IMG/VR virus record: IMGVR_UViG_3300042507_004106
DNA from: a virus
Lineage: Duplodnaviria > Caudoviricetes
Direction: 5' to 3' (one strand)
Length of the DNA: 64,000 nucleotides
The translations under genes and the position numbers were made by a program. The notes beneath the pieces are model-generated. The model worked only from the letters and a program-made list of their open reading frames with translations, had not been told where the DNA came from and did not search any database. Shown piece by piece: positions 1 through 64,000 of the stretch. The first letter of the stretch is position 1, and each line of letters starts with the position of its first letter.

Positions 1-445
1 ACCAATCTTCAACAATACTACAAATATGCTCCCTATCAACATTAGAGTAGGGGTCAAGATTAGCAAAAAGAGTAGTAGGTTTTGGTTTATAATAATCATC
101 TTCTCTTACCTTCTCTTCATATGCTGCATGAAAACCTGCTTGGAAACCTGCCCACCTCATATCATCATACTCGGAATCAGTTTCTAATTCAGGATATTGC
201 CCCCACCAATCTTTATATGCTTCTTCTACTGGTGATTTATGCTTCTCAATCTCTTCCAGAAGAGAAAGTTTGGATTTGAGCATTTTGATTTCTTGTTTTA
301 GAAGTTCAATTTCTTTATTGGAATTCATTTGTTTAAGATAAGGAGTAGCATCCATCACACCATCTTTGATTGCTTGTCTAAAAGCATTACGCAGACCTTC
401 ATCTACCTGCTCTGGTGTTTGTGGTGTTGGTTGATATTCAGTCAT
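1..445 (-). CDS. Hypothetical phage protein, truncated by the window's left edge
   Basis: ATG at 445 overlaps the upstream stop (ATGA); frame MTEYQPTPQTPEQVDEGLRNAF... stays open to position 1. Confidence 0.7.
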   Translation of the reverse strand, partial: MTEYQPTPQTPEQVDEGLRNAFRQAIKDGVMDATPYLKQMNSNKEIELLKQEIKMLKSKLSLLEEIEKHKSPVEEAYKDWWGQYPELETDSEYDDMRWAGFQAGFHAAYEEKVREDDYYKPKPTTLFANLDPYSNVDREHICSIVEDW

Positions 446-729
446 CGTTTAAACAACCTCTCATTTACTCTGCGTAATGCTTCATTATAACCCAAATACC
501 ATTCGGGCAAACCAAGACCTTCAGCACACCCTGGAATACGCTCCCTAATCAAATCCATAACCCTATCAGTCAGTTGATCACAATCAATACCATATCCAAC
601 TTTCTTCCCAAGTTCTTCCCAGAGTTTATCATAAAAACTCTTAGGTTCTACTACTTTCTGATACTTCACTCCCATAATGGTTGCATAGTCTCCCTCAATG
701 AGAACTTTTGAGATGTCGGTTTCAGTCAT
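442..729 (-). CDS. Hypothetical protein
   Basis: 95-aa ORF, start/stop-coupled to neighbours. Confidence 0.7.
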   Translation of the reverse strand: MTETDISKVLIEGDYATIMGVKYQKVVEPKSFYDKLWEELGKKVGYGIDCDQLTDRVMDLIRERIPGCAEGLGLPEWYLGYNEALRRVNERLFKR

Positions 730-973
730 TGTCGGTCAGTCCTACTTGTTCTTCCAGTTTAGCATAGTTTGCTGCTTCCCAACCAGCAACGAATGCGGAA
801 TGTATCCAACCATACATCATATCTTCACGGGTCTTTTCGTCTTCTACTTTACAGTCCCCATAAAACCACTCCGAACGAAAGGTATAAGGACTATAGAAGT
901 CGTTGAACCATTTTACAAAAGCATCCTCTGCTTCATCGTGAAAGTTCCAGTTGTTGGTTGGATGTTTAGTCAT
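722..973 (-). CDS. Hypothetical protein (start revised to MTKHPTNNW)
   Basis: ATG at 973 overlaps the end of the 966-1151 ORF, avoiding a long overlap. Confidence 0.65.
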   Translation of the reverse strand: MTKHPTNNWNFHDEAEDAFVKWFNDFYSPYTFRSEWFYGDCKVEDEKTREDMMYGWIHSAFVAGWEAANYAKLEEQVGLTDND

Positions 974-1151
974 AAGTCTTCGGTTGCTGTGGGTCTTGAT
1001 ACCACACTTTAGTATAGCACAAGTGTGGTTCAGTTTTATGGTCCATTTGTGCCATCCAGTGGAAGCCATAACCATCAACAGCATCAAGGTAATGAATACC
1101 TGTCTTGGGGTCAATCGTTCTGGTGACTGATATAAACTTTACTGTTATCAT
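966..1151 (-). CDS. Hypothetical protein
   Basis: 61-aa ORF fitting the tiled - strand array. Confidence 0.6.
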   Translation of the reverse strand: MITVKFISVTRTIDPKTGIHYLDAVDGYGFHWMAQMDHKTEPHLCYTKVWYQDPQQPKTYD

Positions 1152-1178
1152 TTTACTCCAAGCAAGTCCTTTTCAAAA

Positions 1179-1292
1179 TCAGTCAAGGTCAGGATTTTCT
1201 TGATTGGTTTCTTCACGAATGTCCCATTCAAGACACTGAAGGTGCCCCTGTTGGTCTTCAATAAAGTAGTTGAGCGTATCAATCATAGACAT
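1179..1292 (-). CDS. Small hypothetical protein (MSMIDTLNYFIEDQ..., 37 aa)
   Basis: TAATG coupling with the upstream gene; fills the gap in the array. Confidence 0.4.
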   Translation of the reverse strand: MSMIDTLNYFIEDQQGHLQCLEWDIREETNQENPDLD

Positions 1293-1504
1293 TAGAGCAC
1301 CTCCCAGTGAGCATCAGACTTATCACCAAATCGGTTTGTACCAGTTCTTGTGCTAACCCAGAAGAAGTATTTGCGATTTTCTGATGCCAAGAATAACTCA
1401 CCACCAGTGTCTTGTTCTACAATACAAACAGGATTATTTTCCATCAGGTTCGCTAGACGATTCTTCGCCTTGCTGCTTTTGGGTTTGACTGTTACTTTTC
1501 TCAT
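1292..1504 (-). CDS. Hypothetical protein (start revised to MRKVTVKPKSSKAKNRLAN)
   Basis: ORF track; basic N-terminus typical of cyanomyophage small ORFs. Confidence 0.65.
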   Translation of the reverse strand: MRKVTVKPKSSKAKNRLANLMENNPVCIVEQDTGGELFLASENRKYFFWVSTRTGTNRFGDKSDAHWEVL

Positions 1505-1721
1505 TTTGAATCTCAAGCTTAAGTTTGCGAATACTAGTAATAAAGTAAGCGAAGTCACGGACTTCGGTGATAGGTTTGGTTTCTCCACACACATCACACT
1601 TAGACTCGTAGACCGACGAACAACCTACACTATAAACCCCATAGGTTTTTCCACAATCAAAACAAGTGTTATAAGCATTCTCAAGTTTCTTGAGTAGTGC
1701 CTTCTTCTCTTTGAGGTTCAT
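1434..1721 (-). CDS. Hypothetical protein with two CxxC pairs (possible Zn ribbon)
   Basis: TCFDCG ... KCDVCG; start revised to MNLKEKK. Confidence 0.6.
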   Translation of the reverse strand: MNLKEKKALLKKLENAYNTCFDCGKTYGVYSVGCSSVYESKCDVCGETKPITEVRDFAYFITSIRKLKLEIQNEKSNSQTQKQQGEESSSEPDGK

Positions 1722-1881
1722 AGTAGAGTTCAACTCCATACTTGTTTTTGAGGTTGTCTGTGAGGTAATCATACAGCAGATAGGCAAACCCGTAGTGGGG
1801 TCTTGTGCCGCTTTCTAAACTGGAACTGGTCGCTACCGTCCACATAATATCCAGTGCTTTCTTATCAGGTAGGTTCTTCAT
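1681..1881 (-). CDS. Hypothetical protein
   Basis: ORF track; tiled array. Confidence 0.6.
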   Translation of the reverse strand: MKNLPDKKALDIMWTVATSSSLESGTRPHYGFAYLLYDYLTDNLKNKYGVELYYEPQREEGTTQET

Positions 1882-2212
1882 CTTCTAACTCCACATCTTT
1901 TACAAGATCTTTAAGGTCATTAAAAAAATCTTCGGTCAACGGTATCAGTTTCTCTTCACCTCTATCAATTCTGTCACACATTTCCATCAAATATTCAAGA
2001 AACTCTTTGGGGTAAGTTTCATCCATATTGATGCTACACCAGAACCACTGATAACATTCTTCATAGGGATCATCAGTTTTCAACAGAGCATAATCAGCGT
2101 AGTTTCCACTGATAAGATCTCTCCACATCTTGAAGTTGTTCCACATCTCCCTCCAACCAGTCTGAAGGCAGTGTCCAAAATAATATTCAAACCAATTCAG
2201 TTTCGTCTTCAT
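1865..2212 (-). CDS. Hypothetical protein
   Basis: 115-aa ORF; tiled array. Confidence 0.7.
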   Translation of the reverse strand: MKTKLNWFEYYFGHCLQTGWREMWNNFKMWRDLISGNYADYALLKTDDPYEECYQWFWCSINMDETYPKEFLEYLMEMCDRIDRGEEKLIPLTEDFFNDLKDLVKDVELEDEEPT

Positions 2213-2459
2213 CTATCTCTTCCAGTCGTTCCCAATTCCAAGTGTACTCAATAAAACCAATATCAAACCCGAACTTATATGCCCAGAACATAATACTCAA
2301 AGCACTACCAGTTCCAGATTTGATTTGAATGTATGGCCAACCAGGAAAGTCATTCCAAGACACTGACGCCTGAAGAAGTGCCCATCGTTTGTTATGAAGA
2401 ATTTGAACATACCATTCGTGTCCAAAGTCTTCGTGATGTCTAAAGGAGATAAGTTTCAT
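2187..2459 (-). CDS. Hypothetical protein
   Basis: 90-aa ORF; ATGA coupling. Confidence 0.7.
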   Translation of the reverse strand: MKLISFRHHEDFGHEWYVQILHNKRWALLQASVSWNDFPGWPYIQIKSGTGSALSIMFWAYKFGFDIGFIEYTWNWERLEEIDEDETELV

Positions 2460-2650
2460 TGATTAAGTTCCTCAGCAAGTTGTAGCATATCGTTCTTATC
2501 CAAAACGATCATATCGTTCTGTGCATTATACCACTTAACAGTTTCTGCTGCCACTCGGAGAATTGAAGCAACCAACTTTTCTTCTGTATCTGCTCCAGAG
2601 TTTCGCGCTTCCCAAATGGAGTTCATCAATGCTTGTGCTCTATCAGTCAT
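2456..2650 (-). CDS. Hypothetical protein (start revised to MTDRAQALM)
   Basis: ORF track; start overlaps the upstream gene end. Confidence 0.65.
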   Translation of the reverse strand: MTDRAQALMNSIWEARNSGADTEEKLVASILRVAAETVKWYNAQNDMIVLDKNDMLQLAEELNQ

Positions 2651-2828
2651 TTTTATAATCATCCTCAAAATCAAACCATTCATATATAGAATTCATTGCA
2701 CCCTCAACCACACAGTCAACCACAGCATCCTCATGTGGTTTCTCTACATGTTTATGAGCACGGTTATATCCATATCTTACGCCTTCTTCCAACGCCATTT
2801 CAAGAACTTTACGAAAGTTGGGTTTCAT
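2643..2828 (-). CDS. Hypothetical protein
   Basis: 61-aa ORF; tiled array. Confidence 0.65.
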   Translation of the reverse strand: MKPNFRKVLEMALEEGVRYGYNRAHKHVEKPHEDAVVDCVVEGAMNSIYEWFDFEDDYKND

Positions 2829-2829
2829 A

Positions 2830-3039
2830 TCAATAAGGAAGTGACTTCAAACCATTCAAAACTTCTTGAAATCGTTCAGCACGACTCTTGTGGTGCTGTA
2901 CATTCTCTTCAAGCACACTTACAATATCGTCCAGAACAACATCTACAGACGCATCAGTATCAAAGTATTTTTGGACTGCTTCGGCAAGGTAGCGCCGCCG
3001 ACTCCATTCCATACTATAGGGTTTATAGTCCATAATCAT
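2830..3039 (-). CDS. Hypothetical protein
   Basis: 69-aa ORF directly downstream of a sigma70-type promoter. Confidence 0.65.
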   Translation of the reverse strand: MIMDYKPYSMEWSRRRYLAEAVQKYFDTDASVDVVLDDIVSVLEENVQHHKSRAERFQEVLNGLKSLPY

Positions 3040-3054
3040 AGTGTATATGTTGGT

Positions 3055-3083
3055 ATTATAGGGTATCTAAAGCGTTTCGTCAA
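3055..3083 (-). promoter_or_regulatory. Sigma70-type (early) promoter TTGACG-N17-TATAAT
   Basis: Near-consensus boxes with 17-nt spacer, heading the small-ORF array. Confidence 0.75.
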
Positions 3084-3283
3084 CCCCGATTTTTTCTATC
3101 ATACTGATGCCATTTGCACCATCCATCAGGTGAAATCTTGCCCTTTACAGCAGTACAAGCATTAGGTGGTCTCCACATATTGCAGTTAGAGCATTTCTCA
3201 TTACCCTTTGGTTCATCAATGTAACCTGCTGTTGCTTTGGATGACTTTTCTTCTTCAGAAAGAAATTCATTGAATGACTTCAT
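3080..3283 (-). CDS. High-potential iron-sulfur protein (HiPIP)-like, with a T4-type capsid-targeting-like N-terminus
   Basis: AGYIDEPKGNEKCSNCNMWRPPNACTAVKGKISPDGWC matches the small-HiPIP four-Cys pattern. Start revised to ATG 3283 (TAATG coupling, GGAGG upstream), giving MKSFNEFLSEE. Confidence 0.8.
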   Translation of the reverse strand: MKSFNEFLSEEEKSSKATAGYIDEPKGNEKCSNCNMWRPPNACTAVKGKISPDGWCKWHQYDRKNRG

Positions 3284-3606
3284 TAGTCTCTTTGCCTCCA
3301 ATCGGTTTCGTCATCATCTCTCTTGAACCAATCGTGCAAATCTTCAGGAGAATCAAATCCACGAAGACCAAATCTTTCGTGTCCCAATCCACCCAAATCT
3401 AACTGATTCATGAAGTCATCCAAATCACCCTCAACCATATTAGGATTTTCTGCTTTTCTTCTTGCCTGACGAAGCATTGTTCCAGCAGAGCGATTTGCTT
3501 TTGCAAGTTTCTCTGCCCAAATCATATCTTCTAAACTTACTTCTTCATGAAGTACAATCTTCTCACAAATTGCTTCAAGACGCAGGCGATATTGTGTAGA
3601 AAGCAT
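3283..3606 (-). CDS. Hypothetical protein (cyanomyophage-type, MLSTQYRLRLEAIC...)
   Basis: 107-aa ORF following a late promoter. Confidence 0.75.
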   Translation of the reverse strand: MLSTQYRLRLEAICEKIVLHEEVSLEDMIWAEKLAKANRSAGTMLRQARRKAENPNMVEGDLDDFMNQLDLGGLGHERFGLRGFDSPEDLHDWFKRDDDETDWRQRD

Positions 3607-3626
3607 AGGTGTTACTGGATATAGGG

Positions 3627-3860
3627 TTATTTATTTTTATATTCGTTCATTAACTCCTTTGCGAGTTTCATAGAACGCCGCCACATTAGATACTTCACAA
3701 TCGGATTCTTAGGATTATAAAGTATCCACCACTTCATTTTTTCATACTCAACTCTAAGCAATTGAGTAAGCATATAGAATGCTTTTGCTATTGATTGATC
3801 GGTAATAATCAGATAAGCAATGCAAAAAAATATAATGAAGTAGATATATGACGTACTCAT
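3627..3860 (-). CDS. Hypothetical membrane protein
   Basis: 77 aa with a hydrophobic N-terminus. Confidence 0.65.
   Translation of the reverse strand: MSTSYIYFIIFFCIAYLIITDQSIAKAFYMLTQLLRVEYEKMKWWILYNPKNPIVKYLMWRRSMKLAKELMNEYKNK
3628..3635 (-). promoter_or_regulatory. T4-type late promoter AATAAATA
   Basis: Matches the (T/N)ATAAATA late consensus ~22 nt upstream of ATG 3606. Confidence 0.55.
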
Positions 3861-4018
3861 TTTCTTAGAGTTTTCAAATATTCTAACACATTATCACGAA
3901 CATACATCAACTCATTGTAACATTTCTGGTCGTGTGCTGCTTGCCTTAGTTCGGAATCTGGTTTATGAACCGATTCAATAAACAAGTCTAAACCACGATT
4001 CCATTGATCATTTGTCAT
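3857..4018 (-). CDS. Small hypothetical protein (MTNDQWNRGLDLFIESVHKPD..., 53 aa)
   Basis: Read manually; ATGA coupling to the next gene. Confidence 0.65.
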   Translation of the reverse strand: MTNDQWNRGLDLFIESVHKPDSELRQAAHDQKCYNELMYVRDNVLEYLKTLRK

Positions 4019-4178
4019 CTTTTTTAATAGTTACAGGACAAAAGGGAATCGCCTTACGAACTTCTTGAATGATTTCCGATTTCTGAATCGGAGTTAGTCC
4101 AGTAACTTTTGTAAGACGATGAATGATACTCAAGGCATCAGCACAAGATATGGTTGTTGTAAGTAACAGAGATACCAT
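4008..4178 (-). CDS. Small hypothetical protein (MVSLLLTTTISCADAL..., 56 aa)
   Basis: Read manually; overlaps the next start. Confidence 0.6.
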   Translation of the reverse strand: MVSLLLTTTISCADALSIIHRLTKVTGLTPIQKSEIIQEVRKAIPFCPVTIKKDDK

Positions 4179-4202
4179 TACCTTCTCCCATATTTGTAAT
4201 AT

Positions 4203-4409
4203 TTATTGGGTAAATCCCTTACTCTTAACCTTTTTTTTATCTTTGACGATTATAACATCTAAAAAATCTGGAATCTGTGAGTTTTGATACCAATACACCT
4301 GAACGTCCTCCCAATTGTCGAAAAATACCTTTTTGTTATTTTTCAGCACAACTTCGTAGTTGTGCCTATCATAAGGGACATCAGATGTGCAAGTAAATGT
4401 TTGAGTCAT
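4203..4409 (-). CDS. Hypothetical protein
   Basis: 68-aa ORF; ATGA coupling. Confidence 0.7.
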   Translation of the reverse strand: MTQTFTCTSDVPYDRHNYEVVLKNNKKVFFDNWEDVQVYWYQNSQIPDFLDVIIVKDKKKVKSKGFTQ

Positions 4410-4627
4410 AGAAATTGTTTGAGAGATGCAACCGATGCACCTTTTGCGGACTTTTGGATGTAGGTTTTTGCGGACTTAAAGTTGTTAGCAGTATGAACCT
4501 GCTGACCGTTATGGAGAATTACAAACTTCTTTCCCCAGGGAACTGCTGCCCATTCTCCATTCTTAGTCACATATCCGTTCGGATCTCCTGGTTTTGCATT
4601 CAGGAGACCTTCGTTTTGAATGTTCAT
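4406..4627 (-). CDS. Hypothetical protein
   Basis: 73-aa ORF; ATGA coupling. Confidence 0.7.
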   Translation of the reverse strand: MNIQNEGLLNAKPGDPNGYVTKNGEWAAVPWGKKFVILHNGQQVHTANNFKSAKTYIQKSAKGASVASLKQFL

Positions 4628-4767
4628 CCGAATACTGCAGTCACACCAATCACTTTAGCACTTGGATTGCGGGCAAGTGCAGTACGCCTAGCATCCTGAT
4701 AATCTTTTGCCTCTACGATCTCATCAAAGACCTTACCAGCAACAAACAGTTGAACTTTGCAGCGCAT
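4624..4767 (-). CDS. Small hypothetical protein (start revised to MRCKVQLFVAGKVF, 47 aa)
   Basis: AAGGAGG RBS upstream of ATG 4767. Confidence 0.7.
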   Translation of the reverse strand: MRCKVQLFVAGKVFDEIVEAKDYQDARRTALARNPSAKVIGVTAVFG

Positions 4768-4838
4768 TGGGGGATTCCTCCTTGTGTTTGAGTATTGTAG
4801 GGCAGAATGATAGCAGAGTGAAGCAGAGTGTGCCAGTT

Positions 4839-5318
4839 TTAAGACCGTCTTTTCTTCCTCCATTCTCTCATATAAAGTGCGTGGGCGCTTATCTGCTCCT
4901 CTGGGAGGCGCTTTCCCTTGTTCCAAGCAGTTCTGCCCTTTAGAGAGTCTTTCATCGCTTGTAGGGTCTCTGGGGTGTGCCTGCGACCGTAAAAACCATT
5001 CATATCACCACTTCTCTTCTTACAATTTTCTTTATGCCTTTCAGTACCAAAGTATCCAGTATCTCCACCTGCTCCACCTTCACTTTTATTGTATAGAATG
5101 CCAGTTTTTATATCCTTCCTACCAAATACAGCAATCATATAAACTTCGTGCTTAAATGCGTCTTCTTCAGTTAAGTTATTTTTAAGGATAAGTATCCTTT
5201 CTTTTGGTGGAACAGTATGAAATCCGTGCTTAACATACGCACGATTTCCTTTCCCCTTACCAATATAATAAGGTGTGCCGTCTTCACGCAAGTATGCGTA
5301 AGTGTAGTATTCTTTCAT
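4839..5318 (-). mobile_element. Free-standing GIY-YIG homing endonuclease with NUMOD3-like C-terminus
   Basis: YYTYAYLREDGTPYYIGKGKGNR catalytic motif; FYGRRHTPETLQAMK...AWNKGK tail. Confidence 0.85.
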
Positions 5319-5399
5319 TGTAGGTCTTGGCGAGACTATATCTATTTATTATAGCATAAAGGTGGGACTTACGCAACTACATTTCCGCCAAGACCTACA
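5319..5399 (-). promoter_or_regulatory. 14-bp inverted repeat abutting the endonuclease ATG, enclosing sigma70-type and late promoters
   Basis: TGTAGGTCTTGGCG (5319-5332) / CGCCAAGACCTACA (5386-5399); TTGCGT-N17-TATAAT (5348-5376); AATAAATA (5343-5350). Confidence 0.75.
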
Positions 5400-5417
5400 G
5401 TTGCTGCCCACATATAT

Positions 5418-6599
5418 CTATCTCTTGACTATACTATCAAGCATCTCACCACGACCAAAGATGGTATCAACAACATTCTGAAGTCGCTTTTCGGTGGAAA
5501 TACCAACTTGAGAGTAAATAGGCACGACACACAAACCAAAGGTCTTACAATCACTACCCTTACGAAGAACTCGTCCAATAGTTTGGGTCATCTCAATCAC
5601 ATCCATATTACGAAGGAAAACCACAGTTTCCAACTCACTAATATTAATACCTTCACTCAATATGCTTCTATGGAGACAAACAAACTTTTTGTTAGAGTTT
5701 TTTCCCCAAGCATTAAGAGTATCAAAGAAAACCTCACGGTTGACTTTCTGACCGTCAATCACGGCACCAGTCTTACTGGTGATATAAAGATAAGAATATC
5801 CCATATCATTCAGTTGAGTAGCAAAATCAGTTTGCGACATCAAGTTGATAAGTTGTTTAGCACTCTTAACGCAAACAAGAACCTTGCTGGTGCTATTTTC
5901 TTGTAGAGTTTCTATAATATTGTTACAGTCACGGTCGGCAGAAATCTCATTTGCTTTAAGCACCTCAAACTTCTTTGCTTTAATAACTGGAGGAAGGATA
6001 TAACCCTCTTCCACCAGTTTAGGAGCAGGAACACGGTAAATAATATCACCATAAACGGCAACATCATTCATCCCAGGCTTGGAAATAGTCGCAGAAGTCC
6101 GACGAGTAGCAGTAAAGAAATAGCAGCGGTCAGCATTAGCAGCGAAATGCTCCGTAGCAGGGAAAAAGTGACGCTGAACGCTGTTGTGTGCCTCATCAAA
6201 GTAAATGGTATCAACTTGAATGTCTGCCTGCTGCAGACGCTGCAGGGAGTTGTAGGTGGTGAAAATCAGTTGATGCTTATAGGCACGGCGAGACCAGTTA
6301 TGAATCTCAGAAGGTTTGGTGGTGCTTTGGTGATGCGTCTCACCACTATGAACGTGCAGAACAGCAGCAGTCGTGATAAACTCAAGAAACTCAGAAGACA
6401 GTTGCTCGGCAAGCATAATGCGAGGAGCAACCACTACAATCGTCTTAGGAGCATCGGATTGAAACTCACGCAGAGCATCAAAGATAGCAACGTTGGTCTT
6501 ACCACCACCAGTCGGAAAAATAACCTGACCTTTACGATACTGCAGCAGGGCATCCAGAGCACGTTGCTGGTGAGGACGGAGTTGAATCACAGGTCTCAT
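5418..6599 (-). CDS. Superfamily 2 (DEAH/ResIII-like) helicase
   Basis: LRPHQ Q-motif, PTGGGKT Walker A, FDEAH motif II, TAT motif III, QTIGRVLR motif VI. Confidence 0.9.
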   Translation of the reverse strand: MRPVIQLRPHQQRALDALLQYRKGQVIFPTGGGKTNVAIFDALREFQSDAPKTIVVVAPRIMLAEQLSSEFLEFITTAAVLHVHSGETHHQSTTKPSEIHNWSRRAYKHQLIFTTYNSLQRLQQADIQVDTIYFDEAHNSVQRHFFPATEHFAANADRCYFFTATRRTSATISKPGMNDVAVYGDIIYRVPAPKLVEEGYILPPVIKAKKFEVLKANEISADRDCNNIIETLQENSTSKVLVCVKSAKQLINLMSQTDFATQLNDMGYSYLYITSKTGAVIDGQKVNREVFFDTLNAWGKNSNKKFVCLHRSILSEGINISELETVVFLRNMDVIEMTQTIGRVLRKGSDCKTFGLCVVPIYSQVGISTEKRLQNVVDTIFGRGEMLDSIVKR

Positions 6600-6612
6600 C
6601 GCGTATGAAACT

Positions 6613-6737
6613 ATTATAGCAGAAAACCGCCCCTGGTGCGACCCAGTGGACGGTTCTCAAAGTGTCCTTGAAGAGGCTTAGATTCTCATCTTCAACCCAG
6701 ACAAAGGTAGTCTAGCAGCATTATGGGGTTAAGTCAA
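6613..6737 (-). promoter_or_regulatory. Tandem early-promoter/stem-loop cassette upstream of the helicase
   Basis: TTGACT-N17-TAGACT (6709-6737); hairpin TTGAAGA/TCTTCAA; stem-loop 6625-6655; TG-n-TATAAT (6613-6621). Confidence 0.55.
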
Positions 6738-6740
6738 GTA

Positions 6741-8420
6741 TCAGTGGAAATCAACCCAACCAGTTCCTGTGTATCCTTGGAACTTACCAGCATCTGTGTT
6801 AAAAATAACAGATCCAGTGCTTGTAGAAAGTCCTGTTCTTTCTGCGTTTGTGTAAGTAGGAAGAACTAATTCAGTGGTAGCAAACACGGTTGATATGCTA
6901 GCAGTGTTTGAAACATTTAAGGATTCTGAGTTTATATTAGATAAGTTTGCAGTTCCAGTACCATTTCCAAATGAAGATGCAGTAATTATTCCAGAAATAT
7001 TGGCGTAAGTGCTATTAACTGCAGTTGCAGAAATTGTAGTTGCGGTTACGGTCCCACTTGCTTTTACATTTCCAGAAGAACTAATTCCAACTCCATTTAT
7101 ACTATCTGGATTACCACCAACTTGGAGACTATAAGATGTTGGTGATGTACTCGTAGATACTCCTAAGGTTCCAACTAATTGAGAGTTGAATAGAATTGTT
7201 CCTGTAACTGAAAGAGACCCTCCAACAGTTAAGTTACCTGCAATGGTTGAAGCTCCACCAACATATGAACTTCCAGTTACAGTGGATGTTCCAACAACAT
7301 CAAGAGTGCTAATTGGGTTTGCTTGATTAATTCCCAACTTACCATCATAAGTTAAAGTCATTAATGATGTATTTGGATTTTGACCATAAATCCAATTGAA
7401 GTTTCCTGTACCTACACCAGCACTTCCGTACTGTAGATAATAGTTGACATTTCCATCATCATAGTTTATAATATCTAAAGATTGATCAGTGCTATAAACA
7501 TAAGATAGATTGCTGTTTCCAAATCTAATTCTACCTACACCCTTACCTGAACTATCAGATCTTGCTACAGAAATACTTGCTTCATTAGATACACTTTGAA
7601 TGTGAACTGAAGATATTCCAGATTGTCTAATGTATACTTGAGTTGTAGGATTATCTGTACCTACACCAACTTTTTGATTTACAAGTAAATTATTAGTAAC
7701 AGTTGCAACTCCAATAGAAGCACCAGATACTGAAATTATAGAGGTGGTTGTAATACCATTTGCAGTTGATGCCGTTCCAGTTAGATTTCCAACAAAGGAT
7801 CCTGCTGTAATAATTCCAGATACAATAATATTTGAAGGAAGCCTAGATGTGCTTATTGTTCCTGTGCTGATATTATCAGCATTTAACGCTGTAATATTTC
7901 CACCATCACCAACAAAAGCATTTGCTGTAACTATACCACTTACCTTGATATCGCCAGTTGAGTTAAACCCAACTCCAGAACTTGTGTCTGGACTTCCACC
8001 AACCTGGAAGTAATAATAAGGATAATTTGTTGCTACTCCAACAGCACCAGCAGCGTAAATACTAGTTATTCCAATCCCCGTATTAACATCAACCCATTGG
8101 GATGTTGGAATATTGATAAGTCCAGAACCATCTCCATAGAAAGTCGCAACACCAACTGATGAAGTAATAATACCAGAACTAATTGTAACAGTACCATCAG
8201 TTAAGGATGTAAATGTACCTATTCCAGGTACAAGTAAATTAGAAATTGTAGCACTTGTCGCAGTGATGAGACCAACTACTTTTGTAGTTCCTCTAATATC
8301 TAAAATCTCAGTAGGTACTGAAGTTCCAACTCCAACTAAACCGTTTGAATTTACGATAAAATTATCATCATCAACCTGAACACCATTCCTAAGATTAAAT
8401 GACTTTCTATAATTTGCCAT
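6741..8420 (-). CDS. Virion structural / fibre-like protein
   Basis: 559 aa, Gly/Ser/Thr-rich with repeated VG(V/I)GT and SGIITA motifs typical of cyanomyophage tail proteins; AATAAATA late promoter upstream. Confidence 0.75.
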   Translation of the reverse strand: MANYRKSFNLRNGVQVDDDNFIVNSNGLVGVGTSVPTEILDIRGTTKVVGLITATSATISNLLVPGIGTFTSLTDGTVTISSGIITSSVGVATFYGDGSGLINIPTSQWVDVNTGIGITSIYAAGAVGVATNYPYYYFQVGGSPDTSSGVGFNSTGDIKVSGIVTANAFVGDGGNITALNADNISTGTISTSRLPSNIIVSGIITAGSFVGNLTGTASTANGITTTSIISVSGASIGVATVTNNLLVNQKVGVGTDNPTTQVYIRQSGISSVHIQSVSNEASISVARSDSSGKGVGRIRFGNSNLSYVYSTDQSLDIINYDDGNVNYYLQYGSAGVGTGNFNWIYGQNPNTSLMTLTYDGKLGINQANPISTLDVVGTSTVTGSSYVGGASTIAGNLTVGGSLSVTGTILFNSQLVGTLGVSTSTSPTSYSLQVGGNPDSINGVGISSSGNVKASGTVTATTISATAVNSTYANISGIITASSFGNGTGTANLSNINSESLNVSNTASISTVFATTELVLPTYTNAERTGLSTSTGSVIFNTDAGKFQGYTGTGWVDFH

Positions 8421-8456
8421 TTGTAGCTGCTTTATTTAAAGTATTTATTTTTAAAA

Positions 8457-11400
8457 TCACGCATAACGGATAATGTATCCAAGAGCAATATATGGAGGTA
8501 GATTATTTGCAGATTGTATTGGGTGAGTATGAGCTACAGTATTACCTGCACCATCTCCACCAGATAGACCTGTTCCGCCTCCGTGTGAGTGAAATCCTCC
8601 ATTATTGGTCCTACCAGAATCTGGACCAGATCCTGTACCAGCAATAGCATATCTGTAGTTATCTTGGGAATAAGATCCAGTTCTTACCATATGCGGACGA
8701 CCCCCATTATCTACCAAGGAGTTAAATCTAGATCCTCCAATTTCACCACTATTAACTGTAAGGTGATTGTGATCTCCATCACCACCGATTGTGTGATTGT
8801 GTCTAGGTATTTGAGTTATACCAAGAGCAGTTCCATCAGTATTTCCAGTATGGTTATGAGTAGTTGTTCCCCCAGTTGCATTTCTAGCATAAGCACTTCC
8901 AGCACCAACAACAAATCTATCCATCAAGTTTGGAAGATTGAATGTTGTAGATCCATTCCCCGCACCAAAAGTTGTTCCAGTAATTGCGAACAAAGCACTA
9001 AATGTAGTTCTAGAAACTGCAGATCCATTACATAGTAACCATCCAGTTGGAACGCTAGTTACGTTTCCAGACCACATTACGACAGATCCTATTGGAGCAA
9101 TGCTTTGTGAATTAATCTGCCCTATTGTAGCAGTTCCAGTAATTGAAGCATTATTGGAAACATTCAAATCGGTTGTACTAGTAATACCAGTAACGATAGC
9201 ACCAGTTGAAGTGGTTTCAAGTTTCTTAGCATTATCAAAGTATAGTTCATTGTTACCATTCACTGAGAATTTAGCAAGAGTTTCTCCACCAATAGATTCA
9301 AAGCGAATATCTCCACTTAAATTTCTTAAGTAAAGATTACCAGTAGAATTGTCTACAAAACTATTAGTACCATTGGTATAGATTGAAAGATTAACACTAT
9401 CACCAAAGGTTAGTTTATTAGTGCCTTTTACGCTAATATTGTTGTAAACATTTGTTCCACCAAAAATATTGATAGAATCTACGTCAGTATTAGTAAATCT
9501 TACTTTTCCACTAAAGGTTGATTGTGCCTTAATTCTAAGATCCTTATTAAATGTTACAGGACCATCAAACTGCGACAATACTTGTCCAGAATCACCACCT
9601 TCAACAAGAAGTCTTTCTTTAACTGTTACTTCATCATATACTACGCTAAGTCTTGAAGGATCTTCACCAGTTACGGTTGGATTTGGAATATCGTATGAGA
9701 CAGTTTCTCCACTCGATGCAGAGGTCTTTGTATTTCCATTAAATACATCACCATCACTATTCATCGCAGTGTAAACAACTACACCACCAGAACGTTCTTG
9801 AGATTGTGCTAGGAAGTCTTCTCTTTCAGTAAGAGTCTTAACTTGTATCTGTGGTAAACCAGTTGAATAGTTACCTGGACCATATCCAAGGTATTCAAAC
9901 GTATGACCAGATGCTCTTAGAATTGAAGGTCTACGGAACTCAATAGCAACAGGATCAATCTTACGAATCAGCGATCCTGCATCATGGTTTTCTTGACGTG
10001 TACCGAGAGCACCACGAATAACGTTAATCTGAGTATTGTTATCGCTGCTTGTTACTCTCAGGATCTCATTATCAATTTGAATATAGGATCCTAAAGGTAA
10101 TCTGTTGGATGTAGCACCTACACCAAGAACACTAAATGTCGTTTCGGTTGTAATGGAAGAAGACAGAGTGAATGTTTCATTTGCATAGAATGGAACAGAT
10201 CTTGTTCCAATATTTTCACCATTTATATTAGAAACACCCTGGTTAGATGATAAACCGTGCTTCAGAATATAACCATTTGTTGCTGCTATTGATTTATTTG
10301 TTACGGCAGTAAACGTGTTTACTCCAACTCTCTCATTAACCAAATAATCACCCAAATTATTGTTGTTTGAATCAATTACTCTAAACTGATTGCCTGCAAC
10401 TAATCCGTGAGCAGATACTGTGGTGAACGTAGTAATCCCTGTCCTTGATGTGTAATCTGTTCCAGTAATTCTAACTGAAGGACCGACTAAGAATGCATAC
10501 TGACTAGAGAGAATCGTTGGATCTCCAGAAGTCTTAGCAATAGAAATAGTTGTTGCAGATCCAACAGAATTAATTCTGTAATAACCATCAGAGGTTGTTC
10601 CAGCACCAGTAAGTTGAATTACATCACCGATATTTGTGGAAATTCCTGATGTTACTACATTAAATCTAGCAGCACCATTACCAGCACCAATTCTAGTCTG
10701 ATCAAAGTAAAGAGCGCCAGCACTATAACCAGAACCAGGAGCGATAATTTCAGCAGAAGTTACAGAACCTCCACTTACTACAACTTTCGCAGTAGCACCT
10801 CCCCAACTTCCAGTTTGAGAACCATTCAGAAGTTTTACATTATAATATGTACCATTGCTATAAGATGCACCAGCAGTTAGCGAACTATACGTTACAATTC
10901 CTGCAAAACCGTGATTTCTTCCAAAGGTAATTGTTGCAATTCCACTGGTTGATACAACTGAAGATATTGTAAGACCGATACCAACACTCTTCAGCATCAA
11001 GTCAGATGCTTCTCTTGTAATACTCTTTTTCAGATCATTTGTTACAACATCACCAATTGGTGAACGTTTAGCAAAAGACTTCGCGGATGGAGGGTTTGCA
11101 TTTACATTATCTCGGTCTAGCTGTGGATAAAGATCTACAGGTAACTGACTGAACTTGAGATTTGTAAACTCTGATGGAACCGCGTTATTTGCGTCAAGAA
11201 CATACAGGTGATAAATTCCATCTTGAACATTATAAACATACTGAGAGATAACCTCATTTCTGTAAACATACAGGTTGCCCTGCATATCATTTCTTTCAAA
11301 TCTAGGTAGTTCTATATTTCTAACATTTACGTCACTTGTAAATGTTCCGGGTGTGTGAGCAACTCCAAAAACATCAGTTGTAGAATATTCAAATGTTACA

Positions 11401-14120
11401 TCATCAGTAACAGAAATCTGGAATAGTCCATTGTATCCTAGATTGTATTCACCAGTTGTATTTGTTGTACTCTTTACACTCTTAATTGCTACAATATCTC
11501 CAGTCTGAAGATTATGTGGAAGTTCAGAGATAACTGTGACTGTATTTGAAACAGCAGAGCAGGTACTAATAAATCTTGGGTTCTTATTATATCCATAATC
11601 TGTAGATGCAATACTTATTCTTGTGAAGTCTGCATTATTTCTAGCTCCAGTGGAACTTGAAGTCTGAATAATAAATCCATTTTCAGGATCTTTAGAATTT
11701 ACAAGTTCTTTTGGAATTACAACTCTAACCTTGTAGAGTTTTTCATCTAAACTTCTTTCATCAGAAATTCTCTTTACATAAACAAGATCGGTTGTGGTTC
11801 CATAAGTTGCAGTTCCACCAGATGCAAATGCATTATAGATTTGGTTGTTTGCATTAGTATGAATGAACCAACTTGAATTAACTGGATCAAACTGAACTGG
11901 CGATCCGATATCTCCAGATTCCTTATCAGATACTCTACTTAAGATACTTAGATTTGTTCCACCATATACTGTAAGTGTTTGGTTGGAAATTGAGTTTGTA
12001 TACGAAGTAGCAAGTTTGATTTCAGTTGCACTTGTACGAACAGCATAATATGTGCGATGAGCATCAATGTTTTCTGGATAATCTCCATCATCACTTATGA
12101 TGATAACTTTTTCACCAGTTTGAATCTTGTGATTTCCAAGAGTAAAGACACTTGATGTTAGCGAAGAAACTGGATATGATTTAACAGCACTAATGGTTCC
12201 GATTGCTGTTGTAAATCCACTGCTGGCGATAATATTATCGCACATATAGATATCGGATGAGAAAGTAGTGCCCGATCCTACAAAGTAAAGTTTATCATTC
12301 AGTCTAGCACCAATTCTATATCCCTGAGTCTGGGATGAAGGAGCACTATCTGATGCAGTGAAACCAGCAAGATATAAATGACTGGAGATACCTACAGAGG
12401 TAGTAAGACCTACATCCAGTGATAACCACTCAATATCATCTTCTTCAGTTGTATCAACTGCTCTTGGAGGAATAATCGCAGTGATGAATGCATTATTATC
12501 TTTATCAAATGCTGCTCTTCTAAATCCTGCAGAGTTCAGTGAGATTTGACCAAAGTTGGAGTTAGAGTTGGTAATAGAGGCATCACCACCACTTTCTGCA
12601 TCAAAATGTTTGGTGAATCCGATCGCAAATACAGAAACTACCTGAATGAATGCATCATTACTGATCTTGATATGACTTGTTTCCCATCCAGATCTGTAAA
12701 CTGCATCTGAATCTAAATGGTATACTTGGTTAGAATCTGTTTGAGAAGCACCTTCCGCAAGAGAAGATCCATAAACAGGAACGATTGGGTTTACGCCTTG
12801 ATAAGTTCTAGATGTCTTATCATATTTTACAAATGCACGGTCATCCTTTTGTAGAGAAACCGCAGTAAACTGTGCAACAACGGTACTTCTAAATCCAGAT
12901 GCTTTGCTTCCATCGGCATGAAGACCATTCATGCCCCATACTGAACGTAGAGAACAGTTAAAGATGTATGGAGAAGCTCCAGAAACAGTATCCGTTTCAA
13001 TTGTTACCGTTGCTGATGATGCACTTGGACTTGGATTGATGTTTGGATAAGATGCTAATCCAGGTAGCAAGTAAGTAAATGTTGTGTCGCTAAGTATATT
13101 TTGAACTTTCGTCGAAATATTATATGGTGCAGTTACACCAGATCCACTGACTCCTCTAATCTTGATTGGAGTTCCTACGTTTAAACCATGAGCTTCTTCT
13201 GTTGTAACGGTAACAACCGAGTTAGCAGTGCTTCCATTTCCAGAAATGATGGAAGTAATTGTAATAGGATCTGAAGCAAATGCACCAACGATTTCCCATT
13301 CTGGGCGTTGCTTTGCAAATCCTTCACTATCAACTGGGAACTTCTGATCAATATCACGAATTGCATTATATGCATTACAAACCTTACTGTAATACATATC
13401 AAGGTCTGTAAGACCATAAGTACCAATTTTGTTTACACCATCACAGAACTCAAAGCAAGTGAGTTTGTGGTGTGAAAATACTGGAGTTGATTGATATGCT
13501 GCGCCAAAGTTATCTGGATTTGTATATACGAGACCAGTATCATCACCATCAAACATGGAGAACTGCCAGAAGTAGCAGGCACCAGTAATTCTAAAGAGAG
13601 CAGAATTATTAACAGAAGAATCTGTTGGATTTGGAACATATTTTGGTCTGATTTTTGTCTTACGAAGATCTAGACCAATAATTGAAGTTCCTCTTGGAAC
13701 AACAACACCACCATAATAACTGTTAAACTTATAAAGAATATTGTCTTCTTGAGTTAAGTCAAAGTTTGAATCTAGATCAAGAGATAGAACAGAAGATGCT
13801 AAAACTCCTGCTCCCCCCGCTCTAGAGACTGCAAAAGCAGCCCCACCATTGTCGTAAATTGCATATCCAGGTCTGTTATCAACTACGTGCTCTCCTGGAA
13901 ATAGAAGAATTGTAGTTTTTTCTACTAAATCATTATTATCACCCTTCACATAAGAGAATCTCGCTGCTTCTATGAGAGCTCTCTGAATAGTTTTAAATGG
14001 TTTAGCAAGAGAATTTCCCTGATTCGTAATTGAATCTGTAGCATCAAGATCATTGGGATTTACATATAAAATGCGACCTTCAGTGTTCTTGATAAAGTTA
14101 TCTAACTTATTCAGAGGCAT
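8457..14120 (-). CDS. Large virion structural protein with C-terminal tail-collar domain
   Basis: 1887 aa; MPLNKLDNFIKNTEGRILYV N-terminus; PIGSVVMWSG...PTGWLLCNGSAVSRTTFSALF...FNLPNL collar; HxH motifs and NLPPYIALGYII end. Confidence 0.85.
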   Translation of the reverse strand: MPLNKLDNFIKNTEGRILYVNPNDLDATDSITNQGNSLAKPFKTIQRALIEAARFSYVKGDNNDLVEKTTILLFPGEHVVDNRPGYAIYDNGGAAFAVSRAGGAGVLASSVLSLDLDSNFDLTQEDNILYKFNSYYGGVVVPRGTSIIGLDLRKTKIRPKYVPNPTDSSVNNSALFRITGACYFWQFSMFDGDDTGLVYTNPDNFGAAYQSTPVFSHHKLTCFEFCDGVNKIGTYGLTDLDMYYSKVCNAYNAIRDIDQKFPVDSEGFAKQRPEWEIVGAFASDPITITSIISGNGSTANSVVTVTTEEAHGLNVGTPIKIRGVSGSGVTAPYNISTKVQNILSDTTFTYLLPGLASYPNINPSPSASSATVTIETDTVSGASPYIFNCSLRSVWGMNGLHADGSKASGFRSTVVAQFTAVSLQKDDRAFVKYDKTSRTYQGVNPIVPVYGSSLAEGASQTDSNQVYHLDSDAVYRSGWETSHIKISNDAFIQVVSVFAIGFTKHFDAESGGDASITNSNSNFGQISLNSAGFRRAAFDKDNNAFITAIIPPRAVDTTEEDDIEWLSLDVGLTTSVGISSHLYLAGFTASDSAPSSQTQGYRIGARLNDKLYFVGSGTTFSSDIYMCDNIIASSGFTTAIGTISAVKSYPVSSLTSSVFTLGNHKIQTGEKVIIISDDGDYPENIDAHRTYYAVRTSATEIKLATSYTNSISNQTLTVYGGTNLSILSRVSDKESGDIGSPVQFDPVNSSWFIHTNANNQIYNAFASGGTATYGTTTDLVYVKRISDERSLDEKLYKVRVVIPKELVNSKDPENGFIIQTSSSTGARNNADFTRISIASTDYGYNKNPRFISTCSAVSNTVTVISELPHNLQTGDIVAIKSVKSTTNTTGEYNLGYNGLFQISVTDDVTFEYSTTDVFGVAHTPGTFTSDVNVRNIELPRFERNDMQGNLYVYRNEVISQYVYNVQDGIYHLYVLDANNAVPSEFTNLKFSQLPVDLYPQLDRDNVNANPPSAKSFAKRSPIGDVVTNDLKKSITREASDLMLKSVGIGLTISSVVSTSGIATITFGRNHGFAGIVTYSSLTAGASYSNGTYYNVKLLNGSQTGSWGGATAKVVVSGGSVTSAEIIAPGSGYSAGALYFDQTRIGAGNGAARFNVVTSGISTNIGDVIQLTGAGTTSDGYYRINSVGSATTISIAKTSGDPTILSSQYAFLVGPSVRITGTDYTSRTGITTFTTVSAHGLVAGNQFRVIDSNNNNLGDYLVNERVGVNTFTAVTNKSIAATNGYILKHGLSSNQGVSNINGENIGTRSVPFYANETFTLSSSITTETTFSVLGVGATSNRLPLGSYIQIDNEILRVTSSDNNTQINVIRGALGTRQENHDAGSLIRKIDPVAIEFRRPSILRASGHTFEYLGYGPGNYSTGLPQIQVKTLTEREDFLAQSQERSGGVVVYTAMNSDGDVFNGNTKTSASSGETVSYDIPNPTVTGEDPSRLSVVYDEVTVKERLLVEGGDSGQVLSQFDGPVTFNKDLRIKAQSTFSGKVRFTNTDVDSINIFGGTNVYNNISVKGTNKLTFGDSVNLSIYTNGTNSFVDNSTGNLYLRNLSGDIRFESIGGETLAKFSVNGNNELYFDNAKKLETTSTGAIVTGITSTTDLNVSNNASITGTATIGQINSQSIAPIGSVVMWSGNVTSVPTGWLLCNGSAVSRTTFSALFAITGTTFGAGNGSTTFNLPNLMDRFVVGAGSAYARNATGGTTTHNHTGNTDGTALGITQIPRHNHTIGGDGDHNHLTVNSGEIGGSRFNSLVDNGGRPHMVRTGSYSQDNYRYAIAGTGSGPDSGRTNNGGFHSHGGGTGLSGGDGAGNTVAHTHPIQSANNLPPYIALGYIIRYA

Positions 14121-14155
14121 TGTATTATGACTTCTAAATTATTTCTATGTTTTAT

Positions 14156-14458
14156 TTATGAAGTCAAATCCTCCCCATATTCAGTTTCAAAATCATCTGG
14201 TAGATCTTCTGGATTTTCTAACTCTACAGGAAACAGCATTGGATGTGCTTCCTCATCTATGAGGTAGAAAGAGTTTCTGTATAAATCGTCTGGTTCATAT
14301 GTACGTTGTTTATCTGCTTCTCTACAAAGATCTTGATCATATAAGTGCCCTTCTGGAAGTTCGTCAAATGTGAATGGAACGTGATTGATAAAATACATCT
14401 TCACAATCATACTGCCATCGTTATACCAACAGTATGCGTGATCGATACGATAAGACAT
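14156..14458 (-). CDS. Hypothetical protein
   Basis: 100-aa ORF; AATAAATA upstream. Confidence 0.7.
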   Translation of the reverse strand: MSYRIDHAYCWYNDGSMIVKMYFINHVPFTFDELPEGHLYDQDLCREADKQRTYEPDDLYRNSFYLIDEEAHPMLFPVELENPEDLPDDFETEYGEDLTS

Positions 14459-14492
14459 AGGACTTACTCCCGTATCTTATATTTATTTTTGA

Positions 14493-14565
14493 TAGGCGTG
14501 GTCGGATTCGAACCGACCCTGGAGGCGTTTTAAGCGCCCTGTCTCTGCCGCTGGACTACACGCCC
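14493..14565 (-). tRNA. tRNA-Leu(UAA) with short variable loop
   Basis: GGGCGTG/CACGCCT acceptor, A73; GGGCG-CTTAAAA-CGCCT anticodon arm; GTCGG-TTCGAAT-CCGAC T-arm; CCA not encoded. Confidence 0.85.
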
Positions 14566-14577
14566 GTGTATAAGACC

Positions 14578-14606
14578 ATTATAACTCTTAGAGTTGCAGT
14601 GGTCAA
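14578..14606 (-). promoter_or_regulatory. Sigma70-type promoter TTGACC-N17-TATAAT directly upstream of tRNA-Leu
   Basis: Near-consensus boxes; AACTC-TTA-GAGTT palindrome across the spacer. Confidence 0.7.
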
Positions 14607-14607
14607 G

Positions 14608-14679
14608 TGCTCGTTGTCGGTTCTGCCCCGACCTTCGATCGTTTATGAGACGATTGCATTCCTAGATTGCTAAACGAGC
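14608..14679 (-). tRNA. tRNA with CAU anticodon (Met or Ile2) and non-canonical T-loop
   Basis: GCTCGTT/AACGAGC acceptor, A73; ATCGT-CTCATAA-ACGAT; T-arm GTCGG-GGCAGAA-CCGAC. Confidence 0.7.
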
Positions 14680-15044
14680 GTGATTAGACCTTCGTGTATT
14701 TTACGATGACAATTTGCACAAACTAAAATACATTTAGAAATTTCTTCTTGAATTTTTTGCCAAGAATTTCCTTGTATCATTTGTGCTACACCCTTCTCTT
14801 TTACATTTGGATCCAAATGATGATAATCCATACAACACGCTGGATGATATTCACCACAAGCAGAACAACAAATATTTTCTTTCAAGTTTGTAAGATTTTT
14901 TTTGTTTTGTTTTGCTCGATTTTGCCTGTTTGCGTAATGTCGTGCCTTGTATTCTGGGTCGTTTTTAAGTTTATCTCTTAACCAATTACGTTGATACTCT
15001 CGTATCACATCACAATCAGCAGAAGTTTTTCTTTTTCTAGGCAT
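14670..15044 (-). mobile_element. HNH endonuclease inserted in the tRNA cluster
   Basis: CSACG...MDYHHLDP...KCILVCANCHRKIH, a Zn-binding HNH pattern. Confidence 0.85.
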
Positions 15045-15057
15045 ATTAAGTTATAAG

Positions 15058-15090
15058 TAACTCATAACTATTTATGAAAGTTATGAGTTA
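15058..15090 (-). promoter_or_regulatory. 12-bp inverted repeat with late promoter CATAAATA, upstream of the HNH gene
   Basis: TAACTCATAACT (15058-15069) / AGTTATGAGTTA (15079-15090); CATAAATA at 15069-15076. Confidence 0.7.
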
Positions 15091-15118
15091 TTCGCTATTC
15101 GCAAATAACGAATAGCAA

Positions 15119-15206
15119 TACGAGTGCCTGGATTCGAACCAGGTCAAAGCCGCTAATCTGGCGGAAAGAGTTTATAAGACTCCTCTGACTACCAAGTCTC
15201 ACTCGC
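15119..15206 (-). tRNA. tRNA-Ile(UAU) with long variable arm
   Basis: GCGAGTG/CACTCGT acceptor, A73; GGAGT-CTTATAA-ACTCT; variable stem CCGC/GCGG; CCTGG-TTCGAAT-CCAGG T-arm. Confidence 0.8.
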
Positions 15207-15214
15207 TTCTGCGT

Positions 15215-15388
15215 TTATGATGCCTCGTTGTTTAACTCAGTGTGTATTCGTATGAGGTCATCATCCGCAGGAACCATAATTGCCGCTCTACCATTTTCAT
15301 CAATTATACCTAATCGTTCTCCGTTTTCCACTCTCTCAATTAGTTCGTCAAACCTCTCTTGAAATTCTTCCACCGTGAAAACTTCCAT
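15215..15388 (-). CDS. Phd/YefM antitoxin-like small protein (57 aa)
   Basis: MEVFTVEEFQERFDELIERVENGERLGIIDENGRAAIMVP fits the Phd N-terminal pattern; read manually. Confidence 0.6.
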   Translation of the reverse strand: MEVFTVEEFQERFDELIERVENGERLGIIDENGRAAIMVPADDDLIRIHTELNNEAS

Positions 15389-15419
15389 TCGTTTCTTTGT
15401 CGATATTTATATTATAGCA

Positions 15420-15620
15420 TCATTGCCCATAAACTGCAAGATCAGCATACTCAATTTGCTCAGGATCCAATTGTGCAGTCACAACTTCCAACACATTCAT
15501 AAACTCTTCTACAGTATCGCACTCCACCAGGCGCTCACTACCTTGATCGCTCAGAAGAAGAAAGGTGCGGGTGCAGACATCAATCACAATACCTTGGACG
15601 GTCTCTTGTGCGGTGCTCAT
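15420..15620 (-). CDS. Hypothetical protein
   Basis: 66-aa acidic ORF immediately after an early promoter. Confidence 0.7.
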   Translation of the reverse strand: MSTAQETVQGIVIDVCTRTFLLLSDQGSERLVECDTVEEFMNVLEVVTAQLDPEQIEYADLAVYGQ

Positions 15621-15646
15621 TGGGGAGTTTCGTTGATTACCCCCAT

Positions 15647-15675
15647 ATTATAGGGCGTCTGGCGCTGGGCGTCAA
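15647..15675 (-). promoter_or_regulatory. Sigma70-type promoter TTGACG-N17-TATAAT heading the Phd/tRNA unit
   Basis: Near-consensus boxes with 17-nt spacer. Confidence 0.75.
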
Positions 15676-15681
15676 GGGGTC

Positions 15682-16359
15682 TTAAGGATAAGTTTTGATT
15701 ATCTCAATGGCTCCCCGTATTCGGGTATTCTCTTCTCCCAATATACGGACTGTAGAATTATGGGCGTATCTTTCAATTTCATATTCGCGCCTCTCAGATT
15801 TTACTTGATTTGCTCCTGTGACCAAACTGTTTAATTGACTTCTAAGTGAAACAATTTGATTTTGTCTTGAAGTAATGGATGATGCGTGAGACACACAAAC
15901 TGAAGAAGTGCAAGGTATTCTATAACAATTTGATAAGTCTCCATACAAACTTCCTATACCTGTTTGAGAAGAATCACTTTGAGTATAAACCAAATACGTT
16001 CCAATTCCAGCGTTAGATTGAACTAAAATGGTATTTGAACTATCAAAAGGATCATCACCATCATATGCCGAATTAGAAATATTCTCACTATAAACTCTAA
16101 CAACATCAGGATAGACAGTTGTTACTCCAACGGTTGTTCCACATCCAACTGCATATGCATTAGTTGATAAAGAAACAATTTCTTGTTGAAGAGTATTGAT
16201 TTCTGCGGTGATTGAAACAATTTTTGAATCTACATTTGTGCAAGGTGATGAAAATAAGTCAATATTTTCTTGAGTTTCAACTTTACTATCCTGTAAAGTT
16301 TCTATTGCACCATTATTTGAAACTATTTTTTGTTCTAGAACTTCAGTTAGAAATTTCAT
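15682..16359 (-). CDS. Hypothetical (probably virion) protein
   Basis: 225 aa with coiled-coil segments; last gene of the baseplate operon. Confidence 0.7.
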   Translation of the reverse strand: MKFLTEVLEQKIVSNNGAIETLQDSKVETQENIDLFSSPCTNVDSKIVSITAEINTLQQEIVSLSTNAYAVGCGTTVGVTTVYPDVVRVYSENISNSAYDGDDPFDSSNTILVQSNAGIGTYLVYTQSDSSQTGIGSLYGDLSNCYRIPCTSSVCVSHASSITSRQNQIVSLRSQLNSLVTGANQVKSERREYEIERYAHNSTVRILGEENTRIRGAIEIIKTYP

Positions 16360-17020
16360 TTACTTTCTCCTTCAATTCTTCAATTTGTTTTTGCTGCTCT
16401 TTAATTGCTTCAATCAGAAGACCCACCAGGTTTCCATATTGAACACCTTTGAATCCATCAGGATTATCACCAACAACTTGTGGAATGACTTTTTCTACCT
16501 CTTGAGCAATGACCCCGATTTGTTTTTTATGATCTTCTTTGAACTCAAATTCAACTCCACGAAGAGAAGATACTTTATCTATAGCATTTTCAATCGTCTT
16601 TATGTTTTCCTTGAGTCTTTCGTCAGAAGAAGGTAGTTTTTTTGCTAGAGCAATTTCAGCTTCAAGATTTTTTCCGTTTACATATACTCTTCCAATCAGA
16701 TTAGTTCTACCAACAACAGTCAAATTTCTAGATATGAAACTGAGACCACCAAAAAGATACGCTCCAGAAAAGTTTATAATTTTTCCACCAGTTCCAATGA
16801 TATTCGGAACATAAGGTTTCTTATCAAAAGGATTAATAACCATAAACAAGTTTCCACAAATCGCCTTTTCTCCAAGTGTTAGAGAATTGCTTTGTGCTAC
16901 TAGTTGCCCGGTAACTTTTACATTTTGATTAAATGTAGTATTGTCATGATAAAATTTTTCCTTGCCGATCGCAGGGAAAATTGGAAATCCTAAAAGATCA
17001 AATAAAGTTTTTACAGACAT
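16343..17020 (-). CDS. Protein with C-terminal peptidase S74 (intramolecular chaperone) domain
   Basis: SSDERLKENIKTIENAIDKVSSLRGVEF...IGVIAQEVEKVIP...VQYGNLVGLLIEAIKE. Confidence 0.85.
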   Translation of the reverse strand: MSVKTLFDLLGFPIFPAIGKEKFYHDNTTFNQNVKVTGQLVAQSNSLTLGEKAICGNLFMVINPFDKKPYVPNIIGTGGKIINFSGAYLFGGLSFISRNLTVVGRTNLIGRVYVNGKNLEAEIALAKKLPSSDERLKENIKTIENAIDKVSSLRGVEFEFKEDHKKQIGVIAQEVEKVIPQVVGDNPDGFKGVQYGNLVGLLIEAIKEQQKQIEELKEKVNEISN

Positions 17021-17601
17021 TATGCTATACCTACAAAACTACTGACTGCACCAAGAACATCTAAACCACCAAGGAATACATCATCAATATATTCTGCACC
17101 AACTGGAGAAAGTGCAAATGCTCTTTTACCAAATGTATCTAGAATAGCATTTCCTGTGAGTGCAACCTGATCTATTTTATTTGCTTTTTGAATAATTCTT
17201 CCTGCACCAGAAACTAGATTAATATTTCTACCAGCTTTGAGGTCTAGATCCTCAACAGCCTCAATCATAATGGTTTTTCCTTTTATTTTTACCGTCCCAT
17301 TACTCATCGCAGTGATACAAATGTCTCCACCCATTCCAGTGAGACATATATCAACATTTCCATCCGATCCAGTATTCCCCGCGACAATTTCAATACCTTT
17401 ATCATTAAACATTCTAAAGGTACCAGTCTCGCTAAAAGATTGCAAATGGACATCATTACCACCTTTTGTCCAAGCATATAATGAATAGACCGATGAACCA
17501 TCAGATCCAATCATAGGATCATTGGTTGTGATTCTAAAATTCGGACCAATACTTATATAATCTTTAGCTTCGTAATTAAGTTGTGTGCTCATTTTATACA
17601 A
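17020..17601 (-). CDS. Baseplate hub/spike-associated protein (gp5 C-terminal beta-helix-like)
   Basis: Follows gp5; IxIxA/LxLxAG repeats. Confidence 0.55.
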   Translation of the reverse strand: MYKMSTQLNYEAKDYISIGPNFRITTNDPMIGSDGSSVYSLYAWTKGGNDVHLQSFSETGTFRMFNDKGIEIVAGNTGSDGNVDICLTGMGGDICITAMSNGTVKIKGKTIMIEAVEDLDLKAGRNINLVSGAGRIIQKANKIDQVALTGNAILDTFGKRAFALSPVGAEYIDDVFLGGLDVLGAVSSFVGIA

Positions 17602-19642
17602 TACAATCTACTTGACTCGTTACTTCTGTCTTCAGTTCAGATAATAGACCAATGACTGGTTTTAATATTGCTCCAGATCCAGTTGTTGAATTTACTGTAA
17701 TAACTGGAAGTGTAGAAATCTCTGTAGTATTTATTGGTTGTGCCGAAATGATAAATCCATTATCTACTGTTAGACTATAAGTATTTCCAAAGTTATCTGA
17801 GGCAGTATCAGATGCCGAATATCCAGTCCCTGAAGATTGAACAGTAACATCAACAACACCATAAGGTTGTGTATTATATTGTTCAGATATTGGATATCCC
17901 TCTCCAGAAGAAGTAATGTAAATAGAAGTCACTTCACCATTGCTATTGATTACTGCTCTACCCTTAGCACCGTATCCTAATCCACAATTATCAGTAATTT
18001 CTACAAATGGTGGGAATCTATATCCAGATCCACTGTTTGTGATAATCGCTCCAATAACGCCTGCTACTTGATTTCCACTTTGAATTATTCCCGAATTCTC
18101 AATCGCAGTTCCAAAGATAGGAACTGCCGTTGCACCAAGTCCACCGCCACCAAATATATTAATTTGTGCAGGACCACAACTTGTTGGAAGTCCAGTATAA
18201 CATTGACTTAAAGCGTTGACTGCATCGGAAAGAAGAGAACCATCTATAAAAATATCTGCAAGATTTTTTGCTTGTCCAGCAATTCCCTGAACAGTGCCTT
18301 GAGCATTCTGAATAGTCTCAATTACCGCATTAGCATTATTTAATACATCAAATATACCATTAAATGCTTTTTCAATATCAGTCTGTTTCTTTGGACCAGA
18401 ACCAATGACCCATTCTTTTACTCCATCACATTTGGTATTAGTTTGATTACAATCAAACAGACCACCTAAAGATTTAATTGCGTCAATTGTTCCCGTTATA
18501 AAATCAACAACATCAAATGCTCCCAGAAGAGCAGAAACTCCATCTAATGCTGCCGATAATCCATCTGCAACAGCGTCTACAATCGATGTGAGTAAAACTC
18601 CTACGAACTGCTCTACAGCACAAGAAGCAAACTGTTTTACATTTTCAATAACTGAAGTAAGTAAATCAACAATAAGATCTTTTAATCCCTCAACAATAGC
18701 GTTAGCAACACAAGAAAGTGCTTGCTCCAAAACTTTGATTGGAATTACGAAAACTTCATTCGATTTATATCCTGCAGTATGGGCAGCTGCTGGACTTCCA
18801 GTTGCAGCAAAAACAGAAGCATAAACTGTTTCGTAAATTGCTTTCAATGTTTTTGGAATAATTCCTGGTTTTTCTTCAGTTCCAACCAAAAAGTTGTAAA
18901 TTGAGTCCATAATCGCACCAACTAACCAGTTGAGAGATGACTTAATTACTTCAGCAGTATTTGCAATTGCTTGTCTATACTCCTCAATCTTCCCCTTGCC
19001 TTCTTCAACTGATTTTAATAGATTACTAACTTCATTTTTAATTGTTTTAATTGTTGTGTCTTCACAAGTGTCTGCAAAAACAACCTCCTTACCAATCCCA
19101 CTATAGGAATAAAGTTCTCCCAACCTTTTGGCGACTTCTGGTGGTACTTGTCTTGGGCTTAACTGAGATGTTGGAGTTGCTTCGTTAGTTTGATTTGCAT
19201 AATTTCTACCAGTTCCATTTGGAGTTGGTATATTAGATGTATAACCAGTAAAAGGGATAAATGGATTTTTATATTCACCATTGGAATATTGATCCGTTCT
19301 TCCCAAAGCTCCCATAATGACGGGAATTTGAGAATTATCCCCATCTAAATAAAATCCAATTACAATATCACCCTGACTTAATTTTGGGTTTACTGCATAG
19401 TTTGCTGCTCCAGTTCCCGCAGTCGTTGGGAGCATTACTTGCGCCCAAGGAAGATCCTCATCTGTTAAAGACTTATTATCTAAAGGATGATACCCTAGAA
19501 TTCTAACTTTATATCTTCTACCCCAACCACCATTATAATTTTGTTGGTCTTCTTGAACTGCGATTGGTGCAATCTGCCCAATCCACCAACGGAATCCATC
19601 TCTACCAATGAAATGACTTTGAAGTAATGATTGGTCTAACAT
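17594..19642 (-). CDS. gp5: Baseplate central spike, gp5-like (N-terminal OB fold; no lysozyme domain recognised)
   Basis: FRWWIGQI...RYKVRILGYH...LPWAQVMLP...VIGFYLDGDNSQIPVIMG. Confidence 0.85.
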   Translation of the reverse strand: MLDQSLLQSHFIGRDGFRWWIGQIAPIAVQEDQQNYNGGWGRRYKVRILGYHPLDNKSLTDEDLPWAQVMLPTTAGTGAANYAVNPKLSQGDIVIGFYLDGDNSQIPVIMGALGRTDQYSNGEYKNPFIPFTGYTSNIPTPNGTGRNYANQTNEATPTSQLSPRQVPPEVAKRLGELYSYSGIGKEVVFADTCEDTTIKTIKNEVSNLLKSVEEGKGKIEEYRQAIANTAEVIKSSLNWLVGAIMDSIYNFLVGTEEKPGIIPKTLKAIYETVYASVFAATGSPAAAHTAGYKSNEVFVIPIKVLEQALSCVANAIVEGLKDLIVDLLTSVIENVKQFASCAVEQFVGVLLTSIVDAVADGLSAALDGVSALLGAFDVVDFITGTIDAIKSLGGLFDCNQTNTKCDGVKEWVIGSGPKKQTDIEKAFNGIFDVLNNANAVIETIQNAQGTVQGIAGQAKNLADIFIDGSLLSDAVNALSQCYTGLPTSCGPAQINIFGGGGLGATAVPIFGTAIENSGIIQSGNQVAGVIGAIITNSGSGYRFPPFVEITDNCGLGYGAKGRAVINSNGEVTSIYITSSGEGYPISEQYNTQPYGVVDVTVQSSGTGYSASDTASDNFGNTYSLTVDNGFIISAQPINTTEISTLPVITVNSTTGSGAILKPVIGLLSELKTEVTSQVDCIV

Positions 19643-19648
19643 TTATTT

Positions 19649-21007
19649 TTACTCTTTAATTCCAAAGGTATCTCTAACTAATTTCAGTGAAGTATATGAA
19701 TTCTGTGCGTCAAAATGATGACATAACTCCTTAATCATATATAGACCACTTTGATCATTATCATATTCTCTAGCAGGTCCTCTAGAAATTTTAGGGAATA
19801 AGCACTCAATAATATCACCCGCTCTCAAGTTAGTATTTGATGGGATCATCATATTCAGGGTTTGAGTAAACATATTATTATATCTCATTATCGTTTGAGA
19901 TTGATATTCAATTGGATCCGCATTTAAATCTTTAGAAGCACCTACTTCCATTGTTCCAATATCAAGAATTCCAGTTATGATTCTTGTTGGTAAATCTCCC
20001 AGTGTTTCATCAGAGGTATCGGAAATTTTTGGAAGAGTAATTTCATCTTCGCCAAGATTTTCAACCTTACTTACATAATCTTCTCTTTTAAAAATATCTT
20101 TTCCTGGAGGAGTAATCTGACCTGTTAGTGGATTAAAGAATATTCTCTGGCTAGAATAGGTGCCCAATCTCATTTTTTCAATCAAATTCTGATTTCTTTC
20201 AACAAAGTAATTTAAAATTTTAAAATTATTGTCTACCTTTTTACCTTCGTTATCATAAGATTCTGTTGCCTCACTATAAATGTAAACTGCCTTTTTTGTT
20301 TGCTTGTTCAGTAAATCAATTGATCTAAATTGGAATCCATCAACAGTTTGATAAAAGAAAAATCCTGCTGTTCCACCCTGAGCATTTATGGAAGAGTTTT
20401 GGTTTTCTGAAACAGATGGAACACCTTTTGATGCTAACCAAGTCAGCACGGTAAAAGGTTTTCTCATATTACCAATGAATCCATAAGTATTTGATGTTTT
20501 ATCAGCAGTTATAGATTTATCAGTTCTTAATATGTTTGAAATAATTGAGCTGGCGGATTCGTGAATTGGTAAAGATGTTGGATACTTTCCATATACTCTT
20601 GTTGTCTCATTTGTGATTGCTTCTCTTGAAACCAAATGCAATGTAAAACTTTCTCTATTGTTTTCTATAACAGCATCACTTATACTTGAAACATAAAGAT
20701 AGTCTTTATTATCTGTTAGAAAATCTAATCCAGGATTAGTGGTAGAATTTCCCGCAATTTTCAAAGCAACTCGTTCTCCGCCCCTAAGAGGAAGACCGTT
20801 ATAAATTGATTGCTTCTGAGCGTCTTTACTTTTTGGAGAAACAACAGTATTACCTGTGTTTATAACTCTAATCTTAGCAGTAACTGTTGGTGAAAATACA
20901 TCTTCATAATAATCAATATTAACAGAACCTGCTGTAATATCAACAGATCTACTTCTGTCTGCGGATTCTATGAGTATTTGTTCAAATAGAGAGCGTTGAA
21001 TGGACAT
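19649..21007 (-). CDS. Baseplate hub / tail structural protein (gp27-like position)
   Basis: 452 aa directly upstream of gp5; C-terminal LRAGDII...SGLYMIKELCHHFD motif of hub proteins. Confidence 0.6.
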   Translation of the reverse strand: MSIQRSLFEQILIESADRSRSVDITAGSVNIDYYEDVFSPTVTAKIRVINTGNTVVSPKSKDAQKQSIYNGLPLRGGERVALKIAGNSTTNPGLDFLTDNKDYLYVSSISDAVIENNRESFTLHLVSREAITNETTRVYGKYPTSLPIHESASSIISNILRTDKSITADKTSNTYGFIGNMRKPFTVLTWLASKGVPSVSENQNSSINAQGGTAGFFFYQTVDGFQFRSIDLLNKQTKKAVYIYSEATESYDNEGKKVDNNFKILNYFVERNQNLIEKMRLGTYSSQRIFFNPLTGQITPPGKDIFKREDYVSKVENLGEDEITLPKISDTSDETLGDLPTRIITGILDIGTMEVGASKDLNADPIEYQSQTIMRYNNMFTQTLNMMIPSNTNLRAGDIIECLFPKISRGPAREYDNDQSGLYMIKELCHHFDAQNSYTSLKLVRDTFGIKE

Positions 21008-22989
21008 TATACGTAATTTAAATCCAAGAGAAGTTTGTTTTTGATAAAATTATTTAACAAAGCTGATTTATCAATTTGAATATCAATACCAGAATCTCCA
21101 CCCGCTGCTATTATTTGTTGAACAGATTCCTGCCTATCATCAATTACAACCACCTTTCTACCACTTCTTTCTTGAGTAATTCCATCCGCAACACCATTCA
21201 AATAAGATTGACCTTCCATATCAACTTCACTTTGAGTTTGTGTTGCTACAGAAGGAGTTCTTGGGGTAAGTGTTGTTGTTGGTTGTGCTGCTGGAGAAAA
21301 TTTACCAGTTAATGGATTCTTTGAAAGTAATAGTAAGCGAACATAAGGTTCAGGATTTCCTGCTCCACCACCAAGACTTGATCCTTTTATCGTATCATAC
21401 TCAAAGTGAATGTGAGGTCCACTAGAGTTTCCACTAGATCCAACTTGAGCAAAAGATGTTCCCGCAGGTATTTTTGATAATTTATTTGGTCTAGATGCTA
21501 GGTGTGCAAATCTAAGTTGAACCCCTAAAGAAGGAACCCAAACATCAAGGACGTGACCATAACCACCCTCTTGATACCCATATGCTACCCATTCTGCATC
21601 CACTCTAAGTGCAATATGAGTCCCAAGAGGAGCACGAATATCAATTCCCTTATGAGAACCTCCTCTCCCAAGATATAAGTCCCCAATTTCAATATAATCA
21701 ACATTTCTTCCTAGAGATTTTGTAAGGATGTCTTTTTTTACTAATCGTCTCTGTCCTGCTAGTGGTGGAGGTACTGGTAAAGGGGTTGGAGTTACTTTTG
21801 CTGTTGGAGGTGTAGTAGTGGTTCCAAAATTTGGAACTGATGCGGTTTTTGTTCCTCTATAATTATATTCCCATCCAAACCAATTATCTCCAGATTTTCT
21901 TTGTATGCTTCCCGGGACATCATATCCTTTAAAATCTGTTCTTCCACCAACAAATTTTGCTGCATTTTTTTGAAGTGTTGGATTTTGTATATTTCTAGCT
22001 ACACTTTGAATTGCTGCAACAGAAAGACCAGAAGCTTTTGCTGCAGATTCTGCATCTGTTATACTGTACCACTCTTTATTTGGTTGTCCATATTTACCTT
22101 TTTTAGGACGTTCCCAGGTTGGTTGATATTGTTCATATCTTAATATCAGACTACGAATACTTTTAGATCCATAAGCACCAGATGCTGCCCTGTTATAAAT
22201 TGATTGTGCAACATCTGCTTGCCCTTGTGGATCTCCATCTTCTCTAGACGCAACAGCAACTAAAGTCCAAAAATCAGCATTACCACCACCAACTGAAGGT
22301 TGTTGTGGTTGTTCAGGTTTTTCAAATCCTGGTAGTATTGAAGGAATTTGTTTATAAGCGTCGGGAACTTTCTCTATTGCACTAAAAGGTTTCAATAAAA
22401 CATCAAATGCAGAACTAATACCTTCACCGAGGTCATCAATTGATAATTTCAATTCATTTAAAGAACTTCTGACCAGAAACGAATCGTCTGTGAAATCAAA
22501 TCTAGAAACATTCACTAGTGCTGAATTCATTACACCACCGATGTTGGATATTAAACGAACGAGTTCATCACCGTAATTACTCAAAATATTTCCAGCTTGC
22601 AGTATTCTTTGTGAAAATTGTTCACCTAATCCAATCCAAGTAGGCAAATTTCCAAGAATCCAACCAGCAGACATATATCCAACAAATCCTAATAATCTAT
22701 CTACAATACTAGTTCCTTTATCCATCGAGGATAAGATCCTAAAACCCTTTGGTCTAATCGCTAGAATTGGCGCTGCTAATCTATCTTTTATAACATTCCT
22801 TTTCTCAGATTCAATTCTTCTCATTCTAAAAGTTTTGGTTTTAGAATATAAATTTCTTTTTTCTGCAATATTCTGGTTAAGAATTTTTGATATATTTAAG
22901 ACATTTGCCTTACTCTTTTCAGATACTTTCTTTGTGGAAAATATTGCACCCGTAATTGATTTTAGAGAAAGTGGAGAAGATATTGCCAT
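21007..22989 (-). CDS. Tail-associated peptidoglycan hydrolase: SleB-like domain + M23 peptidase
   Basis: TLVAVASREDGDPQGQADVAQSIYNR (Hydrolase_2-like); HKGID...RFAHL...GSSGNSSGPHIHFE (M23). Confidence 0.75.
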   Translation of the reverse strand: MAISSPLSLKSITGAIFSTKKVSEKSKANVLNISKILNQNIAEKRNLYSKTKTFRMRRIESEKRNVIKDRLAAPILAIRPKGFRILSSMDKGTSIVDRLLGFVGYMSAGWILGNLPTWIGLGEQFSQRILQAGNILSNYGDELVRLISNIGGVMNSALVNVSRFDFTDDSFLVRSSLNELKLSIDDLGEGISSAFDVLLKPFSAIEKVPDAYKQIPSILPGFEKPEQPQQPSVGGGNADFWTLVAVASREDGDPQGQADVAQSIYNRAASGAYGSKSIRSLILRYEQYQPTWERPKKGKYGQPNKEWYSITDAESAAKASGLSVAAIQSVARNIQNPTLQKNAAKFVGGRTDFKGYDVPGSIQRKSGDNWFGWEYNYRGTKTASVPNFGTTTTPPTAKVTPTPLPVPPPLAGQRRLVKKDILTKSLGRNVDYIEIGDLYLGRGGSHKGIDIRAPLGTHIALRVDAEWVAYGYQEGGYGHVLDVWVPSLGVQLRFAHLASRPNKLSKIPAGTSFAQVGSSGNSSGPHIHFEYDTIKGSSLGGGAGNPEPYVRLLLLSKNPLTGKFSPAAQPTTTLTPRTPSVATQTQSEVDMEGQSYLNGVADGITQERSGRKVVVIDDRQESVQQIIAAGGDSGIDIQIDKSALLNNFIKNKLLLDLNYV

Positions 22990-22990
22990 T

Positions 22991-24247
22991 TTATATCACC
23001 ACATTATAACTTACTTGAGCATATAAAGTGTAAAAATTATCAGAATTTCCAGAAGGTATCAAAGGAACATCAGTAATATTCACCGAACCACCGCCAGTTA
23101 TAGTTGGTTGTTCTTTTTGCCCAGATTGCAAGTAGACCACATCTGGTGTAGGTTCTGGTAATGGTCCAACTGATCGTGTAAGTGGTGGAGTTGTTTGAAC
23201 TTGGGAAGTGAAAGGAACAACTGGAATAGTTCTTGTGGTAGTGGGTGGATTATCTGCAACTGGGACATTGACTTCTTTAGCAGGAGCATCAAGATTTGCA
23301 GACCCAAACATATTATTTTTCAAATCAGAAAAAGTTTTTGAAAAATCAGGCAATGGTGGTAAAGAAAATCCTTGTTTTGGAAGTATATTATCCATCTTCA
23401 TTCCACCACCTGTGGAGATTTCATATACAATACTTGCTAAAGTTGCAGGAAGTTGTATTGGGGATGGAATTGTTGCTGCACCACTAAGTCCCGCTCCCAA
23501 AATATCACCCTCTTGTACATTTTGTGCAGTAGCAAATGCACCCAACCCAAATCCACCTATTCTTAAAGCTCTGGATTTTAGTATTTGAGAGAATAAATTT
23601 CCACTAGACAATGTAGGTGTGCTAGATGCAGCAGCCGCTGCTGCTCGTGTTGAAGGAGCAGCAGCACCAGACTTTCCAAAAAGATTTTTAAAAATTTCAG
23701 CAATTGCTTTAAAAGGAGAAGCAGCTAAAGCAGTAGCACTCTTAATAATTCTCCCAGTTACATTTCTAACTCCAGAAATAACAGATATAAAACCACTTCT
23801 CAGAAGATTAAATCCATTACCAATGAATTCAAAAGCACTTTTAACTACTGTGGATATTTTTTTAAAAGTTCCAATAATTCCAGAAATTCCAGAATTTATA
23901 AACTTAATAGTTCCAGCAGCAAATACTCCAGTAAAAAGAAACTTAAGAGAATCAGTGATTCTACTAAAAACTGAAGTTAATGTTTTCTCTACTTTTTTAA
24001 CTGGTTGGATTAGAGCGGCAGAAATTCTTTGCTGTAGTTGTTCTTCCTGCCCAACTCTAATTTCTCTTTCTGCAAGTAATCTTTCTTGTTCTGCTTCATT
24101 ACGAAGTCTCTGCTGATCTAAGGCAGCATCAGTCTGTATCAATCCCGCAACATTTTGAAGTCCAGAATTAATCGTGAAAACCTCTGAACGGATAGTATTT
24201 AATTGTTCTCTGAGACCTACAAGTGCTGTAGCATTCTCTTTATCCAT
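22991..24247 (-). CDS. Tape-measure-like / baseplate hub protein
   Basis: 418 aa, coiled-coil and Ala/Gly-rich helices; position after gp51. Confidence 0.5.
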   Translation of the reverse strand: MDKENATALVGLREQLNTIRSEVFTINSGLQNVAGLIQTDAALDQQRLRNEAEQERLLAEREIRVGQEEQLQQRISAALIQPVKKVEKTLTSVFSRITDSLKFLFTGVFAAGTIKFINSGISGIIGTFKKISTVVKSAFEFIGNGFNLLRSGFISVISGVRNVTGRIIKSATALAASPFKAIAEIFKNLFGKSGAAAPSTRAAAAAASSTPTLSSGNLFSQILKSRALRIGGFGLGAFATAQNVQEGDILGAGLSGAATIPSPIQLPATLASIVYEISTGGGMKMDNILPKQGFSLPPLPDFSKTFSDLKNNMFGSANLDAPAKEVNVPVADNPPTTTRTIPVVPFTSQVQTTPPLTRSVGPLPEPTPDVVYLQSGQKEQPTITGGGSVNITDVPLIPSGNSDNFYTLYAQVSYNVVI

Positions 24248-24413
24248 TAGATGAGTTCCTTAGATTTTCTTCTTCAATATATTGATGAAGGAGACTTACA
24301 TAAATTTCCCTTTCCCAAGGGATCATATTTTCTAATTCAGTCAAAGAGTATTTATGATGCTGAACCAGAGCAAAATTAGTTTTATAGTATGACGCAAGAT
24401 CTACATGCGCCAT
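24240..24413 (-). CDS. gp51: Baseplate hub assembly catalyst gp51
   Basis: MAHVDLASYYKTNFALVQHHKYSLTELENMIPWEREIYV; read manually; follows gp26. Confidence 0.85.
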   Translation of the reverse strand: MAHVDLASYYKTNFALVQHHKYSLTELENMIPWEREIYVSLLHQYIEEENLRNSSNG

Positions 24414-24415
24414 GG

Positions 24416-25135
24416 CTAGGCGAAAAAAGACGCTAAACCCTCCAAAAGAACTTCACTTTCAACACCAGTATTTGGATTTTTTACTTTAAGTGTATGAGAA
24501 AGTTTGGGCATTGTTTCAAAGAACTTTTCAATTTCTTTAAACTGCTTTGAACTCAGTTGCTCCAAAAAGTCATTCAATTCTTTTTTAGTAACATCGGAAG
24601 TTGTCCAGGACTCTTCTTCACTATAAATTTGTTCAATACAAGAAGATATCATACTAAACGTATCATCAACATTCATATCATTCTGGTTTACAAAATTGTT
24701 CTTCACGAATTCTTGCATTGAAGGATATTTCATCCTCATTGTAAGATTTTTATCCAATTTAATGTCTCTACTATGCTCTGGATTCACAACCACAGAAATT
24801 TCATCTAGGTTGATACTTACAGGAACTTGAGTTACCCCATCATCTGGACAAGTGATGAGAACATCAATATCCTCTCCAACTGATTTTCCGCGAATATTGA
24901 GGAAAAGATACTCAATATCAAACGTTGAAAGTTGATCAACTTTTATTCCTTTGGTTATGATGCAGTTTCCAATAACTGTTTTAACTGCTTCTGAAATTTG
25001 CTTTGGATCTTCACTCTCCATAGCAATAATCAGAATTTTTTCTTCCCTAACAAGAAAGGGGCGATACTTAATTGATTTTTTTAGTGAAGGAATCTCCAAC
25101 TCATAAACAGGAGTTTCTATCTTAGGTAATGGCAT
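24416..25135 (-). CDS. gp26: Baseplate hub subunit gp26
   Basis: MPLPKIETPVYELEIPS...YRPFLVREEKIL...FDIEYLFLNIRGKSVGE. Confidence 0.9.
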   Translation of the reverse strand: MPLPKIETPVYELEIPSLKKSIKYRPFLVREEKILIIAMESEDPKQISEAVKTVIGNCIITKGIKVDQLSTFDIEYLFLNIRGKSVGEDIDVLITCPDDGVTQVPVSINLDEISVVVNPEHSRDIKLDKNLTMRMKYPSMQEFVKNNFVNQNDMNVDDTFSMISSCIEQIYSEEESWTTSDVTKKELNDFLEQLSSKQFKEIEKFFETMPKLSHTLKVKNPNTGVESEVLLEGLASFFA

Positions 25136-25184
25136 ATCAATGCAATGATAAATCTATAAAATTATTTAGTGGGGTACAAAAATA

Positions 25185-25979
25185 TTACTCTATGATAGTT
25201 GGAATTACGCTTCCAGGTGGTGTGAAGGTTCTTCTGACTCCACTCTCGTTACCAAGAGATTGACCAGTTCTAGGAATTAAACGGCGAACTTCATCACTTG
25301 GGGTTTGTGCAGAAGTTGGATCTACATTATTTGCATCTCCAGTAAATACATTAAGACTCATTGCTCTACCAGCAATATATCTGTCGTATTGGAAAGATGC
25401 TGATACTTTCAATACTTCGGACTGAGCATATGTAATTGCTGGAGAACTAATTGAAATAGGCCAAAGACCAATAAAACGATATTCAATTTCAGAATTATAA
25501 TCTCTATCAAATTTAATAATCTTAGTATAATTTGACTTATAATATTCTGGATATTGCATTCTTATGAAATAACTATTGTCTGCCTGACTCACGGATCCTA
25601 TTGGATTATCAATAGGATTATGAGATCCACTTGATATGAATTCCATCCAGTGTTCTAAAAACTTCAGGGTCTTATAATTATTATCTACATAAAACTCTAA
25701 ACTAATTTCATTGTATAATCTTGCAACAGCAAACTTTTCTTGAATTCCAGTAAAGTTACCATCAACTACTTTTGAACTAAACGAAGTTGTTGGTAAGGAA
25801 GCAGAATAACAGAGAAGTCCAATATCTTCTCCAATAAAAAAGGGAGACACTCCTCTACGGCTCAAATAAGATTTTAACTGTGAAGGCAATCCACCAAATA
25901 GAACTTGATAATGCGAAGTCTGTGCAAGATTCGTAAATAATGGTTTAATATCTGATATTCTACGGGGGTTTGCAGCCAC
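25185..25979 (-). CDS. Tail tube-like / baseplate-tube initiator (gp54/gp19-like)
   Basis: GTG start; LLCYSASLP...LEFYVD...FLEHWMEFI tube-fold motif; position between gp26 and gp4. Confidence 0.7.
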   Translation of the reverse strand: MAANPRRISDIKPLFTNLAQTSHYQVLFGGLPSQLKSYLSRRGVSPFFIGEDIGLLCYSASLPTTSFSSKVVDGNFTGIQEKFAVARLYNEISLEFYVDNNYKTLKFLEHWMEFISSGSHNPIDNPIGSVSQADNSYFIRMQYPEYYKSNYTKIIKFDRDYNSEIEYRFIGLWPISISSPAITYAQSEVLKVSASFQYDRYIAGRAMSLNVFTGDANNVDPTSAQTPSDEVRRLIPRTGQSLGNESGVRRTFTPPGSVIPTIIE

Positions 25980-25980
25980 T

Positions 25981-26019
25981 CTAAATACCTTATATGATTT
26001 TTATAGTATAAGTATTTAG
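25981..26019. promoter_or_regulatory. Divergent pair of late promoters (TCTAAATA on each strand)
   Basis: CTAAATA at 25981-25987 (+) and 26013-26019 (-) between divergent tail genes. Confidence 0.55.
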
Positions 26020-26454
26020 ATGTCGTATAAAGGAAAATACAAACCATCATATCCAGAAAAATACTCAGGAGATCCTACAAATATAATTTACAGGTCTCTG
26101 TGGGAGAGAAAGTTTTGTGTATATTGTGACTTAAATGAAAGCATTATTGAATGGTCTTCGGAAGAAAAATCAATTGCATATAGATCTCCCATTGATGGTA
26201 AGATACATCGATACTTCCCAGACTTTTTAATTAAGGTTAGAGAACCTAATGGATCAATCAAAAAATACGTGATTGAGATTAAACCAAGAAAACAAACTCT
26301 TCCTCCACCAAAACCTCAGAGGCAAACTAAAAAGTATATTAGTGAGGTTTACGAATATGCTAAAAATCAAGCAAAATGGGAAGCAGCAAAAGAATGGTGT
26401 GCTGATAGAGGATATGAGTTTAAAGTAATCACCGAAAAAGAACTTGGGATTTGA
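26020..26454 (+). CDS. gp4: Head completion nuclease gp4
   Basis: YKGKYKP...IYRSLWERKF...HRYFPDF...IEIKP...NQAKWEAA. Confidence 0.92.
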   Translation: MSYKGKYKPSYPEKYSGDPTNIIYRSLWERKFCVYCDLNESIIEWSSEEKSIAYRSPIDGKIHRYFPDFLIKVREPNGSIKKYVIEIKPRKQTLPPPKPQRQTKKYISEVYEYAKNQAKWEAAKEWCADRGYEFKVITEKELGI

Positions 26455-26831
26455 TCATGCCTAGAAAAACACTCCAACAAAGGAAAGTAAATAGAGTTGC
26501 TCCACTCGTTAAAAAACTGATTGGTACAGAAAGTTCTGATGACTTAATGATTGAATTGATGAGTGTTTTAAAAGAAACTAAAAGTCCTCCAGTCGCAGGT
26601 AAGTATTATGTTTTTGTGTATAACGCTAAAACTACTGGATTGCTGTATGATCAAAATCCTCTAGTTGCCGTTACTGAAGTATACAAATGGGGATTTAGAG
26701 GTATGAACTATCATTGGGGGGAGATGAGGCAATATACTTGGGATGAAGTTGCTGGTGGAATGTATGAGGTCTACGAACAAGAATTAACTGATTTAAGAAG
26801 GTTACCTTTCGGCAACATTAGAACTAAATAA
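26451..26831 (+). CDS. gp2: DNA end-protector gp2
   Basis: YYVFVYNAKT...YDQNPLV...GFRGMNYHW; T4 gp4-gp2 synteny. Confidence 0.8.
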   Translation: MIMPRKTLQQRKVNRVAPLVKKLIGTESSDDLMIELMSVLKETKSPPVAGKYYVFVYNAKTTGLLYDQNPLVAVTEVYKWGFRGMNYHWGEMRQYTWDEVAGGMYEVYEQELTDLRRLPFGNIRTK

Positions 26832-26844
26832 TTAGAAAAGATAA

Positions 26845-27798
26845 ATGCCAGACCCATCTCTTGGAACACCACAAGGAACTAACCCTCCTGCTGGAAGTAA
26901 CAAGGTTAGCACATTTAACTACAGATATCCGTTAACCAAGTTAACATCTGCGGATGATTACTTGAAAATTGATATCTTTGAATATATTCCACCAGGATTT
27001 GAAGCAATAGGTGATACTTTTGCTCTGCCCTCTTCGGATAGCGTTGGGTATAGTGATATAAAAGGAACTATTATATTACCAATTCCAGAAACTATTCAAG
27101 ATTCAAATGTTGCTATGTGGGGAGAAAGTTTTTTCAACCCTATAGCAGGAAGTGTTGCGAGGGTCGTTCAAGAAGGTCTTAATAGTAAATCACTTGATGA
27201 AGTAAGACAAAAAGCAAAAGGTGCTGCAGAGGCTGTTTTTGGAGCAGCATCATCAGGATCAACACAAAAATACTTACAAGCACTTGGAATCACTCTTGGA
27301 ACAAATGTCCTTTTAGGTGGAAGTGGTACTGATGTCGGTAAAGCAGCTTCTCGTCTTGCGGGAGTTGTTGCTAACTCAAACATTGAATTAATATTTACTG
27401 GAGTGACCTTAAGAGAAGGATTCTCATTTTCATTTGATATTGTCCCAAGATCTCAAAAAGAAGCAGAAGAAGTTAAACAAATTATTAGAACTTTTAAGAA
27501 AACTAGTGCAGTTCAAAAAGGGGCAGCAAGTGGCGCAGCTGCTGGTCTATTTTTAAAAGCACCGAATGTTTATAGAATACAATATATGAGTGGGGGAAGA
27601 CCGCACCCATATTTAAACAAATATAAAATGTGTGCTCTTCGGGGTATGGCAGTAGACTACACCGGTGGTGGAACTTATGCTACTTATTCGGATGCTACTC
27701 CGATAAGTATGCAAATGACTCTAAGTTTTCAAGAACTCACACCAATTTACGCAGAGGATTACGATACAACCATTGGTTCAGAAGGAGTTGGATACTAA
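26845..27798 (+). CDS. gp48: Baseplate tail-tube cap gp48
   Basis: NSNIELIF...R..FSFSFDIVPRS.KEAEEVKQIIRTFK...LFLKAPNVY...MQMTLSFQELTPIY. Confidence 0.88.
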   Translation: MPDPSLGTPQGTNPPAGSNKVSTFNYRYPLTKLTSADDYLKIDIFEYIPPGFEAIGDTFALPSSDSVGYSDIKGTIILPIPETIQDSNVAMWGESFFNPIAGSVARVVQEGLNSKSLDEVRQKAKGAAEAVFGAASSGSTQKYLQALGITLGTNVLLGGSGTDVGKAASRLAGVVANSNIELIFTGVTLREGFSFSFDIVPRSQKEAEEVKQIIRTFKKTSAVQKGAASGAAAGLFLKAPNVYRIQYMSGGRPHPYLNKYKMCALRGMAVDYTGGGTYATYSDATPISMQMTLSFQELTPIYAEDYDTTIGSEGVGY

Positions 27799-28448
27799 TG
27801 TCTTATTTCAGAGAACTTCCAAATTTAGAATACCAATCATTCTTATCAGATAGTAAATCTTCTGATGATTATTTGCTAGTTAAAAACCTTTTCCGTAGGG
27901 TTAAACTTCGTGATGATCTTCAAAATGTTTTTACTGTTTTTGATAAGTATCAGATCGTTGACGGTGCTAGACCAGAAACAGTTGCTGAAGAATTGTATGG
28001 TAGTCCTCAGTATGACTGGGTTGTTATTATAAGCGCAGGAATTACTAGAATTAGAGATCAATGGCCATTAAGTGATAGACAAGTCTATGATTATGCAGAA
28101 GGAATTTATGGAGATGATTTAAACGCAATTCATCATTATGAAACAACGGAAGTCAAGGATTCACAAAACAGATTGATTCTCCCTGCAGGAAAAATAGTTG
28201 ATTCAAATTTCACAATTCCAAATCCAAATTTACCAATTCAATCTTTGAATCCAGTTGTTGGTGTTACAAACTATGAGTATGAAGTTAAGAAAAATGATGA
28301 AAAGAGATCAATTTATGTTCTCAAGCCAAGATACCTGCAGCAAGTTCTTATAGACATAAGAAAAGAGATGATTTACGACAAATCATCTCAATATGTAACT
28401 AGAACTCTGATCAAGACTGAAAATACTAAGAAGTCAAATCCATTTTAA
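27798..28448 (+). CDS. gp53: Baseplate wedge subunit gp53
   Basis: Start revised to MSYFRELPNLEY (TAATG); RPETVAEELYG...DWVV...HHYET. Confidence 0.88.
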   Translation: MSYFRELPNLEYQSFLSDSKSSDDYLLVKNLFRRVKLRDDLQNVFTVFDKYQIVDGARPETVAEELYGSPQYDWVVIISAGITRIRDQWPLSDRQVYDYAEGIYGDDLNAIHHYETTEVKDSQNRLILPAGKIVDSNFTIPNPNLPIQSLNPVVGVTNYEYEVKKNDEKRSIYVLKPRYLQQVLIDIRKEMIYDKSSQYVTRTLIKTENTKKSNPF

Positions 28449-29024
28449 TTCTAGATTCTTATCAAAAATCATCACATATCGGTGCTTGCGGGAGCGTTCT
28501 TTCCACTCTCCTTCAGCACCTTTTACTTTTCCACGAGAGTGTTTAGTTCCATCTGAATAGTAGAAATCTTTTTTTGGATCTGTAAGACCTGCGTATACAA
28601 AATTGCAAGCGCGGTAAATTGTACCAGCATGAAAATTAGAATCGGCGTAAGATATGATTGCCTTGACTTCAGTATCTTTTCGCAATCGCTTAATCGTTTT
28701 TGAAACGAACCAAGAAGTGATATTATACTCGCTCTGTTGAGTTTGTGGATGAATGCAGAGTCTTGAGAGTTCGAAAAGTCCTTGTTGCTCATTTCTTTCA
28801 AGCCCAAATGCTCCCTTTGCAATTTCAGGAACTGGAAGACCTGTGAAGATGCATACACCAACAGGTCCTCCAATATTTAGAGGAGAGAAATCATTTTTCT
28901 CAAACAAACCGTAATTATATCCTGACTTATATCCTTTGGAAAAATCTTTAAGATAGTGATAAGTCAGTAGGAGATCTTCTGCCTGCTTTTTTGTGATTCG
29001 GTCAATATAATAGTCAGATTTCAT
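28434..29024 (-). CDS. Mom-like (GNAT-fold) DNA modification enzyme
   Basis: HYL...ELSRLC...SWFVSK...IISYAD...HAGTIYRACNFVYAG, the pattern of the Mu Mom family. Confidence 0.75.
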   Translation of the reverse strand: MKSDYYIDRITKKQAEDLLLTYHYLKDFSKGYKSGYNYGLFEKNDFSPLNIGGPVGVCIFTGLPVPEIAKGAFGLERNEQQGLFELSRLCIHPQTQQSEYNITSWFVSKTIKRLRKDTEVKAIISYADSNFHAGTIYRACNFVYAGLTDPKKDFYYSDGTKHSRGKVKGAEGEWKERSRKHRYVMIFDKNLELKWI

Positions 29025-29050
29025 AAAAAAGGGGAGACCTTGCCTCCCCT
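29025..29050 (-). terminator. Rho-independent terminator after gp32
   Basis: AGGGGAG-GCAAGGT-CTCCCCT followed by a U-tract. Confidence 0.75.
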
Positions 29051-29066
29051 GTATTATAGCACAGAA

Positions 29067-29987
29067 TCAGTCTTCGGCAAGTTTGGCAAAGTAACTGAGA
29101 GCGTCATCATCCTCATCTTCCTCAACCGCAGCACGGCGAGTAGGTTGGAGATTGTTGAGTTCGCTACGAAGATCAGCATCGAGTTCCTTCACAGGACCAC
29201 GGGTGTATTCTTCTTCACTCTCAACTTCTTCATCTACACGGTGAGAACCTTTGGAACCAAGCACATAGTCAAGACGCTTCTTCAGTTCATCATAAGACTT
29301 GAACTGATCAGCAGAAACGAGTTCAGCAAGAGAATATTGCTTCTTCCAAATTGCTTCCATTGCGTCATCATCGTCCAGAAGAGGAGAAGGATTTGCAAAC
29401 TCACTGGAATCATAATTACGATAACCAGCAACGTTCTTTGCCTTCAGTTTGAAGTTAGCACCTTGCCAAAAATCAAACGGATCAATCGCTTCTTCGTCTT
29501 CAAACTCTGGTTGCATTGCAGCAGTCAGTTTGTCGAAGATCTTTTTACCATACTTGAACAAGAAGACCTTACCTTCGTTAGAAGGGTTAGCAGGATCCTT
29601 CACCACATAAATGTTAGACACATAAGTCAGTTTACGCTTTTGCTTACGGGCAAGTTCCTTACCAGCATCAGTGCCGTTGTTCCACAGTTCGGAGTTCAGT
29701 TCAGACACAGGATCCTTCTGACCCAGAGTAGTCAGAGAGTTCTCAATATACCAACCACCAGGACCTTGGAATGCGTGACTGTAGAGTTTCACGAACGGAA
29801 GGTCCTCACCATTCGGAGCGGGAAGGAAACGGATAACGGCATAACCATTGCCGCTCTTATCTACATCCAGTTTCCATACGCGGTCATCACTAGAACCGCT
29901 ACTTGTATTCATTTTTTCAACTTCTTTGACCAGCTTGGCAGTAAGATTGCCAAGTTTGGACTGCTTTTTAAGGTCGGAAAACGACAT
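29067..29987 (-). CDS. gp32: Single-stranded DNA-binding protein gp32
   Basis: GNGYAVIRFLPA...HAFQGPGGWYIENSLTT...FDFWQGANFKLK...NYDSSEF; acidic tail. Confidence 0.95.
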   Translation of the reverse strand: MSFSDLKKQSKLGNLTAKLVKEVEKMNTSSGSSDDRVWKLDVDKSGNGYAVIRFLPAPNGEDLPFVKLYSHAFQGPGGWYIENSLTTLGQKDPVSELNSELWNNGTDAGKELARKQKRKLTYVSNIYVVKDPANPSNEGKVFLFKYGKKIFDKLTAAMQPEFEDEEAIDPFDFWQGANFKLKAKNVAGYRNYDSSEFANPSPLLDDDDAMEAIWKKQYSLAELVSADQFKSYDELKKRLDYVLGSKGSHRVDEEVESEEEYTRGPVKELDADLRSELNNLQPTRRAAVEEDEDDDALSYFAKLAED

Positions 29988-29989
29988 TT

Positions 29990-30059
29990 GGATTACCTCG
30001 GATTAATTGGATTCGGGGGATTACTTGGATATTATAGCAGGGATGACCTCAGCGGTCAA
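29990..30059 (-). promoter_or_regulatory. gp32 promoter (TTGACC-N17-TATAAT) and leader with periodic AATCC repeats
   Basis: Boxes at 30054-30059 and 30031-30036; (A/T)ATCC units at 29990, 30000, 30009, 30018, 30027. Confidence 0.7.
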
Positions 30060-30381
30060 CATACTGCTTTAGAGATTCGATTGTTTTGTCCATACTCTTG
30101 AACAGGATGCTCATATCAGTCTCTGGTGGAAAACCCATCAGGGCAACTGACTTGCGAAGATTCTCTTTCATCTCAACCGCTTGTGGGTCATCAGAAAGAG
30201 ACAGACGTGTATACATCACACGCTGCTTTTCAAGAAGAACCTGTAGTTTTTCAATATGTTCCAGTTTTGTTTCGCGGTCCATCATACCAAAAGTGAGAAT
30301 ACTTCCATAAATCTCTTCTTGTATCTTATTGATTTCTTTCAGTTCTTCTTGAATAATATCAGAATCGAAAAAGCTACTCAT
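30049..30381 (-). CDS. Conserved cyanophage/cyanobacterial hypothetical protein (DUF1825-like)
   Basis: MSSFFDSDIIQEEL...LLEKQRVMYTRLSLSDDP.A; position between gp59 and gp32. Confidence 0.75.
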   Translation of the reverse strand: MSSFFDSDIIQEELKEINKIQEEIYGSILTFGMMDRETKLEHIEKLQVLLEKQRVMYTRLSLSDDPQAVEMKENLRKSVALMGFPPETDMSILFKSMDKTIESLKQYVDR

Positions 30382-30970
30382 TTATAATGTCCCGTAAAAT
30401 TTTTTTAAACTGGAATACATCAATATTTAGAAACGGCATATATTTTTTAACTTTTAAACTGACGGTTTCCCACACTGGATCCAAAAGTTTTTTATCAAAG
30501 TCCTTTGAAAAATGAAATATTTTTTCGTAGATTGTTAAAGTTTCTAAGGATAACTGCCCGCTTAGAAACTTTTTGAGGACTGGTGGATGCCCTTTGGAAC
30601 AATTCAAGGCATCCTGTAATTTTGTCTCCAAGAAGAATTCGTTGCTTTGCTCTTTGAATAAGTAAGTCAAACTCTGTTGTCTCCGCATCCAATCTGCGTA
30701 AGTTCTTTCTCCAGAATTGATAATTTCTCCAATCCATAAGTTTTGCGGGTTATCTGTGGATACAAAGTTTGATACTAAAAAATCTACGACTTCTTTATCA
30801 TTATACTTGCGACTCGTTTTTTCAAACCAGTATTTGTCCTTTCTTTTATTGAAGGATGTAATACTGGCACGAGTCTTCGCACCGTATTTAAAGAAGTCGT
30901 ATTTTGGATTTGTGAAATGATTTTTAAGTGACAAATAATGCTGATAAGTTTCAAAAGGAGTCACGATCAT
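30374..30970 (-). CDS. gp59: Helicase loader gp59
   Basis: Start revised to MIVTPFETYQHYLSLKNHF; YDFFKY...FNKRKDKYWF. Confidence 0.88.
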   Translation of the reverse strand: MIVTPFETYQHYLSLKNHFTNPKYDFFKYGAKTRASITSFNKRKDKYWFEKTSRKYNDKEVVDFLVSNFVSTDNPQNLWIGEIINSGERTYADWMRRQQSLTYLFKEQSNEFFLETKLQDALNCSKGHPPVLKKFLSGQLSLETLTIYEKIFHFSKDFDKKLLDPVWETVSLKVKKYMPFLNIDVFQFKKILRDIINE

Positions 30971-31227
30971 AAAGGAAGTTTTGCTCTTGATGTTTTTTTC
31001 ATGAAGTTGAGACGGATAGCATCCCACTTCAGACGTTCTTTCAAAGGTTTTGAAATGAGTTTTGTAACTGATTCTACCTCAAGACTATTGATTTCACAAT
31101 AGTGAACAATTGCATCAATGTAATTTAAGTTTTCCTCTGCAACAATCTTTTCAATTTCCAGAGCAAACTTAGAAGGTGTTAGAAACTTATTCTCTATTAC
31201 CTGTTCTAATTCTTTATTTGGTTCCAT
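30967..31227 (-). CDS. gp33: Late transcription coactivator gp33
   Basis: Start revised to MEPNKEL; FALEIEKIV...NYIDAIVHYCE...LKERLKWDAIRLN. Confidence 0.88.
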   Translation of the reverse strand: MEPNKELEQVIENKFLTPSKFALEIEKIVAEENLNYIDAIVHYCEINSLEVESVTKLISKPLKERLKWDAIRLNFMKKTSRAKLPL

Positions 31228-31894
31228 AGAGTTCCAGTTTATCTCCAACAAACTTTCTAATGTATTGGGTGAGCAGTTTGATGTATTTTGTTTTGTCTCT
31301 TTCTTCATAAACGACGCATTCTCCATTTTCGCAAGCCATAATGATTACAAGTTTTTTAATTGAAATACCAGTCAACTCGTATAGCATACATCCGTAAGCC
31401 ATACATTGAACAAAATAATGTTCAATCCATTCTCGTGGTTTTGGTTTTTTAGAAGTCTTAAAGTCAATTATTGCTAATTCGCCATCGTATTCAGCGATAC
31501 AATCAACTGTCCCCGCAATTCCTAATTGCTTACTATATAGGGACCCTTCAAGGGCGTAGATATTATTTATACGATTGAGTTCTGGTTTTGCAATCTTAAA
31601 GAGAAAATCAGAGATTGGTTTAACTTCTGGTAGTTTTTCATTTTTAAGATAATGCTCGGTAAGAGAGTGCATGTCTGTCCCACGACTTGTTGCCGCTTTT
31701 GTAACACGCTCCGCTTCTTCTTCTCCAACTTTTTTACGCCACTTAATAAAAATTTCTTTATTAAAATGACTGGTCACCGATGTGATGGAGACCAGTCGGA
31801 GGAGTTCTTCTGCGGCAGGAACTTTATAATACCTTACACCATCAATTGTTTCACGCTCCAACTGAGGGAGATCAATATCAATATGATTAAACAT
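31214..31894 (-). CDS. PD-(D/E)XK exonuclease (cyanophage exonuclease A type)
   Basis: SITSV...RGTDMH...AGTVDCIAEYDGELAIIDFKTS...YFVQCMAY. Confidence 0.88.
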   Translation of the reverse strand: MFNHIDIDLPQLERETIDGVRYYKVPAAEELLRLVSITSVTSHFNKEIFIKWRKKVGEEEAERVTKAATSRGTDMHSLTEHYLKNEKLPEVKPISDFLFKIAKPELNRINNIYALEGSLYSKQLGIAGTVDCIAEYDGELAIIDFKTSKKPKPREWIEHYFVQCMAYGCMLYELTGISIKKLVIIMACENGECVVYEERDKTKYIKLLTQYIRKFVGDKLELYGTK

Positions 31895-32646
31895 TAAAAA
31901 CCAGCTTCCATTTTAGCAAGAATGTATTCTTTGACTAGTCCAGAACGAACAATATCGTCAACACCAAACTCAATTATATCAAAAGAAGGCATTTTACGCA
32001 ATACCGTCATAAAATCAATAATACCATTACGTTCATTTGTTTTCTGCAAATCTGACTGAGATGCGTCACCGCAGAAACAAATTCTAGTGTTCTCACCAAC
32101 ACGAGTGATAATTGAATCTAATTCGTGGAAATTTAGATTCTGGAATTCATCAACAATAATGATTGCGTTATCAAGAGTTGTTCCGCGAAGGAACGAAGTA
32201 GACCAGAACTTGATTGTTTCTTGTGATTTAAGATTTCCATAGAGCATCTCAAACTCCGAATCACTAGACATTTGGAACATATACTTCACCATATTCTTAT
32301 AAGGAATCTGGTAAATATCTGCCTTATCGTCGTGAGTTCCAGGAAGGAAACCAATTTCTCTTGTAGCAACTAGAGAACGAACCAAGTAGATTTTTTCGTA
32401 GGGAGTTCTTTCATCAAGGACATCTTTTAAAGCATTATATAATGTAATAAAAGTTTTGCCTGTTCCAGCGCAACCGTAAGCAATCAAATGTTTTTGTTCT
32501 TTATAAGAATTGAATAACTTTTTTTGATTCTCTGTAAGTGGTTCAATATCGATGAGATATTCAGAACTCAGTGGTTTTTTACGCTTCATTTGACGAGTTG
32601 TAAGACCAACCCCGATTGGTTGTTCTGCTCTTTTTCTTCTTGCCAT
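31894..32646 (-). CDS. phoH: PhoH-family ATPase
   Basis: GCAGTGKT, REIGFLPG, SFLRGTTL, IIVDEFQN, FCGDASQSDL, DIVRSGLV. Confidence 0.95.
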   Translation of the reverse strand: MARRKRAEQPIGVGLTTRQMKRKKPLSSEYLIDIEPLTENQKKLFNSYKEQKHLIAYGCAGTGKTFITLYNALKDVLDERTPYEKIYLVRSLVATREIGFLPGTHDDKADIYQIPYKNMVKYMFQMSSDSEFEMLYGNLKSQETIKFWSTSFLRGTTLDNAIIIVDEFQNLNFHELDSIITRVGENTRICFCGDASQSDLQKTNERNGIIDFMTVLRKMPSFDIIEFGVDDIVRSGLVKEYILAKMEAGF

Positions 32647-32652
32647 AAGTGG

Positions 32653-32901
32653 TTATAGTTTTTTTACAGTTGATCCAGGTGCTTTGCTTGCTTTAGAAAG
32701 TACTTCATTCCACGAAGGGTGCTTAGAGGTTAATTTGTTCCTCCAATCTCCGACTTCTTGAGCGGCAGCACACCCTTTACTCCAATCTTTATCCCAGTCC
32801 GGATTATCTTTTCTCCACTGGTCGTAATCGGCAATAGTCATGCTCAATTCTTTTTCTTCACCCGTTTTAAGGTTTTTAACTGGATATAAAGGCATTTTCA
32901 A
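32653..32901 (-). CDS. Conserved cyanomyophage hypothetical protein
   Basis: MPLYPVKNLKTGE...W.K.NPDW; upstream of phoH with an AATAAATA promoter. Confidence 0.75.
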   Translation of the reverse strand: MKMPLYPVKNLKTGEEKELSMTIADYDQWRKDNPDWDKDWSKGCAAAQEVGDWRNKLTSKHPSWNEVLSKASKAPGSTVKKL

Positions 32902-32918
32902 AAGTTTTGTATAAAAAA

Positions 32919-33566
32919 TTATTTATTGGTATTTCTAGCAAAGGTTCTTCCTCTTCGCCATCCTTCAGGAACTTTAAAGTCTTTAAAAACATATTTACTT
33001 TGAATACCATCAGTAATCCACATCATAACACTTTTTCCACTATTCCAAGATTTTTTACCATACATATGATTTTTTTCTCCAAGTTGCCTCTCACTCATTT
33101 TTTTCTTCGCTTCCTCAGTATGCCTTTTTCCATACATATGGTTTTTTTCTCCACATCTACCATACATATGATTTTTTTCTCCTTTTTGACGGTTACTGAA
33201 CATTTCTAAAACTTCCTTTGTGTGCTTATACCCATAGGCAGGATGCTGTACGCCAATTTTACCATACATTGGATTATTTTTACCATATGAAGAATGATAA
33301 AACTTTTTAGAAGTTTGTTTTGCTCTATTCGCAAAATGAGGATTTTTATCTACTTCATAAAAATGGTGAAGAATACATTCTGTTTCCAACGCTTCTTCTA
33401 GGTTATCAAAAGTTTCTAAAATAATCTTTTGAGTTGGACTAAAAGATTTATCTTTAAAACTTCCAAAGTAATTTACATCTTCTTCTGGAAGGCATTTGCA
33501 TTCTCTTTTTCCAATATAACCCCTCCCGTATTCCTCGTAGGAATAATACACATAAAAGTGTTTCAT
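32919..33566 (-). mobile_element. Free-standing GIY-YIG homing endonuclease with NUMOD3 repeats
   Basis: FYVYYSY...GYIGKR...YFGS...E...N; three GEKNHMYG repeats. Confidence 0.85.
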
Positions 33567-33572
33567 ACTACT

Positions 33573-33655
33573 CTTGACTTGGTGACACTGTTATTTATGT
33601 TAAAAGGAGACATTGCTGCCTCCTCATTTTACCTGAAATGTGTCACCAAGTCAAG
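33573..33655 (-). promoter_or_regulatory. 16-bp inverted repeat enclosing a terminator-like hairpin, a sigma70-type promoter and a late promoter
   Basis: CTTGACTTGGTGACAC (33573-33588) / GTGTCACCAAGTCAAG (33640-33655); TTGACT-N17-TAAAAT (33626-33654); hairpin 33602-33624; CATAAATA 33592-33599. Confidence 0.75.
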
Positions 33656-33665
33656 GCAATATTAT

Positions 33666-34316
33666 TTAGATAACCCATTCTGCTTCACCACCAAGTGCTT
33701 CATAACAAATAGGGAACTGTTCAGCAAAAACTGCTTTACACGCCTTTGCAATATCCATATGCTCTCGCTGAGTTCCTGACTTTTCGCGGAGAGCAATATA
33801 GGTTATCCATGACCTGCAAGAGCCACTCATATAGATACGTGTGGGCGTCGCTAAGGGCAATACAAACCTTGCACACTCCTTTGCTACCCCCGCCTCTAGA
33901 AGACGCTTGTAGAGGGCGTTAGCGGCGGCAAAATGCTCAGAGATTTCTCCCTGGAGTTTCAGTTTGACGTAATCGGGAATATCATCAATTGAGTTCTGAC
34001 GATTCTTAGTATCTTGACGACGAAGATCTGGAATGGGAATGTATTCAGTCAGAAGATTTGTATCGGCATAGCGTTGCGAAAATTCTTGATATGTAAAGCT
34101 CCTATGACGAAGAATTTGTGCCGCAATACCACGGTTTGTTTCAATCTCAAGAGTCATAAATGCCTGCTCAAATACAGACCAATGATTATGCTTGATGCAA
34201 TAACGAAGCAACCCCGCATAGTTTTCATTATCTTGGTTACTAGGATTAGAGACTCTAGCAACATACGCCATTGTCTTTTCTGCATCGGGAGTAACACTAA
34301 TGAGTTTTACAGTCAT
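33666..34316 (-). CDS. thyX: Flavin-dependent thymidylate synthase ThyX
   Basis: HWSVFE, RGIAAQILRHRSFTYQEFSQRY, ECARFVLP motifs. Confidence 0.96.
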   Translation of the reverse strand: MTVKLISVTPDAEKTMAYVARVSNPSNQDNENYAGLLRYCIKHNHWSVFEQAFMTLEIETNRGIAAQILRHRSFTYQEFSQRYADTNLLTEYIPIPDLRRQDTKNRQNSIDDIPDYVKLKLQGEISEHFAAANALYKRLLEAGVAKECARFVLPLATPTRIYMSGSCRSWITYIALREKSGTQREHMDIAKACKAVFAEQFPICYEALGGEAEWVI

Positions 34317-34486
34317 TTTTTTCCAAATCCTTTTGATGTTTGTGCTTCTAGTTCTTTTATTTGCTCCTTTACCGCACGGAGTTGTGCCTTCATTTCTTGA
34401 ATTTTATCATCATTATAAAGATGATCTTGCTTGATCAGTCTCTCAAGAAGTTTTACAAGTTTCTTTGCTCTTGATGTATCAGTCAT
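34313..34486 (-). CDS. Small coiled-coil hypothetical protein (57 aa)
   Basis: MTDTSRAKKLVKLLERLIKQDHLY...; ATGA coupling to thyX. Confidence 0.65.
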   Translation of the reverse strand: MTDTSRAKKLVKLLERLIKQDHLYNDDKIQEMKAQLRAVKEQIKELEAQTSKGFGKK

Positions 34487-34652
34487 CTAAATCCGAATCC
34501 TCAAAAATTTCATCGTAATCTAAAAGTGGTCTTTTTCTCACATCTGGTTCTGTATGTTTGTAAGCAGAAATATCAGAATAAACTTCTGCTTTCAGAGAAT
34601 CAACCAATAGTTCAAGATTACGAACGATGAGTTTTAGTTTGTCTTTGTCCAT
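34479..34652 (-). CDS. Small hypothetical protein (MDKDKLKLIVRNLELLVDSLKAEVYSD, 57 aa)
   Basis: Read manually; TG-n-TAAAAT box upstream. Confidence 0.7.
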   Translation of the reverse strand: MDKDKLKLIVRNLELLVDSLKAEVYSDISAYKHTEPDVRKRPLLDYDEIFEDSDLDD

Positions 34653-34683
34653 AAGATACCATTCTCTCTCAGGATTTTAGCAT

Positions 34684-34712
34684 AAAAAAAGGAGGGGATC
34701 AACCCTCCTTTT
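34684..34712 (-). terminator. Rho-independent terminator closing the peptide operon
   Basis: AAGGAGGG/CCCTCCTT stem followed by a U-tract. Confidence 0.75.
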
Positions 34713-34715
34713 GAT

Positions 34716-34799
34716 TTACTTATAAATCCACTGGATATACAGTGATAATAAAGTAATAAAAGTAGCAGACGCAACTGTAATTTGTGCGATGATTAACAT
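34716..34799 (-). CDS. 27-aa hydrophobic single-TM peptide
   Basis: MLIIAQITVASATFITLLSLYIQWIYK; TGATG coupling. Confidence 0.55.
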   Translation of the reverse strand: MLIIAQITVASATFITLLSLYIQWIYK

Positions 34800-34894
34800 C
34801 ACTTTGCCCCTGCGTTTACAAGCAGTGCTTGATGACGACGATTCTCTTTCTGCTTTTGCTCTTTGATGAGTTGAAGCACATTGAGTTTTTTCAT
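34799..34894 (-). CDS. 31-aa basic peptide, possibly a GS inactivating factor (IF7)-like core
   Basis: MKKLNVLQLIKEQKQKENRRHQALLVNAGAK; TGATG coupling; GGAGG upstream. Confidence 0.55.
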   Translation of the reverse strand: MKKLNVLQLIKEQKQKENRRHQALLVNAGAK

Positions 34895-35031
34895 CACTTA
34901 TGACCCTCCTTTACAAACTTAACACCACGATAGGTTTCGTTGTATTGTTGGGGTTGTTGCATCATTTGCTGTTGATACTCAAGACGCTTTTGAGTATCAT
35001 ACTCTACGCCTCTGTATACGACTTTAGACAT
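34894..35031 (-). CDS. 45-aa DUF4278-like peptide with two YRGV motifs, Gln-rich
   Basis: MSKVVYRGVEYDTQKRLEYQQQMMQQPQQYNETYRGVKFVKEGHK; AAGGAG RBS. Confidence 0.8.
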   Translation of the reverse strand: MSKVVYRGVEYDTQKRLEYQQQMMQQPQQYNETYRGVKFVKEGHK

Positions 35032-35063
35032 TAGGTTTTCTCCTTAGTTTTTTAAGTTAAAGA

Positions 35064-35163
35064 GCGTTCCTTCAGTCGGCGTTTGCGTTCGCTATTTGCG
35101 AATAGCGAATGAACGATCCGTTCCGCGTCGGCTTACTTCCGTCAGAGTTTTCTCTGATGAACG
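35064..35163 (-). ncRNA. Glutamine riboswitch (glnA/Downstream-peptide family), tandem or nested aptamer
   Basis: Two CGTTCAT-hairpin-...GCCGAC...GGAACG units; glnA E-loop strands GGAAGTAAG and CTGAAG present; lies 5' of a YRGV peptide. Confidence 0.8.
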
Positions 35164-35170
35164 TAAGGTC

Positions 35171-35199
35171 ATTATAGACCTTTTCAAGGTATATATCAA
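35171..35199 (-). promoter_or_regulatory. Sigma70-type promoter TTGATA-N17-TATAAT; predicted start just before the riboswitch
   Basis: Predicted +1 near 35164, one nucleotide before the first CGTTC. Confidence 0.7.
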
Positions 35200-35200
35200 T

Positions 35201-35230
35201 ATAAAATTGTATAATCTGTTACAATTTTAT
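35201..35230. promoter_or_regulatory. NtcA binding site (TGTA-N8-TACA) within an 11-bp perfect inverted repeat
   Basis: ATAAAATTGTA-TAATCTGT-TACAATTTTAT. Confidence 0.75.
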
Positions 35231-35245
35231 AAAATCTTAAGAGTC

Positions 35246-35277
35246 AAAAAAATTGCCGGGATTTTTTCCCAGCAATT
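35246..35277 (-). terminator. Rho-independent terminator upstream of the NtcA/riboswitch unit
   Basis: AATTGCTGGGA/TCCCGGCAATT stem followed by a U-tract. Confidence 0.75.
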
Positions 35278-35283
35278 TGTAAA

Positions 35284-35652
35284 CTATTTTCTCTTTTTCT
35301 TTTCGGGAGATTTATAACCCCAGAGTTTTGGATTGACTCTCCCATAACCAAAGTCAATACTCTTTAGATTCCCACGAAACTTATCCCAATACATATCAAA
35401 CAGTTTGATTCTTCCGCCACGAGTAAGGTCAAAACAAATCTTATCATCAATCATATACTTAATAATATAGGCATCATTGGGTGCATCTTTCGTGCAGACT
35501 TCAGCATAGGTCCCACCTTCAATCAGAATCTCACAACCGTAGCGTGACTTACAAGTTTCCTTTTCTGCGGGTGTCCAAGAATCCATATGCTTTTCTTTAT
35601 TTTGTGCTTTTTCAATTACATCACCAAGTTGACTCACGAACGACCTCCCCAC
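35284..35652 (-). CDS. Conserved cyanomyophage hypothetical protein (start uncertain)
   Basis: ORF track; alternative starts at GTG ~35637 or ATG 35586. Confidence 0.7.
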   Translation of the reverse strand: MGRSFVSQLGDVIEKAQNKEKHMDSWTPAEKETCKSRYGCEILIEGGTYAEVCTKDAPNDAYIIKYMIDDKICFDLTRGGRIKLFDMYWDKFRGNLKSIDFGYGRVNPKLWGYKSPEKKKRK

Positions 35653-36254
35653 TGAATATCGGGATACGCCTCCGAAACAATCTCCTTCGTAATCTTATAC
35701 TTTGTTTGAAGTTGCTTATCTTTTACAAGACAAATAATTTCTGCTTCAAGGGGATGAAGACCTTCAAGAATGGAAATAAACATCGATTCTCTACGAATAT
35801 TATTTAATCCATCATTTCCACCCTTGATGAAGTGATAGAAATTTTTATACTCTTTACGAATCGTAGTATGCCCTTGCTTATCACTTGCTCCCATAGAAAA
35901 AGATCCCGTTTCGTGCATTTTACGCACTTCTTCAGTAATCTTAGTAGTTAGAGTACCACTATAAGAAGTTTGATTTTCATAACCAGAATATGGAACAGGT
36001 CCATCTGGAAGCATGGAAATTACTGACTCATCAAAATTCCAAATGAAAAGAGCTTTTAATGAAGGATGCTCGTACTTCTTAAGTAATTCTACCTTTTTAG
36101 CATTTGATCTCTGCCTAGACACAAGATCAAGTACTTCAAAAGAAAAGGGATTGGAAGGTAGATTATCAACTACTGGGGCAGCAGTTTTTTTAGTAGTAGC
36201 AACTTTTGGTTTAGTTGCCGCTGTTGTCGTCTTCTTCTGTATCTTCGTAGTCAT
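35634..36254 (-). CDS. Conserved T4-like hypothetical protein (start revised to MTTKIQKK)
   Basis: LFIWNFDESV...LP.G.VPY...RRESMFISILEGLHP.EAE. Confidence 0.75.
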   Translation of the reverse strand: MTTKIQKKTTTAATKPKVATTKKTAAPVVDNLPSNPFSFEVLDLVSRQRSNAKKVELLKKYEHPSLKALFIWNFDESVISMLPDGPVPYSGYENQTSYSGTLTTKITEEVRKMHETGSFSMGASDKQGHTTIRKEYKNFYHFIKGGNDGLNNIRRESMFISILEGLHPLEAEIICLVKDKQLQTKYKITKEIVSEAYPDIQWGGRS

Positions 36255-36447
36255 AATAGTTCTCAAAGTTAAATGCAATCACCTCATCTGGAATCAGGTT
36301 TCCCTGCGAATCAAACATTTCGGGGTGAGGTCTTGGAATTTCCCGATAGTTCATCATGTATTCTCTTGCTACCCAACCAGTTACAAGTCCCACTATAAGA
36401 AACAAGACGGTTAAAAATGAACCGAAAACTAAGCTAACTGCGAGCAT
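36211..36447 (-). CDS. Hypothetical membrane protein
   Basis: N-terminal TM helix; HPEMFDSQGNLIPDEV motif. Confidence 0.7.
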   Translation of the reverse strand: MLAVSLVFGSFLTVLFLIVGLVTGWVAREYMMNYREIPRPHPEMFDSQGNLIPDEVIAFNFENYYDYEDTEEDDNSGN

Positions 36448-36649
36448 TTGTCTTTCTCCGGGAAACTACTTTTTTCTTCCTAGATTTAAAGGAAAATTCA
36501 AAATAGATAGTTACTTCCCGATTCAGAAAGCAAACTATCTTTTCAAAGATGATGTGAAATGGTTGAGTTTGCTTTCTTCTACCTCCAGTTAGGAGAATTT
36601 CAACACCACGGTTTCTGTGGTCTGATTTATTTATGTTCGTATCAGACAA
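36434..36649 (-). CDS. Hypothetical protein
   Basis: 71-aa ORF following glutaredoxin. Confidence 0.65.
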   Translation of the reverse strand: MSDTNINKSDHRNRGVEILLTGGRRKQTQPFHIIFEKIVCFLNREVTIYFEFSFKSRKKKVVSRRKTNARS

Positions 36650-36878
36650 TTTGTTTTTCTTTTAAAAATTTAACGGTATCAGTACATCCACCAAGTTTTT
36701 TATCATCACAGATGACCTGAGGAAATGTAGATCCTTCACCAAACTCGGCATAAAACTCATTTTTGGTAAAGTGTTCATCAAGATTATACACTACAAAGTT
36801 GCTTCCAGTCAACTCTAATACTTGTTTGACTTTATAGCAATATGGGCAATTTTCTTTTGAATATACAGTAAAGTTCAT
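36642..36878 (-). CDS. nrdC: Glutaredoxin
   Basis: CPYC active site; TFPQV; LGGCTD. Confidence 0.92.
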   Translation of the reverse strand: MNFTVYSKENCPYCYKVKQVLELTGSNFVVYNLDEHFTKNEFYAEFGEGSTFPQVICDDKKLGGCTDTVKFLKEKQIV

Positions 36879-36918
36879 AATTGTTCGATATATTTTAATA
36901 ATTTATAAAGTTTTACAA

Positions 36919-39882
36919 TTAGTTAACCCAAGAGGGAGTATCATCAGTGTCGAAAAAGAAAATGTGGAAAAGTCTAGAAGTTTCTTTTGTAAATCCAAAA
37001 TACTTTGAAGCGGCATGAGGGCAGTGACCGTCCCAAATAATCAATCTATTAAAAACATTTCCAACCTTGTCAATCTCATCCCAAGGAGTTCCATCCAGAT
37101 ACAAACCTGTCGGTGCAGTATCTTTCCAGGCATTCCAGATATTAGGATGACTACAATGACGAATTCCAGTTTTTTTATGGATTAATAAAGAAGTTCCAGT
37201 TTCATATGGTGCATCCGGAGTTAAGTATACCACAGCAGCCCACTGTTGAGCATCACCATGATAAACAATTGCATCCTCTGCAGTACAATATTGAAATCTA
37301 CCACACATACCATAAGTTTCCGTCCAGCGTGTGATTTTCTTTCCTAAAAGTTGTTCGAACTTTTCCTTTATTCCAGGAAATACATGTTGTTGTGGGGTTC
37401 TTCTTCCTCTATGATAGTCACTTTCTTCATACTCTAAACTAAGAGCATAGTCCCTTACAGAGTATGGATCTTCATAAAAATTTTCACAAACAATAATTGA
37501 AGTCTTTGGTTCTTTTGAAACTGAAAGTTTATAACCTGGAGTTTCTGGTAAGAAAAATTCCTTCATTCTTGGAGTTTCAATCATTATTTGAGGAAGATTT
37601 TTAATAGGATATTCCTTCAAAACATAATTCACATTTCCACAAGGAGGCGTAGATCCTGCAGTATAAATCTTTGATAGGTTTTCATTTTCATATCTAGAAT
37701 TAGATAAGAATGGAAGATTATCATTATAATGAGCAAAAGATTTTGCCTTAATAGATCTCCTTTTAGTATCACCCATCCAAGAGAAGTGCCATCCCATTTC
37801 ATCAATTGCTTTTCCATCGGAATTAATCATATAAAGAAGATAAAATTCAGAAGGAACTTCTTTATCAGACCTCATACGAATTGGTGTTGTCTTTTTAAAA
37901 ACTGACCTATTCGTGGCAAACATAGCCCAATGAACTGGATGACCAGTGTTCTTATCATATACTCTCAAATCTGCTCGACCTTCATGATAAGATAGTGGTA
38001 TTTTAACATATCCATTTGGATGATTCAAGAGAGTATTTTTAATATCCTTAATGTAAATTGGATCGATTATTTCATCATTATCACCATGAATGATCATACA
38101 ATCATCATCGTAATCATCTAATACCTCAAGAAGTGCATCTTTTTGCATTCTTTCTCTAACTCTTGCTCTCAAAGAGTTAATATCATCAACATTACCATCA
38201 TAACAATTTAAACGATCTATTTCTTCCACAACAAGATGTTCTTCATCGGGAATGTTAAGATCAATAATACGAATTTTTTCTTCTGGTAAGTTGTAATATC
38301 TTATTGCATCTCTAAGTCCTGGTTTAGTTGGAATTCCGCTATGAGTTTTATTTGATTCACAAATAATAAATTGATCAACATGATCTTTCAATAGATTAAC
38401 TCTCAAGTCTAAAAGTTCTCTACCAGTTTCATCAAAGTATGGGAAGTAATCAATAATTTTAATCATGGTTGTTAAATCTTTAATTGATTTCTTGCATCCC
38501 TTTTCTTTCCACCAATTAAGAGCAATTCCGTAAGACTCAAAGTGCCCTGGTTTTTGTTCTTCTTTATAAAAATCTGGATTGTTTAGAAAGAATGTAGCAG
38601 GAAAATTTACATCCTCCGCTAAGATAGGAAGAGTATAAACAGTTCCTAGTCCTCTCAGAAGCAAACTTTCTGCATAAGGATATTTGTGGAAGTCTGGGAA
38701 AAATTCATATCCTTTATAGTAATATGGTTCTGGATCTTGGATTCTCATGATAATTCTATCATGACGATAATAAGTATCTAAAAGTTTTTTAGCGTACTCT
38801 CTCTTCACTAAAAATGCTTGAATTCCCCAGAAGTACCATCTTCTTTTCTGAAGACGAATCAATTCCTCATGGAAAGTATCTCCAGTGTATGTTAACTGAA
38901 CACACTCCCAATCGCTTGGGAGATGCTCCATTAGATCTTCCCAAGTAAAGTTCCAATACTTTACTGGGTGTAGAGATAAATCATCTTCACAGAACAAAGC
39001 ATACTCTTCAGTGGTGTTATCATACCAATTTTTAATGTTCTTGAGATGGGCAACAAAAATAGATTTGTTTCCATCACAAGACTTATCCTCAAATCCTTCT
39101 TCAAATTCTAAAGTTTCTTTTACATCTCCAAATCTTTCAGAGATATGAAAACTGATTTTATCTTCTACACCATATTTTTTGAACTGGTTAACAAAGAACT
39201 CTCTTCTTTCTTTAGATTCTTCTAGACTTATGCAATGGATACTGGGAATACCTTGTAACTTATTCTCATCACTTAAATCGGATGGAAGTTGGAAGCACCA
39301 ATCATATTCGTGCAATGAATTTCTTTCAATGTATCCCATTTCAAGAAACATCTTTCGAATCTGATCTTTATGTTTTCCTAGATGCAAGTGTTCAAATTCA
39401 ACTCTTTTGATTTTATATTTTTTCCAATCAAAAGAAAGGAGTAGTTCAGCATCAATACCCTCAACATCTAATAGTAACCAATCAAGTTCTTCAATTTGAT
39501 ATTTTTCAAATAAATCTTCCATTGTAATACAAGGAACAGTGAAAGATTTAATTTCACCATCCTTAAGATATGGAACAAACTCCATATGCTTATAAATGTG
39601 TTCTATATTACAGGAAGCAATTCCATATTGGGGGGCATCATTAGTATGATAATAGATTGTTAATTCTTTATCAGAATTGTCTGGAACTTTTACTGCAATG
39701 TTTTCTATAATAGCGTTCTGATAATTTTTATAACACTCCTTTAGTTTTGGAATATGAATTGAATTTGCTTCAACAAATAAAGCAAACTCTAGATCTGGAC
39801 AGTTTTTCTTAAGATACCATGAAAGATCATCGTCTCCATAGTTAGCGCCTATCTGAACTACAGAACGAATTTTATTTTTCAT
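36919..39882 (-). CDS. Four-domain fusion: FkbM methyltransferase + GT25-like + GT17-like + 2OG-Fe(II) oxygenase-like (DUF6445-type)
   Basis: QIGAN...DWLLLDVEG (FkbM); CISLEES.ERR...FCEDD (GT25); FIICESNKTHSG.P...GWHFSWMG (GT17); NFYEDPY...HGD...AVVYLTPDAP...NVFNRLII...H...RLFHIFF (DSBH). Confidence 0.75.
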   Translation of the reverse strand: MKNKIRSVVQIGANYGDDDLSWYLKKNCPDLEFALFVEANSIHIPKLKECYKNYQNAIIENIAVKVPDNSDKELTIYYHTNDAPQYGIASCNIEHIYKHMEFVPYLKDGEIKSFTVPCITMEDLFEKYQIEELDWLLLDVEGIDAELLLSFDWKKYKIKRVEFEHLHLGKHKDQIRKMFLEMGYIERNSLHEYDWCFQLPSDLSDENKLQGIPSIHCISLEESKERREFFVNQFKKYGVEDKISFHISERFGDVKETLEFEEGFEDKSCDGNKSIFVAHLKNIKNWYDNTTEEYALFCEDDLSLHPVKYWNFTWEDLMEHLPSDWECVQLTYTGDTFHEELIRLQKRRWYFWGIQAFLVKREYAKKLLDTYYRHDRIIMRIQDPEPYYYKGYEFFPDFHKYPYAESLLLRGLGTVYTLPILAEDVNFPATFFLNNPDFYKEEQKPGHFESYGIALNWWKEKGCKKSIKDLTTMIKIIDYFPYFDETGRELLDLRVNLLKDHVDQFIICESNKTHSGIPTKPGLRDAIRYYNLPEEKIRIIDLNIPDEEHLVVEEIDRLNCYDGNVDDINSLRARVRERMQKDALLEVLDDYDDDCMIIHGDNDEIIDPIYIKDIKNTLLNHPNGYVKIPLSYHEGRADLRVYDKNTGHPVHWAMFATNRSVFKKTTPIRMRSDKEVPSEFYLLYMINSDGKAIDEMGWHFSWMGDTKRRSIKAKSFAHYNDNLPFLSNSRYENENLSKIYTAGSTPPCGNVNYVLKEYPIKNLPQIMIETPRMKEFFLPETPGYKLSVSKEPKTSIIVCENFYEDPYSVRDYALSLEYEESDYHRGRRTPQQHVFPGIKEKFEQLLGKKITRWTETYGMCGRFQYCTAEDAIVYHGDAQQWAAVVYLTPDAPYETGTSLLIHKKTGIRHCSHPNIWNAWKDTAPTGLYLDGTPWDEIDKVGNVFNRLIIWDGHCPHAASKYFGFTKETSRLFHIFFFDTDDTPSWVN

Positions 39883-42002
39883 ACAGGTTTTACTCCATTT
39901 TCACAGAAGCGACACATATCAAAACATGATTGTGGTTTTGGTGCTATCTCTTCATAAGATTGTTCAAAAAGATTTCCAATAATAAATTTCAAACTATAGT
40001 CCATACAGCACAGAGAAACATCTCCATTAGGTAGCATAATGTTATGATACAGATGCTCATCACATCCACAAGTTCTTGGTTCTTCACCGTGATATATTGA
40101 TTTGTATTCTTGTTGAAGGTTGAGAAGTTCTGGTTTTAACATTGCTTCCCCAACCAAATTACCTGCCCTAGACCAGAATGCTGGGACAACTGCTTCTGGG
40201 AACAGATGTTTGACCTCATCATGAACAGTACCCATCGCCATAGTATAGAATCCTTGAATTTCATGATGAACTTCTTTAAATGCTTCAATGACTTCAATAT
40301 AGTTTTTGGTGATAGGATGCTTTGCTCGTCTTTCATTATCTGGAAGATGAAGAACAAATCTACCATTAGGGCCTAGATCGTAAGGAATGTTTTTAATTTG
40401 ATATACATCTTCCACTTTCATTCCAATACCAGTAGTAAACACTGCAATTGGATGTCCCTTCTCATGAGCGTACAGAAGCATGTCTGTACAATCTTTATTC
40501 AACCATGGTTCTGTAAATCCAGCAAAAGTTACTCTTACATTTTGTGGAAGTTTATCTACCGCTCTCTTAAAATTGTCTAAGGTAAGATACCTTTCCTCAT
40601 CAACATAAGATCTCTCAAGAATTCTTTGGGGGCAGTATACACAATCAACTACACACCCTTTCTTTGGAATTGATGTAGTAAACTCCATAGTTGGCCAAGG
40701 AGTCATGTCCCAAAATTTTTCTTTTTCAGGAACAATCTCCCCACAAAGCATATATTTACCAGCATTCTTTACAGAATCATCTGTTGCTTTCATAACATCA
40801 ACGATATATCCATCAACAAGATCTGGATGAACCCACCAGTCTTCAAAGGCAGACTCATCATCTTCAGCAACATTTGTTACCACAAGTTGATATCCCATCT
40901 TAGTAAGATACTCTCTTGACTTATCTTTATAAGACTCCGATACATCAACATAATGATCATGCTCATAAGTGATTACTCTAAACTTATACTCATCAAAAGG
41001 AATTGAAAGTAATGCCTCATAAGTATTTGCCGATGGTTCAATATCAAGTTGCAAGTAATCAATAATTGTTTCAGATCCAAAATATTCTTTAATTAGTCTT
41101 GAATAATTGATCAATAAAGCATTCGCATGTAAGACATTTGTGTTAGGTCTATGTTGCTTATAATCATTCGCACAAATTTCATTAAACTCAATTGATACAC
41201 CTTTCCAACCAAAATCACTTTCCAACAATGCGGTATTGTTTTTATGGTATGGGAATCCTCCACCAATCTCAATAAAAGTTCCCTCTCTCTTTCCATTTAA
41301 GATTGAGAGAATAAACATATCTTGAAACACCTGAGAGTGATTATTCTTGATGTTTTCAGATCCATTAAATTTAAATCTCAAATCTTTATGATCAGTAGAG
41401 ACATAAGTTCTAAACTTATAGTTTGAACCATGAGCACCTAAAGAACTTAGTTTTTCTTGTAAATAATTTCTATGGTCTTCAGTCATGAGAGAAGAATACT
41501 CCTTTTTAAGTTTGAAAAACAATTTACGGGATTCGTCACACAATCCACAAGGATACGCCGCTTCTGCCTTTCCCATCACAAGAGAATAAAATCCAGGATA
41601 CTCAACATCTATATCCAAAGGTTCTTGATTGCCTTTACAAATACCTTCTCCAATAGAAAAGAGTAAGTATGCTTCATGATGGTTTGATTCTTTTAAGTAA
41701 AAATTACCTAGCAGATAATATGCTTCTGGTCTTTCTGGATAAGTTGTAAGAGCATTTTGCAGAAGACTTTTTACTGTAAAGTTTCTAGTCCCCTGAGACT
41801 TAAAACAATTTGCAGCAGATAATAAACACTGATATTGCATTCTTTTATCATCACTTCTTTCAGCGGTTCTAAGATAATAAGAAAGTGCTGATGCTGTTTG
41901 ACCTATGGAATGGTAATGAACAGCAAGATTAAAATTATTGATTGGATCCTCTGGATCATCTATAAACTTATACAATAACTCATTCAAAGAATAATCAGTC
42001 AT
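39879..42002 (-). CDS. Fusion: TPR + FkbM-like methyltransferase + radical SAM/SPASM
   Basis: TPR helices; FIEIGGG...IDYLQLDIEP; CVVDCVYC; AGFTEP; NGDVSLCCMD...MCRFC. Confidence 0.78.
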   Translation of the reverse strand: MTDYSLNELLYKFIDDPEDPINNFNLAVHYHSIGQTASALSYYLRTAERSDDKRMQYQCLLSAANCFKSQGTRNFTVKSLLQNALTTYPERPEAYYLLGNFYLKESNHHEAYLLFSIGEGICKGNQEPLDIDVEYPGFYSLVMGKAEAAYPCGLCDESRKLFFKLKKEYSSLMTEDHRNYLQEKLSSLGAHGSNYKFRTYVSTDHKDLRFKFNGSENIKNNHSQVFQDMFILSILNGKREGTFIEIGGGFPYHKNNTALLESDFGWKGVSIEFNEICANDYKQHRPNTNVLHANALLINYSRLIKEYFGSETIIDYLQLDIEPSANTYEALLSIPFDEYKFRVITYEHDHYVDVSESYKDKSREYLTKMGYQLVVTNVAEDDESAFEDWWVHPDLVDGYIVDVMKATDDSVKNAGKYMLCGEIVPEKEKFWDMTPWPTMEFTTSIPKKGCVVDCVYCPQRILERSYVDEERYLTLDNFKRAVDKLPQNVRVTFAGFTEPWLNKDCTDMLLYAHEKGHPIAVFTTGIGMKVEDVYQIKNIPYDLGPNGRFVLHLPDNERRAKHPITKNYIEVIEAFKEVHHEIQGFYTMAMGTVHDEVKHLFPEAVVPAFWSRAGNLVGEAMLKPELLNLQQEYKSIYHGEEPRTCGCDEHLYHNIMLPNGDVSLCCMDYSLKFIIGNLFEQSYEEIAPKPQSCFDMCRFCENGVKPV

Positions 42003-42966
42003 TCAGAAACTCCTCAATTAAACTCTCAGGAAACTTAAGTAAATATGCAGCATTATCTTGAAATCCAAAGGTCATCAAAAAATCATTTCCTTTCTGTGCA
42101 AGTCCAATACAAAACTCTACGTGCCCAGACATTAAAGAAAATTCGTTTGACCAAGTTATCATATTCCAATTTTTATCCCAAATAATAATTCTATGATAAT
42201 AAACAGCATCCTTCCTTCCTACTTCACTATTAAAAAGATCTACCTCATGAGTTATTGCTAAGTAATGATCTCTCCAAGGAATAACCTGAGAACCTCCTCT
42301 TAGATCTCTAGGAAGTTCGTTCCACTGACCTAAAGAAATAGTTTTAGATTGCCCTGTTTCTGGATTTATTTCTACAACTTCCGTAGGATTACTCCATTTC
42401 ACATAAACATTTGGTCTGTCTAGGACAGGCATCCAGTTCTTTTCACAATAAGAATTTGGATCGTTTGGTGGTTGAATTCTGACTCTAGAAACTTCAGTAA
42501 CAGTATCTTCATCAACTACAATCTCACACAATTCCATTCTTCCAGTTCCAATCGTATCAAGATCTCTACGAACACCAGAAGTATATAGTTTACCATTCCA
42601 CCTGAAGATTCTAGCATCTTCAAGTCCAACAAATTCCCAGAGTTCTTTATCCGGGAATCTAGATGTATCAATTTTATTATACCTTACAATATTATAATTA
42701 TCATCAAGTTCACAATAATAGTTGTGAGTTCTTAGATGCATATCATTTTCGGGGTGAACATAAGTCAATGGTCCCCACTGATGCTGAAATAATTTTTTCT
42801 CAGAATGATAAAAAGTATAATTTACATGACGAATAATTACCATAGTCTTATCCCCATCCGTAAAAATAGATGGATTCATAATTCCAGTTCCATTCGTATG
42901 TTCCGATGGAATTATCAATGGGTGAATTGATCCACCCATTTCAATCGCTCTTTTTACAAAATTCAT
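41995..42966 (-). CDS. Five-bladed beta-propeller glycosidase/phosphorylase-like protein
   Basis: MNPSIF, GLEDARIF, CEKNWMP, LRGGSQ, VEFCIGL...FG.QD pattern. Confidence 0.65.
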   Translation of the reverse strand: MNFVKRAIEMGGSIHPLIIPSEHTNGTGIMNPSIFTDGDKTMVIIRHVNYTFYHSEKKLFQHQWGPLTYVHPENDMHLRTHNYYCELDDNYNIVRYNKIDTSRFPDKELWEFVGLEDARIFRWNGKLYTSGVRRDLDTIGTGRMELCEIVVDEDTVTEVSRVRIQPPNDPNSYCEKNWMPVLDRPNVYVKWSNPTEVVEINPETGQSKTISLGQWNELPRDLRGGSQVIPWRDHYLAITHEVDLFNSEVGRKDAVYYHRIIIWDKNWNMITWSNEFSLMSGHVEFCIGLAQKGNDFLMTFGFQDNAAYLLKFPESLIEEFLND

Positions 42967-43012
42967 ATTTTTTAGAATATTGGTTCAATTATAATAAATT
43001 TATACCCAAAAG

Positions 43013-43381
43013 TCAATGGTATATTTTTTCTTCTCTATATTCAGAATTACACAACTCATTTATCTCTCTTTTGATTCTTGCTCTCTCATCATTTGTTTTG
43101 TAAACACTTCTCGCAAGTTCAATAAATTCATCATCAAACTCTTGCAACTTCTCTTTCTCTCTGAGTCTATCTTCTACTTTCCAAAGTTTTTCATTCACTT
43201 CTCTGAGTTTAACTTCATGTTCCAAAGTATATTGAGTCAGAGTGCTTTTAATTAGATTTAGTTCTTCTAACTCTTTGGTAACATATTCACTATTAGTAAA
43301 TAAAGATTTAATTTGGAGAATTGTAATTTTATCAATCAATTCTCCTACCGATACTGGTGTCGTAATTTTCATTTTGGACAA
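43013..43381 (-). CDS. DUF6165-like protein
   Basis: PVSVGELIDKITILQIK...VNEKLWKVED...F..LARSVY.TND.R..IK..IN...S..REEK.Y. Confidence 0.8.
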   Translation of the reverse strand: MSKMKITTPVSVGELIDKITILQIKSLFTNSEYVTKELEELNLIKSTLTQYTLEHEVKLREVNEKLWKVEDRLREKEKLQEFDDEFIELARSVYKTNDERARIKREINELCNSEYREEKIYH

Positions 43382-44901
43382 TTGGTTTGAATATAATTCA
43401 GCAAAACTTCATTCTTACAAATAACTCCCAAACCAAAAGAGTGATCAATGTTAAACTTAGGAAGATCAATTTCTTCAAAGAACTTCTTCACCCCATACAC
43501 TTTACCATCATGAGTTTCAACAGAAGTATCATGAAGAAGGACAACGCCATCATCACTTAGAAACTTACTCCAGGTTTCAAAATCTTTTTTCACATCTTCA
43601 TAATGGTGACTACCATCAATGTGAAGAATATCAATTTTCTTATCCCAAGTTTTTGCTACTTCATCAAAGGTTCCTTCAATAAAAGTTATATTATCTTGAA
43701 GATGCAGTTTCTCTCTCTTCATTGTTACAAATGTGTATTTTGTTTTATCTTTATCAAGTCCAATAAAGTCATCACCGACAAAGTTATCTACACCGTACAC
43801 ATGCCCGATTCTTGGAAGGGAAAATGAGAAGGTAGAGTAACCATAATCAACGCCAAGATCAACAACAATCTGTGGGTTAACAAACCTTACCAACCACTCA
43901 GCAAAGTTTCTATGGCCTCTCCAAGCAGTTGCTGGAGTGTCGTCAAGGTTGGTTAAGAAAAGTTTATCAATAGCATCTGTCCTTTCTTTAATTCCCAGAG
44001 TTTCTTGAGCAAATCCAGAAGCAAAGACAATAATGTTTGGATTTCTTACCAGTTTACCAATTTCAAGTAGATGAGTAAATGCTTTACCCATACTATCACC
44101 ACCCATGTTCATTGCTTCACTTACAGCATGGAAAGCATAGTTTGATGCTTGTTGAACATTTCTAAGTTGAACTAAAGCAATACTACTCATAATAAACACA
44201 TCAACTCTAGTAGGATCAAAATATGCCCTAGAAGAATTCAAATACTCTTGTCCGAGTTCCAGTGCCTTTTCAAGATTCTTAACTTCAAAATAATGCTTAA
44301 AGATAAACCAGAGATAATAAGTATTTGACTTATCCTTTTCATATTCCCTTTCGCAAATTGAAAGATAGAACAGTTGCTTGTCTACACTTGGTTGAATACT
44401 TTTTGTAATTTTAATTGTAGTATCAACCACAACTTCGTTCAGATGTTCCTCTGTTGGAATAAACATTGGAGTTTCATGAACTGCATTTACCCAAGTATAG
44501 TTTTTAGTTCTATGAAAACGAACATGAGCAGTCTGCCCCAAAGTTGGTTCTTGATCTCCTACCTTATCATATCGTTCATGTCTAAATGCAGTGAACTCCC
44601 CAGCAATTACATCAAGACCCTCTGGAAAAAATTCATCGAGATCTTCATTAAAATCAAGAGAGAATGCCCAATCAGTTTTTACATAAGAAAGTGCTTGATT
44701 TCTTGCTTTAGAGAAATCAAATTCCTCTCTAGTTTGTGGATGTTCATAAACTTCAACACCCGCTGCTTTAAGTAATTCTACTGTCTTGTCTGTACTTCCA
44801 GTATCAATTACTACTGTATTTGTAAACTTCTTAGAGATTTCAATAAATCTCTCAACATTTTTTTCTTCGTTTTTGGCGATTGCGTATAGTGTAATGTTCA
44901 T
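43369..44901 (-). CDS. GT2 glycosyltransferase + TPR + class I SAM methyltransferase
   Basis: IAKNEE...DTGSTD.T...FSKARN...LDFNE; VDLGVDYGYS...IDILHIDGSHHYE.VK.D...LHD. Confidence 0.8.
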   Translation of the reverse strand: MNITLYAIAKNEEKNVERFIEISKKFTNTVVIDTGSTDKTVELLKAAGVEVYEHPQTREEFDFSKARNQALSYVKTDWAFSLDFNEDLDEFFPEGLDVIAGEFTAFRHERYDKVGDQEPTLGQTAHVRFHRTKNYTWVNAVHETPMFIPTEEHLNEVVVDTTIKITKSIQPSVDKQLFYLSICEREYEKDKSNTYYLWFIFKHYFEVKNLEKALELGQEYLNSSRAYFDPTRVDVFIMSSIALVQLRNVQQASNYAFHAVSEAMNMGGDSMGKAFTHLLEIGKLVRNPNIIVFASGFAQETLGIKERTDAIDKLFLTNLDDTPATAWRGHRNFAEWLVRFVNPQIVVDLGVDYGYSTFSFSLPRIGHVYGVDNFVGDDFIGLDKDKTKYTFVTMKREKLHLQDNITFIEGTFDEVAKTWDKKIDILHIDGSHHYEDVKKDFETWSKFLSDDGVVLLHDTSVETHDGKVYGVKKFFEEIDLPKFNIDHSFGLGVICKNEVLLNYIQTNCPK

Positions 44902-44914
44902 AATTTTAATTATT

Positions 44915-45598
44915 TTAATTTAGATGTTTTGATTTTATAGAAGGACCCCAATCATTATAAGGATTTATATAAGTTTGATAAAAGTCATAACCACCACGAA
45001 TAAAATTCAATGAAGATATTGATAATGCAATCAAAATTAGTTTTTGAATAATACTTATTTGTTTTTTGACTTCATTATCAGTTTTAATTCTATCTATGAT
45101 ACTTTTTTGATGGAGTTTGGGCAACTCAATATTAGTATCTTTTTTTTCGGTATAAGTCCAGGTGCTAGTTTCAAAATCATATTCTGCAAGATTTGTATGC
45201 TCAAAATCATTCATAATAGGAGCACAAATATATGAAACTTCTTTATCAATATGAGAAATACTTAAATCAATAAGAATTGGAATTTCTGTTTCAGTGACGC
45301 ACACAATATGAGTTTGCATCATTTTTTCAGGACTATAATTATTTTGATTAAATCCAGGATATCCCATCAAATACATTCCTGGAGGTTTTTTAAGTGTAAC
45401 CATTAAACTACACTCAACCAATTTTGATTTAATTCCTTCTTTATGTAAGAGTTTAAGTACTATATCACTCATACTTAAACAATATCCAGAACCTGCTTCA
45501 ACCATTCCAGATTGATATAAATTATCTACTACTGATTTAATTTTAATATAATAATCAGTTGTTATGATTGGATAATTTTTCATAATTATTTTTCCCAA
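44915..45598 (-). CDS. Hypothetical protein with possible Cys-His-Asp (transglutaminase/papain-like) triad and C-terminal TM helix
   Basis: GYCLSMS ... THIVC ... IDLS. Confidence 0.5.
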   Translation of the reverse strand: MGKIIMKNYPIITTDYYIKIKSVVDNLYQSGMVEAGSGYCLSMSDIVLKLLHKEGIKSKLVECSLMVTLKKPPGMYLMGYPGFNQNNYSPEKMMQTHIVCVTETEIPILIDLSISHIDKEVSYICAPIMNDFEHTNLAEYDFETSTWTYTEKKDTNIELPKLHQKSIIDRIKTDNEVKKQISIIQKLILIALSISSLNFIRGGYDFYQTYINPYNDWGPSIKSKHLN

Positions 45599-46155
45599 GC
45601 AACATCGTATTTTTGATCTAAAGATTTAACTCGATTATATCCAAGTTGTTTAAATAAGTTTTGAATTTCTTCTTCGTGCTGACCTAAATGCAACCTCTCA
45701 TATTCTATTTTTTTGATACTGTATTTAGACCAATCTGTAGTTAGCAATATCTCAGCGTCTATTCCCTCAATATCAAGAAGTAACCAATCCAATGATTTAA
45801 TTTCATACTTATCGAATAATTGTTCAATGGTCACACAAGGAATATCAAAATTACACAAACCCTCTAAAGGATAATAAACCAATACATGTTCTTTAACTAA
45901 AGATGCTACATGATACATTGGTCCATCATTCTCATGATAGTATATTTTTACACTATCATGAGTATAAGATGGTAGTTTTATAGCAATGTTTTCTACTACA
46001 GCATTTTTATAGCAAGAATAACAATGTTTTAAGTTACCAATATGAAGAGGATTTGCTTCTACAAATAAACCAAAATCTAATTCTTTATGATTGTCTTTAA
46101 GATATTTTGAGAGATGATCATTTCCTTTGTTAGATCCTATTTGAACTACCCTCAT
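45586..46155 (-). CDS. FkbM-family methyltransferase
   Basis: VVQIGSN...FVEAN...DWLLLDIEGID. Confidence 0.8.
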   Translation of the reverse strand: MRVVQIGSNKGNDHLSKYLKDNHKELDFGLFVEANPLHIGNLKHCYSCYKNAVVENIAIKLPSYTHDSVKIYYHENDGPMYHVASLVKEHVLVYYPLEGLCNFDIPCVTIEQLFDKYEIKSLDWLLLDIEGIDAEILLTTDWSKYSIKKIEYERLHLGQHEEEIQNLFKQLGYNRVKSLDQKYDVAWEK

Positions 46156-46850
46156 AGGTATTTTTCCCAGTCAATACAAGGCGATAAGAATTCAACATGA
46201 GAGTGAGTAGAATATCCAGGAATACAAGAAATCAAATTCCTTCCTTTGTTACCGTTCAATTCCAAAAACTTCCCATGATCAAAACTTGGTTCATAACCAG
46301 TTGAATACTTTACATGAATATCCTTATCTTCTTTAAGAGTTTTAAACTTAGTTGCGAAGGTATTTGTTGTAGATGGTGTAGGCATCCAATGTGATAGTTT
46401 TGTATGAAGAACTTTGGTCATAAAGTCTTTATACATTTCTTGATACTTATCCCCATGATCATAAAGAGTTAAGTATTCTACAGGGAGTGTAAATCCATCA
46501 ACTAAAATTTGATCCCAATGTGGACGGTGAACATAATCATCTTCTAGAAAATAGATAATGGTATCGTCTGAAAAATTCTGAGAAAGAATATATTCTACAG
46601 TTTCAACAAAACTCCTTGACTCCATTCCACAATCAATTTCATAAACATTTTCTTCATTTTTCAGAAAAGTATCTTTCCTCTCACCATAATGCTTATCATA
46701 GATGATTGTAAAATTTGTAGTTTCTGGATTCAAAGTTCTTTTAAAATTTTCAAAAACTTTTTCTTTATCCCACCAATCTGGACGATTTTGTGTGGAATAT
46801 TTTAAGTTTGAATAATAACAGTGCCTCAAAAATACTTCAATTTTTTTCAT
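46152..46850 (-). CDS. GT-A fold glycosyltransferase
   Basis: IIYFLEDDYVH; STTNTFA. Confidence 0.7.
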   Translation of the reverse strand: MKKIEVFLRHCYYSNLKYSTQNRPDWWDKEKVFENFKRTLNPETTNFTIIYDKHYGERKDTFLKNEENVYEIDCGMESRSFVETVEYILSQNFSDDTIIYFLEDDYVHRPHWDQILVDGFTLPVEYLTLYDHGDKYQEMYKDFMTKVLHTKLSHWMPTPSTTNTFATKFKTLKEDKDIHVKYSTGYEPSFDHGKFLELNGNKGRNLISCIPGYSTHSHVEFLSPCIDWEKYL

Positions 46851-47640
46851 TCAATTTCTCCAAATCGTATTCATTCCACCAAGATTCCCAATCAATAAAA
46901 AAGTCTTTGTCCCAATCTGTTTGCATATGAAGTGCTAATGAAGGAATAGGAGTAAAGCAATAGTATCCTCTTTCATAATAAATTCGATCAATACTTTCCA
47001 TTTCCATTGTTGGAGATACTTCACTGGTTCCCATCTTGCAAAATAAATCCCAATTTCTTTTGATGATAGAACTATGAGTCATCAAAGTCACTGCTGGATG
47101 AATATTAGTTCTCCAATAGCGATCTTTTCCAACAACAATATTACAGAGAACAGCAGTATTTTCTGGGTCATGATACTCTGCTGGTTTGTTAAAAGGAAAG
47201 ATACTTGCTGGGGCACCTAAATTACAACTGAATTGATTGATAGCATGTATCATTAACTCAACTGAATTTTGTTGATGTAAAAAATCATCTTGAATAAAAT
47301 ACACCCAGTCCTTTCCATAATCTCTTCCGTGCTCATAACAACGAAGTATAGAAGGCATTATACCATAGGTCTCAAGATGGGTCAAATTAACTTTGAATTT
47401 TGCTGTATCAATAAGTCTCTGAAGAATATCCAGAAACTCTTGATCAGAATGATCGTCAAAGATTTGTAGTTCTATTTCATAATCAGGATATTGTTCTTGA
47501 GCATAATTAAGACTATCAATCACAGAAAATATACATCTTGATGCTACTTCAATCTTTGGTGCATTACAATATCTGGTTTGACTATCATCACGATTTCCTT
47601 TTGAATGAGATTGAAGAACAACTAACAAATGAGTTTTCAT
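46837..47640 (-). CDS. GT-A fold glycosyltransferase
   Basis: IFDDHS; VYFIQDDFLH; PIPSLALHM. Confidence 0.7.
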   Translation of the reverse strand: MKTHLLVVLQSHSKGNRDDSQTRYCNAPKIEVASRCIFSVIDSLNYAQEQYPDYEIELQIFDDHSDQEFLDILQRLIDTAKFKVNLTHLETYGIMPSILRCYEHGRDYGKDWVYFIQDDFLHQQNSVELMIHAINQFSCNLGAPASIFPFNKPAEYHDPENTAVLCNIVVGKDRYWRTNIHPAVTLMTHSSIIKRNWDLFCKMGTSEVSPTMEMESIDRIYYERGYYCFTPIPSLALHMQTDWDKDFFIDWESWWNEYDLEKLNEKN

Positions 47641-48419
47641 AGATCAAACTTGGAATAAAGTTTTACATTTTCTTCTCCTATCACATCAATAGGATTTTGT
47701 GAAATTTTAGATAACTTTGGACGAATATCGTGAAGACCTCTTAAACCCCACGCTTCATCTTTTTGCTCCCCACAAGCATTATCAATATTATCAAAAGTAT
47801 TTGTGTGAGAAGGAACCTCTAGGAATTCATAGATTTTATTCAGTTCTGTTTCTGGATTTTCTACAAGACTATTATACTCCACCAAATGAACTAAGTCAGG
47901 ATACTTCGTGAGACCATACACCATACTTTCATAAGATGGAGCAACATAATATCTCCAAATATGTTCAGCACGATTGTTATTTGTGATTGGTAGATTGTCC
48001 TGTCTTAAATGATTATCAATAAAATTATCTTCGTGCTTTGATCTTTCGATAAGAGAAATATAAGATGTAAGAACTTCTGGAATAGAACGATAAGTTGCTA
48101 CAATCTTTGGTTTGTTAGAAAGAAACATCTGAACTGTATCTAAGTTCTTTCCCCAAAACCGATGCTTATCTAGAATTGTTGACTTTGGTATGTGATTATA
48201 AAAGTTAGCAAGAACTGCTTTATAGACATTATAAGATACTGTTTTGCGATCAAAGGTATATTGTTGATCTACTTTATTAAATGCTTGTTCAATATCAGTT
48301 ACAATATCACCCAATGGAGATGTTGGTGATACATAAATGTCTGGATGTTGATTGAGAAGTGACCCTAATAATGTAGAACCACTTCTTGGAAGTCCTCCAA
48401 GAAAATACAAAGTCTTCAT
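47637..48419 (-). CDS. Sulfotransferase
   Basis: FLGGLPRSGSTLLGSLLNQHP PAPS-binding loop; YR...SY; VEY..LV..PE. Confidence 0.85.
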   Translation of the reverse strand: MKTLYFLGGLPRSGSTLLGSLLNQHPDIYVSPTSPLGDIVTDIEQAFNKVDQQYTFDRKTVSYNVYKAVLANFYNHIPKSTILDKHRFWGKNLDTVQMFLSNKPKIVATYRSIPEVLTSYISLIERSKHEDNFIDNHLRQDNLPITNNNRAEHIWRYYVAPSYESMVYGLTKYPDLVHLVEYNSLVENPETELNKIYEFLEVPSHTNTFDNIDNACGEQKDEAWGLRGLHDIRPKLSKISQNPIDVIGEENVKLYSKFDL

Positions 48420-48444
48420 AGTGTTGTTCAGTTGTTATGAGTAT

Positions 48445-49641
48445 TTAGATTACTGGGTCAATATAGGTGAGTGCTGTTGTGTGACTGTCTCCAGAACTTA
48501 CTTGTTTCCAGTTAGTTCCTCCAGAGAATGTGGTGACTGGAGTGGATCTATCAGTTGTAGCATTATTTCCAAGTCGTCCGTTACCACCAAGTCCCCAAGT
48601 CCATAAGGTTCCATCAGTTTTGATTGCTGCTGTATGATCTGCAAAACTTCCCCCAGATCCACAACTTACTTGTTTCCAGTTAGTTCCTCCTAAGAATGTA
48701 GTGACTGGAGTACTTCTATTACCTGTGGTTATTCCATTTCCAAGTCTTCCAGTTAAACCATTGCCCCAGATCCATAAGGTTCCATCAGTCTTAATTGCTG
48801 CTGTATGAACATATCCACAACTTACTTGTTTCCAGTTGGTTCCTCCTAAGAATGTGGTGACTGGAGTACTTCTATTACCTGTTGTTACTGCATTTCCAAG
48901 TCGCCCGCTAGATACGGCACCCCAAGTCCATAAAGTTCCATCGGTCTTGATTGCCGACATATGAGCATCACCAGCACTTACTTGTTTCCAGTTAGTTCCC
49001 CCTAAGAATGTGGTGACCGGAGTGGATCTAAGATCTGTATTAGCGTTTCCAAGTTGTCCAGCGGCACTAGGTCCCCAAGTCCATAAGGTTCCATCAGTCT
49101 TGATTGATGCTAAATTATTACCACCAACACTTACTTGTTTCCAGTTGGTTCCTCCAGCGAATGTGGTGACTGGAGTGCTTACGATACCTGTTGTTACTGA
49201 GTTTCCAAGCGCCCCATTACTTGCATTACCCCAAGTCCATAAGGTTCCATCAGTTTTGATTGCTGCAATCTGTAACTTACCAGCACTGACTTGTTTCCAG
49301 TTGTTTCCTCCAGCAAATGTAGTGACTGGAGTAGATACATTAGTTGTAACGGCATTTCCAAGTCTTCCATTAGCACCATTACCCCAAGTCCATAAGGTTC
49401 CATCAGTCTTGATTGCTACAGTAAAGCGATATCCAGCACTCAATTGTTTCCAGTTAATTCCTCCAGAAAATGTTGTAATTGGAGTTAATATATTAAGATT
49501 TAATGTTGAATCTCCAAGTTGTCCAGAATTTCCATAACCCCAAGTCCACAAACCCCCATCACGAAACCAATCAGCAGGGACAAAAATATCATCAAAACTA
49601 TAATCAAGTCCATTCTCTCTGAAGTTGTAAAATGTAGGCAT
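48445..49641 (-). CDS. RCC1-repeat beta-propeller protein (7 repeats)
   Basis: Seven W(T/I)WG...G.LG...TP(V/I)TTF.GG.NWKQ.S...AIKTDGTL units. Confidence 0.9.
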   Translation of the reverse strand: MPTFYNFRENGLDYSFDDIFVPADWFRDGGLWTWGYGNSGQLGDSTLNLNILTPITTFSGGINWKQLSAGYRFTVAIKTDGTLWTWGNGANGRLGNAVTTNVSTPVTTFAGGNNWKQVSAGKLQIAAIKTDGTLWTWGNASNGALGNSVTTGIVSTPVTTFAGGTNWKQVSVGGNNLASIKTDGTLWTWGPSAAGQLGNANTDLRSTPVTTFLGGTNWKQVSAGDAHMSAIKTDGTLWTWGAVSSGRLGNAVTTGNRSTPVTTFLGGTNWKQVSCGYVHTAAIKTDGTLWIWGNGLTGRLGNGITTGNRSTPVTTFLGGTNWKQVSCGSGGSFADHTAAIKTDGTLWTWGLGGNGRLGNNATTDRSTPVTTFSGGTNWKQVSSGDSHTTALTYIDPVI

Positions 49642-49662
49642 CTGAAATTTTTGAAAAGGACT

Positions 49663-50016
49663 TTAATCTATAAAAATAACAGGAGTGTTCATTTTTTCAC
49701 TCCAATCTTGAAGATATTTTCTAACTTCACTTGGTATTTCTTTATTATTTATTTTCAATACTTTCAGATATTGTCCATTCATATTTTGCTCCACAGAGAC
49801 TAGTGTATCACATTTATCAGGTCTCATTTCTTCTGGAAGCAAATATTGCGTCCAGGCGCATTGATAATTTCTACAAGATTCTGGTCGTGCCTTATGAATA
49901 CCACAACCATCACATTCCAAAAATTTACAAGACTTTCCCCGACCAAACTTCCAGGCAAAAGCATCACCAATCAACCAAGAACAACAGGCAGTGCATTCTC
50001 CACATTCACGAAACAT
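49663..50016 (-). CDS. YkgJ/cysteine-cluster (Fe-S or Zn) protein
   Basis: CGECTACC...CKFL...CGIH..RP..CRNY.C.W. Confidence 0.7.
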   Translation of the reverse strand: MFRECGECTACCSWLIGDAFAWKFGRGKSCKFLECDGCGIHKARPESCRNYQCAWTQYLLPEEMRPDKCDTLVSVEQNMNGQYLKVLKINNKEIPSEVRKYLQDWSEKMNTPVIFID

Positions 50017-50662
50017 AATCTTCCTCCTTATAATAATGAGTATATGAATCGAAGATTCCAGGTTGATAAATTGATTTTGGATTTGAATTAGGATTACTTC
50101 CTATCCATAACTCTCTATCTATTCGATAATTACTGTAAAGAAAATTATGATCCAATGTTTGAATATGTTTCGAATTTGCCCACCAAAAGTTTCCTGTGAA
50201 ATTATAAGTTCCTTCTACAGGTTTTGTAGTTGTCCCATCATTCCACAAAGTTTCACCAACTGGATTTAAATTTGCACCAACACAATCATATTCATCCAAA
50301 CATCTTACACATTCTTCCCATTTATCAATTACAAAATATTCCATCATCAATCTCCAAGCATTAGCAATTAATGTTGCTTTGCTTGCACCTTTCATATGAA
50401 AATATAAAATTTTATAATCTGGATTCTCATATGCAAAGTCTTTCAGAGCAATCATTGTTTCTGTTTCTTCTTTCCAATTTCGATTGTAAACAATCTTTGC
50501 CTTGGATGGAATATGAAACATTTCTTGGTTTCCATTCACACCAATATGAACATAATCAGCAGCATTCAAAAGTCCAGTTACATAAAGACGATTGATTTGC
50601 TGCTGATAAATGAAAGCAGAAATATCATTCTGGAATGTATGATAAAAGACTGCGATTTTCAT
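50006..50662 (-). CDS. Putative glycosyltransferase-like hypothetical protein
   Basis: LYFHMKG...WR..MEYF...GNFWWANS; context in the transferase island. Confidence 0.5.
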   Translation of the reverse strand: MKIAVFYHTFQNDISAFIYQQQINRLYVTGLLNAADYVHIGVNGNQEMFHIPSKAKIVYNRNWKEETETMIALKDFAYENPDYKILYFHMKGASKATLIANAWRLMMEYFVIDKWEECVRCLDEYDCVGANLNPVGETLWNDGTTTKPVEGTYNFTGNFWWANSKHIQTLDHNFLYSNYRIDRELWIGSNPNSNPKSIYQPGIFDSYTHYYKEEDYVS

Positions 50663-51447
50663 GCTTGATAAACTCCACCATTTTCACCACTCATTCCTTT
50701 GACCATTGTGATACCAAGATTTGGAATACTAATAATATTTTTTTTATTAATAAATCTGTATAATGAATGTTCAACATCAGTTCCGGCAGTATATTGAATC
50801 ATTTTTTCCATATAAACAAATGCTTTCTCAAGTGCCTCAACTGCCTCATTAAATAACATTCTATCAAAAGACCACATTCCAGTAATCATCATACCCTTTG
50901 CACCATAGAGGTAGGCATAAACATTTTCAAGTTCTTTCTCATCAAAACTTTCTGATTCTTGAGGAAGATATTCATATCTTTTAACTACATACTTACCTTC
51001 AAGAAATTTACTTTGATAGTCTTGAATATCAAAATCATCATTAAGTAAATATCTTCCAGTCAATTTAAAAACTCTTTGACTATCACCGAATAAATTATGA
51101 TTTCTTATTGTATAAAGAGTGTTCAGTAATCCTCTGGTTTCTAGTAATGATTTACCATAAGTAATCAGTTCTGGTCTTTTTTCAAGATTCTCATAAAGTT
51201 GTTTGATCACTGGTTCATCATAAAAATCTAAAAATAAATCTGCCTTTTCTTTAAGAGTTTCTTTTTGCTTTTCATTGATAGATTTACAAGAAGATTCAAA
51301 TACAACAACATAAGACTCAGTAACTTTTTTACGAATACATTCAATCGTCTCTAGTGTCTGATTAAATCTTTGCTCTTCATCATAAGCACTAAACTTATCT
51401 TCTTGAAAATGCTTGAGTGCTGATCCAACTAAAAATAAAAATTTCAT
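50659..51447 (-). CDS. Hypothetical protein, possibly GT-related
   Basis: RFNQTL.TI...RVFKLTGRY.L; start revised to MKFLFL. Confidence 0.55.
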   Translation of the reverse strand: MKFLFLVGSALKHFQEDKFSAYDEEQRFNQTLETIECIRKKVTESYVVVFESSCKSINEKQKETLKEKADLFLDFYDEPVIKQLYENLEKRPELITYGKSLLETRGLLNTLYTIRNHNLFGDSQRVFKLTGRYLLNDDFDIQDYQSKFLEGKYVVKRYEYLPQESESFDEKELENVYAYLYGAKGMMITGMWSFDRMLFNEAVEALEKAFVYMEKMIQYTAGTDVEHSLYRFINKKNIISIPNLGITMVKGMSGENGGVYQA

Positions 51448-52166
51448 AGTAACCCTCTCTTCCATGCCCATAGTTGCTCTTCAATTTGATTTTCTTCTTT
51501 ATAAGAACCCTTCTCAATCTTATCCGTCCACATTTCTAATAGTCTAACTTTATCATCATCACTTACACAGAACTCGTGGTTAAACCAATAGTTCATTTTA
51601 CCATCTGCTGGAATCAACTTATGAAAACTTTCAACCTTCAAACCATACTTAGCAATATTGCGACTGACTAAGTAATCATCAAGAATGTGATGTGGTTCAT
51701 ACCCAAAGTTCTTTTCTAAATCCATTGGATTGATTTGGTCAACAAACTGCTCTGGATTATCGTGTGGTTTCCAGGCATGTCTTGTCCAATCACTAAAGAT
51801 ACAAACCCAAGTTGTAGCAGCAATGTTTCTACCATCTCGTCTTACATAGTTATTATGTTTGAAACGAAATGGATAATAATCGTGACGATTGAAGATTACA
51901 TATTCTTTTGGAAAAATCTCTGTTAAGTCTGGGCAGTTTGGATGAACCAAAGCATCGGCATCCAGAAAGATTGTCCAGTCATAATTTTCAGAAATCTCAT
52001 ACAACTGAAACTTCTCCATATTGCAGGTAAGATGTGGAAACTTTCTTTCATTAATGATAATAAAATCAGCACCAATCTTTTCAGCATACTTCCTCATATA
52101 AGGATATGTAAACTTAGTGATTTCTTGGTTATAATTAATGTCCAATGTAACGAGTGCTTTCTTCAT
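51444..52166 (-). CDS. GT8-like nucleotide-diphospho-sugar transferase
   Basis: YAEKIGADF...EKFQL...IFLDADALV (DxD); start revised to MKKALV. Confidence 0.75.
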   Translation of the reverse strand: MKKALVTLDINYNQEITKFTYPYMRKYAEKIGADFIIINERKFPHLTCNMEKFQLYEISENYDWTIFLDADALVHPNCPDLTEIFPKEYVIFNRHDYYPFRFKHNNYVRRDGRNIAATTWVCIFSDWTRHAWKPHDNPEQFVDQINPMDLEKNFGYEPHHILDDYLVSRNIAKYGLKVESFHKLIPADGKMNYWFNHEFCVSDDDKVRLLEMWTDKIEKGSYKEENQIEEQLWAWKRGLL

Positions 52167-52617
52167 AATCTGTGTTAAAACTAATAATAATCCTTTCTTC
52201 AGTTTCTTCTTCTGTATAATGAACCAAATCACTTGAAAAAATAACTAAAAGACCAGGATAAGGATTGATTGAATCGTCTGGAAATATCAATGGAGTTTTT
52301 CCAGAAATATAAAATGCTCCACTTACAATACTTTCTCCATGGTTATGTGCTTTGAGTTTATTTCCTGGTTGTGAAATATTAAACCAACTGTTGATAAATT
52401 TGAGTCTTGGAATATTATACTTACTGCAGTATATTCTAACATATTGTTTGAGAATATTCCTCAATCCAGTGAGTTCTGGATACATTAAAACAGGCATTCC
52501 GTGATTATAAGTAGAAACACCTTTGCTTACAAGTCCATGAGGACTGGTTTCTATTTCAATAAGTTTGTTCTTGATAATATTTAGATTGAGAAAGGAAAGG
52601 TTATATTCCTCTATCAT
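52135..52617 (-). CDS. 2OG-Fe(II) oxygenase-like protein
   Basis: SWFN...HNH...VSGAFY...PGLLVIFSSDLVH...RIIISFN. Confidence 0.8.
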   Translation of the reverse strand: MIEEYNLSFLNLNIIKNKLIEIETSPHGLVSKGVSTYNHGMPVLMYPELTGLRNILKQYVRIYCSKYNIPRLKFINSWFNISQPGNKLKAHNHGESIVSGAFYISGKTPLIFPDDSINPYPGLLVIFSSDLVHYTEEETEERIIISFNTDYEESTRYIGH

Positions 52618-53941
52618 TTAAAAACTCTCCCAATTGCTTCAAAGGTTCATCCCAAGTTCTTGGTTTCTTTTGACGGAAGAGATGAACATTATCTCCATAC
52701 CACCAGGTTTTCCCTGTCGAACTTGTCCAAACATAGTATTCCATAATCGGTACAAACACACAGACTTCTTTACCTTGTGCTGCTGCTACATGAGCAATTG
52801 AAGTGCAAGAAGTAATCACCAAATCCATTTGAGACACAAGTGAAAATGTATCAGTAAAATTGCGATTTGGAATATCAAAAGTCTTTACATCATAACCTTC
52901 TGGTGGAGTTTCATCTGGTAGTTGAAGTGAGTATAAAGATGCTGAAGTTTGTGAAAGAACATCAAAAAGTGGTTCTGATTGAATAGAACGAAAATGTGCT
53001 TGTTCAAATCCAGAACCAGAGTTCCAGAATACTCCAATTTTATATTTTTGATCTTCCTGAAGATATGAATATTGTTTTTCTTTTTCTGGTAGTGGTTTAA
53101 GATATGGAGTTTGCCCTAAATCTTCCACCTTAAGATTGAGATAATAAGGAAGAGAAAGAGCATAAACCCATTTAGAATCTTTTGGAAACTCTGGTTTATC
53201 CCAAACACAAACAGAATTGAAACCATTATAATTGAAGAGTTCCACTAGTTCTTTTCTGGTAGAAGTCCAGATTGGACTCATTCCAAGGTCTTTCAGATGC
53301 TTCATAAAGCGAACATGAATGACTTCATCACCTGCTCCACATTGACTATCAATCACAATTGTTTGTCCTGGAGTAACTTTTCCATCCCATTTTGGAATTG
53401 GTGGGAGTTCTCTATTCTTATATGCTTCTACTTCTCCTGCTTTAAGAAAATGTTGAAGTCCTGTATACAAATCATCTTTACGAAAATAATGTCCAGATAA
53501 GTTATGATATGTTTTTCTCTCAATCTCTTCTGGTAATTTTCTTTGAAGTAGATTGAATAAAAGTTTTTCTGATTTTTCTTTTTGATTAAGAGCAGAATAA
53601 GAAAAAGTTTCCTCTAGAAGAAGTTCAGTATCTTGAGGATTTTGAGATTTAATTTTTGAAATCTGAGTAATTGCTTTTTCTGGATAGTTGTTTTGATTAT
53701 AAGCGTTAATCAGATTTTTTGTTGTTGTATAGTTTTCTTCTTTGGTCTTTGTGAGTTTGAGTGCTTTTTCACCATAGAGTATCGCATTTGTGAAATCTTT
53801 TATCTCAAAGAATATCTTTGCGACATCATTATATTGTTGGAAGTTTTCTGCTCTTTTTCCAAAAGCAAGTAGAAGTTGTATTGTGAGTTCTTTTTCTTGG
53901 AAATTATATAAGGTCTTTGCGACCAACTCAAGTGGGTTCAT
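52601..53941 (-). CDS. TPR + GT9-like (GT-B) glycosyltransferase
   Basis: TPR N-terminus; WDG...QCGAGDEVIHVRF...DLVITSCTSIAHVAAAQGK...W.W; AATAAATA late promoter at 53966-53973. Confidence 0.75.
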   Translation of the reverse strand: MNPLELVAKTLYNFQEKELTIQLLLAFGKRAENFQQYNDVAKIFFEIKDFTNAILYGEKALKLTKTKEENYTTTKNLINAYNQNNYPEKAITQISKIKSQNPQDTELLLEETFSYSALNQKEKSEKLLFNLLQRKLPEEIERKTYHNLSGHYFRKDDLYTGLQHFLKAGEVEAYKNRELPPIPKWDGKVTPGQTIVIDSQCGAGDEVIHVRFMKHLKDLGMSPIWTSTRKELVELFNYNGFNSVCVWDKPEFPKDSKWVYALSLPYYLNLKVEDLGQTPYLKPLPEKEKQYSYLQEDQKYKIGVFWNSGSGFEQAHFRSIQSEPLFDVLSQTSASLYSLQLPDETPPEGYDVKTFDIPNRNFTDTFSLVSQMDLVITSCTSIAHVAAAQGKEVCVFVPIMEYYVWTSSTGKTWWYGDNVHLFRQKKPRTWDEPLKQLGEFLNDRGI

Positions 53942-53971
53942 TGTGTGATTATAATGTATTTGAAGTATTTA

Positions 53972-55198
53972 TTAGAATAGTGAGAAGTCTACAGATTTGA
54001 TTGCTGATGTATGAGAAAATCCAGCACTCACTTGTTTCCAATCGGTTCCTCCAGCAAATGTTGTAACTGGAGTGGATCTAGTGATTGTATCATTAGTTCC
54101 AAGTTTTCCATCACCGCCAGGACCCCAAACCCATAAGGTTCCATCAGTTTTGATTGCTGCTATGTGATAACCTCCAGAACTTACTTGTTTCCAGTTGGTT
54201 CCTCCAGCAAATGTTGTGACTGGAGTGGATACCCTGGTTGTAGCATTAGTTCCAAGTCTTCCAGAACCTCCATCACCCCAAGTCCATAAGGTTCCATCAG
54301 TTTTGATTGCTACTGTAGAAAAATCTCCACCACTTACTTGTTTCCAGTTAGTTCCTCCGGCAAAGGTGGTGACTGGAGTGGATCTAGTGATTGTATCATT
54401 AGTTCCAAGTTGTCCAAAACCTCCATTACCCCAAGCCCATAGAGTTCCATCAGTCTTGATTGCTGTCATATAGTCTCTATGACCATTCACTTGTTTCCAG
54501 TTGGTTCCTCCAGCAAATGTTGTGACTGGAGTGGATACACTGGTTGTAGCATTAGTTCCAAGTCTTCCAGAACTTCCATTACCCCAAGTCCATAAGGTTC
54601 CATCGGTCTTGATTGCTGCTGTACAATTACCTCCACAACTCACTTGTTTCCAGTTGGTTCCTCCAGCAAATGTGGTGACTGGAGTTAATTTAACAGTTGA
54701 ATCATTAGTTCCAAGTGGTCCAAAACCTCCATCACCCCAAATCCATAAAGTTCCATCGGTCTTGACTGCTGCTGTATGAGAAGATCTACTAACACTCCCT
54801 TGTTTCCAGTTGGTTCCTCCTGCAAATGTTGTGACTGGAGTACTACAACTAAATACTGTAGTGTTAATTCCAAGTTTTCCAGCACTTGTGTTAGACCCCC
54901 AAGTCCATAGAGTTCCATCAGTTTTAATTGCTGCTGTACTGTCACCTCCAGCACTCACTTGTTTCCAGTTGGTTCCTCCAGCAAATGTGTTGACTGGAGT
55001 GGGTCTATCCACTGTACCTCCACCTATTCCAAGTTTTCCAGAACCTCCATCACCCCAAATCCACAATTCAGGAGGAATACCAATCTGCTGTCCAATCCCA
55101 GGATAAACACTAATCAAATAATCTTTGGTGACTAACTTATCACCCAAGTCAGTACCATTATTATCTCTAAAGTTCGTGGTAACTCTTACGGAACTCAT
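53972..55198 (-). CDS. RCC1-repeat beta-propeller protein (7 repeats)
   Basis: Same repeat scaffold as 48445-49641. Confidence 0.9.
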   Translation of the reverse strand: MSSVRVTTNFRDNNGTDLGDKLVTKDYLISVYPGIGQQIGIPPELWIWGDGGSGKLGIGGGTVDRPTPVNTFAGGTNWKQVSAGGDSTAAIKTDGTLWTWGSNTSAGKLGINTTVFSCSTPVTTFAGGTNWKQGSVSRSSHTAAVKTDGTLWIWGDGGFGPLGTNDSTVKLTPVTTFAGGTNWKQVSCGGNCTAAIKTDGTLWTWGNGSSGRLGTNATTSVSTPVTTFAGGTNWKQVNGHRDYMTAIKTDGTLWAWGNGGFGQLGTNDTITRSTPVTTFAGGTNWKQVSGGDFSTVAIKTDGTLWTWGDGGSGRLGTNATTRVSTPVTTFAGGTNWKQVSSGGYHIAAIKTDGTLWVWGPGGDGKLGTNDTITRSTPVTTFAGGTDWKQVSAGFSHTSAIKSVDFSLF

Positions 55199-55199
55199 T

Positions 55200-55880
55200 T
55201 TATTCCTCTACTGATAGTTCTGGTCTTTCTATTTCTTCAGGTTGTTCACGAACCACAACATCATAAACAGCATCAATCGTTTCACAAGCATCAATCTCTT
55301 GAAGTTTTACTAACTCCCAATCAAACGCTTCTTGAACTTTTGCATCAATTTGATTCAGAACATACTGGAGATCTTCTGTAGTAATTTCTAACCAAGTATT
55401 TTTAAATTTGTAATTATGAGTGCCTGGAGATGATGAAAGTTTAGATGCTAAAAGAACTCTTTCTTCTCTTGAGGTTGCTACTTGTACTTCAGTACCATTT
55501 ATTGTTATGGTGATTATAGTATTTTCTTTTTCTCTTCTATAAGGAGCAACTTCTTGTTTACGAAATTCTTTAACTTCTTCTAAAGTCTTATCAGTAATTG
55601 GATGAGTTAATAATACTTTTACTGGAACACCATTCTCTTCAATAATTTCCCAAGTAAAGTTTCCTACATTATGATACTTTGGATCATTTTGAAGAATACT
55701 TTTTTCAACTTCAACAAGATGTGTAAGACCATCACTAAAATGAATAGGAAGTGAAGAAAAACTTTGAGGGGAAATTCTCTCTTCTACTTCGAGTTCTTCT
55801 AACTCTTGGTTAATATAACGAACATTCATTCCAAATGGTCCAAGTTCTAATGAATTGTTATGAATGAGTGCTATTTCCAT
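55200..55880 (-). CDS. DUF4376-like tail-fibre-associated protein
   Basis: KQEVAPYRREKE...VATSREER...WLEIT..DL...I...VQ.AF.WE; CATAAATA late promoter at 55895-55902. Confidence 0.65.
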   Translation of the reverse strand: MEIALIHNNSLELGPFGMNVRYINQELEELEVEERISPQSFSSLPIHFSDGLTHLVEVEKSILQNDPKYHNVGNFTWEIIEENGVPVKVLLTHPITDKTLEEVKEFRKQEVAPYRREKENTIITITINGTEVQVATSREERVLLASKLSSSPGTHNYKFKNTWLEITTEDLQYVLNQIDAKVQEAFDWELVKLQEIDACETIDAVYDVVVREQPEEIERPELSVEE

Positions 55881-55897
55881 TATCGTTTTTTAAGTAT

Positions 55898-57109
55898 TTA
55901 TGAGAGGGGGTATTCAGCGTTGATTCCAGATTCAATTGCTACAGTATGAGTCTCCCCAGCATCCACTTGTTTCCAGTTAGTTCCTCCAGAAAATAAAGTG
56001 ACTGGAGTACTTATAGTACCTGTGGTTATTCCAATTCCAAGTCTTCCGTTAGTTCCAAGTCCCCAAATCCAGAAGGTTCCATCAGTCTTAATTGCTGCTG
56101 TATGAGAACCTCCAGAACTCACTTGTTTCCAATTAGTTCCTCCAGAGAATGTAGTGACTGGAGTGGATACACTGGTTGTTGATGCATTTCCAAGTCGTCC
56201 AGAAGTTCCAATACCCCAAGTCCATAAAGTTCCATCAGTTTTGATTGCTGCTGTATGTTGAGTTCCACAAGAAACTTGTTTCCAGTTGGTTCCTCCAGCG
56301 AATGTAGTGACTGGAGTACTTATAGTACCTGTTATTATTCCATTTCCAAGTCTTCCATTACCTCCAGTACCCCATATCCATAAAGTCCCATCAGTCTTAA
56401 TTGCTGCTGTATTAAGACTGGTGACACCGGGTGAGGAACAACTTACTTGTTTCCAGTTGGTTCCTCCAGCGAATGTAGTGACTGGAGTACTTATATTACC
56501 TGTGGTTATTCCATTTCCAAGTCGTCCATTACCTCCAGTACCCCAAGTCCATAAGGTTCCATCGGTTTTGATTGCTGCTGTATGACTGAATCCAGAACTC
56601 ACTTGTTTCCAGTTGGTTCCTCCAGCGAATGTAGTGACTGGAGTACTTATATTACCTGTTGTTACTGCGTTTCCAAGTCTTCCGTTAGTTCCATTACCCC
56701 AAGTCCATAAGGTTCCATCAGTCTTGATTGCTGCTGTATGAGAATCTCCAGAACTCACTTGTTTCCAGTTGGTTCCTCCAGCAAATGTGGTTACTGGTCT
56801 GGATTTAGAACCTGTTCCGCTTGCGTCTCCAAGCGCACCAGAAGTTCCAAAACCCCAAGTCCATAAGGTTCCATCAGTTTTGATTGCTGTGGTATTCTCC
56901 CCTCCAGCACTTACTTGTTTCCAGTTGGTTCCTCCAGAGAATGTAGTGACTGGAGTGGATCTATCAGTTGTTGATGAATTTCCAAGTTTTCCATCAAGTC
57001 CTCCTCCCCAAGTCCATAATTGATCACCAATATATTGATCAATTAACCAATATTCAGTTACAAAATAATTTTCTATATCTCCTTCTGGGGAAAAGAATTC
57101 ATTAGACAT
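55898..57109 (-). CDS. RCC1-repeat beta-propeller protein (7 repeats), overlapping the fibre stop
   Basis: Same scaffold; 8-nt overlap with the fibre gene. Confidence 0.9.
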   Translation of the reverse strand: MSNEFFSPEGDIENYFVTEYWLIDQYIGDQLWTWGGGLDGKLGNSSTTDRSTPVTTFSGGTNWKQVSAGGENTTAIKTDGTLWTWGFGTSGALGDASGTGSKSRPVTTFAGGTNWKQVSSGDSHTAAIKTDGTLWTWGNGTNGRLGNAVTTGNISTPVTTFAGGTNWKQVSSGFSHTAAIKTDGTLWTWGTGGNGRLGNGITTGNISTPVTTFAGGTNWKQVSCSSPGVTSLNTAAIKTDGTLWIWGTGGNGRLGNGIITGTISTPVTTFAGGTNWKQVSCGTQHTAAIKTDGTLWTWGIGTSGRLGNASTTSVSTPVTTFSGGTNWKQVSSGGSHTAAIKTDGTFWIWGLGTNGRLGIGITTGTISTPVTLFSGGTNWKQVDAGETHTVAIESGINAEYPLS

Positions 57110-60100
57110 CTAACTTTCTCTCCAACTCTTCTATACGAACTTGCTGTTCCTTAATTGCTTCAATGAGTAATCCAACAATATTTCCATAAGAAACTGTCTT
57201 CAATCCTTGATCATTTGTATTTACAACTTCAGGAAGTACCTTTTCAATCTCTTGTGCGATTACACCGATTGATGGTTGACTATGATCATCTACCCACTTA
57301 TATTTAACACCTTGAATTTGTTTTACAGTCTCTATAGCATTTGTAATTGGAGTAATATCAGTTTTTTGAGTTCTATCGGATAGTGATGTAAATACCGTTG
57401 CTGATAGAGTACCAGTAGATGGATTGAATGTTAGTTTTGATGATGATACATTTACTGTAGATACAGAACCTGATGTTGCATCATCAAATAAAATATATCT
57501 GGTTGCGTTTGTTGAAGTATCATCAGAAACTGTGATACCACCAGATACGCCAGTCAATTGAGATCCATCACCAAAATATCTAAACGCAGTAACAATACCA
57601 GCAGCGAGAACTGAAGTATTTGCTGATGTGACTACTGCTGTTGGATTTGTGGTTCCTATACCAACACCACTAGAATTAATTCTCATTCTTTCGTTTGAGA
57701 TTAATGTTCCACCAGTAAAGAATGAAATATATTTTGCTACAGATGCATTAATCGCACCGATACTTAAGTTACCATCAGAAGTATATAAGTATCCATCATT
57801 CGCACCATTAATAGTCCAGGATCCTACAGAGTATCCACTATTATTAATACCAAGGTCAATAAAGTTTGAAGAATCGTTTCCATTATCTGAAGTAATAATT
57901 ATGTCTGCAGATGCATTTGTTCCCGAACTTGTGTTTCTTAAGTTAACTTGCCCATAACTGTTTGCATTTGTAGTGTAATCAGCAAGACAATTTGTAAGAC
58001 CTATTGTTGCAGGAGTTCCAGTATCAGTGACTGTGAAAATATACTGTGCGTTTGTAGTTCCAACACCAACATTAGAAAGTGTATGAATTCCAACCGTTGT
58101 TTTTGCCCAGTAACTATCACCCACAACACCTTGAACACCTTGGATTCCTTGAGTTCCTGTAGTACCTTGAACACCTTGGGTTCCTTGAGTACCTTGAATA
58201 CCTTGAGTTCCTTGAGTACCAGTGGTTCCTTGAGTTCCTGTAGTACCTTGAACACCTTGGGTTCCTGTAGTACCTTGAGTACCAGTAGTTCCTTGAGTAC
58301 CAGTGGTTCCTTGAGTTCCTGTAGTACCTTGAACACCTTGGGTTCCTTGAGTACCTTGAATACCTTGAGTTCCTTGAGTACCAGTAGTTCCTTGAATACC
58401 TTGGATACCTTGGCGACCTTGGATGCCTTGGATACCTTGGATACCTTGAGTTCCTGTAGTTCCTTGAGTACCAGTAGTTCCTTGAGTACCAGTAGTTCCT
58501 TGAGTACCAGTAGTTCCTTGAATACCTTGGATACCTTGAGTACCTGTAGTTCCTTGAGTTCCTGTAGTACCTTGAGTACCAGTAGTTCCTTGAGTACCAG
58601 TGGTTCCTTGAGTACCAGTGGTTCCTTGAATACCTTGGCGACCTTGGATGCCTTGGATACCTTGGATACCTTGAGTTCCTGTAGTTCCTTGAGTACCAGT
58701 AGTTCCTTGAGTACCAGTAGTTCCTTGAATACCTTGGATACCTTGAGTTCCTGTAGTTCCTTGAGTACCTTGAGTACCTTGAACACCTTGGATTCCCTGA
58801 GTACCCTGCGTTCCTTGAACACCTTGGGTTCCTGTAGTACCTTGGATTCCTTGGATACCTGCAGCAAAAGGAGAAGTCCAAGAAACACCAGCACCTGTAG
58901 AAATTAAAACACTACCAGCAACACCTACATTTCCATAGAAATCTCTTAAGGAGGAATCAAGTTCTACAAGTCCACCAAAAGTAGAAGCACCAGAAACTCT
59001 CACATCACCAACAACATGAAGTTTTGATGTTGGATTTGTGGTTCCAATACCAACTTTTTCAGTCGTTCCATAAGGTGCTAGTGCAATTGTTCCATCAGCA
59101 TTCACATCAATACTTGGAATACCAGAAACATCATTAACTGAGAAGATAGATCCGGAGGTTAGATTATTTGTAATGCTGAATAATTGACCTGCAGAACCTT
59201 CAAATGAAAGTGTTCCAGAATTTAAAGTATCATAAGGAATAATATCAATAATAGTACCGATTCCCACTGTTCCAGCGATGTTAACATTGTTTCCGAAAGT
59301 GGAAACACCAGAAACATTCAGTTGTGGAGTGCTTACTGTTGTATCAGTAACTTTCATTCCACCAGCAGCAAGTCTAGTTCCACTAGGAAGATCAAAAGTA
59401 CCAACACCAACAGCATAATTGGTTATCCAGGCATCAGTATTAAGTCCAGTAAAGGTGCCTGATTTAATCCACATAATTTGCTTATATGTGGATGGAATAT
59501 CATCAGTACCAACACCTGCACTGATATCTAATAATGGACTTCCTTCAGTCGATGCAACTGCAATACCACCATGATTTGCTGTAATATCGTTTGAAATAAC
59601 GACACCACCTGCAGTAGTTGCTAAACCGACAATAATATCTTTATCTCTTACAGTTAATGTTGAGGAAGCAATAAGAACACTGGTTCCACCAATTGTTACG
59701 TTACCGCCAACATAAAGATTAGTACCATCAAAAGTTAAATTACCAGATCCAGTTGGATTATTTGAACCATCCTTATAAACAACTTGATTTGCAGAACCTG
59801 CTACAGGTCCGGTTGTTCCTTGGACACCTTGAATACCTTGAGTACCAGTAGTTCCTTGAGTACCTTGAATACCTTGAGTTCCTTGAGTACCAGTGGTTCC
59901 TTGAGTACCAGTGGTTCCTTGAATACCTTGGCGACCTTGGATGCCTTGAACACCTTGGGTTCCTGTAGTTCCTTGAGTACCAGTGGTTCCTTGAGTACCA
60001 GTGGTTCCTTGAATACCTTGGCGACCTTGGATGCCTTGAACACCTTGAGTACCTTGAGTACCAGTGGTTCCCTGAGTACCCTGAATACCTTGAGTTCCTT

Positions 60101-63100
60101 GAGTACCTTGTGTTCCTTGGATGCCTTGAACACCTTGAGTACCAGTAGTTCCTTGAGTACCAGTAGTTCCTTGAGTACCAGTAGTTCCCTGAGTACCCTG
60201 AATACCTTGGATTCCCTGAGTACCTTGAGTACCTGTGGTTCCTTGAGTACCTGTGGTTCCTTGAGTACCTTGAGTACCTTGAGTACCTTGAGTACCTTGA
60301 GTACCTTGAGTACCCTGAATACCTTGGATTCCCTGAGTACCTTGAGTACCTTGAGTACCTTGAGTACCCTGAATACCTTGGATTCCCTGAGTACCTTGAA
60401 TACCTTGGATACCTTGAGTGCCGGTAGTACCCTGAATTCCCTGAGTTCCCTGAGTACCTTGAACACCTTGGATACCTTGTGTTCCCTGAGTACCTTGAGT
60501 ACCTTGAGTACCAGTGGTTCCCTGAGTACCCTGAATACCTTGAGTACCTTGAGTACCCTGCGTTCCTTGGATGCCTTGAACACCTTGAGTACCTTGAGTA
60601 CCTTGAGTACCCTGCGTTCCTTGGATGCCTTGAACACCTTGAGTACCTTGAGTACCTTGAACACCTTGGATTCCCTGAGTACCTTGAGTACCTTGAGTAC
60701 CCTGAATACCTTGAGCACCAGTAATTCCTTGAGTACCTTGTCTTCCTTGAATACCCTGAATACCTTGAATACCTTGAGTACCCTGCGTTCCTTGGATGCC
60801 TTGAGTACCCTGGGTTCCTTGAGTTCCTTGAGTACCTTGGACACCTTGAGTACCAGCAGCAAAAGGAGCAGTCCAAGAAACTCCAGCACCAGTTGATACT
60901 AAAATTGATCCAGCAACACCAACATTATTATAGATATCTTTTAATGTTGAATTAAGTTCAATTTGTTGATCAAATGTTGCAATTCCTGAAACTACTAAAG
61001 AATTAAAAGTTGGAGTATCAGAAACTGTAATTGTTGCAATTGCACCGCCAACTGTTGATGTTGCAATAATGTTATTTCCTCTAAAATCAAGGTTTGTAAC
61101 GCTACCTGCAGTGCCTACTATTACACCTTCATCGCGAACAATAATACCATCAAGAGTACCAGCACCCGCTTGAGTGATTGGCTGCCAACTCCATCCACCA
61201 GTCCCATCCGCTACTGGAACATAAGTATTTTGACCAAAAGTAACTCCATCAGGAGATAACTGATTAACATCTAATTTATCAAATGTTCCTATACCAGAAG
61301 CATTAATATTTCTAACAACTGCTAAATCTCTTTCCGTAAATTGAACCGAACCAGCGGCAAGTCTTGTACCATTCGGGAATTGTGTTGAACCAATACCAAC
61401 AGCATAGTTAATTAACCAAGCATCGGTTCCAAGTCCAGAGAATGCTCCAGATCTGAACCACATAATTTTCTTATATGTGGCGGGTGCAGTTTCAATACCA
61501 GCAATGAATAAAGGTACTAATGGAGATCCTTCAGTTGATGCAACTGCAATACCGCCGTGATTTGCGGTTGTATCCGTAGAAGCATCTTGATTCTGAGCAT
61601 TAGTAGTAACGCCAAGAATAATATCAGCATCAAGAACTCTTAAATCTTGAGCGGTGATAACTGTTGTTGTTCCACCAATACTTAAGTTATTAGTAACATT
61701 AAGGTCATATACACTTAACTGTGTTCCATCAAAAGTTAAGTTTGAAGAACCAGTGGGATTATTAGAAGCATCTTTATAAACAACTTGGTTTGCAGATCCC
61801 GCTACTGGTCCGGTTGTACCTTGAACACCTTGAGTACCTTGAGTACCCTGAGTTCCTTGAACACCCTGAACACCTTGAGTTCCTTGAGTACCCTGAGTTC
61901 CTTGAGTACCCTGAATACCTTGGATTCCCTGAGTACCTTGAGTACCTTGAGTACCTTGAGTACCTTGAGTACCTTGAACACCTTGGATTCCCTGAGTACC
62001 TTGAGTACCTTGTGTTCCTTGAACACCTTGAGTTCCTTGAGTACCTTGTGTTCCTTGAACACCTTGAGTTCCTTGAGTTCCTTGAGTTCCTTGGATGCCT
62101 TGAACACCTTGAGTACCTTGAGTACCTTGAACACCTTGAGTTCCTTGAGTTCCTTGAGTTCCTTGGATGCCTTGAACACCTTGAGTACCTTGAGTACCTT
62201 GAACACCTTGGATTCCCTGAGTACCTTGAGTACCTTGAACACCTTGGATTCCCTGAGTACCTTGAGTACCTTGTGTTCCTTGGATGCCTTGAACACCTTG
62301 AGTTCCTTGAACACCCTGAACACCTTGAGTTCCTTGAGTACCCTGAGTTCCTTGAACACCCTGAACACCTTGAGTTCCTTGAGTACCCTGAGTTCCTTGA
62401 ACACCCTGAACACCTTGAGTTCCTTGAGTACCCTGAGTTCCTTGAGTACCCTGAATACCTTGGATTCCCTGAGTACCTTGAGTACCTTGAGTACCTTGAA
62501 TACCTTGGATTCCCTGAGTACCTTGAGTACCTTGAGTACCTTGAGTACCTTGAGTACCTTGCGTTCCTTGAACACCTTGGGTTCCTTGGGTTCCTTGAAC
62601 TCCTTGAATACCTTGAGTTCCTTGAACGCCTTGAATTCCTTGAGTACCTTGTGTTCCTTGAACACCCTGAACACCTTGAGTGCCTTGAGTACCTTGGATT
62701 CCTTGTACACCCTGAGTACCTTGAGTACCTTGAGTACCTTGAGTTCCTTGGATGCCCTGAACACCTTGAGTGCCTTGAGTACCTTGGATTCCTTGTACAC
62801 CCTGAGTACCTTGAGTACCTTGAGTACCTTGAGTTCCCTGAGTTCCCTGAGTACCTTGGATTCCTTGAGTACCCTGTGTTCCTTGGATGCCTTGAACACC
62901 TTGGGTTCCTTGAGTACCTTGAGTACCCTGAACACCTTGAGTACCTTGGACACCTTGAGTTCCTTGAACACCCTGGGTTCCTTGAGTTCCCTGTACCCCT
63001 TGAATACCTGCCGCAAAAGGAGCAGTCCAAGAAACTCCAGCACCCGTAGAAATAAGAATAGATCCAGCAACACCTACATTATTATAAATGTCCTTAAGAC

Positions 63101-64000
63101 CCGCATCTAATTCTAGAGTATTAGAAAATGTAGAAACTCCAGAAACACTTAAATTAGTTACGTTAGCACTATCAACATTTACAATCACTACGTCTGCTTG
63201 TGAAGATGTTATAATTCCAGAAGCATTAATATTTCTTACAACTACTAAATCCTGCTCAGTAAACTGAACAGAACCAGCAGCAAGTCTTGTTCCAGTTGGG
63301 AATTGTGTTGAACCAATACCGACTGCATAATTGATTAACCAAGCATCAGTTCCAAGTCCAGCAAAAGTGCCTTCCTTGAACCACATAATTTTCTTATATG
63401 TGGAAGGTGCTGTCTCAATTCCAGTAACAAATAAATTAACTAATGGAGTTCCTTCTGTAGAGGCAAGAGCAACACCACCGTGATTCGCAGTATTATCGTT
63501 AGAAACATCATTACCAAACGCATCTGTTCTATATCCAAGAATAATATCAGGGTCAGTAACAGTTAATTCCTGAACATTAATAAATGCTGTTGTTCCACCA
63601 ATCGTAATATTTCCAGTTACATTTAAATTACGATTAACTTGAAGATCTCTGCTAACTGTTAAGTCTTGTGGAACTACAAGATTTGTTGGAAGACTTAATG
63701 TTGGTGTAGACCCTTCACCAGTTCCACCAGTAACCGTGATTTGATTTGAGGTTCCAGAAATATCCTTTACATAATCACCAAAAGTATCTGTACCTAATCC
63801 AACACTATTAGGTTGAATTGTTGCTGCTAAAGATACATTACCTGTACCATCAAAACTAATTGCAGAAGCAACTACATCACCAGTAATTTCAAACGTTCTT
63901 GGAGTTTCAAGTTTAGTTGCTGTAGTCGCAGTACCAGTTAAATCTCCTACAAAACCACCAACAGAAGTAGTGACTCCTAGGATATAAGCATTTTGACCAA
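57102..64000 (-). CDS. Giant collagen-like tail fibre with C-terminal peptidase S74 chaperone; 5' end lies outside the window
   Basis: Frame is open from 63998 (GQNAYILG...) through the track ORF; three long (G-T/V/I-Q)n runs; SDRTQK...IGVIAQEIEKVLP...LLIEAIKE at the end. Confidence 0.9.
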   Translation of the reverse strand, partial: GQNAYILGVTTSVGGFVGDLTGTATTATKLETPRTFEITGDVVASAISFDGTGNVSLAATIQPNSVGLGTDTFGDYVKDISGTSNQITVTGGTGEGSTPTLSLPTNLVVPQDLTVSRDLQVNRNLNVTGNITIGGTTAFINVQELTVTDPDIILGYRTDAFGNDVSNDNTANHGGVALASTEGTPLVNLFVTGIETAPSTYKKIMWFKEGTFAGLGTDAWLINYAVGIGSTQFPTGTRLAAGSVQFTEQDLVVVRNINASGIITSSQADVVIVNVDSANVTNLSVSGVSTFSNTLELDAGLKDIYNNVGVAGSILISTGAGVSWTAPFAAGIQGVQGTQGTQGVQGTQGVQGTQGVQGTQGTQGTQGVQGIQGTQGTQGIQGTQGTQGTQGTQGTQGTQGVQGIQGTQGTQGVQGIQGTQGTQGTQGTQGVQGIQGTQGTQGVQGVQGTQGTQGIQGVQGTQGIQGVQGTQGTQGVQGTQGTQGTQGTQGTQGTQGIQGIQGTQGTQGTQGIQGIQGTQGTQGTQGTQGVQGVQGTQGTQGTQGVQGVQGTQGTQGTQGVQGVQGTQGVQGIQGTQGTQGTQGIQGVQGTQGTQGIQGVQGTQGTQGVQGIQGTQGTQGTQGVQGTQGTQGVQGIQGTQGTQGTQGVQGTQGTQGTQGVQGTQGTQGTQGIQGVQGTQGTQGTQGTQGTQGIQGIQGTQGTQGTQGTQGVQGVQGTQGTQGTQGVQGTTGPVAGSANQVVYKDASNNPTGSSNLTFDGTQLSVYDLNVTNNLSIGGTTTVITAQDLRVLDADIILGVTTNAQNQDASTDTTANHGGIAVASTEGSPLVPLFIAGIETAPATYKKIMWFRSGAFSGLGTDAWLINYAVGIGSTQFPNGTRLAAGSVQFTERDLAVVRNINASGIGTFDKLDVNQLSPDGVTFGQNTYVPVADGTGGWSWQPITQAGAGTLDGIIVRDEGVIVGTAGSVTNLDFRGNNIIATSTVGGAIATITVSDTPTFNSLVVSGIATFDQQIELNSTLKDIYNNVGVAGSILVSTGAGVSWTAPFAAGTQGVQGTQGTQGTQGTQGIQGTQGTQGIQGIQGIQGRQGTQGITGAQGIQGTQGTQGTQGIQGVQGTQGTQGVQGIQGTQGTQGTQGTQGVQGIQGTQGTQGTQGIQGTQGTTGTQGTQGTQGTQGIQGVQGTQGTQGIQGTTGTQGIQGIQGTQGIQGIQGTQGTQGTQGTQGIQGIQGTQGTQGTQGTQGTQGTQGTTGTQGTTGTQGTQGIQGIQGTQGTTGTQGTTGTQGTTGTQGVQGIQGTQGTQGTQGIQGTQGTTGTQGTQGVQGIQGRQGIQGTTGTQGTTGTQGTTGTQGVQGIQGRQGIQGTTGTQGTTGTQGTQGIQGTQGTTGTQGIQGVQGTTGPVAGSANQVVYKDGSNNPTGSGNLTFDGTNLYVGGNVTIGGTSVLIASSTLTVRDKDIIVGLATTAGGVVISNDITANHGGIAVASTEGSPLLDISAGVGTDDIPSTYKQIMWIKSGTFTGLNTDAWITNYAVGVGTFDLPSGTRLAAGGMKVTDTTVSTPQLNVSGVSTFGNNVNIAGTVGIGTIIDIIPYDTLNSGTLSFEGSAGQLFSITNNLTSGSIFSVNDVSGIPSIDVNADGTIALAPYGTTEKVGIGTTNPTSKLHVVGDVRVSGASTFGGLVELDSSLRDFYGNVGVAGSVLISTGAGVSWTSPFAAGIQGIQGTTGTQGVQGTQGTQGIQGVQGTQGTQGTTGTQGIQGIQGTTGTQGTTGTQGTTGTQGIQGIQGIQGRQGIQGTTGTQGTTGTQGTTGTQGTTGTQGTTGTQGIQGIQGTTGTQGTTGTQGTTGTQGTTGTQGIQGIQGIQGRQGIQGIQGTTGTQGTQGIQGTQGTQGVQGTTGTQGTTGTQGTTGTQGTTGTQGVQGTTGTQGTTGTQGTQGIQGTQGTQGVQGTTGTQGIQGVQGVVGDSYWAKTTVGIHTLSNVGVGTTNAQYIFTVTDTGTPATIGLTNCLADYTTNANSYGQVNLRNTSSGTNASADIIITSDNGNDSSNFIDLGINNSGYSVGSWTINGANDGYLYTSDGNLSIGAINASVAKYISFFTGGTLISNERMRINSSGVGIGTTNPTAVVTSANTSVLAAGIVTAFRYFGDGSQLTGVSGGITVSDDTSTNATRYILFDDATSGSVSTVNVSSSKLTFNPSTGTLSATVFTSLSDRTQKTDITPITNAIETVKQIQGVKYKWVDDHSQPSIGVIAQEIEKVLPEVVNTNDQGLKTVSYGNIVGLLIEAIKEQQVRIEELERKLDV
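58120..58860 (-). repeat. Collagen-like 9-nt repeat tract 3 (GTQ/GIQ/GTT)
   Basis: Periodic CAAGGT/ACT-type 9-mers; boundaries approximate. Confidence 0.9.
59813..60855 (-). repeat. Collagen-like 9-nt repeat tract 2
   Basis: Same 9-nt periodicity; boundaries approximate. Confidence 0.9.
61810..63010 (-). repeat. Collagen-like 9-nt repeat tract 1 (GTQ/GVQ/GIQ)
   Basis: Same 9-nt periodicity; boundaries approximate. Confidence 0.9.

Follow-up and report, generated by a model that had tools for sequence, protein, structure and literature searches.

A HiPIP-like protein of a T4-like freshwater cyanophage with a predicted T4-type capsid-targeting leader in place of a Tat signal

PioC of Rhodopseudomonas palustris TIE-1 is exported by the Tat system to the periplasm and acts there as an electron carrier in photoferrotrophy; Tat-exported HiPIPs receive their cluster before export. 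With 54 residues, PioC (PDB 6XYV) is a minimal HiPIP. In phage T4, the genes ipII and ipIII encode internal proteins (IPs) that start with MKTYQEFIAE, and ipI encodes one that starts with MKTFKEF (T4 record). The first ten residues of IPIII are sufficient for head targeting, residues 4 and 7 being the targeting and residues 8 and 10 the processing determinants, and gp21 cleaves after L/I-x-E (review, PMC9026906). In the T4-like cyanophage S-CREM2, 52 virion proteins were detected by mass spectrometry (PMC10665884, Table 3). Finally, proteins that contain MuF and InPase domains have been argued to be packaged and injected (Iyer et al. 2017, PMC5512222).

We examined a window of 64,000 nucleotides (the whole stretch of DNA that was analysed), which belongs to a freshwater cyanophage of the T4-like type. 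The isolate closest to it is Synechococcus phage S-SRM01 (Kyanoviridae, 240.8 kb), to which about half of the window could be aligned at ~73% DNA identity. According to its ORF and translation, the gene of a HiPIP-like precursor occupies positions 3080..3283 on the minus strand (67 codons plus a stop at 3080-3082, with the ATG at 3283), and a Shine-Dalgarno-like GGAGG was read at 3295..3299 (minus strand), 11 nt 5' of this ATG. The A of the ATG is shared with the TAA of an upstream 107-codon ORF (3283..3606, minus strand; phrog_507), and the two are translationally coupled via the TAATG. The same two-gene arrangement was found in S-SRM01, 3' of a DEAD-box helicase, where the homolog of the HiPIP gene (protein QPX48026.1) is 88% identical and annotated as a hypothetical protein, and also in more distant metagenomic relatives (contigs L020 and L021). 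The HiPIP gene sits in a block of small early-looking ORFs 3' of the DEAD-box helicase, outside the head module, and the S-CREM2 homolog of the 107-codon ORF is absent from the virion proteome.

The word-indexed search recovered 21 close homologs of the HiPIP ORF, and the scan of IMG/VR recovered homologs at 113 viral loci. Across the homologs, M1, K2, F4, F7, E10, Y21 and the Cys residues are invariant or nearly so, and the comparison with 36 distinct homologs gave dN/dS values of 0.01-0.1 with dS saturated. Because the conserved residues recur on more than 100 viral contigs and dN/dS is low, the ORF goes beyond chance: 3080-3283 (minus strand) is a real gene under strong purifying selection. 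Among isolated phages, S-SRM01 was the sole tblastn match to the protein; PHROGs has no family for it, and PF28414 is listed for two of its homologs. The scan of 185,579 species genomes with this single protein returned a single full-length match; the 8-kb contig that carries it is binned in a lake MAG but is probably phage DNA placed there in error. The remaining matches were to the domain only, in proteobacteria and Eremiobacterota; none was cyanobacterial, in a scan that detects close relatives only and is no proof that cyanobacteria are without HiPIPs.

The first-pass annotation of this DNA had given the N-terminus as MKSFNEFLSEE and had described the gene as coupled behind an ORF with a late-promoter box. 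Both readings agree with the start at the ATG at 3283, with the TAATG overlap and with the T4-type late-promoter-like box AATAAATA at 3628..3635 (minus strand), 21 nt upstream of the ATG of the 107-codon ORF. An alternative TTG start at 3301 was rejected after the proposed survey of homolog N-termini, since the residues before MKSF vary or are missing among the homologs and MKSF...E is conserved. The 21-nt spacing of the NATAAATA box is the same as before large structural ORFs. In the window, ATAAATA occurs 17 times on the minus strand (e.g. 8442-8448, 14153-14159, 53966-53972) and 0 times on the plus strand; 12 of the 17 sit 14-32 nt before an ATG, including those of ORFs with 1887, 559 and 446 codons, of which the 559-codon ORF looks like a fibre protein. 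The set looks like the late promoters of the phage and may be usable for mapping its late genes. The position of the late-promoter box is shared by S-SRM01 and by 15 of 53 homologous loci; the box is exact in only 19 of the 53, and in contig L066 it stands 16 nt upstream of the ATG of the HiPIP gene itself. As far as a motif can tell, this fits a late transcription of the HiPIP gene. At the other end, a strong promoter of the sigma-70 type (TTGACG-17-TATAAT, 11 out of 12 matches; 3055..3083, minus strand) overlaps the stop codon of the HiPIP gene; transcription of the following gene (2830-3039) as a separate unit probably begins from it. Elsewhere in the window, a 159-codon ORF at 4839-5318 (minus strand) has its own AATAAATA box 5' and a GIY-YIG-like N-terminus (YYIGKGKG), and is probably a homing endonuclease.

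The HiPIP core of the protein comprises residues 12-60 (3104..3250, minus strand) and is equal in extent to mature PioC. The codons of the Cys ligands C31, C34, C43 and C56 lie at 3191-3193, 3182-3184, 3155-3157 and 3116-3118, respectively, on the minus strand. Their spacing, C-x2-C-x8-C-x12-C, lies within the ligand pattern that we used for HiPIPs, C-x2-C-x(8-16)-C-x(12-14)-C; the Cys pattern first written for this protein had two spacers off by one or two residues and was otherwise right. In the alignment of 117 sequences Y21, C31 and C34 are invariant, and C43, C56, G54 and W55 are conserved in at least 90%. The aromatic shell of HiPIPs, with a Tyr before the first Cys and a Gly-Trp before the last, aligned with that of PioC and other HiPIPs.

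The HiPIP-type domain proposed in the first-pass annotation was recovered by profile and by structure. The comparison with Pfam HIPIP (PF01355) gave an E-value of 2.6e-4 with a score of 21.6 bits, which is 0.4 bit short of the gathering threshold of 22.0; several close homologs were above the cut-off (23-25 bits). When the profile of the close family was compared with PDB, PioC was found with E 6.5e-14 (query 12-60 to PioC 3-51 of 54), followed by two further HiPIPs (E 1e-4 and 1e-3). The exhaustive profile search recovered 2297 relatives at E <= 1e-3. The AF2 model based on the 117-sequence alignment had a pLDDT of 88, lower at residues 1-10; it replaced a model made with 19 close homologs only (pLDDT 54). 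Foldseek against PDB placed PioC (6xyv) at the top (TM 0.79, rmsd 1.4 A, 39% identity), and the top 17 matches were all HiPIPs (PioC and 16 other HiPIP chains), before a weak tail. We accept that the window protein has the HiPIP fold and ligand set, in a structure that is predicted and not solved, and its sequence suggests that it most likely binds one [4Fe-4S] cluster via C31, C34, C43 and C56. Automatic annotation already labels viral clusters of the family as 'HiPIP domain-containing'. The phage protein thus resembles PioC in fold, mature-domain length and four-Cys ligands; it differs in that it is encoded by a T4-like cyanophage, has no export signal and carries a ten-residue T4-type leader.

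Codons 1-10 (3254..3283, minus strand) encode this capsid-targeting-type leader, MKSFNEFLSE, which ends in L-S-E with a predicted prohead-protease cut after E10. All four IPIII determinants (aromatic-4, F7, L/I-8 and E10) are present as F4, F7, L8 and E10; positions 4, 7, 8 and 10 are also the ones conserved across the family, and positions 3, 5 and 9 are variable. The likeness to T4 IPI, IPII and IPIII lies in the decapeptide form M-K-[ST]-[FY]-x-E-F-[LI]-x-E with its four determinants and its L/I-x-E site. Moreover, the T4 IPs and the window protein are both small, basic when mature and encoded outside the head module among small ORFs. Past the leader, however, there is no sequence similarity, and the T4 IPs are not metalloproteins.

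Residues 1-12 of the window protein are short and acidic and contain neither a twin arginine nor a hydrophobic stretch, as a Tat signal would have. The cellular homologs align from residue 9-21 onward only and have Tat-like leaders instead. We compared the 160 best relatives in which the core could be recognised: in 85 of them the conserved Tyr is preceded by an extension of more than 26 residues, Tat-like in the cases that we inspected, and the other 75 are leaderless. The leaderless relatives fall into two groups: one begins right at the domain, with no ten-residue extension, and includes many phage homologs; the other has 8-10 extra residues of the form M-K-x-F-x-E-F-L-x-E or M-[KR]-h-x-[DE]-L-[LF]-E. 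As judged from these sequences, the HiPIP domain is not always coupled to a capsid-targeting-type leader. For the window protein, the comparison of sequences and the model provide good support for a T4-type capsid-targeting leader that replaces the Tat signal on a HiPIP domain, as had been claimed at first pass. We also considered a DNA-level or translation-enhancer origin of the leader and rejected it: the codons of the leader differ between copies in one genome, so that it is the peptide that is conserved and not the DNA, and the residues are kept with dS saturated.

We searched for the leader with a motif written a priori from the T4 determinants alone (M-[KR]-x-[FY]-x-x-F-[LI]-x-E), at every ATG, GTG and TTG in six frames. 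It matched gene starts only: one in the window (the HiPIP gene), four in S-SRM01 and three in G001, a complete 246.5-kb IMG/VR relative. With a slightly looser pattern, hardly any of the ~9000 Met positions per genome gave an internal match. The HiPIP ORF was the sole coding-strand match to the leader pattern in the 64-kb window, where the looser regex also matched one plus-strand ORF at 16248 that is likely non-coding. In related phages the leader was present on 3-8 unrelated proteins per genome, again at gene starts only. These leader-bearing proteins are mutually unrelated and include a cytidylyltransferase-like protein, two long basic paralogs, a 102-residue protein of the S-SRM01 structural region (between the endonuclease VII and tail-sheath genes) and a 56-residue basic protein encoded immediately 3' of gp23. 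Around the HiPIP gene of contig L066, four other ORFs start with MK[ST][FY].EF[LI].E, and the counterpart of one of them in L077 (283 residues) starts with MKTYQEFISEA, one residue off T4 IPIII.

A prohead protease of the gp21 type (Peptidase_S77) was found in all five HiPIP-bearing phage genomes tested (S-SRM01 and four from IMG/VR), including phages of 282-382 kb. The T4 sequences read FGSFLTE|AEIGG in gp23 and MAKINELLRE|S in gp24, the bars marking the known cleavage points. At the equivalent position, S-SRM01 gp23 has SFLSE|A, a putative maturation site in which FLSE is identical to the HiPIP leader. We found no literature on a capsid-targeting sequence in cyanophages.

The virion proteome of S-CREM2 provided a comparison with proteins detected in particles, and we read the N-termini of all 52 virion proteins of this phage, whose genome has ~219 ORFs. 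The a-priori motif occurs in three S-CREM2 proteins, the SAM hydrolase gp6, the kinase gp14 and the cytidylyltransferase gp154, and all three were detected in the virion (hypergeometric p = 0.013). A relaxed motif added gp13 and gp136, so that five out of five ORFs were virion-detected (p = 6.5e-4); the p-value of the strict motif is the fair figure, since the relaxed one was written after the S-CREM2 sequences had been seen. These virion non-structural proteins (gp6, gp14, gp154, gp13 and gp136; OR473000) share with the window protein the leader M-K-x-F-x-x-F-L-x-E and the origin from a T4-like cyanophage, but carry other cargo domains. S-CREM2 is without a HiPIP gene, and its proteome therefore supports the tag and not the cargo. 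The shared N-terminus is not mentioned by the authors of the proteome (PMC10665884). Two P-SSM2 proteins (PSSM2_115 and PSSM2_194) have a similar leader, yet the record does not mark them as virion proteins. A further S-CREM2 protein, gp12, has an internal RFASFMAE|A close to its annotated start.

Pfam scans of the longer family members identified fusions of the HiPIP-like domain with Phage_Mu_F, with the InPase of 'polyvalent' virion proteins, with GH19 lysozyme plus LysM, with a ParB-like nuclease (weak), with NUDIX plus DUF2213, with the anti-CBASS protein Acb1 and with a ChaB-Peptidase_S78 prohead protease. In particular, P0146 (1306 aa), P0096 (984 aa) and P0110 (315 aa) contain Acb1, NUDIX plus DUF2213 and ChaB-prohead protease, respectively, and these three architectures appear to be undescribed so far. 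The ChaB-Peptidase_S78 fusion lies on a 62-kb contig, where the next two ORFs are long (516 and 364 residues) and gave no match in Pfam; we guess that they are the scaffold and capsid genes. The fusions are capsid-interior or ejected-protein contexts: MuF, InPase, ParB-like and lysozyme domains are hallmarks of the 'polyvalent' proteins (PMC5512222). These are multi-domain, in contrast to the window protein, which is a stand-alone single domain with a T4-type leader. A full-text search of Iyer et al. 2017 (PMC5512222) showed that a HiPIP-like or iron-sulfur domain is not listed there. In a class of relatives with a C-terminal extension, found on short contigs, the neighbouring small basic ORFs all start with MKIIEIITEN, MKMSEIINEN or MKLREIFSET, and the neighbourhood looks like an internal-protein locus on these starts.

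HiPIP-like domains were also seen in very large T4-superfamily phages (L019 and L025 from metagenomes; L026-L032 and L040 from IMG/VR, up to 382 kb), where a conserved GGAYGKHGK segment and a variety of enzymes have been added to them. The runs of small basic ORFs beside them all start with M-K-h-x-E-h-h-x-E, and a cytidylyltransferase-like gene lies just upstream.

The reading that we favour, and hold to be somewhat more probable than its negation, is that the precursor consists of a T4-type leader and a minimal PioC-type HiPIP, is packaged in the head, cut after E10 and ejected with the DNA. Synthesis of the protein would take place in the cytoplasm of the host, with a late promoter driving at least part of it, and the cluster would be supplied by the host Fe-S machinery. 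The leader would then bring it into the scaffolding core of the prohead, where a gp21-type prohead protease would cleave after L8-S9-E10, and the mature cargo (~57 residues, basic, calculated pI ~9) would stay in the head and exit with the DNA at infection. Since the Tat signal is replaced by a ten-residue head-loading tag of the T4 type, the window protein probably travels in the virus particle and reaches the cell together with the DNA. Packaging is indirectly supported by comparative genomics, by the S-CREM2 proteome of other leader proteins and by the capsid-interior fusions; packaging and cleavage are proven for the T4 IPs, and for the window protein we infer packaging, cleavage, ejection and cluster binding.

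As to what the protein would do after delivery, our best guess is a cargo that acts early, as a redox module, an oxygen-stable metal-cluster module or a counter-defence factor. It would not be a bulk metabolic electron carrier, since a head cargo amounts to tens to hundreds of copies only. At first pass, a donor or acceptor of electrons in the host photosynthetic chain had been suggested. Such a role is topologically awkward and unlikely, because an ejected protein lands in the cytoplasm and the high-potential carriers of cyanobacteria function in the thylakoid lumen; a better fit is a low-copy cargo that acts early in redox or counter-defence, or a cluster module with a structural role. A more far-reaching reading, which we consider speculative and improbable as a whole, is that the head carries a redox-active, oxygen-stable [4Fe-4S] protein among the DNA, able to donate or accept one electron, and that HiPIP-like domains are a recurrent capsid-delivered module in many lineages. 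In one version this protein would quench oxidative or UV radical damage to the packaged genome of a sunlit virus, and in another it would interfere, just as infection begins, with a host process or defence that depends on redox chemistry.

Several other explanations were weighed against the packaged HiPIP. The protein could be packaged and yet use its HiPIP-like domain as a compact, cluster-stabilised structural or adaptor module and not as an electron carrier, for example as a leading domain that helps the cargo to settle in the core, to bind DNA or to get through the portal, with other phages reusing the domain N-terminally on ejected multi-domain proteins. The fusions speak for it, as the fused domain is usually N-terminal, after a short leader and before effectors (GH19+LysM, InPase, ParB-like and others), and as fusions to MuF and the prohead protease exist; a few members (P0099 and P0055) even have Gly or Ser for the fourth Cys. 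In nearly all members, however, the four Cys are retained together with the aromatic shell that redox-active HiPIPs typically have, and we consider this explanation possible, on the unlikely side. A little less likely in our view is a cytoplasmic auxiliary redox protein that is never packaged and shuttles single electrons for phage or host enzymes, with residues 1-10 forming a short helix. Residues 4-12 are indeed helical in the AF2 model, many homologs are without the N-terminal extension, and the gene lies among small non-structural ORFs near the helicase; in addition, redox genes neighbour some relatives (2OG-Fe(II) oxygenases and AhpC/redoxin in L024), as does peptide deformylase in L022. 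Against this stand the absence of the extension from cellular HiPIPs and its position outside the fold (PioC aligns from residue 12, and pLDDT is lower at residues 1-10), the coincidence of its conserved positions with the T4 targeting and processing determinants, and the presence of the same leader on unrelated proteins that are virion-borne in S-CREM2. We also know of no cytoplasmic partner that works near HiPIP potentials.

Small phage proteins with four Cys are often zinc binders, and the four Cys could form a HiPIP-derived zinc knuckle that binds zinc or another metal, a suggestion with which the Pfam score just under threshold would agree. Against it stand the similarity to PioC, which does contain a cluster (39% identity, rmsd 1.4 A), the spacing of HiPIPs, the conserved Tyr and the Gly-Trp-Cys, and we regard zinc as quite improbable, more so than any explanation named above. 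Least credible of all is an exported periplasmic or lumenal HiPIP like the bacterial relatives: the cellular homologs do have Tat-like leaders, but the first 12 residues of the window protein are short and acidic and contain no twin arginine or hydrophobic stretch, which leaves export with hardly any credence.

Our literature search found no report of a virion-carried iron-sulfur electron carrier, nor of a HiPIP in a phage or cyanophage. If the favoured reading of a packaged HiPIP with a T4-type leader is confirmed, it would be the first iron-sulfur electron-carrier fold shown as phage head cargo. The T4 capsid-targeting rule would then extend to cyanophages, with aromatic-4, F7, L/I-8 and E10 predicting cargo, a rule of four positions that already accounts for the virion SAM hydrolase, kinase and cytidylyltransferase of S-CREM2. 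Confirmation would also point to a HiPIP-like module, so far undescribed, that many phages have in their ejected multi-domain proteins (with Acb1, InPase, MuF, lysozymes and prohead protease), and virions in iron-poor waters would contain a little iron.

The leader was also noticed on other genes. In S-SRM01 (MW015081), three clustered ORFs at 81722-84158 start with MKSFSQFQED or MKTFQ[EQ]FQES, two of them being the long basic paralogs, and four further leader ORFs lie at 126582-126890, 138614-138784, 165428 and 176324, one of them directly after gp23. All these S-SRM01 ORFs are annotated as hypothetical and are candidates for internal proteins on the strength of their N-termini. In T4 (NC_000866), gene 61.1 (18966-19130), a 54-codon hypothetical, starts with MKTFKEFIKE and is the sole ORF besides ipI-III with a capsid-targeting-type leader. 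Finally, the widely conserved 'cytidyltransferase' of cyanophages had the leader in every genome looked at (MKKFSAFLSE, MKSFSQFLTE, MKNFHQFITE, etc.), with copies in Syn9 (gp184), Syn19 (150377), P-SSM2 (PSSM2_194), S-SRM01 (165428) and G001 (211324), which fits its detection in S-CREM2 virions.

Follow-up and report, generated by a model that had tools for sequence, protein, structure and literature searches.

Three coupled micropeptides behind tandem putative glutamine-I aptamers in a freshwater cyanophage: a probable split and permuted copy of a picocyanobacterial helix-plus-YRG protein

The DNA analysed here is a viral stretch of 64,000 nt (the window) which belongs to a freshwater cyanophage and appears to encode a small protein of host origin as two coupled peptides, accompanied by a third, putative membrane peptide. 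The minus strand carries a compact unit in which an NtcA-type box and a promoter precede a pair of putative glutamine-I aptamers; three micro-ORFs of 45, 31 and 27 aa, coupled by TGATG overlaps, follow, and a terminator closes the unit. The features of the unit, preceded by the gene upstream of it, are as follows.

35652-35284, minus strand: upstream gene, which ends at 35284, before a terminator-like hairpin.
35250-35278, minus strand: terminator-like hairpin (12-bp stem, then a T run) that closes the upstream gene and forms the 5' border of the unit.
35209-35222, minus strand: NtcA-type box, a perfect GTA-N8-TAC within the longer palindrome TTGTA-N8-TACAA.
35171-35199, minus strand: sigma-70-type promoter, TTGATA-17-TATAAT (11/12 match).
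35119-35163, minus strand: putative Glutamine-I (glnA RNA) aptamer 1 (RF01739, 21.4 bits, E 0.056, below the gathering score).
35061-35117, minus strand: putative Glutamine-I aptamer 2 (RF01739, 33.1 bits, E 3.3e-5, against a gathering score of 35).
35040-35064, minus strand: hairpin that pairs the Shine-Dalgarno sequence, CUCUUUA (35064-35058) with UAAGGAG (35046-35040), a putative expression platform.
34894-35031, minus strand: peptide 1, 45 aa, DUF4278-like, with two YRGV motifs and a Gln-rich linker.
34799-34894, minus strand: peptide 2, 31 aa from ATG (32 aa from the GTG at 34897), a basic helix with a net charge of +7.
34716-34799, minus strand: peptide 3, 27 aa from ATG, hydrophobic, with one predicted membrane helix.
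34687-34712, minus strand: intrinsic terminator (10-bp stem, then a T run) that closes the unit.

Much of this layout had been given in a preliminary description of the locus. The terminators said to bound the unit were recovered as hairpins at 35278-35250 and 34712-34687, and our scan of this 1.1 kb returned four terminator-like hairpins where 0.6 were expected. The two TGATG-coupled peptides behind a glutamine riboswitch and an NtcA box lie, feature by feature, where they had been placed, and the translation of peptide 1 agrees with the reported two YRGV motifs and eight Gln in 45 aa. The start codon of peptide 2 (ATG at 34894) overlaps the TGA stop of peptide 1 by one base, the A, giving TGATG, and the last codons of peptide 1 (AAGGAGG, 34911-34905) serve as the Shine-Dalgarno sequence of peptide 2, 10 nt before its start; the product contains KQKENRRHQALLV. 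A second TGATG couples peptide 2 to peptide 3, which had not been listed previously and has a mean hydropathy of 1.42. It is present in ∼30 of 76 related loci, where its amino acids vary conservatively and at least three sequence types occur; S-SRM01, S-PM2 and the phages with a fused form (see below) lack it. For a measure of selection we fetched 80 related loci and, for each ORF, took those that were usable. Peptide 1 had an in-frame pN/pS (Nei-Gojobori) of 0.04, peptide 2 one of 0.25 and peptide 3 values of 0.21-0.34, compared with 0.7-6.6 in the other two frames. Thus, all three are under purifying selection and are not chance ORFs.

The DNA of the window is present in many lake-water metagenomes. 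None of its cultured relatives is close, the nearest being S-SRM01, with 79 % identity over 37 % of 8 kb. Related cassettes were found in DSL-LC02, S-SRM01, S-PM2 and S-CREM1, and those of the T4-like cyanophages S-PM2 (p190/p191), S-SRM01 (QPX47983/QPX47984) and S-CREM1 (gp206) are orthologous to the one described here, annotated as hypothetical proteins and located in the same neighbourhood as in the window, upstream of small conserved genes and thyX. In the window, two conserved genes of 57 aa each (34313-34652, minus strand) lie between the cassette and thyX (33666-34316); the first product, which starts MDKDKLKLIVRNLELL, has an acidic tail, the second is coiled-coil-like, and the pair, for which we obtained no family match, accompanies the cassette in S-SRM01, S-PM2 and many IMG/VR contigs. 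Metatranscriptome contigs from four studies cover 34809-35180 (the leader, peptide 1 and most of peptide 2) with 90-100 % likeness; as these contigs derive from relatives, may include carried-over DNA and do not give transcript ends, we take them as a weak hint that the cassette is expressed. In one metatranscriptome run, short contigs over the aptamers (35059-35139) had a word depth of up to ∼720, compared with ∼20 over the peptide genes; stable leader fragments could accumulate there, and contig depths cannot be used to rank regions.

The leader of the unit consists of two adjacent putative Glutamine-I aptamers, each of which falls under the Rfam gathering score in the window. Homologous leaders in relatives score 31-54 bits against RF01739 (gathering score 35), and the position of aptamer 1 is conserved among them. 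Aptamer 2 has a variant core, ACGCAA instead of ACGGAAG. A search of 34600-35400 with RF01704 (Glutamine-II) gave no match at E-values up to 10, the region containing two RF01739 matches instead. The leader fold has a z-score of -2.8, and in both the minimum-free-energy and the centroid fold the Shine-Dalgarno sequence of peptide 1 is sequestered in a hairpin with the 3' tail of aptamer 2; in relatives this pairing arm is kept, with a different sequence. In many relatives the 5' strand (CGTTCAT) and the 3' strand (GACGCAA...GAAGGAACG) of the second aptamer lie ∼160 nt apart and enclose a conserved ORF of 50-51 codons, which starts MEALILTCLQAQL and ends KECKIDAKVD (L001:1530-1700, from DSL-LC02; L017:1308-1460; L020:1307-1459; L039:1305-1460; L002:1371-1538), whereas the window has a short hairpin at that place and no 50-codon ORF.

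Upstream of the aptamers, 43 of 60 distinct related regions retain GTA and TAC, with variation in the 8 nt between them. The phage box occurs at two spacings. In tandem leaders, the window's among them, 58-59 nt that include a complete -35/-10 promoter separate it from aptamer 1; in single-aptamer leaders it lies 38 nt before the aptamer, with its centre at about -30.5, which is the geometry of the NtcA-repressed gif promoters (PMC6316151). If transcription starts at A35164, one base before aptamer 1, as seems probable, the box of the window is centred at about -50.5/-51.5. Relative to this putative start, a centre near -51 fits neither the canonical activating position of -41.5 nor the repressing gif positions of -30.5 and -7.5 (PMC6316151). 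The preliminary description had proposed host-like control by a glutamine riboswitch and an NtcA box, and as a layout this is borne out, since phage and host boxes alike are conserved at fixed spacings before their aptamers and the host genes described below share the order of box, riboswitch and peptide. For the window, we infer both the sign of NtcA action (activation or repression) and the ON logic of the riboswitch.

Peptide 1 of the window matches DUF4278 (PF14105) at 19.1 bits (E 0.0017; gathering score 25.3 bits). Across its family, PF14105 was the sole family matched, by 23 of 23 members and with a best E-value of 1.2e-4, all below the cut-off; the DUF4278-like character ascribed to it earlier therefore holds for the whole family at a sub-threshold level. 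This type of peptide is widespread, with 272 protein clusters and >413 IMG/VR contigs. A search of NCBIfam gave no family for any of the peptides.

Further insight into the relationship of peptides 1 and 2 came from other phages, in which the two modules are joined. S-CREM1 has, behind an annotated glnA riboswitch, a single ORF of 48 aa that combines one YRG motif with a peptide 2-like helix, whereas the window has the split form; fused proteins of this type make up 24 clusters. A 71-aa YRG-YRG-helix fusion occupies the same thyX-linked position in other phages, and forms with the order helix-YRG-YRG were found on low-GC, phage-like contigs behind a glnA-type aptamer. Because related phages encode fused forms, and in both orders, we regard peptides 1 and 2 as two halves of one protein. 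AlphaFold2 modelled the fused 48-aa form as one long helix (pLDDT 82.6) and a 59-aa host form, introduced below, as a helix at residues 3-28 with a low-confidence tail (pLDDT 63.5); in neither was there confident packing of two modules, only the helix. Complex prediction for peptides 1 and 2 scored 0.00, a result that speaks neither for nor against binding. Peptide 2 of the window is not described here as amphipathic, as its amphipathicity was not above that of shuffled sequences.

Using a profile of phage fused and peptide 2 sequences, we searched 1.84 billion representative proteins and obtained 48 significant matches, arranged as YRG-helix, YRG-YRG-helix, helix-YRG-YRG or a tandem duplicate. 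Among them were two cellular-looking, host-type proteins, P0272 (E 1.7e-7) and P0305 (E 3e-4). The contig of P0305 has 62 % GC, and a Glutamine-II riboswitch (57.6 bits) stands directly before the true start of the gene. P0272 (127 aa, from a JGI metagenome contig of 2 kb) reads helix-YRG-helix-YRG-YRG and is thus a tandem duplication; a duplicate of this kind could be an intermediate, in that trimming both ends could give the permutation with YRG first and helix second. Three stand-alone short matches (P0284, P0301 and P0304) were considered as host genes and rejected, each being a phage peptide 2 gene behind a peptide 1 gene. A scan of genome contigs with the phage motif returned only one phage-like contig, binned in an Acidimicrobiaceae MAG, a genome in which PF14105 had no match.

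A metagenome scan seeded with P0272 and P0305 gave 20 loci with GC contents of 51-72 %, on contigs of up to 439 kb. Nineteen of the 20 have RF01704, at 45-62 bits and ending ∼17 nt before the ATG, and in 15 of the 19 upstream regions checked for a box, the GC-rich ones (61-72 % GC), TGTA-N8-TAC lies 31 nt before the aptamer. The encoded proteins have 57-60 aa, a helix of 26 residues followed by two YRG motifs, and pass the Pfam DUF4278 cut-off at 27 bits. Their assignment to cyanobacteria rests on RF01704, GC content, contig size and the taxa of the Atlas cluster, NCBIfam annotation of the genes flanking two of the loci having left the taxon unsettled. They are the 'IF17-like' DUF4278 proteins of Klahn et al., which are without the glutamine-synthetase-binding (IF7-like) part of IF17 (PMC6212724), and the conserved short ORFs of the Downstream-peptide motif of Weinberg et al. 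(PMC2864571). An example from this Glutamine-II (Downstream-peptide, RF01704) group is the PMM1846/Yfr6 ORF of Prochlorococcus MED4 (PMC2864571; PMC6212724). In the literature consulted, no function is assigned to the host 'IF17-like' family, and the phage papers mention the riboswitch and do not discuss the peptides behind it.

When the phage peptide 2 family was compared with these host proteins by hhalign, the probability was 96.6 % (E 6.6e-10) over 27 columns, corresponding to host residues 1-27; 30 column shuffles gave at most 1.6 % and reversed sequences 0.2 %. The clade of the window's own peptide 2, taken alone, gave 66 % (E 5.5e-5). Moreover, an HMM built from host proteins only and run on the six-frame fragments of the window ranked the frame of peptide 1 first (E 0.003) and that of peptide 2 second (E 0.011). 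Pairwise BLASTP of the window's peptide 2 against a host protein found nothing, and the link between the two therefore needs profiles or intermediate phage variants. The helix motif (MN-x-L-x-L-I-R ... K ... L-x-x-A-Q) is present in peptide 2, and two YRG motifs ∼20-25 residues apart are present in peptide 1, at residues 6-8 and 34-36 (28-30 and 52-54 in the host proteins). In the window they are divided between two cistrons, the one for the YRG motifs preceding that for the helix, and do not form one helix-first polypeptide. On this profile evidence, peptide 2 is a homologue of the N-terminal helix of the small picocyanobacterial proteins. Taken with the two-YRG layout and riboswitch of the host genes, this homology leads us to regard the cassette as a split and permuted phage copy.

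The phage and host systems share the helix motif (N, L, I, K, L and A-Q at equal spacing), the YRG repeats, an upstream NtcA box and a predicted glutamine riboswitch immediately before the coding sequence. They differ in that the phage version has two cistrons in permuted order (YRG first, helix second), tandem Glutamine-I aptamers where the host has one Glutamine-II aptamer, an NtcA box upstream of a complete -35/-10 promoter, and an added membrane micropeptide. A second known system for comparison is gifB (IF17) of Synechocystis sp. PCC 6803, whose promoter is NtcA-repressed and followed by a type 1 glutamine riboswitch, and whose product joins a DUF4278 N-terminus to an IF7-like core. The predicted riboswitch class (RF01739), a DUF4278-like YRG peptide, an NtcA box and the presumed glutamine-ON logic are common to both; the phage unit, however, is without the IF7-like core, its second module being an unrelated helix, and it has tandem aptamers and a box centred near -51.

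The best explanation of these data is that the unit is a phage copy of the picocyanobacterial glutamine-riboswitch protein (a helix and two YRG motifs) that has been split and circularly permuted. We consider this probable because of the host homology, the fused and permuted relatives, the purifying selection on all three ORFs, and the conserved NtcA box and aptamers. Under such a scheme peptide 1 would supply the two YRG motifs and peptide 2 the helix, the latter being made by termination-reinitiation at the TGATG overlap, with peptide 3 coupled likewise. By analogy with gifB and the leaders of Prochlorococcus MED4 (PMC6212724), glutamine binding would free the Shine-Dalgarno sequence of peptide 1 from its hairpin with the 3' tail of the aptamer. 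High glutamine in the host would then switch on synthesis of the peptides, and NtcA, responding to 2-oxoglutarate, would, again by analogy, modulate the promoter. In the weakest step of the scheme, the peptides would bind a protein of host nitrogen assimilation.

Glutamine synthetase is the best single guess as this target, a tentative one well short of an even chance, and a different nitrogen-regulatory target is about as likely, because IF17 acts on the enzyme through a part that is missing here. Were the enzyme the target, the module that binds it would have no relation to IF7. The alternative leaves the identity of the unit as it is and replaces the enzyme with PII, PipX, NtcA, a transporter (together with peptide 3) or another high-glutamine process, and we hold it to be about as likely as glutamine synthetase. 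It draws on the host family, which is without the glutamine-synthetase-binding part of IF17 (PMC6212724); on IF17 itself, whose DUF4278 part is dispensable for inhibition and mainly stabilizes the protein (PMC6316151); on the conservation of a coupled membrane micropeptide in the ∼30 of 76 loci noted above; and on PirA, another small cyanobacterial regulator, which acts on PII (PMC8092223). Weighing on the other side, IF17, the sole characterized riboswitch-controlled DUF4278 protein, does act on glutamine synthetase. A bolder proposal, which we think unlikely, is that the helix-plus-YRG peptides of hosts and phages fill the place of the glutamine synthetase inactivating factors that are missing from marine and freshwater picocyanobacteria, operating through an IF7-unrelated helix, with the phage shutting down host glutamine synthesis at high glutamine. 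If this is true, ATP and glutamate would be saved, and 2-oxoglutarate and NtcA-driven phage transcription would be kept up.

The micro-ORFs might also be cis-acting leader peptides, with no function of the peptides themselves, that tune the downstream genes (the two 57-aa genes and thyX). They are very short, tightly coupled and upstream of thyX in several phages, and the conserved peptide sequence may, as Weinberg et al. suggested, be regulatory (PMC2864571). This is nevertheless very improbable, as a strong terminator follows peptide 3, the amino acids are conserved despite many synonymous changes, and the same residues recur in host homologues and fused phage forms whose genomic contexts differ.

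The preliminary description had offered another identity, in which peptide 2 is the glutamine-synthetase-binding core of IF7/IF17 and peptides 1 and 2 together are a split IF17; this reading, the least credible of all, is already contradicted at the level of sequence. Points in its favour are the basic character of peptide 2 (net charge +7; family mean pI 10.5), its position, as in gifB (PMC6212724), beside a DUF4278-like peptide that a glutamine riboswitch and an NtcA box precede, and a short local likeness between K-E-N-R-R-H-Q-A-L-L and K-N-R-Q-Q-S-M-L. For the comparison with the IF7-type core of GifA and GifB, a Synechocystis IF7 sequence was used only as a search seed; it retrieved 559 database proteins, the best of them 94 % identical to the seed, and UniRef names one IF7. 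In hhalign against 35 real IF7 sequences, the peptide 2 family reached a probability of 0.05 % and the fused family one of 0.15 %; the window's own peptide 2 clade reached 0.86 %, over 9 columns. The host helix scored just 0.07 % against IF7. Neither peptide 1 nor peptide 2 was found by an IF7 HMM run on the six-frame fragments of the window, and BLASTP returned nothing. A PDB sequence search with peptide 2 had no match at E-values up to 10, and one with the IF7 seed found no deposited IF7 chain.

Residue conservation leads to the same conclusion. In the IF7 alignment M11, R13, H14, H15, K19, R21, Q22, Q23, S24, L26, R28, E32 and W42 are invariant and the C-terminal half is conserved. Binding of glutamine synthetase by IF7 needs R8, R21 and R28 (PMC6316151), of which the first is nearly invariant and the other two are invariant in the alignment. 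The invariant or near-invariant residues of peptide 2 are N5, K11, K16, E17 and A23, with no Arg conserved, so that the three essential arginines are without a counterpart; nor are there conserved counterparts of R13, Q22, Q23, S24 and L26. The residues on which the likeness was built (N-R-R-H-Q-A-L-L) vary among orthologues (N/Q/E/D, R/K/L, R/K/L/Q, H/Y/Q/K and Q/K/E), and the C-terminal half of IF7 (W42, QGKP, YDRS) is absent. Peptide 2 as an IF7 mimic was therefore rejected, on the IF7 profiles, on this variation, and on the better-supported homology to the host N-terminal helix. What stands of the suggestion that the phage carries IF17 as two peptides is the splitting of one protein, to which the fused forms attest, and not the identity of that protein with the IF7/IF17 core.

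New here are the homology to the host helix and the rejection of the IF7 link, which does away with an attractive but mistaken annotation as a phage IF7 mimic. Glutamine-riboswitch-controlled DUF4278 peptides are present in many copies in Prochlorococcus and Synechococcus and respond strongly to nitrogen status. To these proteins our analysis adds a second conserved module, the predicted N-terminal helix, and both modules are kept by abundant T4-like cyanophages, which tolerate them split, fused or permuted. These arrangements amount to a natural dissection of the protein, with peptides short enough to be synthesized and with cultured systems at hand (S-PM2 and S-CREM1).

One further observation concerns the junction of the first two genes. 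Across 41 loci (L054-L133, alignments A7 and A8) peptide 1 is ∼98 % (96-100 %) identical, and behind this near-invariant peptide we found three types of peptide 2 (MKKLNVLQLIK..., MNTYFVRYLK... and MNWLNVIR...), with L086 an apparent hybrid of types. A pattern of this kind points to exchange of peptide 2 through recombination at the gene junction, and the combination of a near-identical peptide 1 with three types of peptide 2 argues against a tightly co-evolving interface between the two.

Follow-up and report, generated by a model that had tools for sequence, protein, structure and literature searches.

Do two glutamine aptamer-like units in one short phage leader stand side by side, or do they fold as a single structure, given that the two strands of one E-loop are divided between them? 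The question is raised by a 100-nt element at positions 35064..35163 of the window, that is, the whole stretch of viral DNA analysed here (64,000 nt; IMG/VR record IMGVR_UViG_3300042507_004106). We consider it likely that a small two-gene phage operon has here, as its 5' leader, a nested double glutamine riboswitch.

Two glutamine aptamer-like units in a phage genome

The glutamine-aptamer RNA is encoded on the minus strand, where it reads from 35163 to 35064, and the sequences quoted in the preliminary description of this DNA are the reverse complement of window positions 35064..35163. Read on that strand and in the Rfam alignments, the two glnA-like units are present exactly as written there:

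Unit 1, minus strand: CGUUCA, a hairpin, ACGGAAGUA, AGCCGACGC and GGAACG, without GAAG before GGAACG
Unit 2, minus strand: CGUUCA, a hairpin, ACGCAAA, CGCCGACU and GAAGGAACG, with ACGCAAA where ACGGAAGUA is expected

The Rfam alignments also bore out that the E-loop strands are split between the units, the 5' strand being found only in unit 1 and the 3' strand only in unit 2. The preliminary description had assigned both units to the glutamine aptamers and had proposed a scan with the covariance models of both glutamine classes. The glutamine-I model (RF01739) matched each unit, in agreement with this assignment, but below its cut-off of 35 bits: unit 2 scored 33.1 bits (E = 2.4e-05, 35117..35061) and unit 1 scored 21.4 bits (E = 0.042, 35163..35119), and nothing was reported at 35163..35064 at the Rfam gathering threshold (35 bits). 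The model spans the insert poorly. With the glutamine-II model (RF01704), no match was obtained at the element up to E = 10.

The window contains one copy of the element, and its recurrence far exceeds chance, with the junction 15-mer detected in at least 120 viral contigs. The neighbouring genes, which we take from their translations to be phoH-like, thyX-like and glutaredoxin-like, together with blastn matches of the window to Synechococcus myoviruses, mark the window as DNA of a T4-like cyanophage. The phage DNA was found in lake-water metagenomes (public runs).

A probable outer aptamer assembled from both units

In the fold that we favour, the first CGUUC and the last GAACG of the element would form an outer P1. 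Together with P2, the E-loop strands ACGGAAGUA/GAAG and a P3 helix (AGCCGACG with CGCCGACU), this P1 would make up a complete glutamine-I aptamer, composed of the following parts:

35159..35163, minus strand: 5' strand of outer P1, CGUUC, pairing with 35069..35065; invariant in 57 of 57 aligned elements
35143..35156, minus strand: outer P2 hairpin (CAGAG, AAAA, CUCUG); five of five pairs change on both sides across homologues
35134..35142, minus strand: 5' E-loop strand ACGGAAGUA in the outer junction; G35140 is equivalent to the ligand-contacting G22, and G35139 pairs with C35064
35126..35133, minus strand: 5' strand of P3, AGCCGACG, pairing with 35081..35074 by six Watson-Crick pairs and two A.C mismatches in the window
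35074..35081, minus strand: 3' strand of P3, CGCCGACU, the partner of 35133..35126
35070..35073, minus strand: 3' E-loop strand GAAG of the outer aptamer, from the Rfam alignment and the sequence
35064..35069, minus strand: 3' strand of outer P1, GAACG (35069..35065); the next base, C35064, pairs with G35139

The E-loop strands ACGGAAGUA and GAAGG face each other only in the nested fold. The motif [AG]AAGGAACG was kept in the parsed homologues, but it belonged to the parsing pattern. The P1 strands themselves are invariant, and the partner strand of the outer P1 was assigned from the covariation of P3 and of the long-range pair; the same outer P1 pairing (35163..35159 with 35069..35065) appears when the 100-nt element is folded freely to minimum energy. 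By analogy with the numbering in PMC6698751 and PMC11477058, the ligand-contacting C1, G2, G22, C58 and G59 of the outer core are at 35163, 35162, 35140, 35066 and 35065. The ligand-contacting bases of both cores, outer and inner, are invariant or nearly so in the 57-sequence alignment.

A probable circularly permuted core inside P3

At its far end, P3 leads into another three-way junction, which reads C, GGAACG, the loop GAU, CGUUCA, U, a hairpin P2' and ACGCAAA. There, P3 would enclose the same aptamer core in circularly permuted order and without an E-loop:

35110..35124, minus strand: inner P1', consisting of GGAACG, the loop GAU and CGUUCA; G35118 in the loop pairs with C35085
35089..35108, minus strand: inner P2' hairpin of 8 bp with the loop CGCA; seven of eight pairs change on both sides across homologues
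35082..35088, minus strand: inner junction ACGCAAA, without an E-loop strand; G35086 corresponds to the ligand-contacting G, and C35085 pairs with G35118

Inner P1' has the two P1 strands of the aptamer in reversed order, with a 3-nt loop between them. The order of the inner parts is that of a glutamine-I core in which the 3' tail, namely the base after GAACG, is joined to the 5' end by two bases and the chain is opened in P3, i.e., a circular permutation. The five ligand-contacting bases of the inner core are 35115, 35114, 35086, 35120 and 35119, and both E-loop strands are absent from it. The 3-nt loop, which lies over the end of P1' beside the long-range pair, may be sterically tight. The P2' loop carries an insert of 130-200 nt instead in 70 of the 158 relatives.

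Covariation across homologues

We collected 158 distinct elements, from viral contigs by three pattern scans and from isolate cyanophages, with homologues present in the phages S-PM2, S-CREM1, DSL-LC02 and S-SRM01. In glutamine-I aptamers, the base that follows ACG enters the end of P1 on ligand binding and pairs there with the base after GAACG (G23:C60), and the glutamine-II counterpart of this long-range pair is C19:G41 (PMC11477058, PMC6698751); the glutamine-I structure is that of Ren et al. 2015, taken here as given in these two papers. The long-range pair covaries within the family (PMC7657543). Four bases of the window are diagnostic, namely the G of the unit 1 junction, the G after the first GAACG, the C of the unit 2 junction and the C after the last GAACG. 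When crossed between the units they form G:C and C:G, and when paired side by side they give G.G and C.C.

The crossed outer pair was Watson-Crick in all 158 homologues (C:G 92, G:C 66). The crossed inner pair was C:G in 107, G:C in 18, U:A in 2 and G.U in 3, and it was mismatched in 28; 24 of these 28 have an NNGN linker of 4 nt, whose later G could be the partner. P3 is specific in its register, being 78% paired as against 9-35% when slid. Its compensated types include AGCCGACK with MGCCGACU (eighth pair U:A, G:C or A:U), CGCCGACU with AGCCGACG, AGUCG/CGACU, AGUCA/UGACU, GGACGAC/GCCGCCC and GGACGG/CCGCCC, and several P3 types are unable to form local hairpins.

An alignment of 57 compact elements (MAFFT) gave a similar picture. 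In the nested structure, 90.4% of cells were paired and 19 pairs changed on both sides; its covariation score was 0.300, compared with 0.104 in shuffles and at most 0.067 when slid. The outer long-range pair (alignment columns 37:117) was CG in 33 elements, GC in 24 and unpaired in 0. The first pair of P3 was AU in 38, GC in 7, GU in 6 and CG in 5, and the eighth was UA in 21, GC in 16, AU in 3 and unpaired in 0.

For independent contrasts, a tree was computed from the 220 nt that follow the element. Compensating contrasts amounted to 9/9 for the outer pair, 7/7 for the inner pair, ~12.7/13 for P3 pair 8 and ~10.7/14 for P3 pair 1, with 0 opposite; as the tree reflects neighbouring DNA, whole-leader exchange between phages could inflate the number of such "independent" co-changes. 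In general, the covariation makes the nested fold very likely, as judged from sequence comparison. It also bears on two points of the preliminary description, which had proposed a covariation check on homologues. One of its options, an outer aptamer with an inserted branch, fits the covariation of the 158 homologues, although what is inserted is more than a branch: it is a second core that is circularly permuted, shares P3 and has a covarying long-range pair of its own. The "cross-unit E-loop" is likewise formed across the units in this fold, but as part of one outer aptamer and not as a joint between two side-by-side aptamers.

The invariance of inner P1' in the pattern-fetched set holds by construction, because the patterns fix GGAACG and CGTTCA. 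For a sample without this bias, 80 viral loci were fetched by the downstream protein alone. Nested elements with short linkers were present in 62 loci and with a 21-nt linker in 2; in another 12 an ordinary aptamer stood alone, and a short hairpin (GG-GAAA-CC or CC-AUUU-GG) took the place of the inner core; in the remaining 4, unit 2 was preceded by a long insert and the 5' part lay outside the flank. GGAACG and CGUUCA were unchanged in all 64 nested loci, while P2, P2', P3 and the linker vary (GAU, GAA, GGA, GUA, CAUUAU and others); the diversity of this sample is limited, because all its members are close ORF1 relatives (at least 91% identity). Separately, a gapped-pattern scan of genome contigs yielded, among the matches listed, one real element, on a short phage contig (L291) binned in an Acetobacteraceae MAG, the rest being chance matches.

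Downstream operon and predicted expression platform

Downstream of the aptamer, the following features were found:

35040..35064, minus strand: expression platform, in which CUCUUUA (35064..35058) pairs with the Shine-Dalgarno sequence UAAGGAG (35046..35040) in minimum-energy folds
34894..35031, minus strand: ORF1, a 'YRG' peptide of 45 codons that is DUF4278-like (19.1 bits against PF14105, cut-off 25.3)
34799..34897, minus strand: ORF2, 31-32 codons; start and ORF1 stop overlap (UGAUG), and AAGGAGG lies 8 nt before the start
34687..34712, minus strand: terminator-like hairpin and U run predicted from the sequence, closing the operon

C35064 belongs both to the 7-bp anti-Shine-Dalgarno helix and to the outer long-range pair, so glutamine binding should free the ribosome site. 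We regard a translational ON switch as reasonably likely. Glutamine would be bound by both cores, with folding of the inner core helping to bring the outer strands together, and binding would pull C35064 out of the anti-Shine-Dalgarno helix. The ribosome site freed in this way would allow translation of ORF1 (DUF4278 / IF17-like) and of the translationally coupled ORF2. The same 7-8 bp anti-Shine-Dalgarno helix was predicted in 12 of the 14 relatives shown in which the last base is C, and it is conserved yet nearly devoid of covariation. Relatives in which the last base is G have a different downstream sequence, with no obvious equivalent of this helix.

Relatives of ORF1 reach 32.4 bits against PF14105, above its cut-off, and nearly all of those listed among 142 distinct downstream ORFs extracted begin with M-x-x-V-x-YRG-x-x-Y-D-T. 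DUF4278 marks IF17, a glutamine-synthetase inactivating factor whose gene, gifB, is under a glutamine-I ON switch in Synechocystis (PMC6212724). No match to ORF2 was obtained in Pfam, NCBIfam or the ESM Atlas; peptides homologous to ORF2 are fused to the N-terminus of DUF4278 in S-CREM1 and in two further loci (L027 and L049). One idea is that ORF1 and ORF2 are a candidate split IF17. Metatranscriptome contigs from four studies include relatives of 34797..35180 with 85-99% likeness, one of which extends upstream of the predicted start, though such contigs cannot prove start, strand or transcription.

A predicted promoter with a putative NtcA box

Three features lie upstream of the first P1 base:

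35209..35222, minus strand: NtcA-type box GTA-N8-TAC, read from the sequence and centred ~52 nt upstream of the first P1 base
35171..35199, minus strand: strong sigma-70-like promoter with TTGATA (35199..35194), a 17-nt spacer and TATAAT (35176..35171); 11 of 12 matches
35166..35181, minus strand: inverted repeat AGGTC / GACCT flanking TATAAT, 2 nt upstream of P1

The preliminary description had placed the transcript start immediately before the first CGTTC. This is plausible as a prediction, with the promoter-like TATAAT ending at 35171, seven bases before the first C, and the start predicted at about A35164; relatives have the same promoter layout. A perfect GTAN8TAC less than 100 nt upstream of P1 was present in 112 of 146 distinct homologues, compared with 4.1 expected from shuffles, and these boxes are mostly centred 51-55 nt from P1. 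The putative NtcA box suggests that host NtcA also acts on the promoter, and transcription is probably under host nitrogen control as well. At the site of the inverted repeat, stems of at least 5 bp were found in 75 of 110 distinct homologues, compared with ~22 in shuffles, and these stems differ in sequence between lineages.

Alternative explanations

The preliminary description gave each unit its own P1, and two independent aptamers placed side by side, each closing its own P1, have several points in their favour. The P1 strands are identical, hence 5 bp form by either pairing, Rfam gives two adjacent matches, the 2010 glnA alignment takes unit 2 as the aptamer and leaves unit 1 in the flank, and the first GAACG is transcribed before the last one. 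Yet the long-range pairs of this arrangement, G.G and C.C in the window, are mismatched in 81 and 85 of the 158 homologues and are 38.6% and 44.6% paired among the 57 aligned elements. The local P3 hairpins are 68-71% paired, P3 types such as AGUCGC cannot fold on themselves, and each unit would miss one E-loop strand. By nearest-neighbour energies the nested fold was more stable in 55 of the 57 sequences (-22.4 against -15.4 kcal/mol for the side-by-side form in the window), and the 100-nt element, folded without constraints, adopts the nested topology. Separate P1 helices are thus not supported, and we consider two serial aptamers extremely improbable. A variant in which the RNA alternates between the side-by-side and the nested form, with glutamine selecting the latter, would make the change of register the regulatory event instead of P1 stabilisation. 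By sequence the two P1 pairings are isoenergetic, the side-by-side form can fold first during transcription, and its mismatched long-range pairs in the window imply that the ligand should not be held in it. Against this, the repetition of CGUUC/GAACG is already explained by ligand binding in both cores, the side-by-side helices have no covariation support, and the nested form is favoured by ~7 kcal/mol without ligand. Such switching of register seems quite improbable to us.

The alternative of most weight accepts the nested fold and has glutamine sensed by the outer aptamer only, the inner core being a degenerate 'ghost', a folding scaffold or a frame for inserts. Ghost aptamers are kept in singlet glycine riboswitches, and several features of the inner core would fit such a role: its junction has no E-loop, 28 of the 158 homologues are without the canonical inner long-range pair at the first loop base, and the loop closing P1' is very short. 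A single aptamer also serves the same ORF in 12 of 80 loci, meaning that one site suffices. A mere scaffold, however, would be free to covary, yet GGAACG and CGUUCA are constant in the protein-anchored sample in which the other helices and the linker vary. The inner long-range pair compensates (G:C 18, U:A 2, contrasts 7/7), all five ligand-contacting bases are kept, and glutamine-II aptamers bind their ligand without an E-loop (PMC6698751). We therefore rate an inner core that does not bind as rather unlikely, and lean slightly towards two functional glutamine-binding sites. As for the full form of the nested double riboswitch, in which both interleaved cores bind glutamine, fold interdependently and give a steep cooperative response, we put it forward tentatively, as a possibility with a little less than an even chance.

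Implications

Within a riboswitch class already known, the nested double form is structurally new, and it is widespread in cyanophages. Tandem riboswitches are a textbook route to sharper or combinatorial control, and to our knowledge the well-studied ones are all serial. An aptamer that is nested, in permuted form, inside the stem of its own copy is a different build of a two-site sensor. If both cores bind and are interdependent, this would be the first natural riboswitch aptamer in circularly permuted form, and the 'tandem' glnA RNAs catalogued from 2010 on, at least those of the phage type, would be interlocked, not serial.

With such an architecture, standard scans under-call these elements, both halves of which are below the cut-off here. 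A survey in 2017 reported only two glutamine riboswitches in phages (PMC5473149), to be compared with the at least 120 viral contigs that share one 15-base junction. Cyanophages appear to carry host nitrogen logic, in the form of an NtcA box, a glutamine switch and a protein related to the glutamine-synthetase inactivating factors, and this combination suggests that the phage controls nitrogen assimilation of its host during infection.

Comparison with known systems

The element resembles the glutamine-I riboswitch (RF01739) in the gifB leader of Synechocystis (PMC6212724) in having P1 (CGUUC/GAACG) followed by A, P2, the E-loop strands ACGGAAGUA/GAAGG and P3, a G:C long-range pair after P1, and a position before a DUF4278 gene. 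The probable ON switch that frees the ribosome site is likewise the mechanism proposed for gifB (PMC6212724). Unlike in glutamine-I, P3 is here a long-range helix that encloses a second core and not a short hairpin, the halves of the outer aptamer are 60 nt apart (several hundred nt in relatives with inserts), and the element is under the cut-off of the Rfam model.

The inner core is similar to the glutamine-II aptamer (RF01704, PMC6698751) in its ACGCA junction, the C:G polarity of its long-range pair, the lack of an E-loop and the same ligand-contacting bases. It differs in having neither a pseudoknot nor the glutamine-II P2 helix around GGAACG, and in being a permuted three-way junction, with GGAACG placed 5' of its CGUUC and a 3-nt loop between them.

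In our literature search, which did not include Ames and Breaker 2011 or Ren et al. 2015, no published description of a nested or permuted glutamine riboswitch was found. 'Tandem' glnA RNAs were listed without a fold by Weinberg et al. 2010 (PMC2864571), and the junction GGAACGGAUCGUUCA is found in rows of that alignment; these are the same sequences, and by the covariation reported here the aptamers are interleaved, not serial. With an earlier Rfam release, the element of S-CREM1 scored 44.0 bits and was annotated as one glnA riboswitch of 99 nt (PMC9964418). It is 92% identical to the present region over 117 nt.

The tandem glycine riboswitch consists of two serial amino-acid aptamers with tertiary contacts. 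The present element is comparable to glycine riboswitches in having two amino-acid aptamers in one leader, either cooperative or with one of them degenerate, and is unlike them in that the core strands are interleaved and one helix is shared. Circularly permuted natural RNAs include types of the hammerhead and twister ribozymes and two-piece tmRNA, in which the permutation types are separate genes. The inner core has in common with these RNAs that the same core fold is reached with another order of strands; here, in contrast, one aptamer is present twice, with the permuted copy enclosed by an unpermuted one.

Inserts within the nested riboswitch

The loop of P2′ holds an insert of 130-200 nt in 70 of the 158 relatives, including those of DSL-LC02 (L003:438-590) and S-SRM01 (L004:271-438); it is absent from the window. 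An AUG stands at the start of the insert, directly 3′ of CGUUCAUCY, and the peptide encoded by the insert, about 50 aa long, is conserved (ME.L.LTCLQAQ...DAKAD). The P2′ 3′ strand, ACGCAAA and the P3 3′ strand supply the final codons of this ORF, and the U-GA where P3 meets the E-loop serves as its UGA stop. In 40 of the 158 relatives P2 has an insert of this kind, about 190-225 nt long. Translation of the insert ORFs must compete with the riboswitch fold.

The loop closing the inner P1′ can hold inserts too (loci L482, L497, L500 and L548, at about 400-700; L535 and L540). This loop is 21 nt in two loci; four others have a long coding-looking stretch that ends in ...SIRRWKKSR and a stop, followed by GGU and then CGUUCA, the 5′ half of the riboswitch in these four lying outside the 700-nt flank. 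The coding-looking stretch is possibly a mobile gene.

A near-identical hairpin at P2′ or P2

The window element has a 22-nt hairpin at the P2′ site:
35088-35109 (-), hairpin UUCGCUAUU-CGCA-AAUAGCGAA, also in relatives L017, L021, L054 and L067

Its sequence is almost unchanged at P2′ in 42 relatives and at P2 in 14, and GC-rich hairpins of unrelated sequence take its place in other relatives. Because the sequence is conserved without covariation, this pattern suggests a mobile module, a protein-bound module or the scar of insert loss.

Sequences bordering the aptamer and elsewhere

An inverted repeat flanks the TATAAT hexamer upstream of the element:
35166-35181 (-), inverted repeat around TATAAT, 1-3 nt upstream of P1

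Stems of at least 5 bp around TATAAT were found in 75 of 110 relatives, compared with about 22 in shuffles, and they vary by lineage (AGGTC/GACCT, TGTGTTA/TAACACA, GAGGT/ACCTC, AGGTGC/GCACCT). If the transcript starts further upstream, the RNA would contain the repeat as a hairpin directly against P1; failing that, the repeat would be a DNA-level feature.

At the other end, the CUCUUUA anti-SD that marks the clade of the window is missing from relatives whose last GAACG is followed by G (e.g., L001:514-550, L013 and L024), and some of them have a GGG...CCC hairpin upstream of the ribosome site that takes in the long-range-pair base. The regulatory logic of these relatives may differ from that of the window.

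The only Rfam match at the gathering threshold within the window is a tRNA gene:
14493-14565 (-), tRNA gene, 51.1 bits

The nested riboswitch with an insert, together with a DUF4278 ORF, was also observed in L291 (JBIPLY010000594.1, 3767 bases), a short contig in an Acetobacteraceae MAG that is almost certainly mis-binned cyanophage DNA.

Single aptamers and downstream proteins

A single ordinary glutamine-I aptamer precedes close ORF1 homologues in 12 of the 80 loci picked by downstream protein:
L481, L504, L509, L514 and L544-L549, single aptamer upstream of residues 701-835

Six of these 12 have the fifth P1 pair reversed (CGUUG with CAACG), a rare covariation in a P1 that is elsewhere invariant.

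ORF2 (..LNVLQLIKEQKQKENRRHQALL..; 34799-34897 (-)) encodes a basic, conserved peptide and is coupled to ORF1. In S-CREM1, L027 and L049, an ORF2-like segment follows the N-terminal YRG motif of DUF4278 as part of one fused protein, and in L203 and L459 the ORF2 homologue is the first ORF downstream of the riboswitch. Homologous segments are:
L002:510-653
L027:2553-2681
L049:497-625

ORF2 could correspond to the C-terminal portion of IF17, which binds the synthetase.
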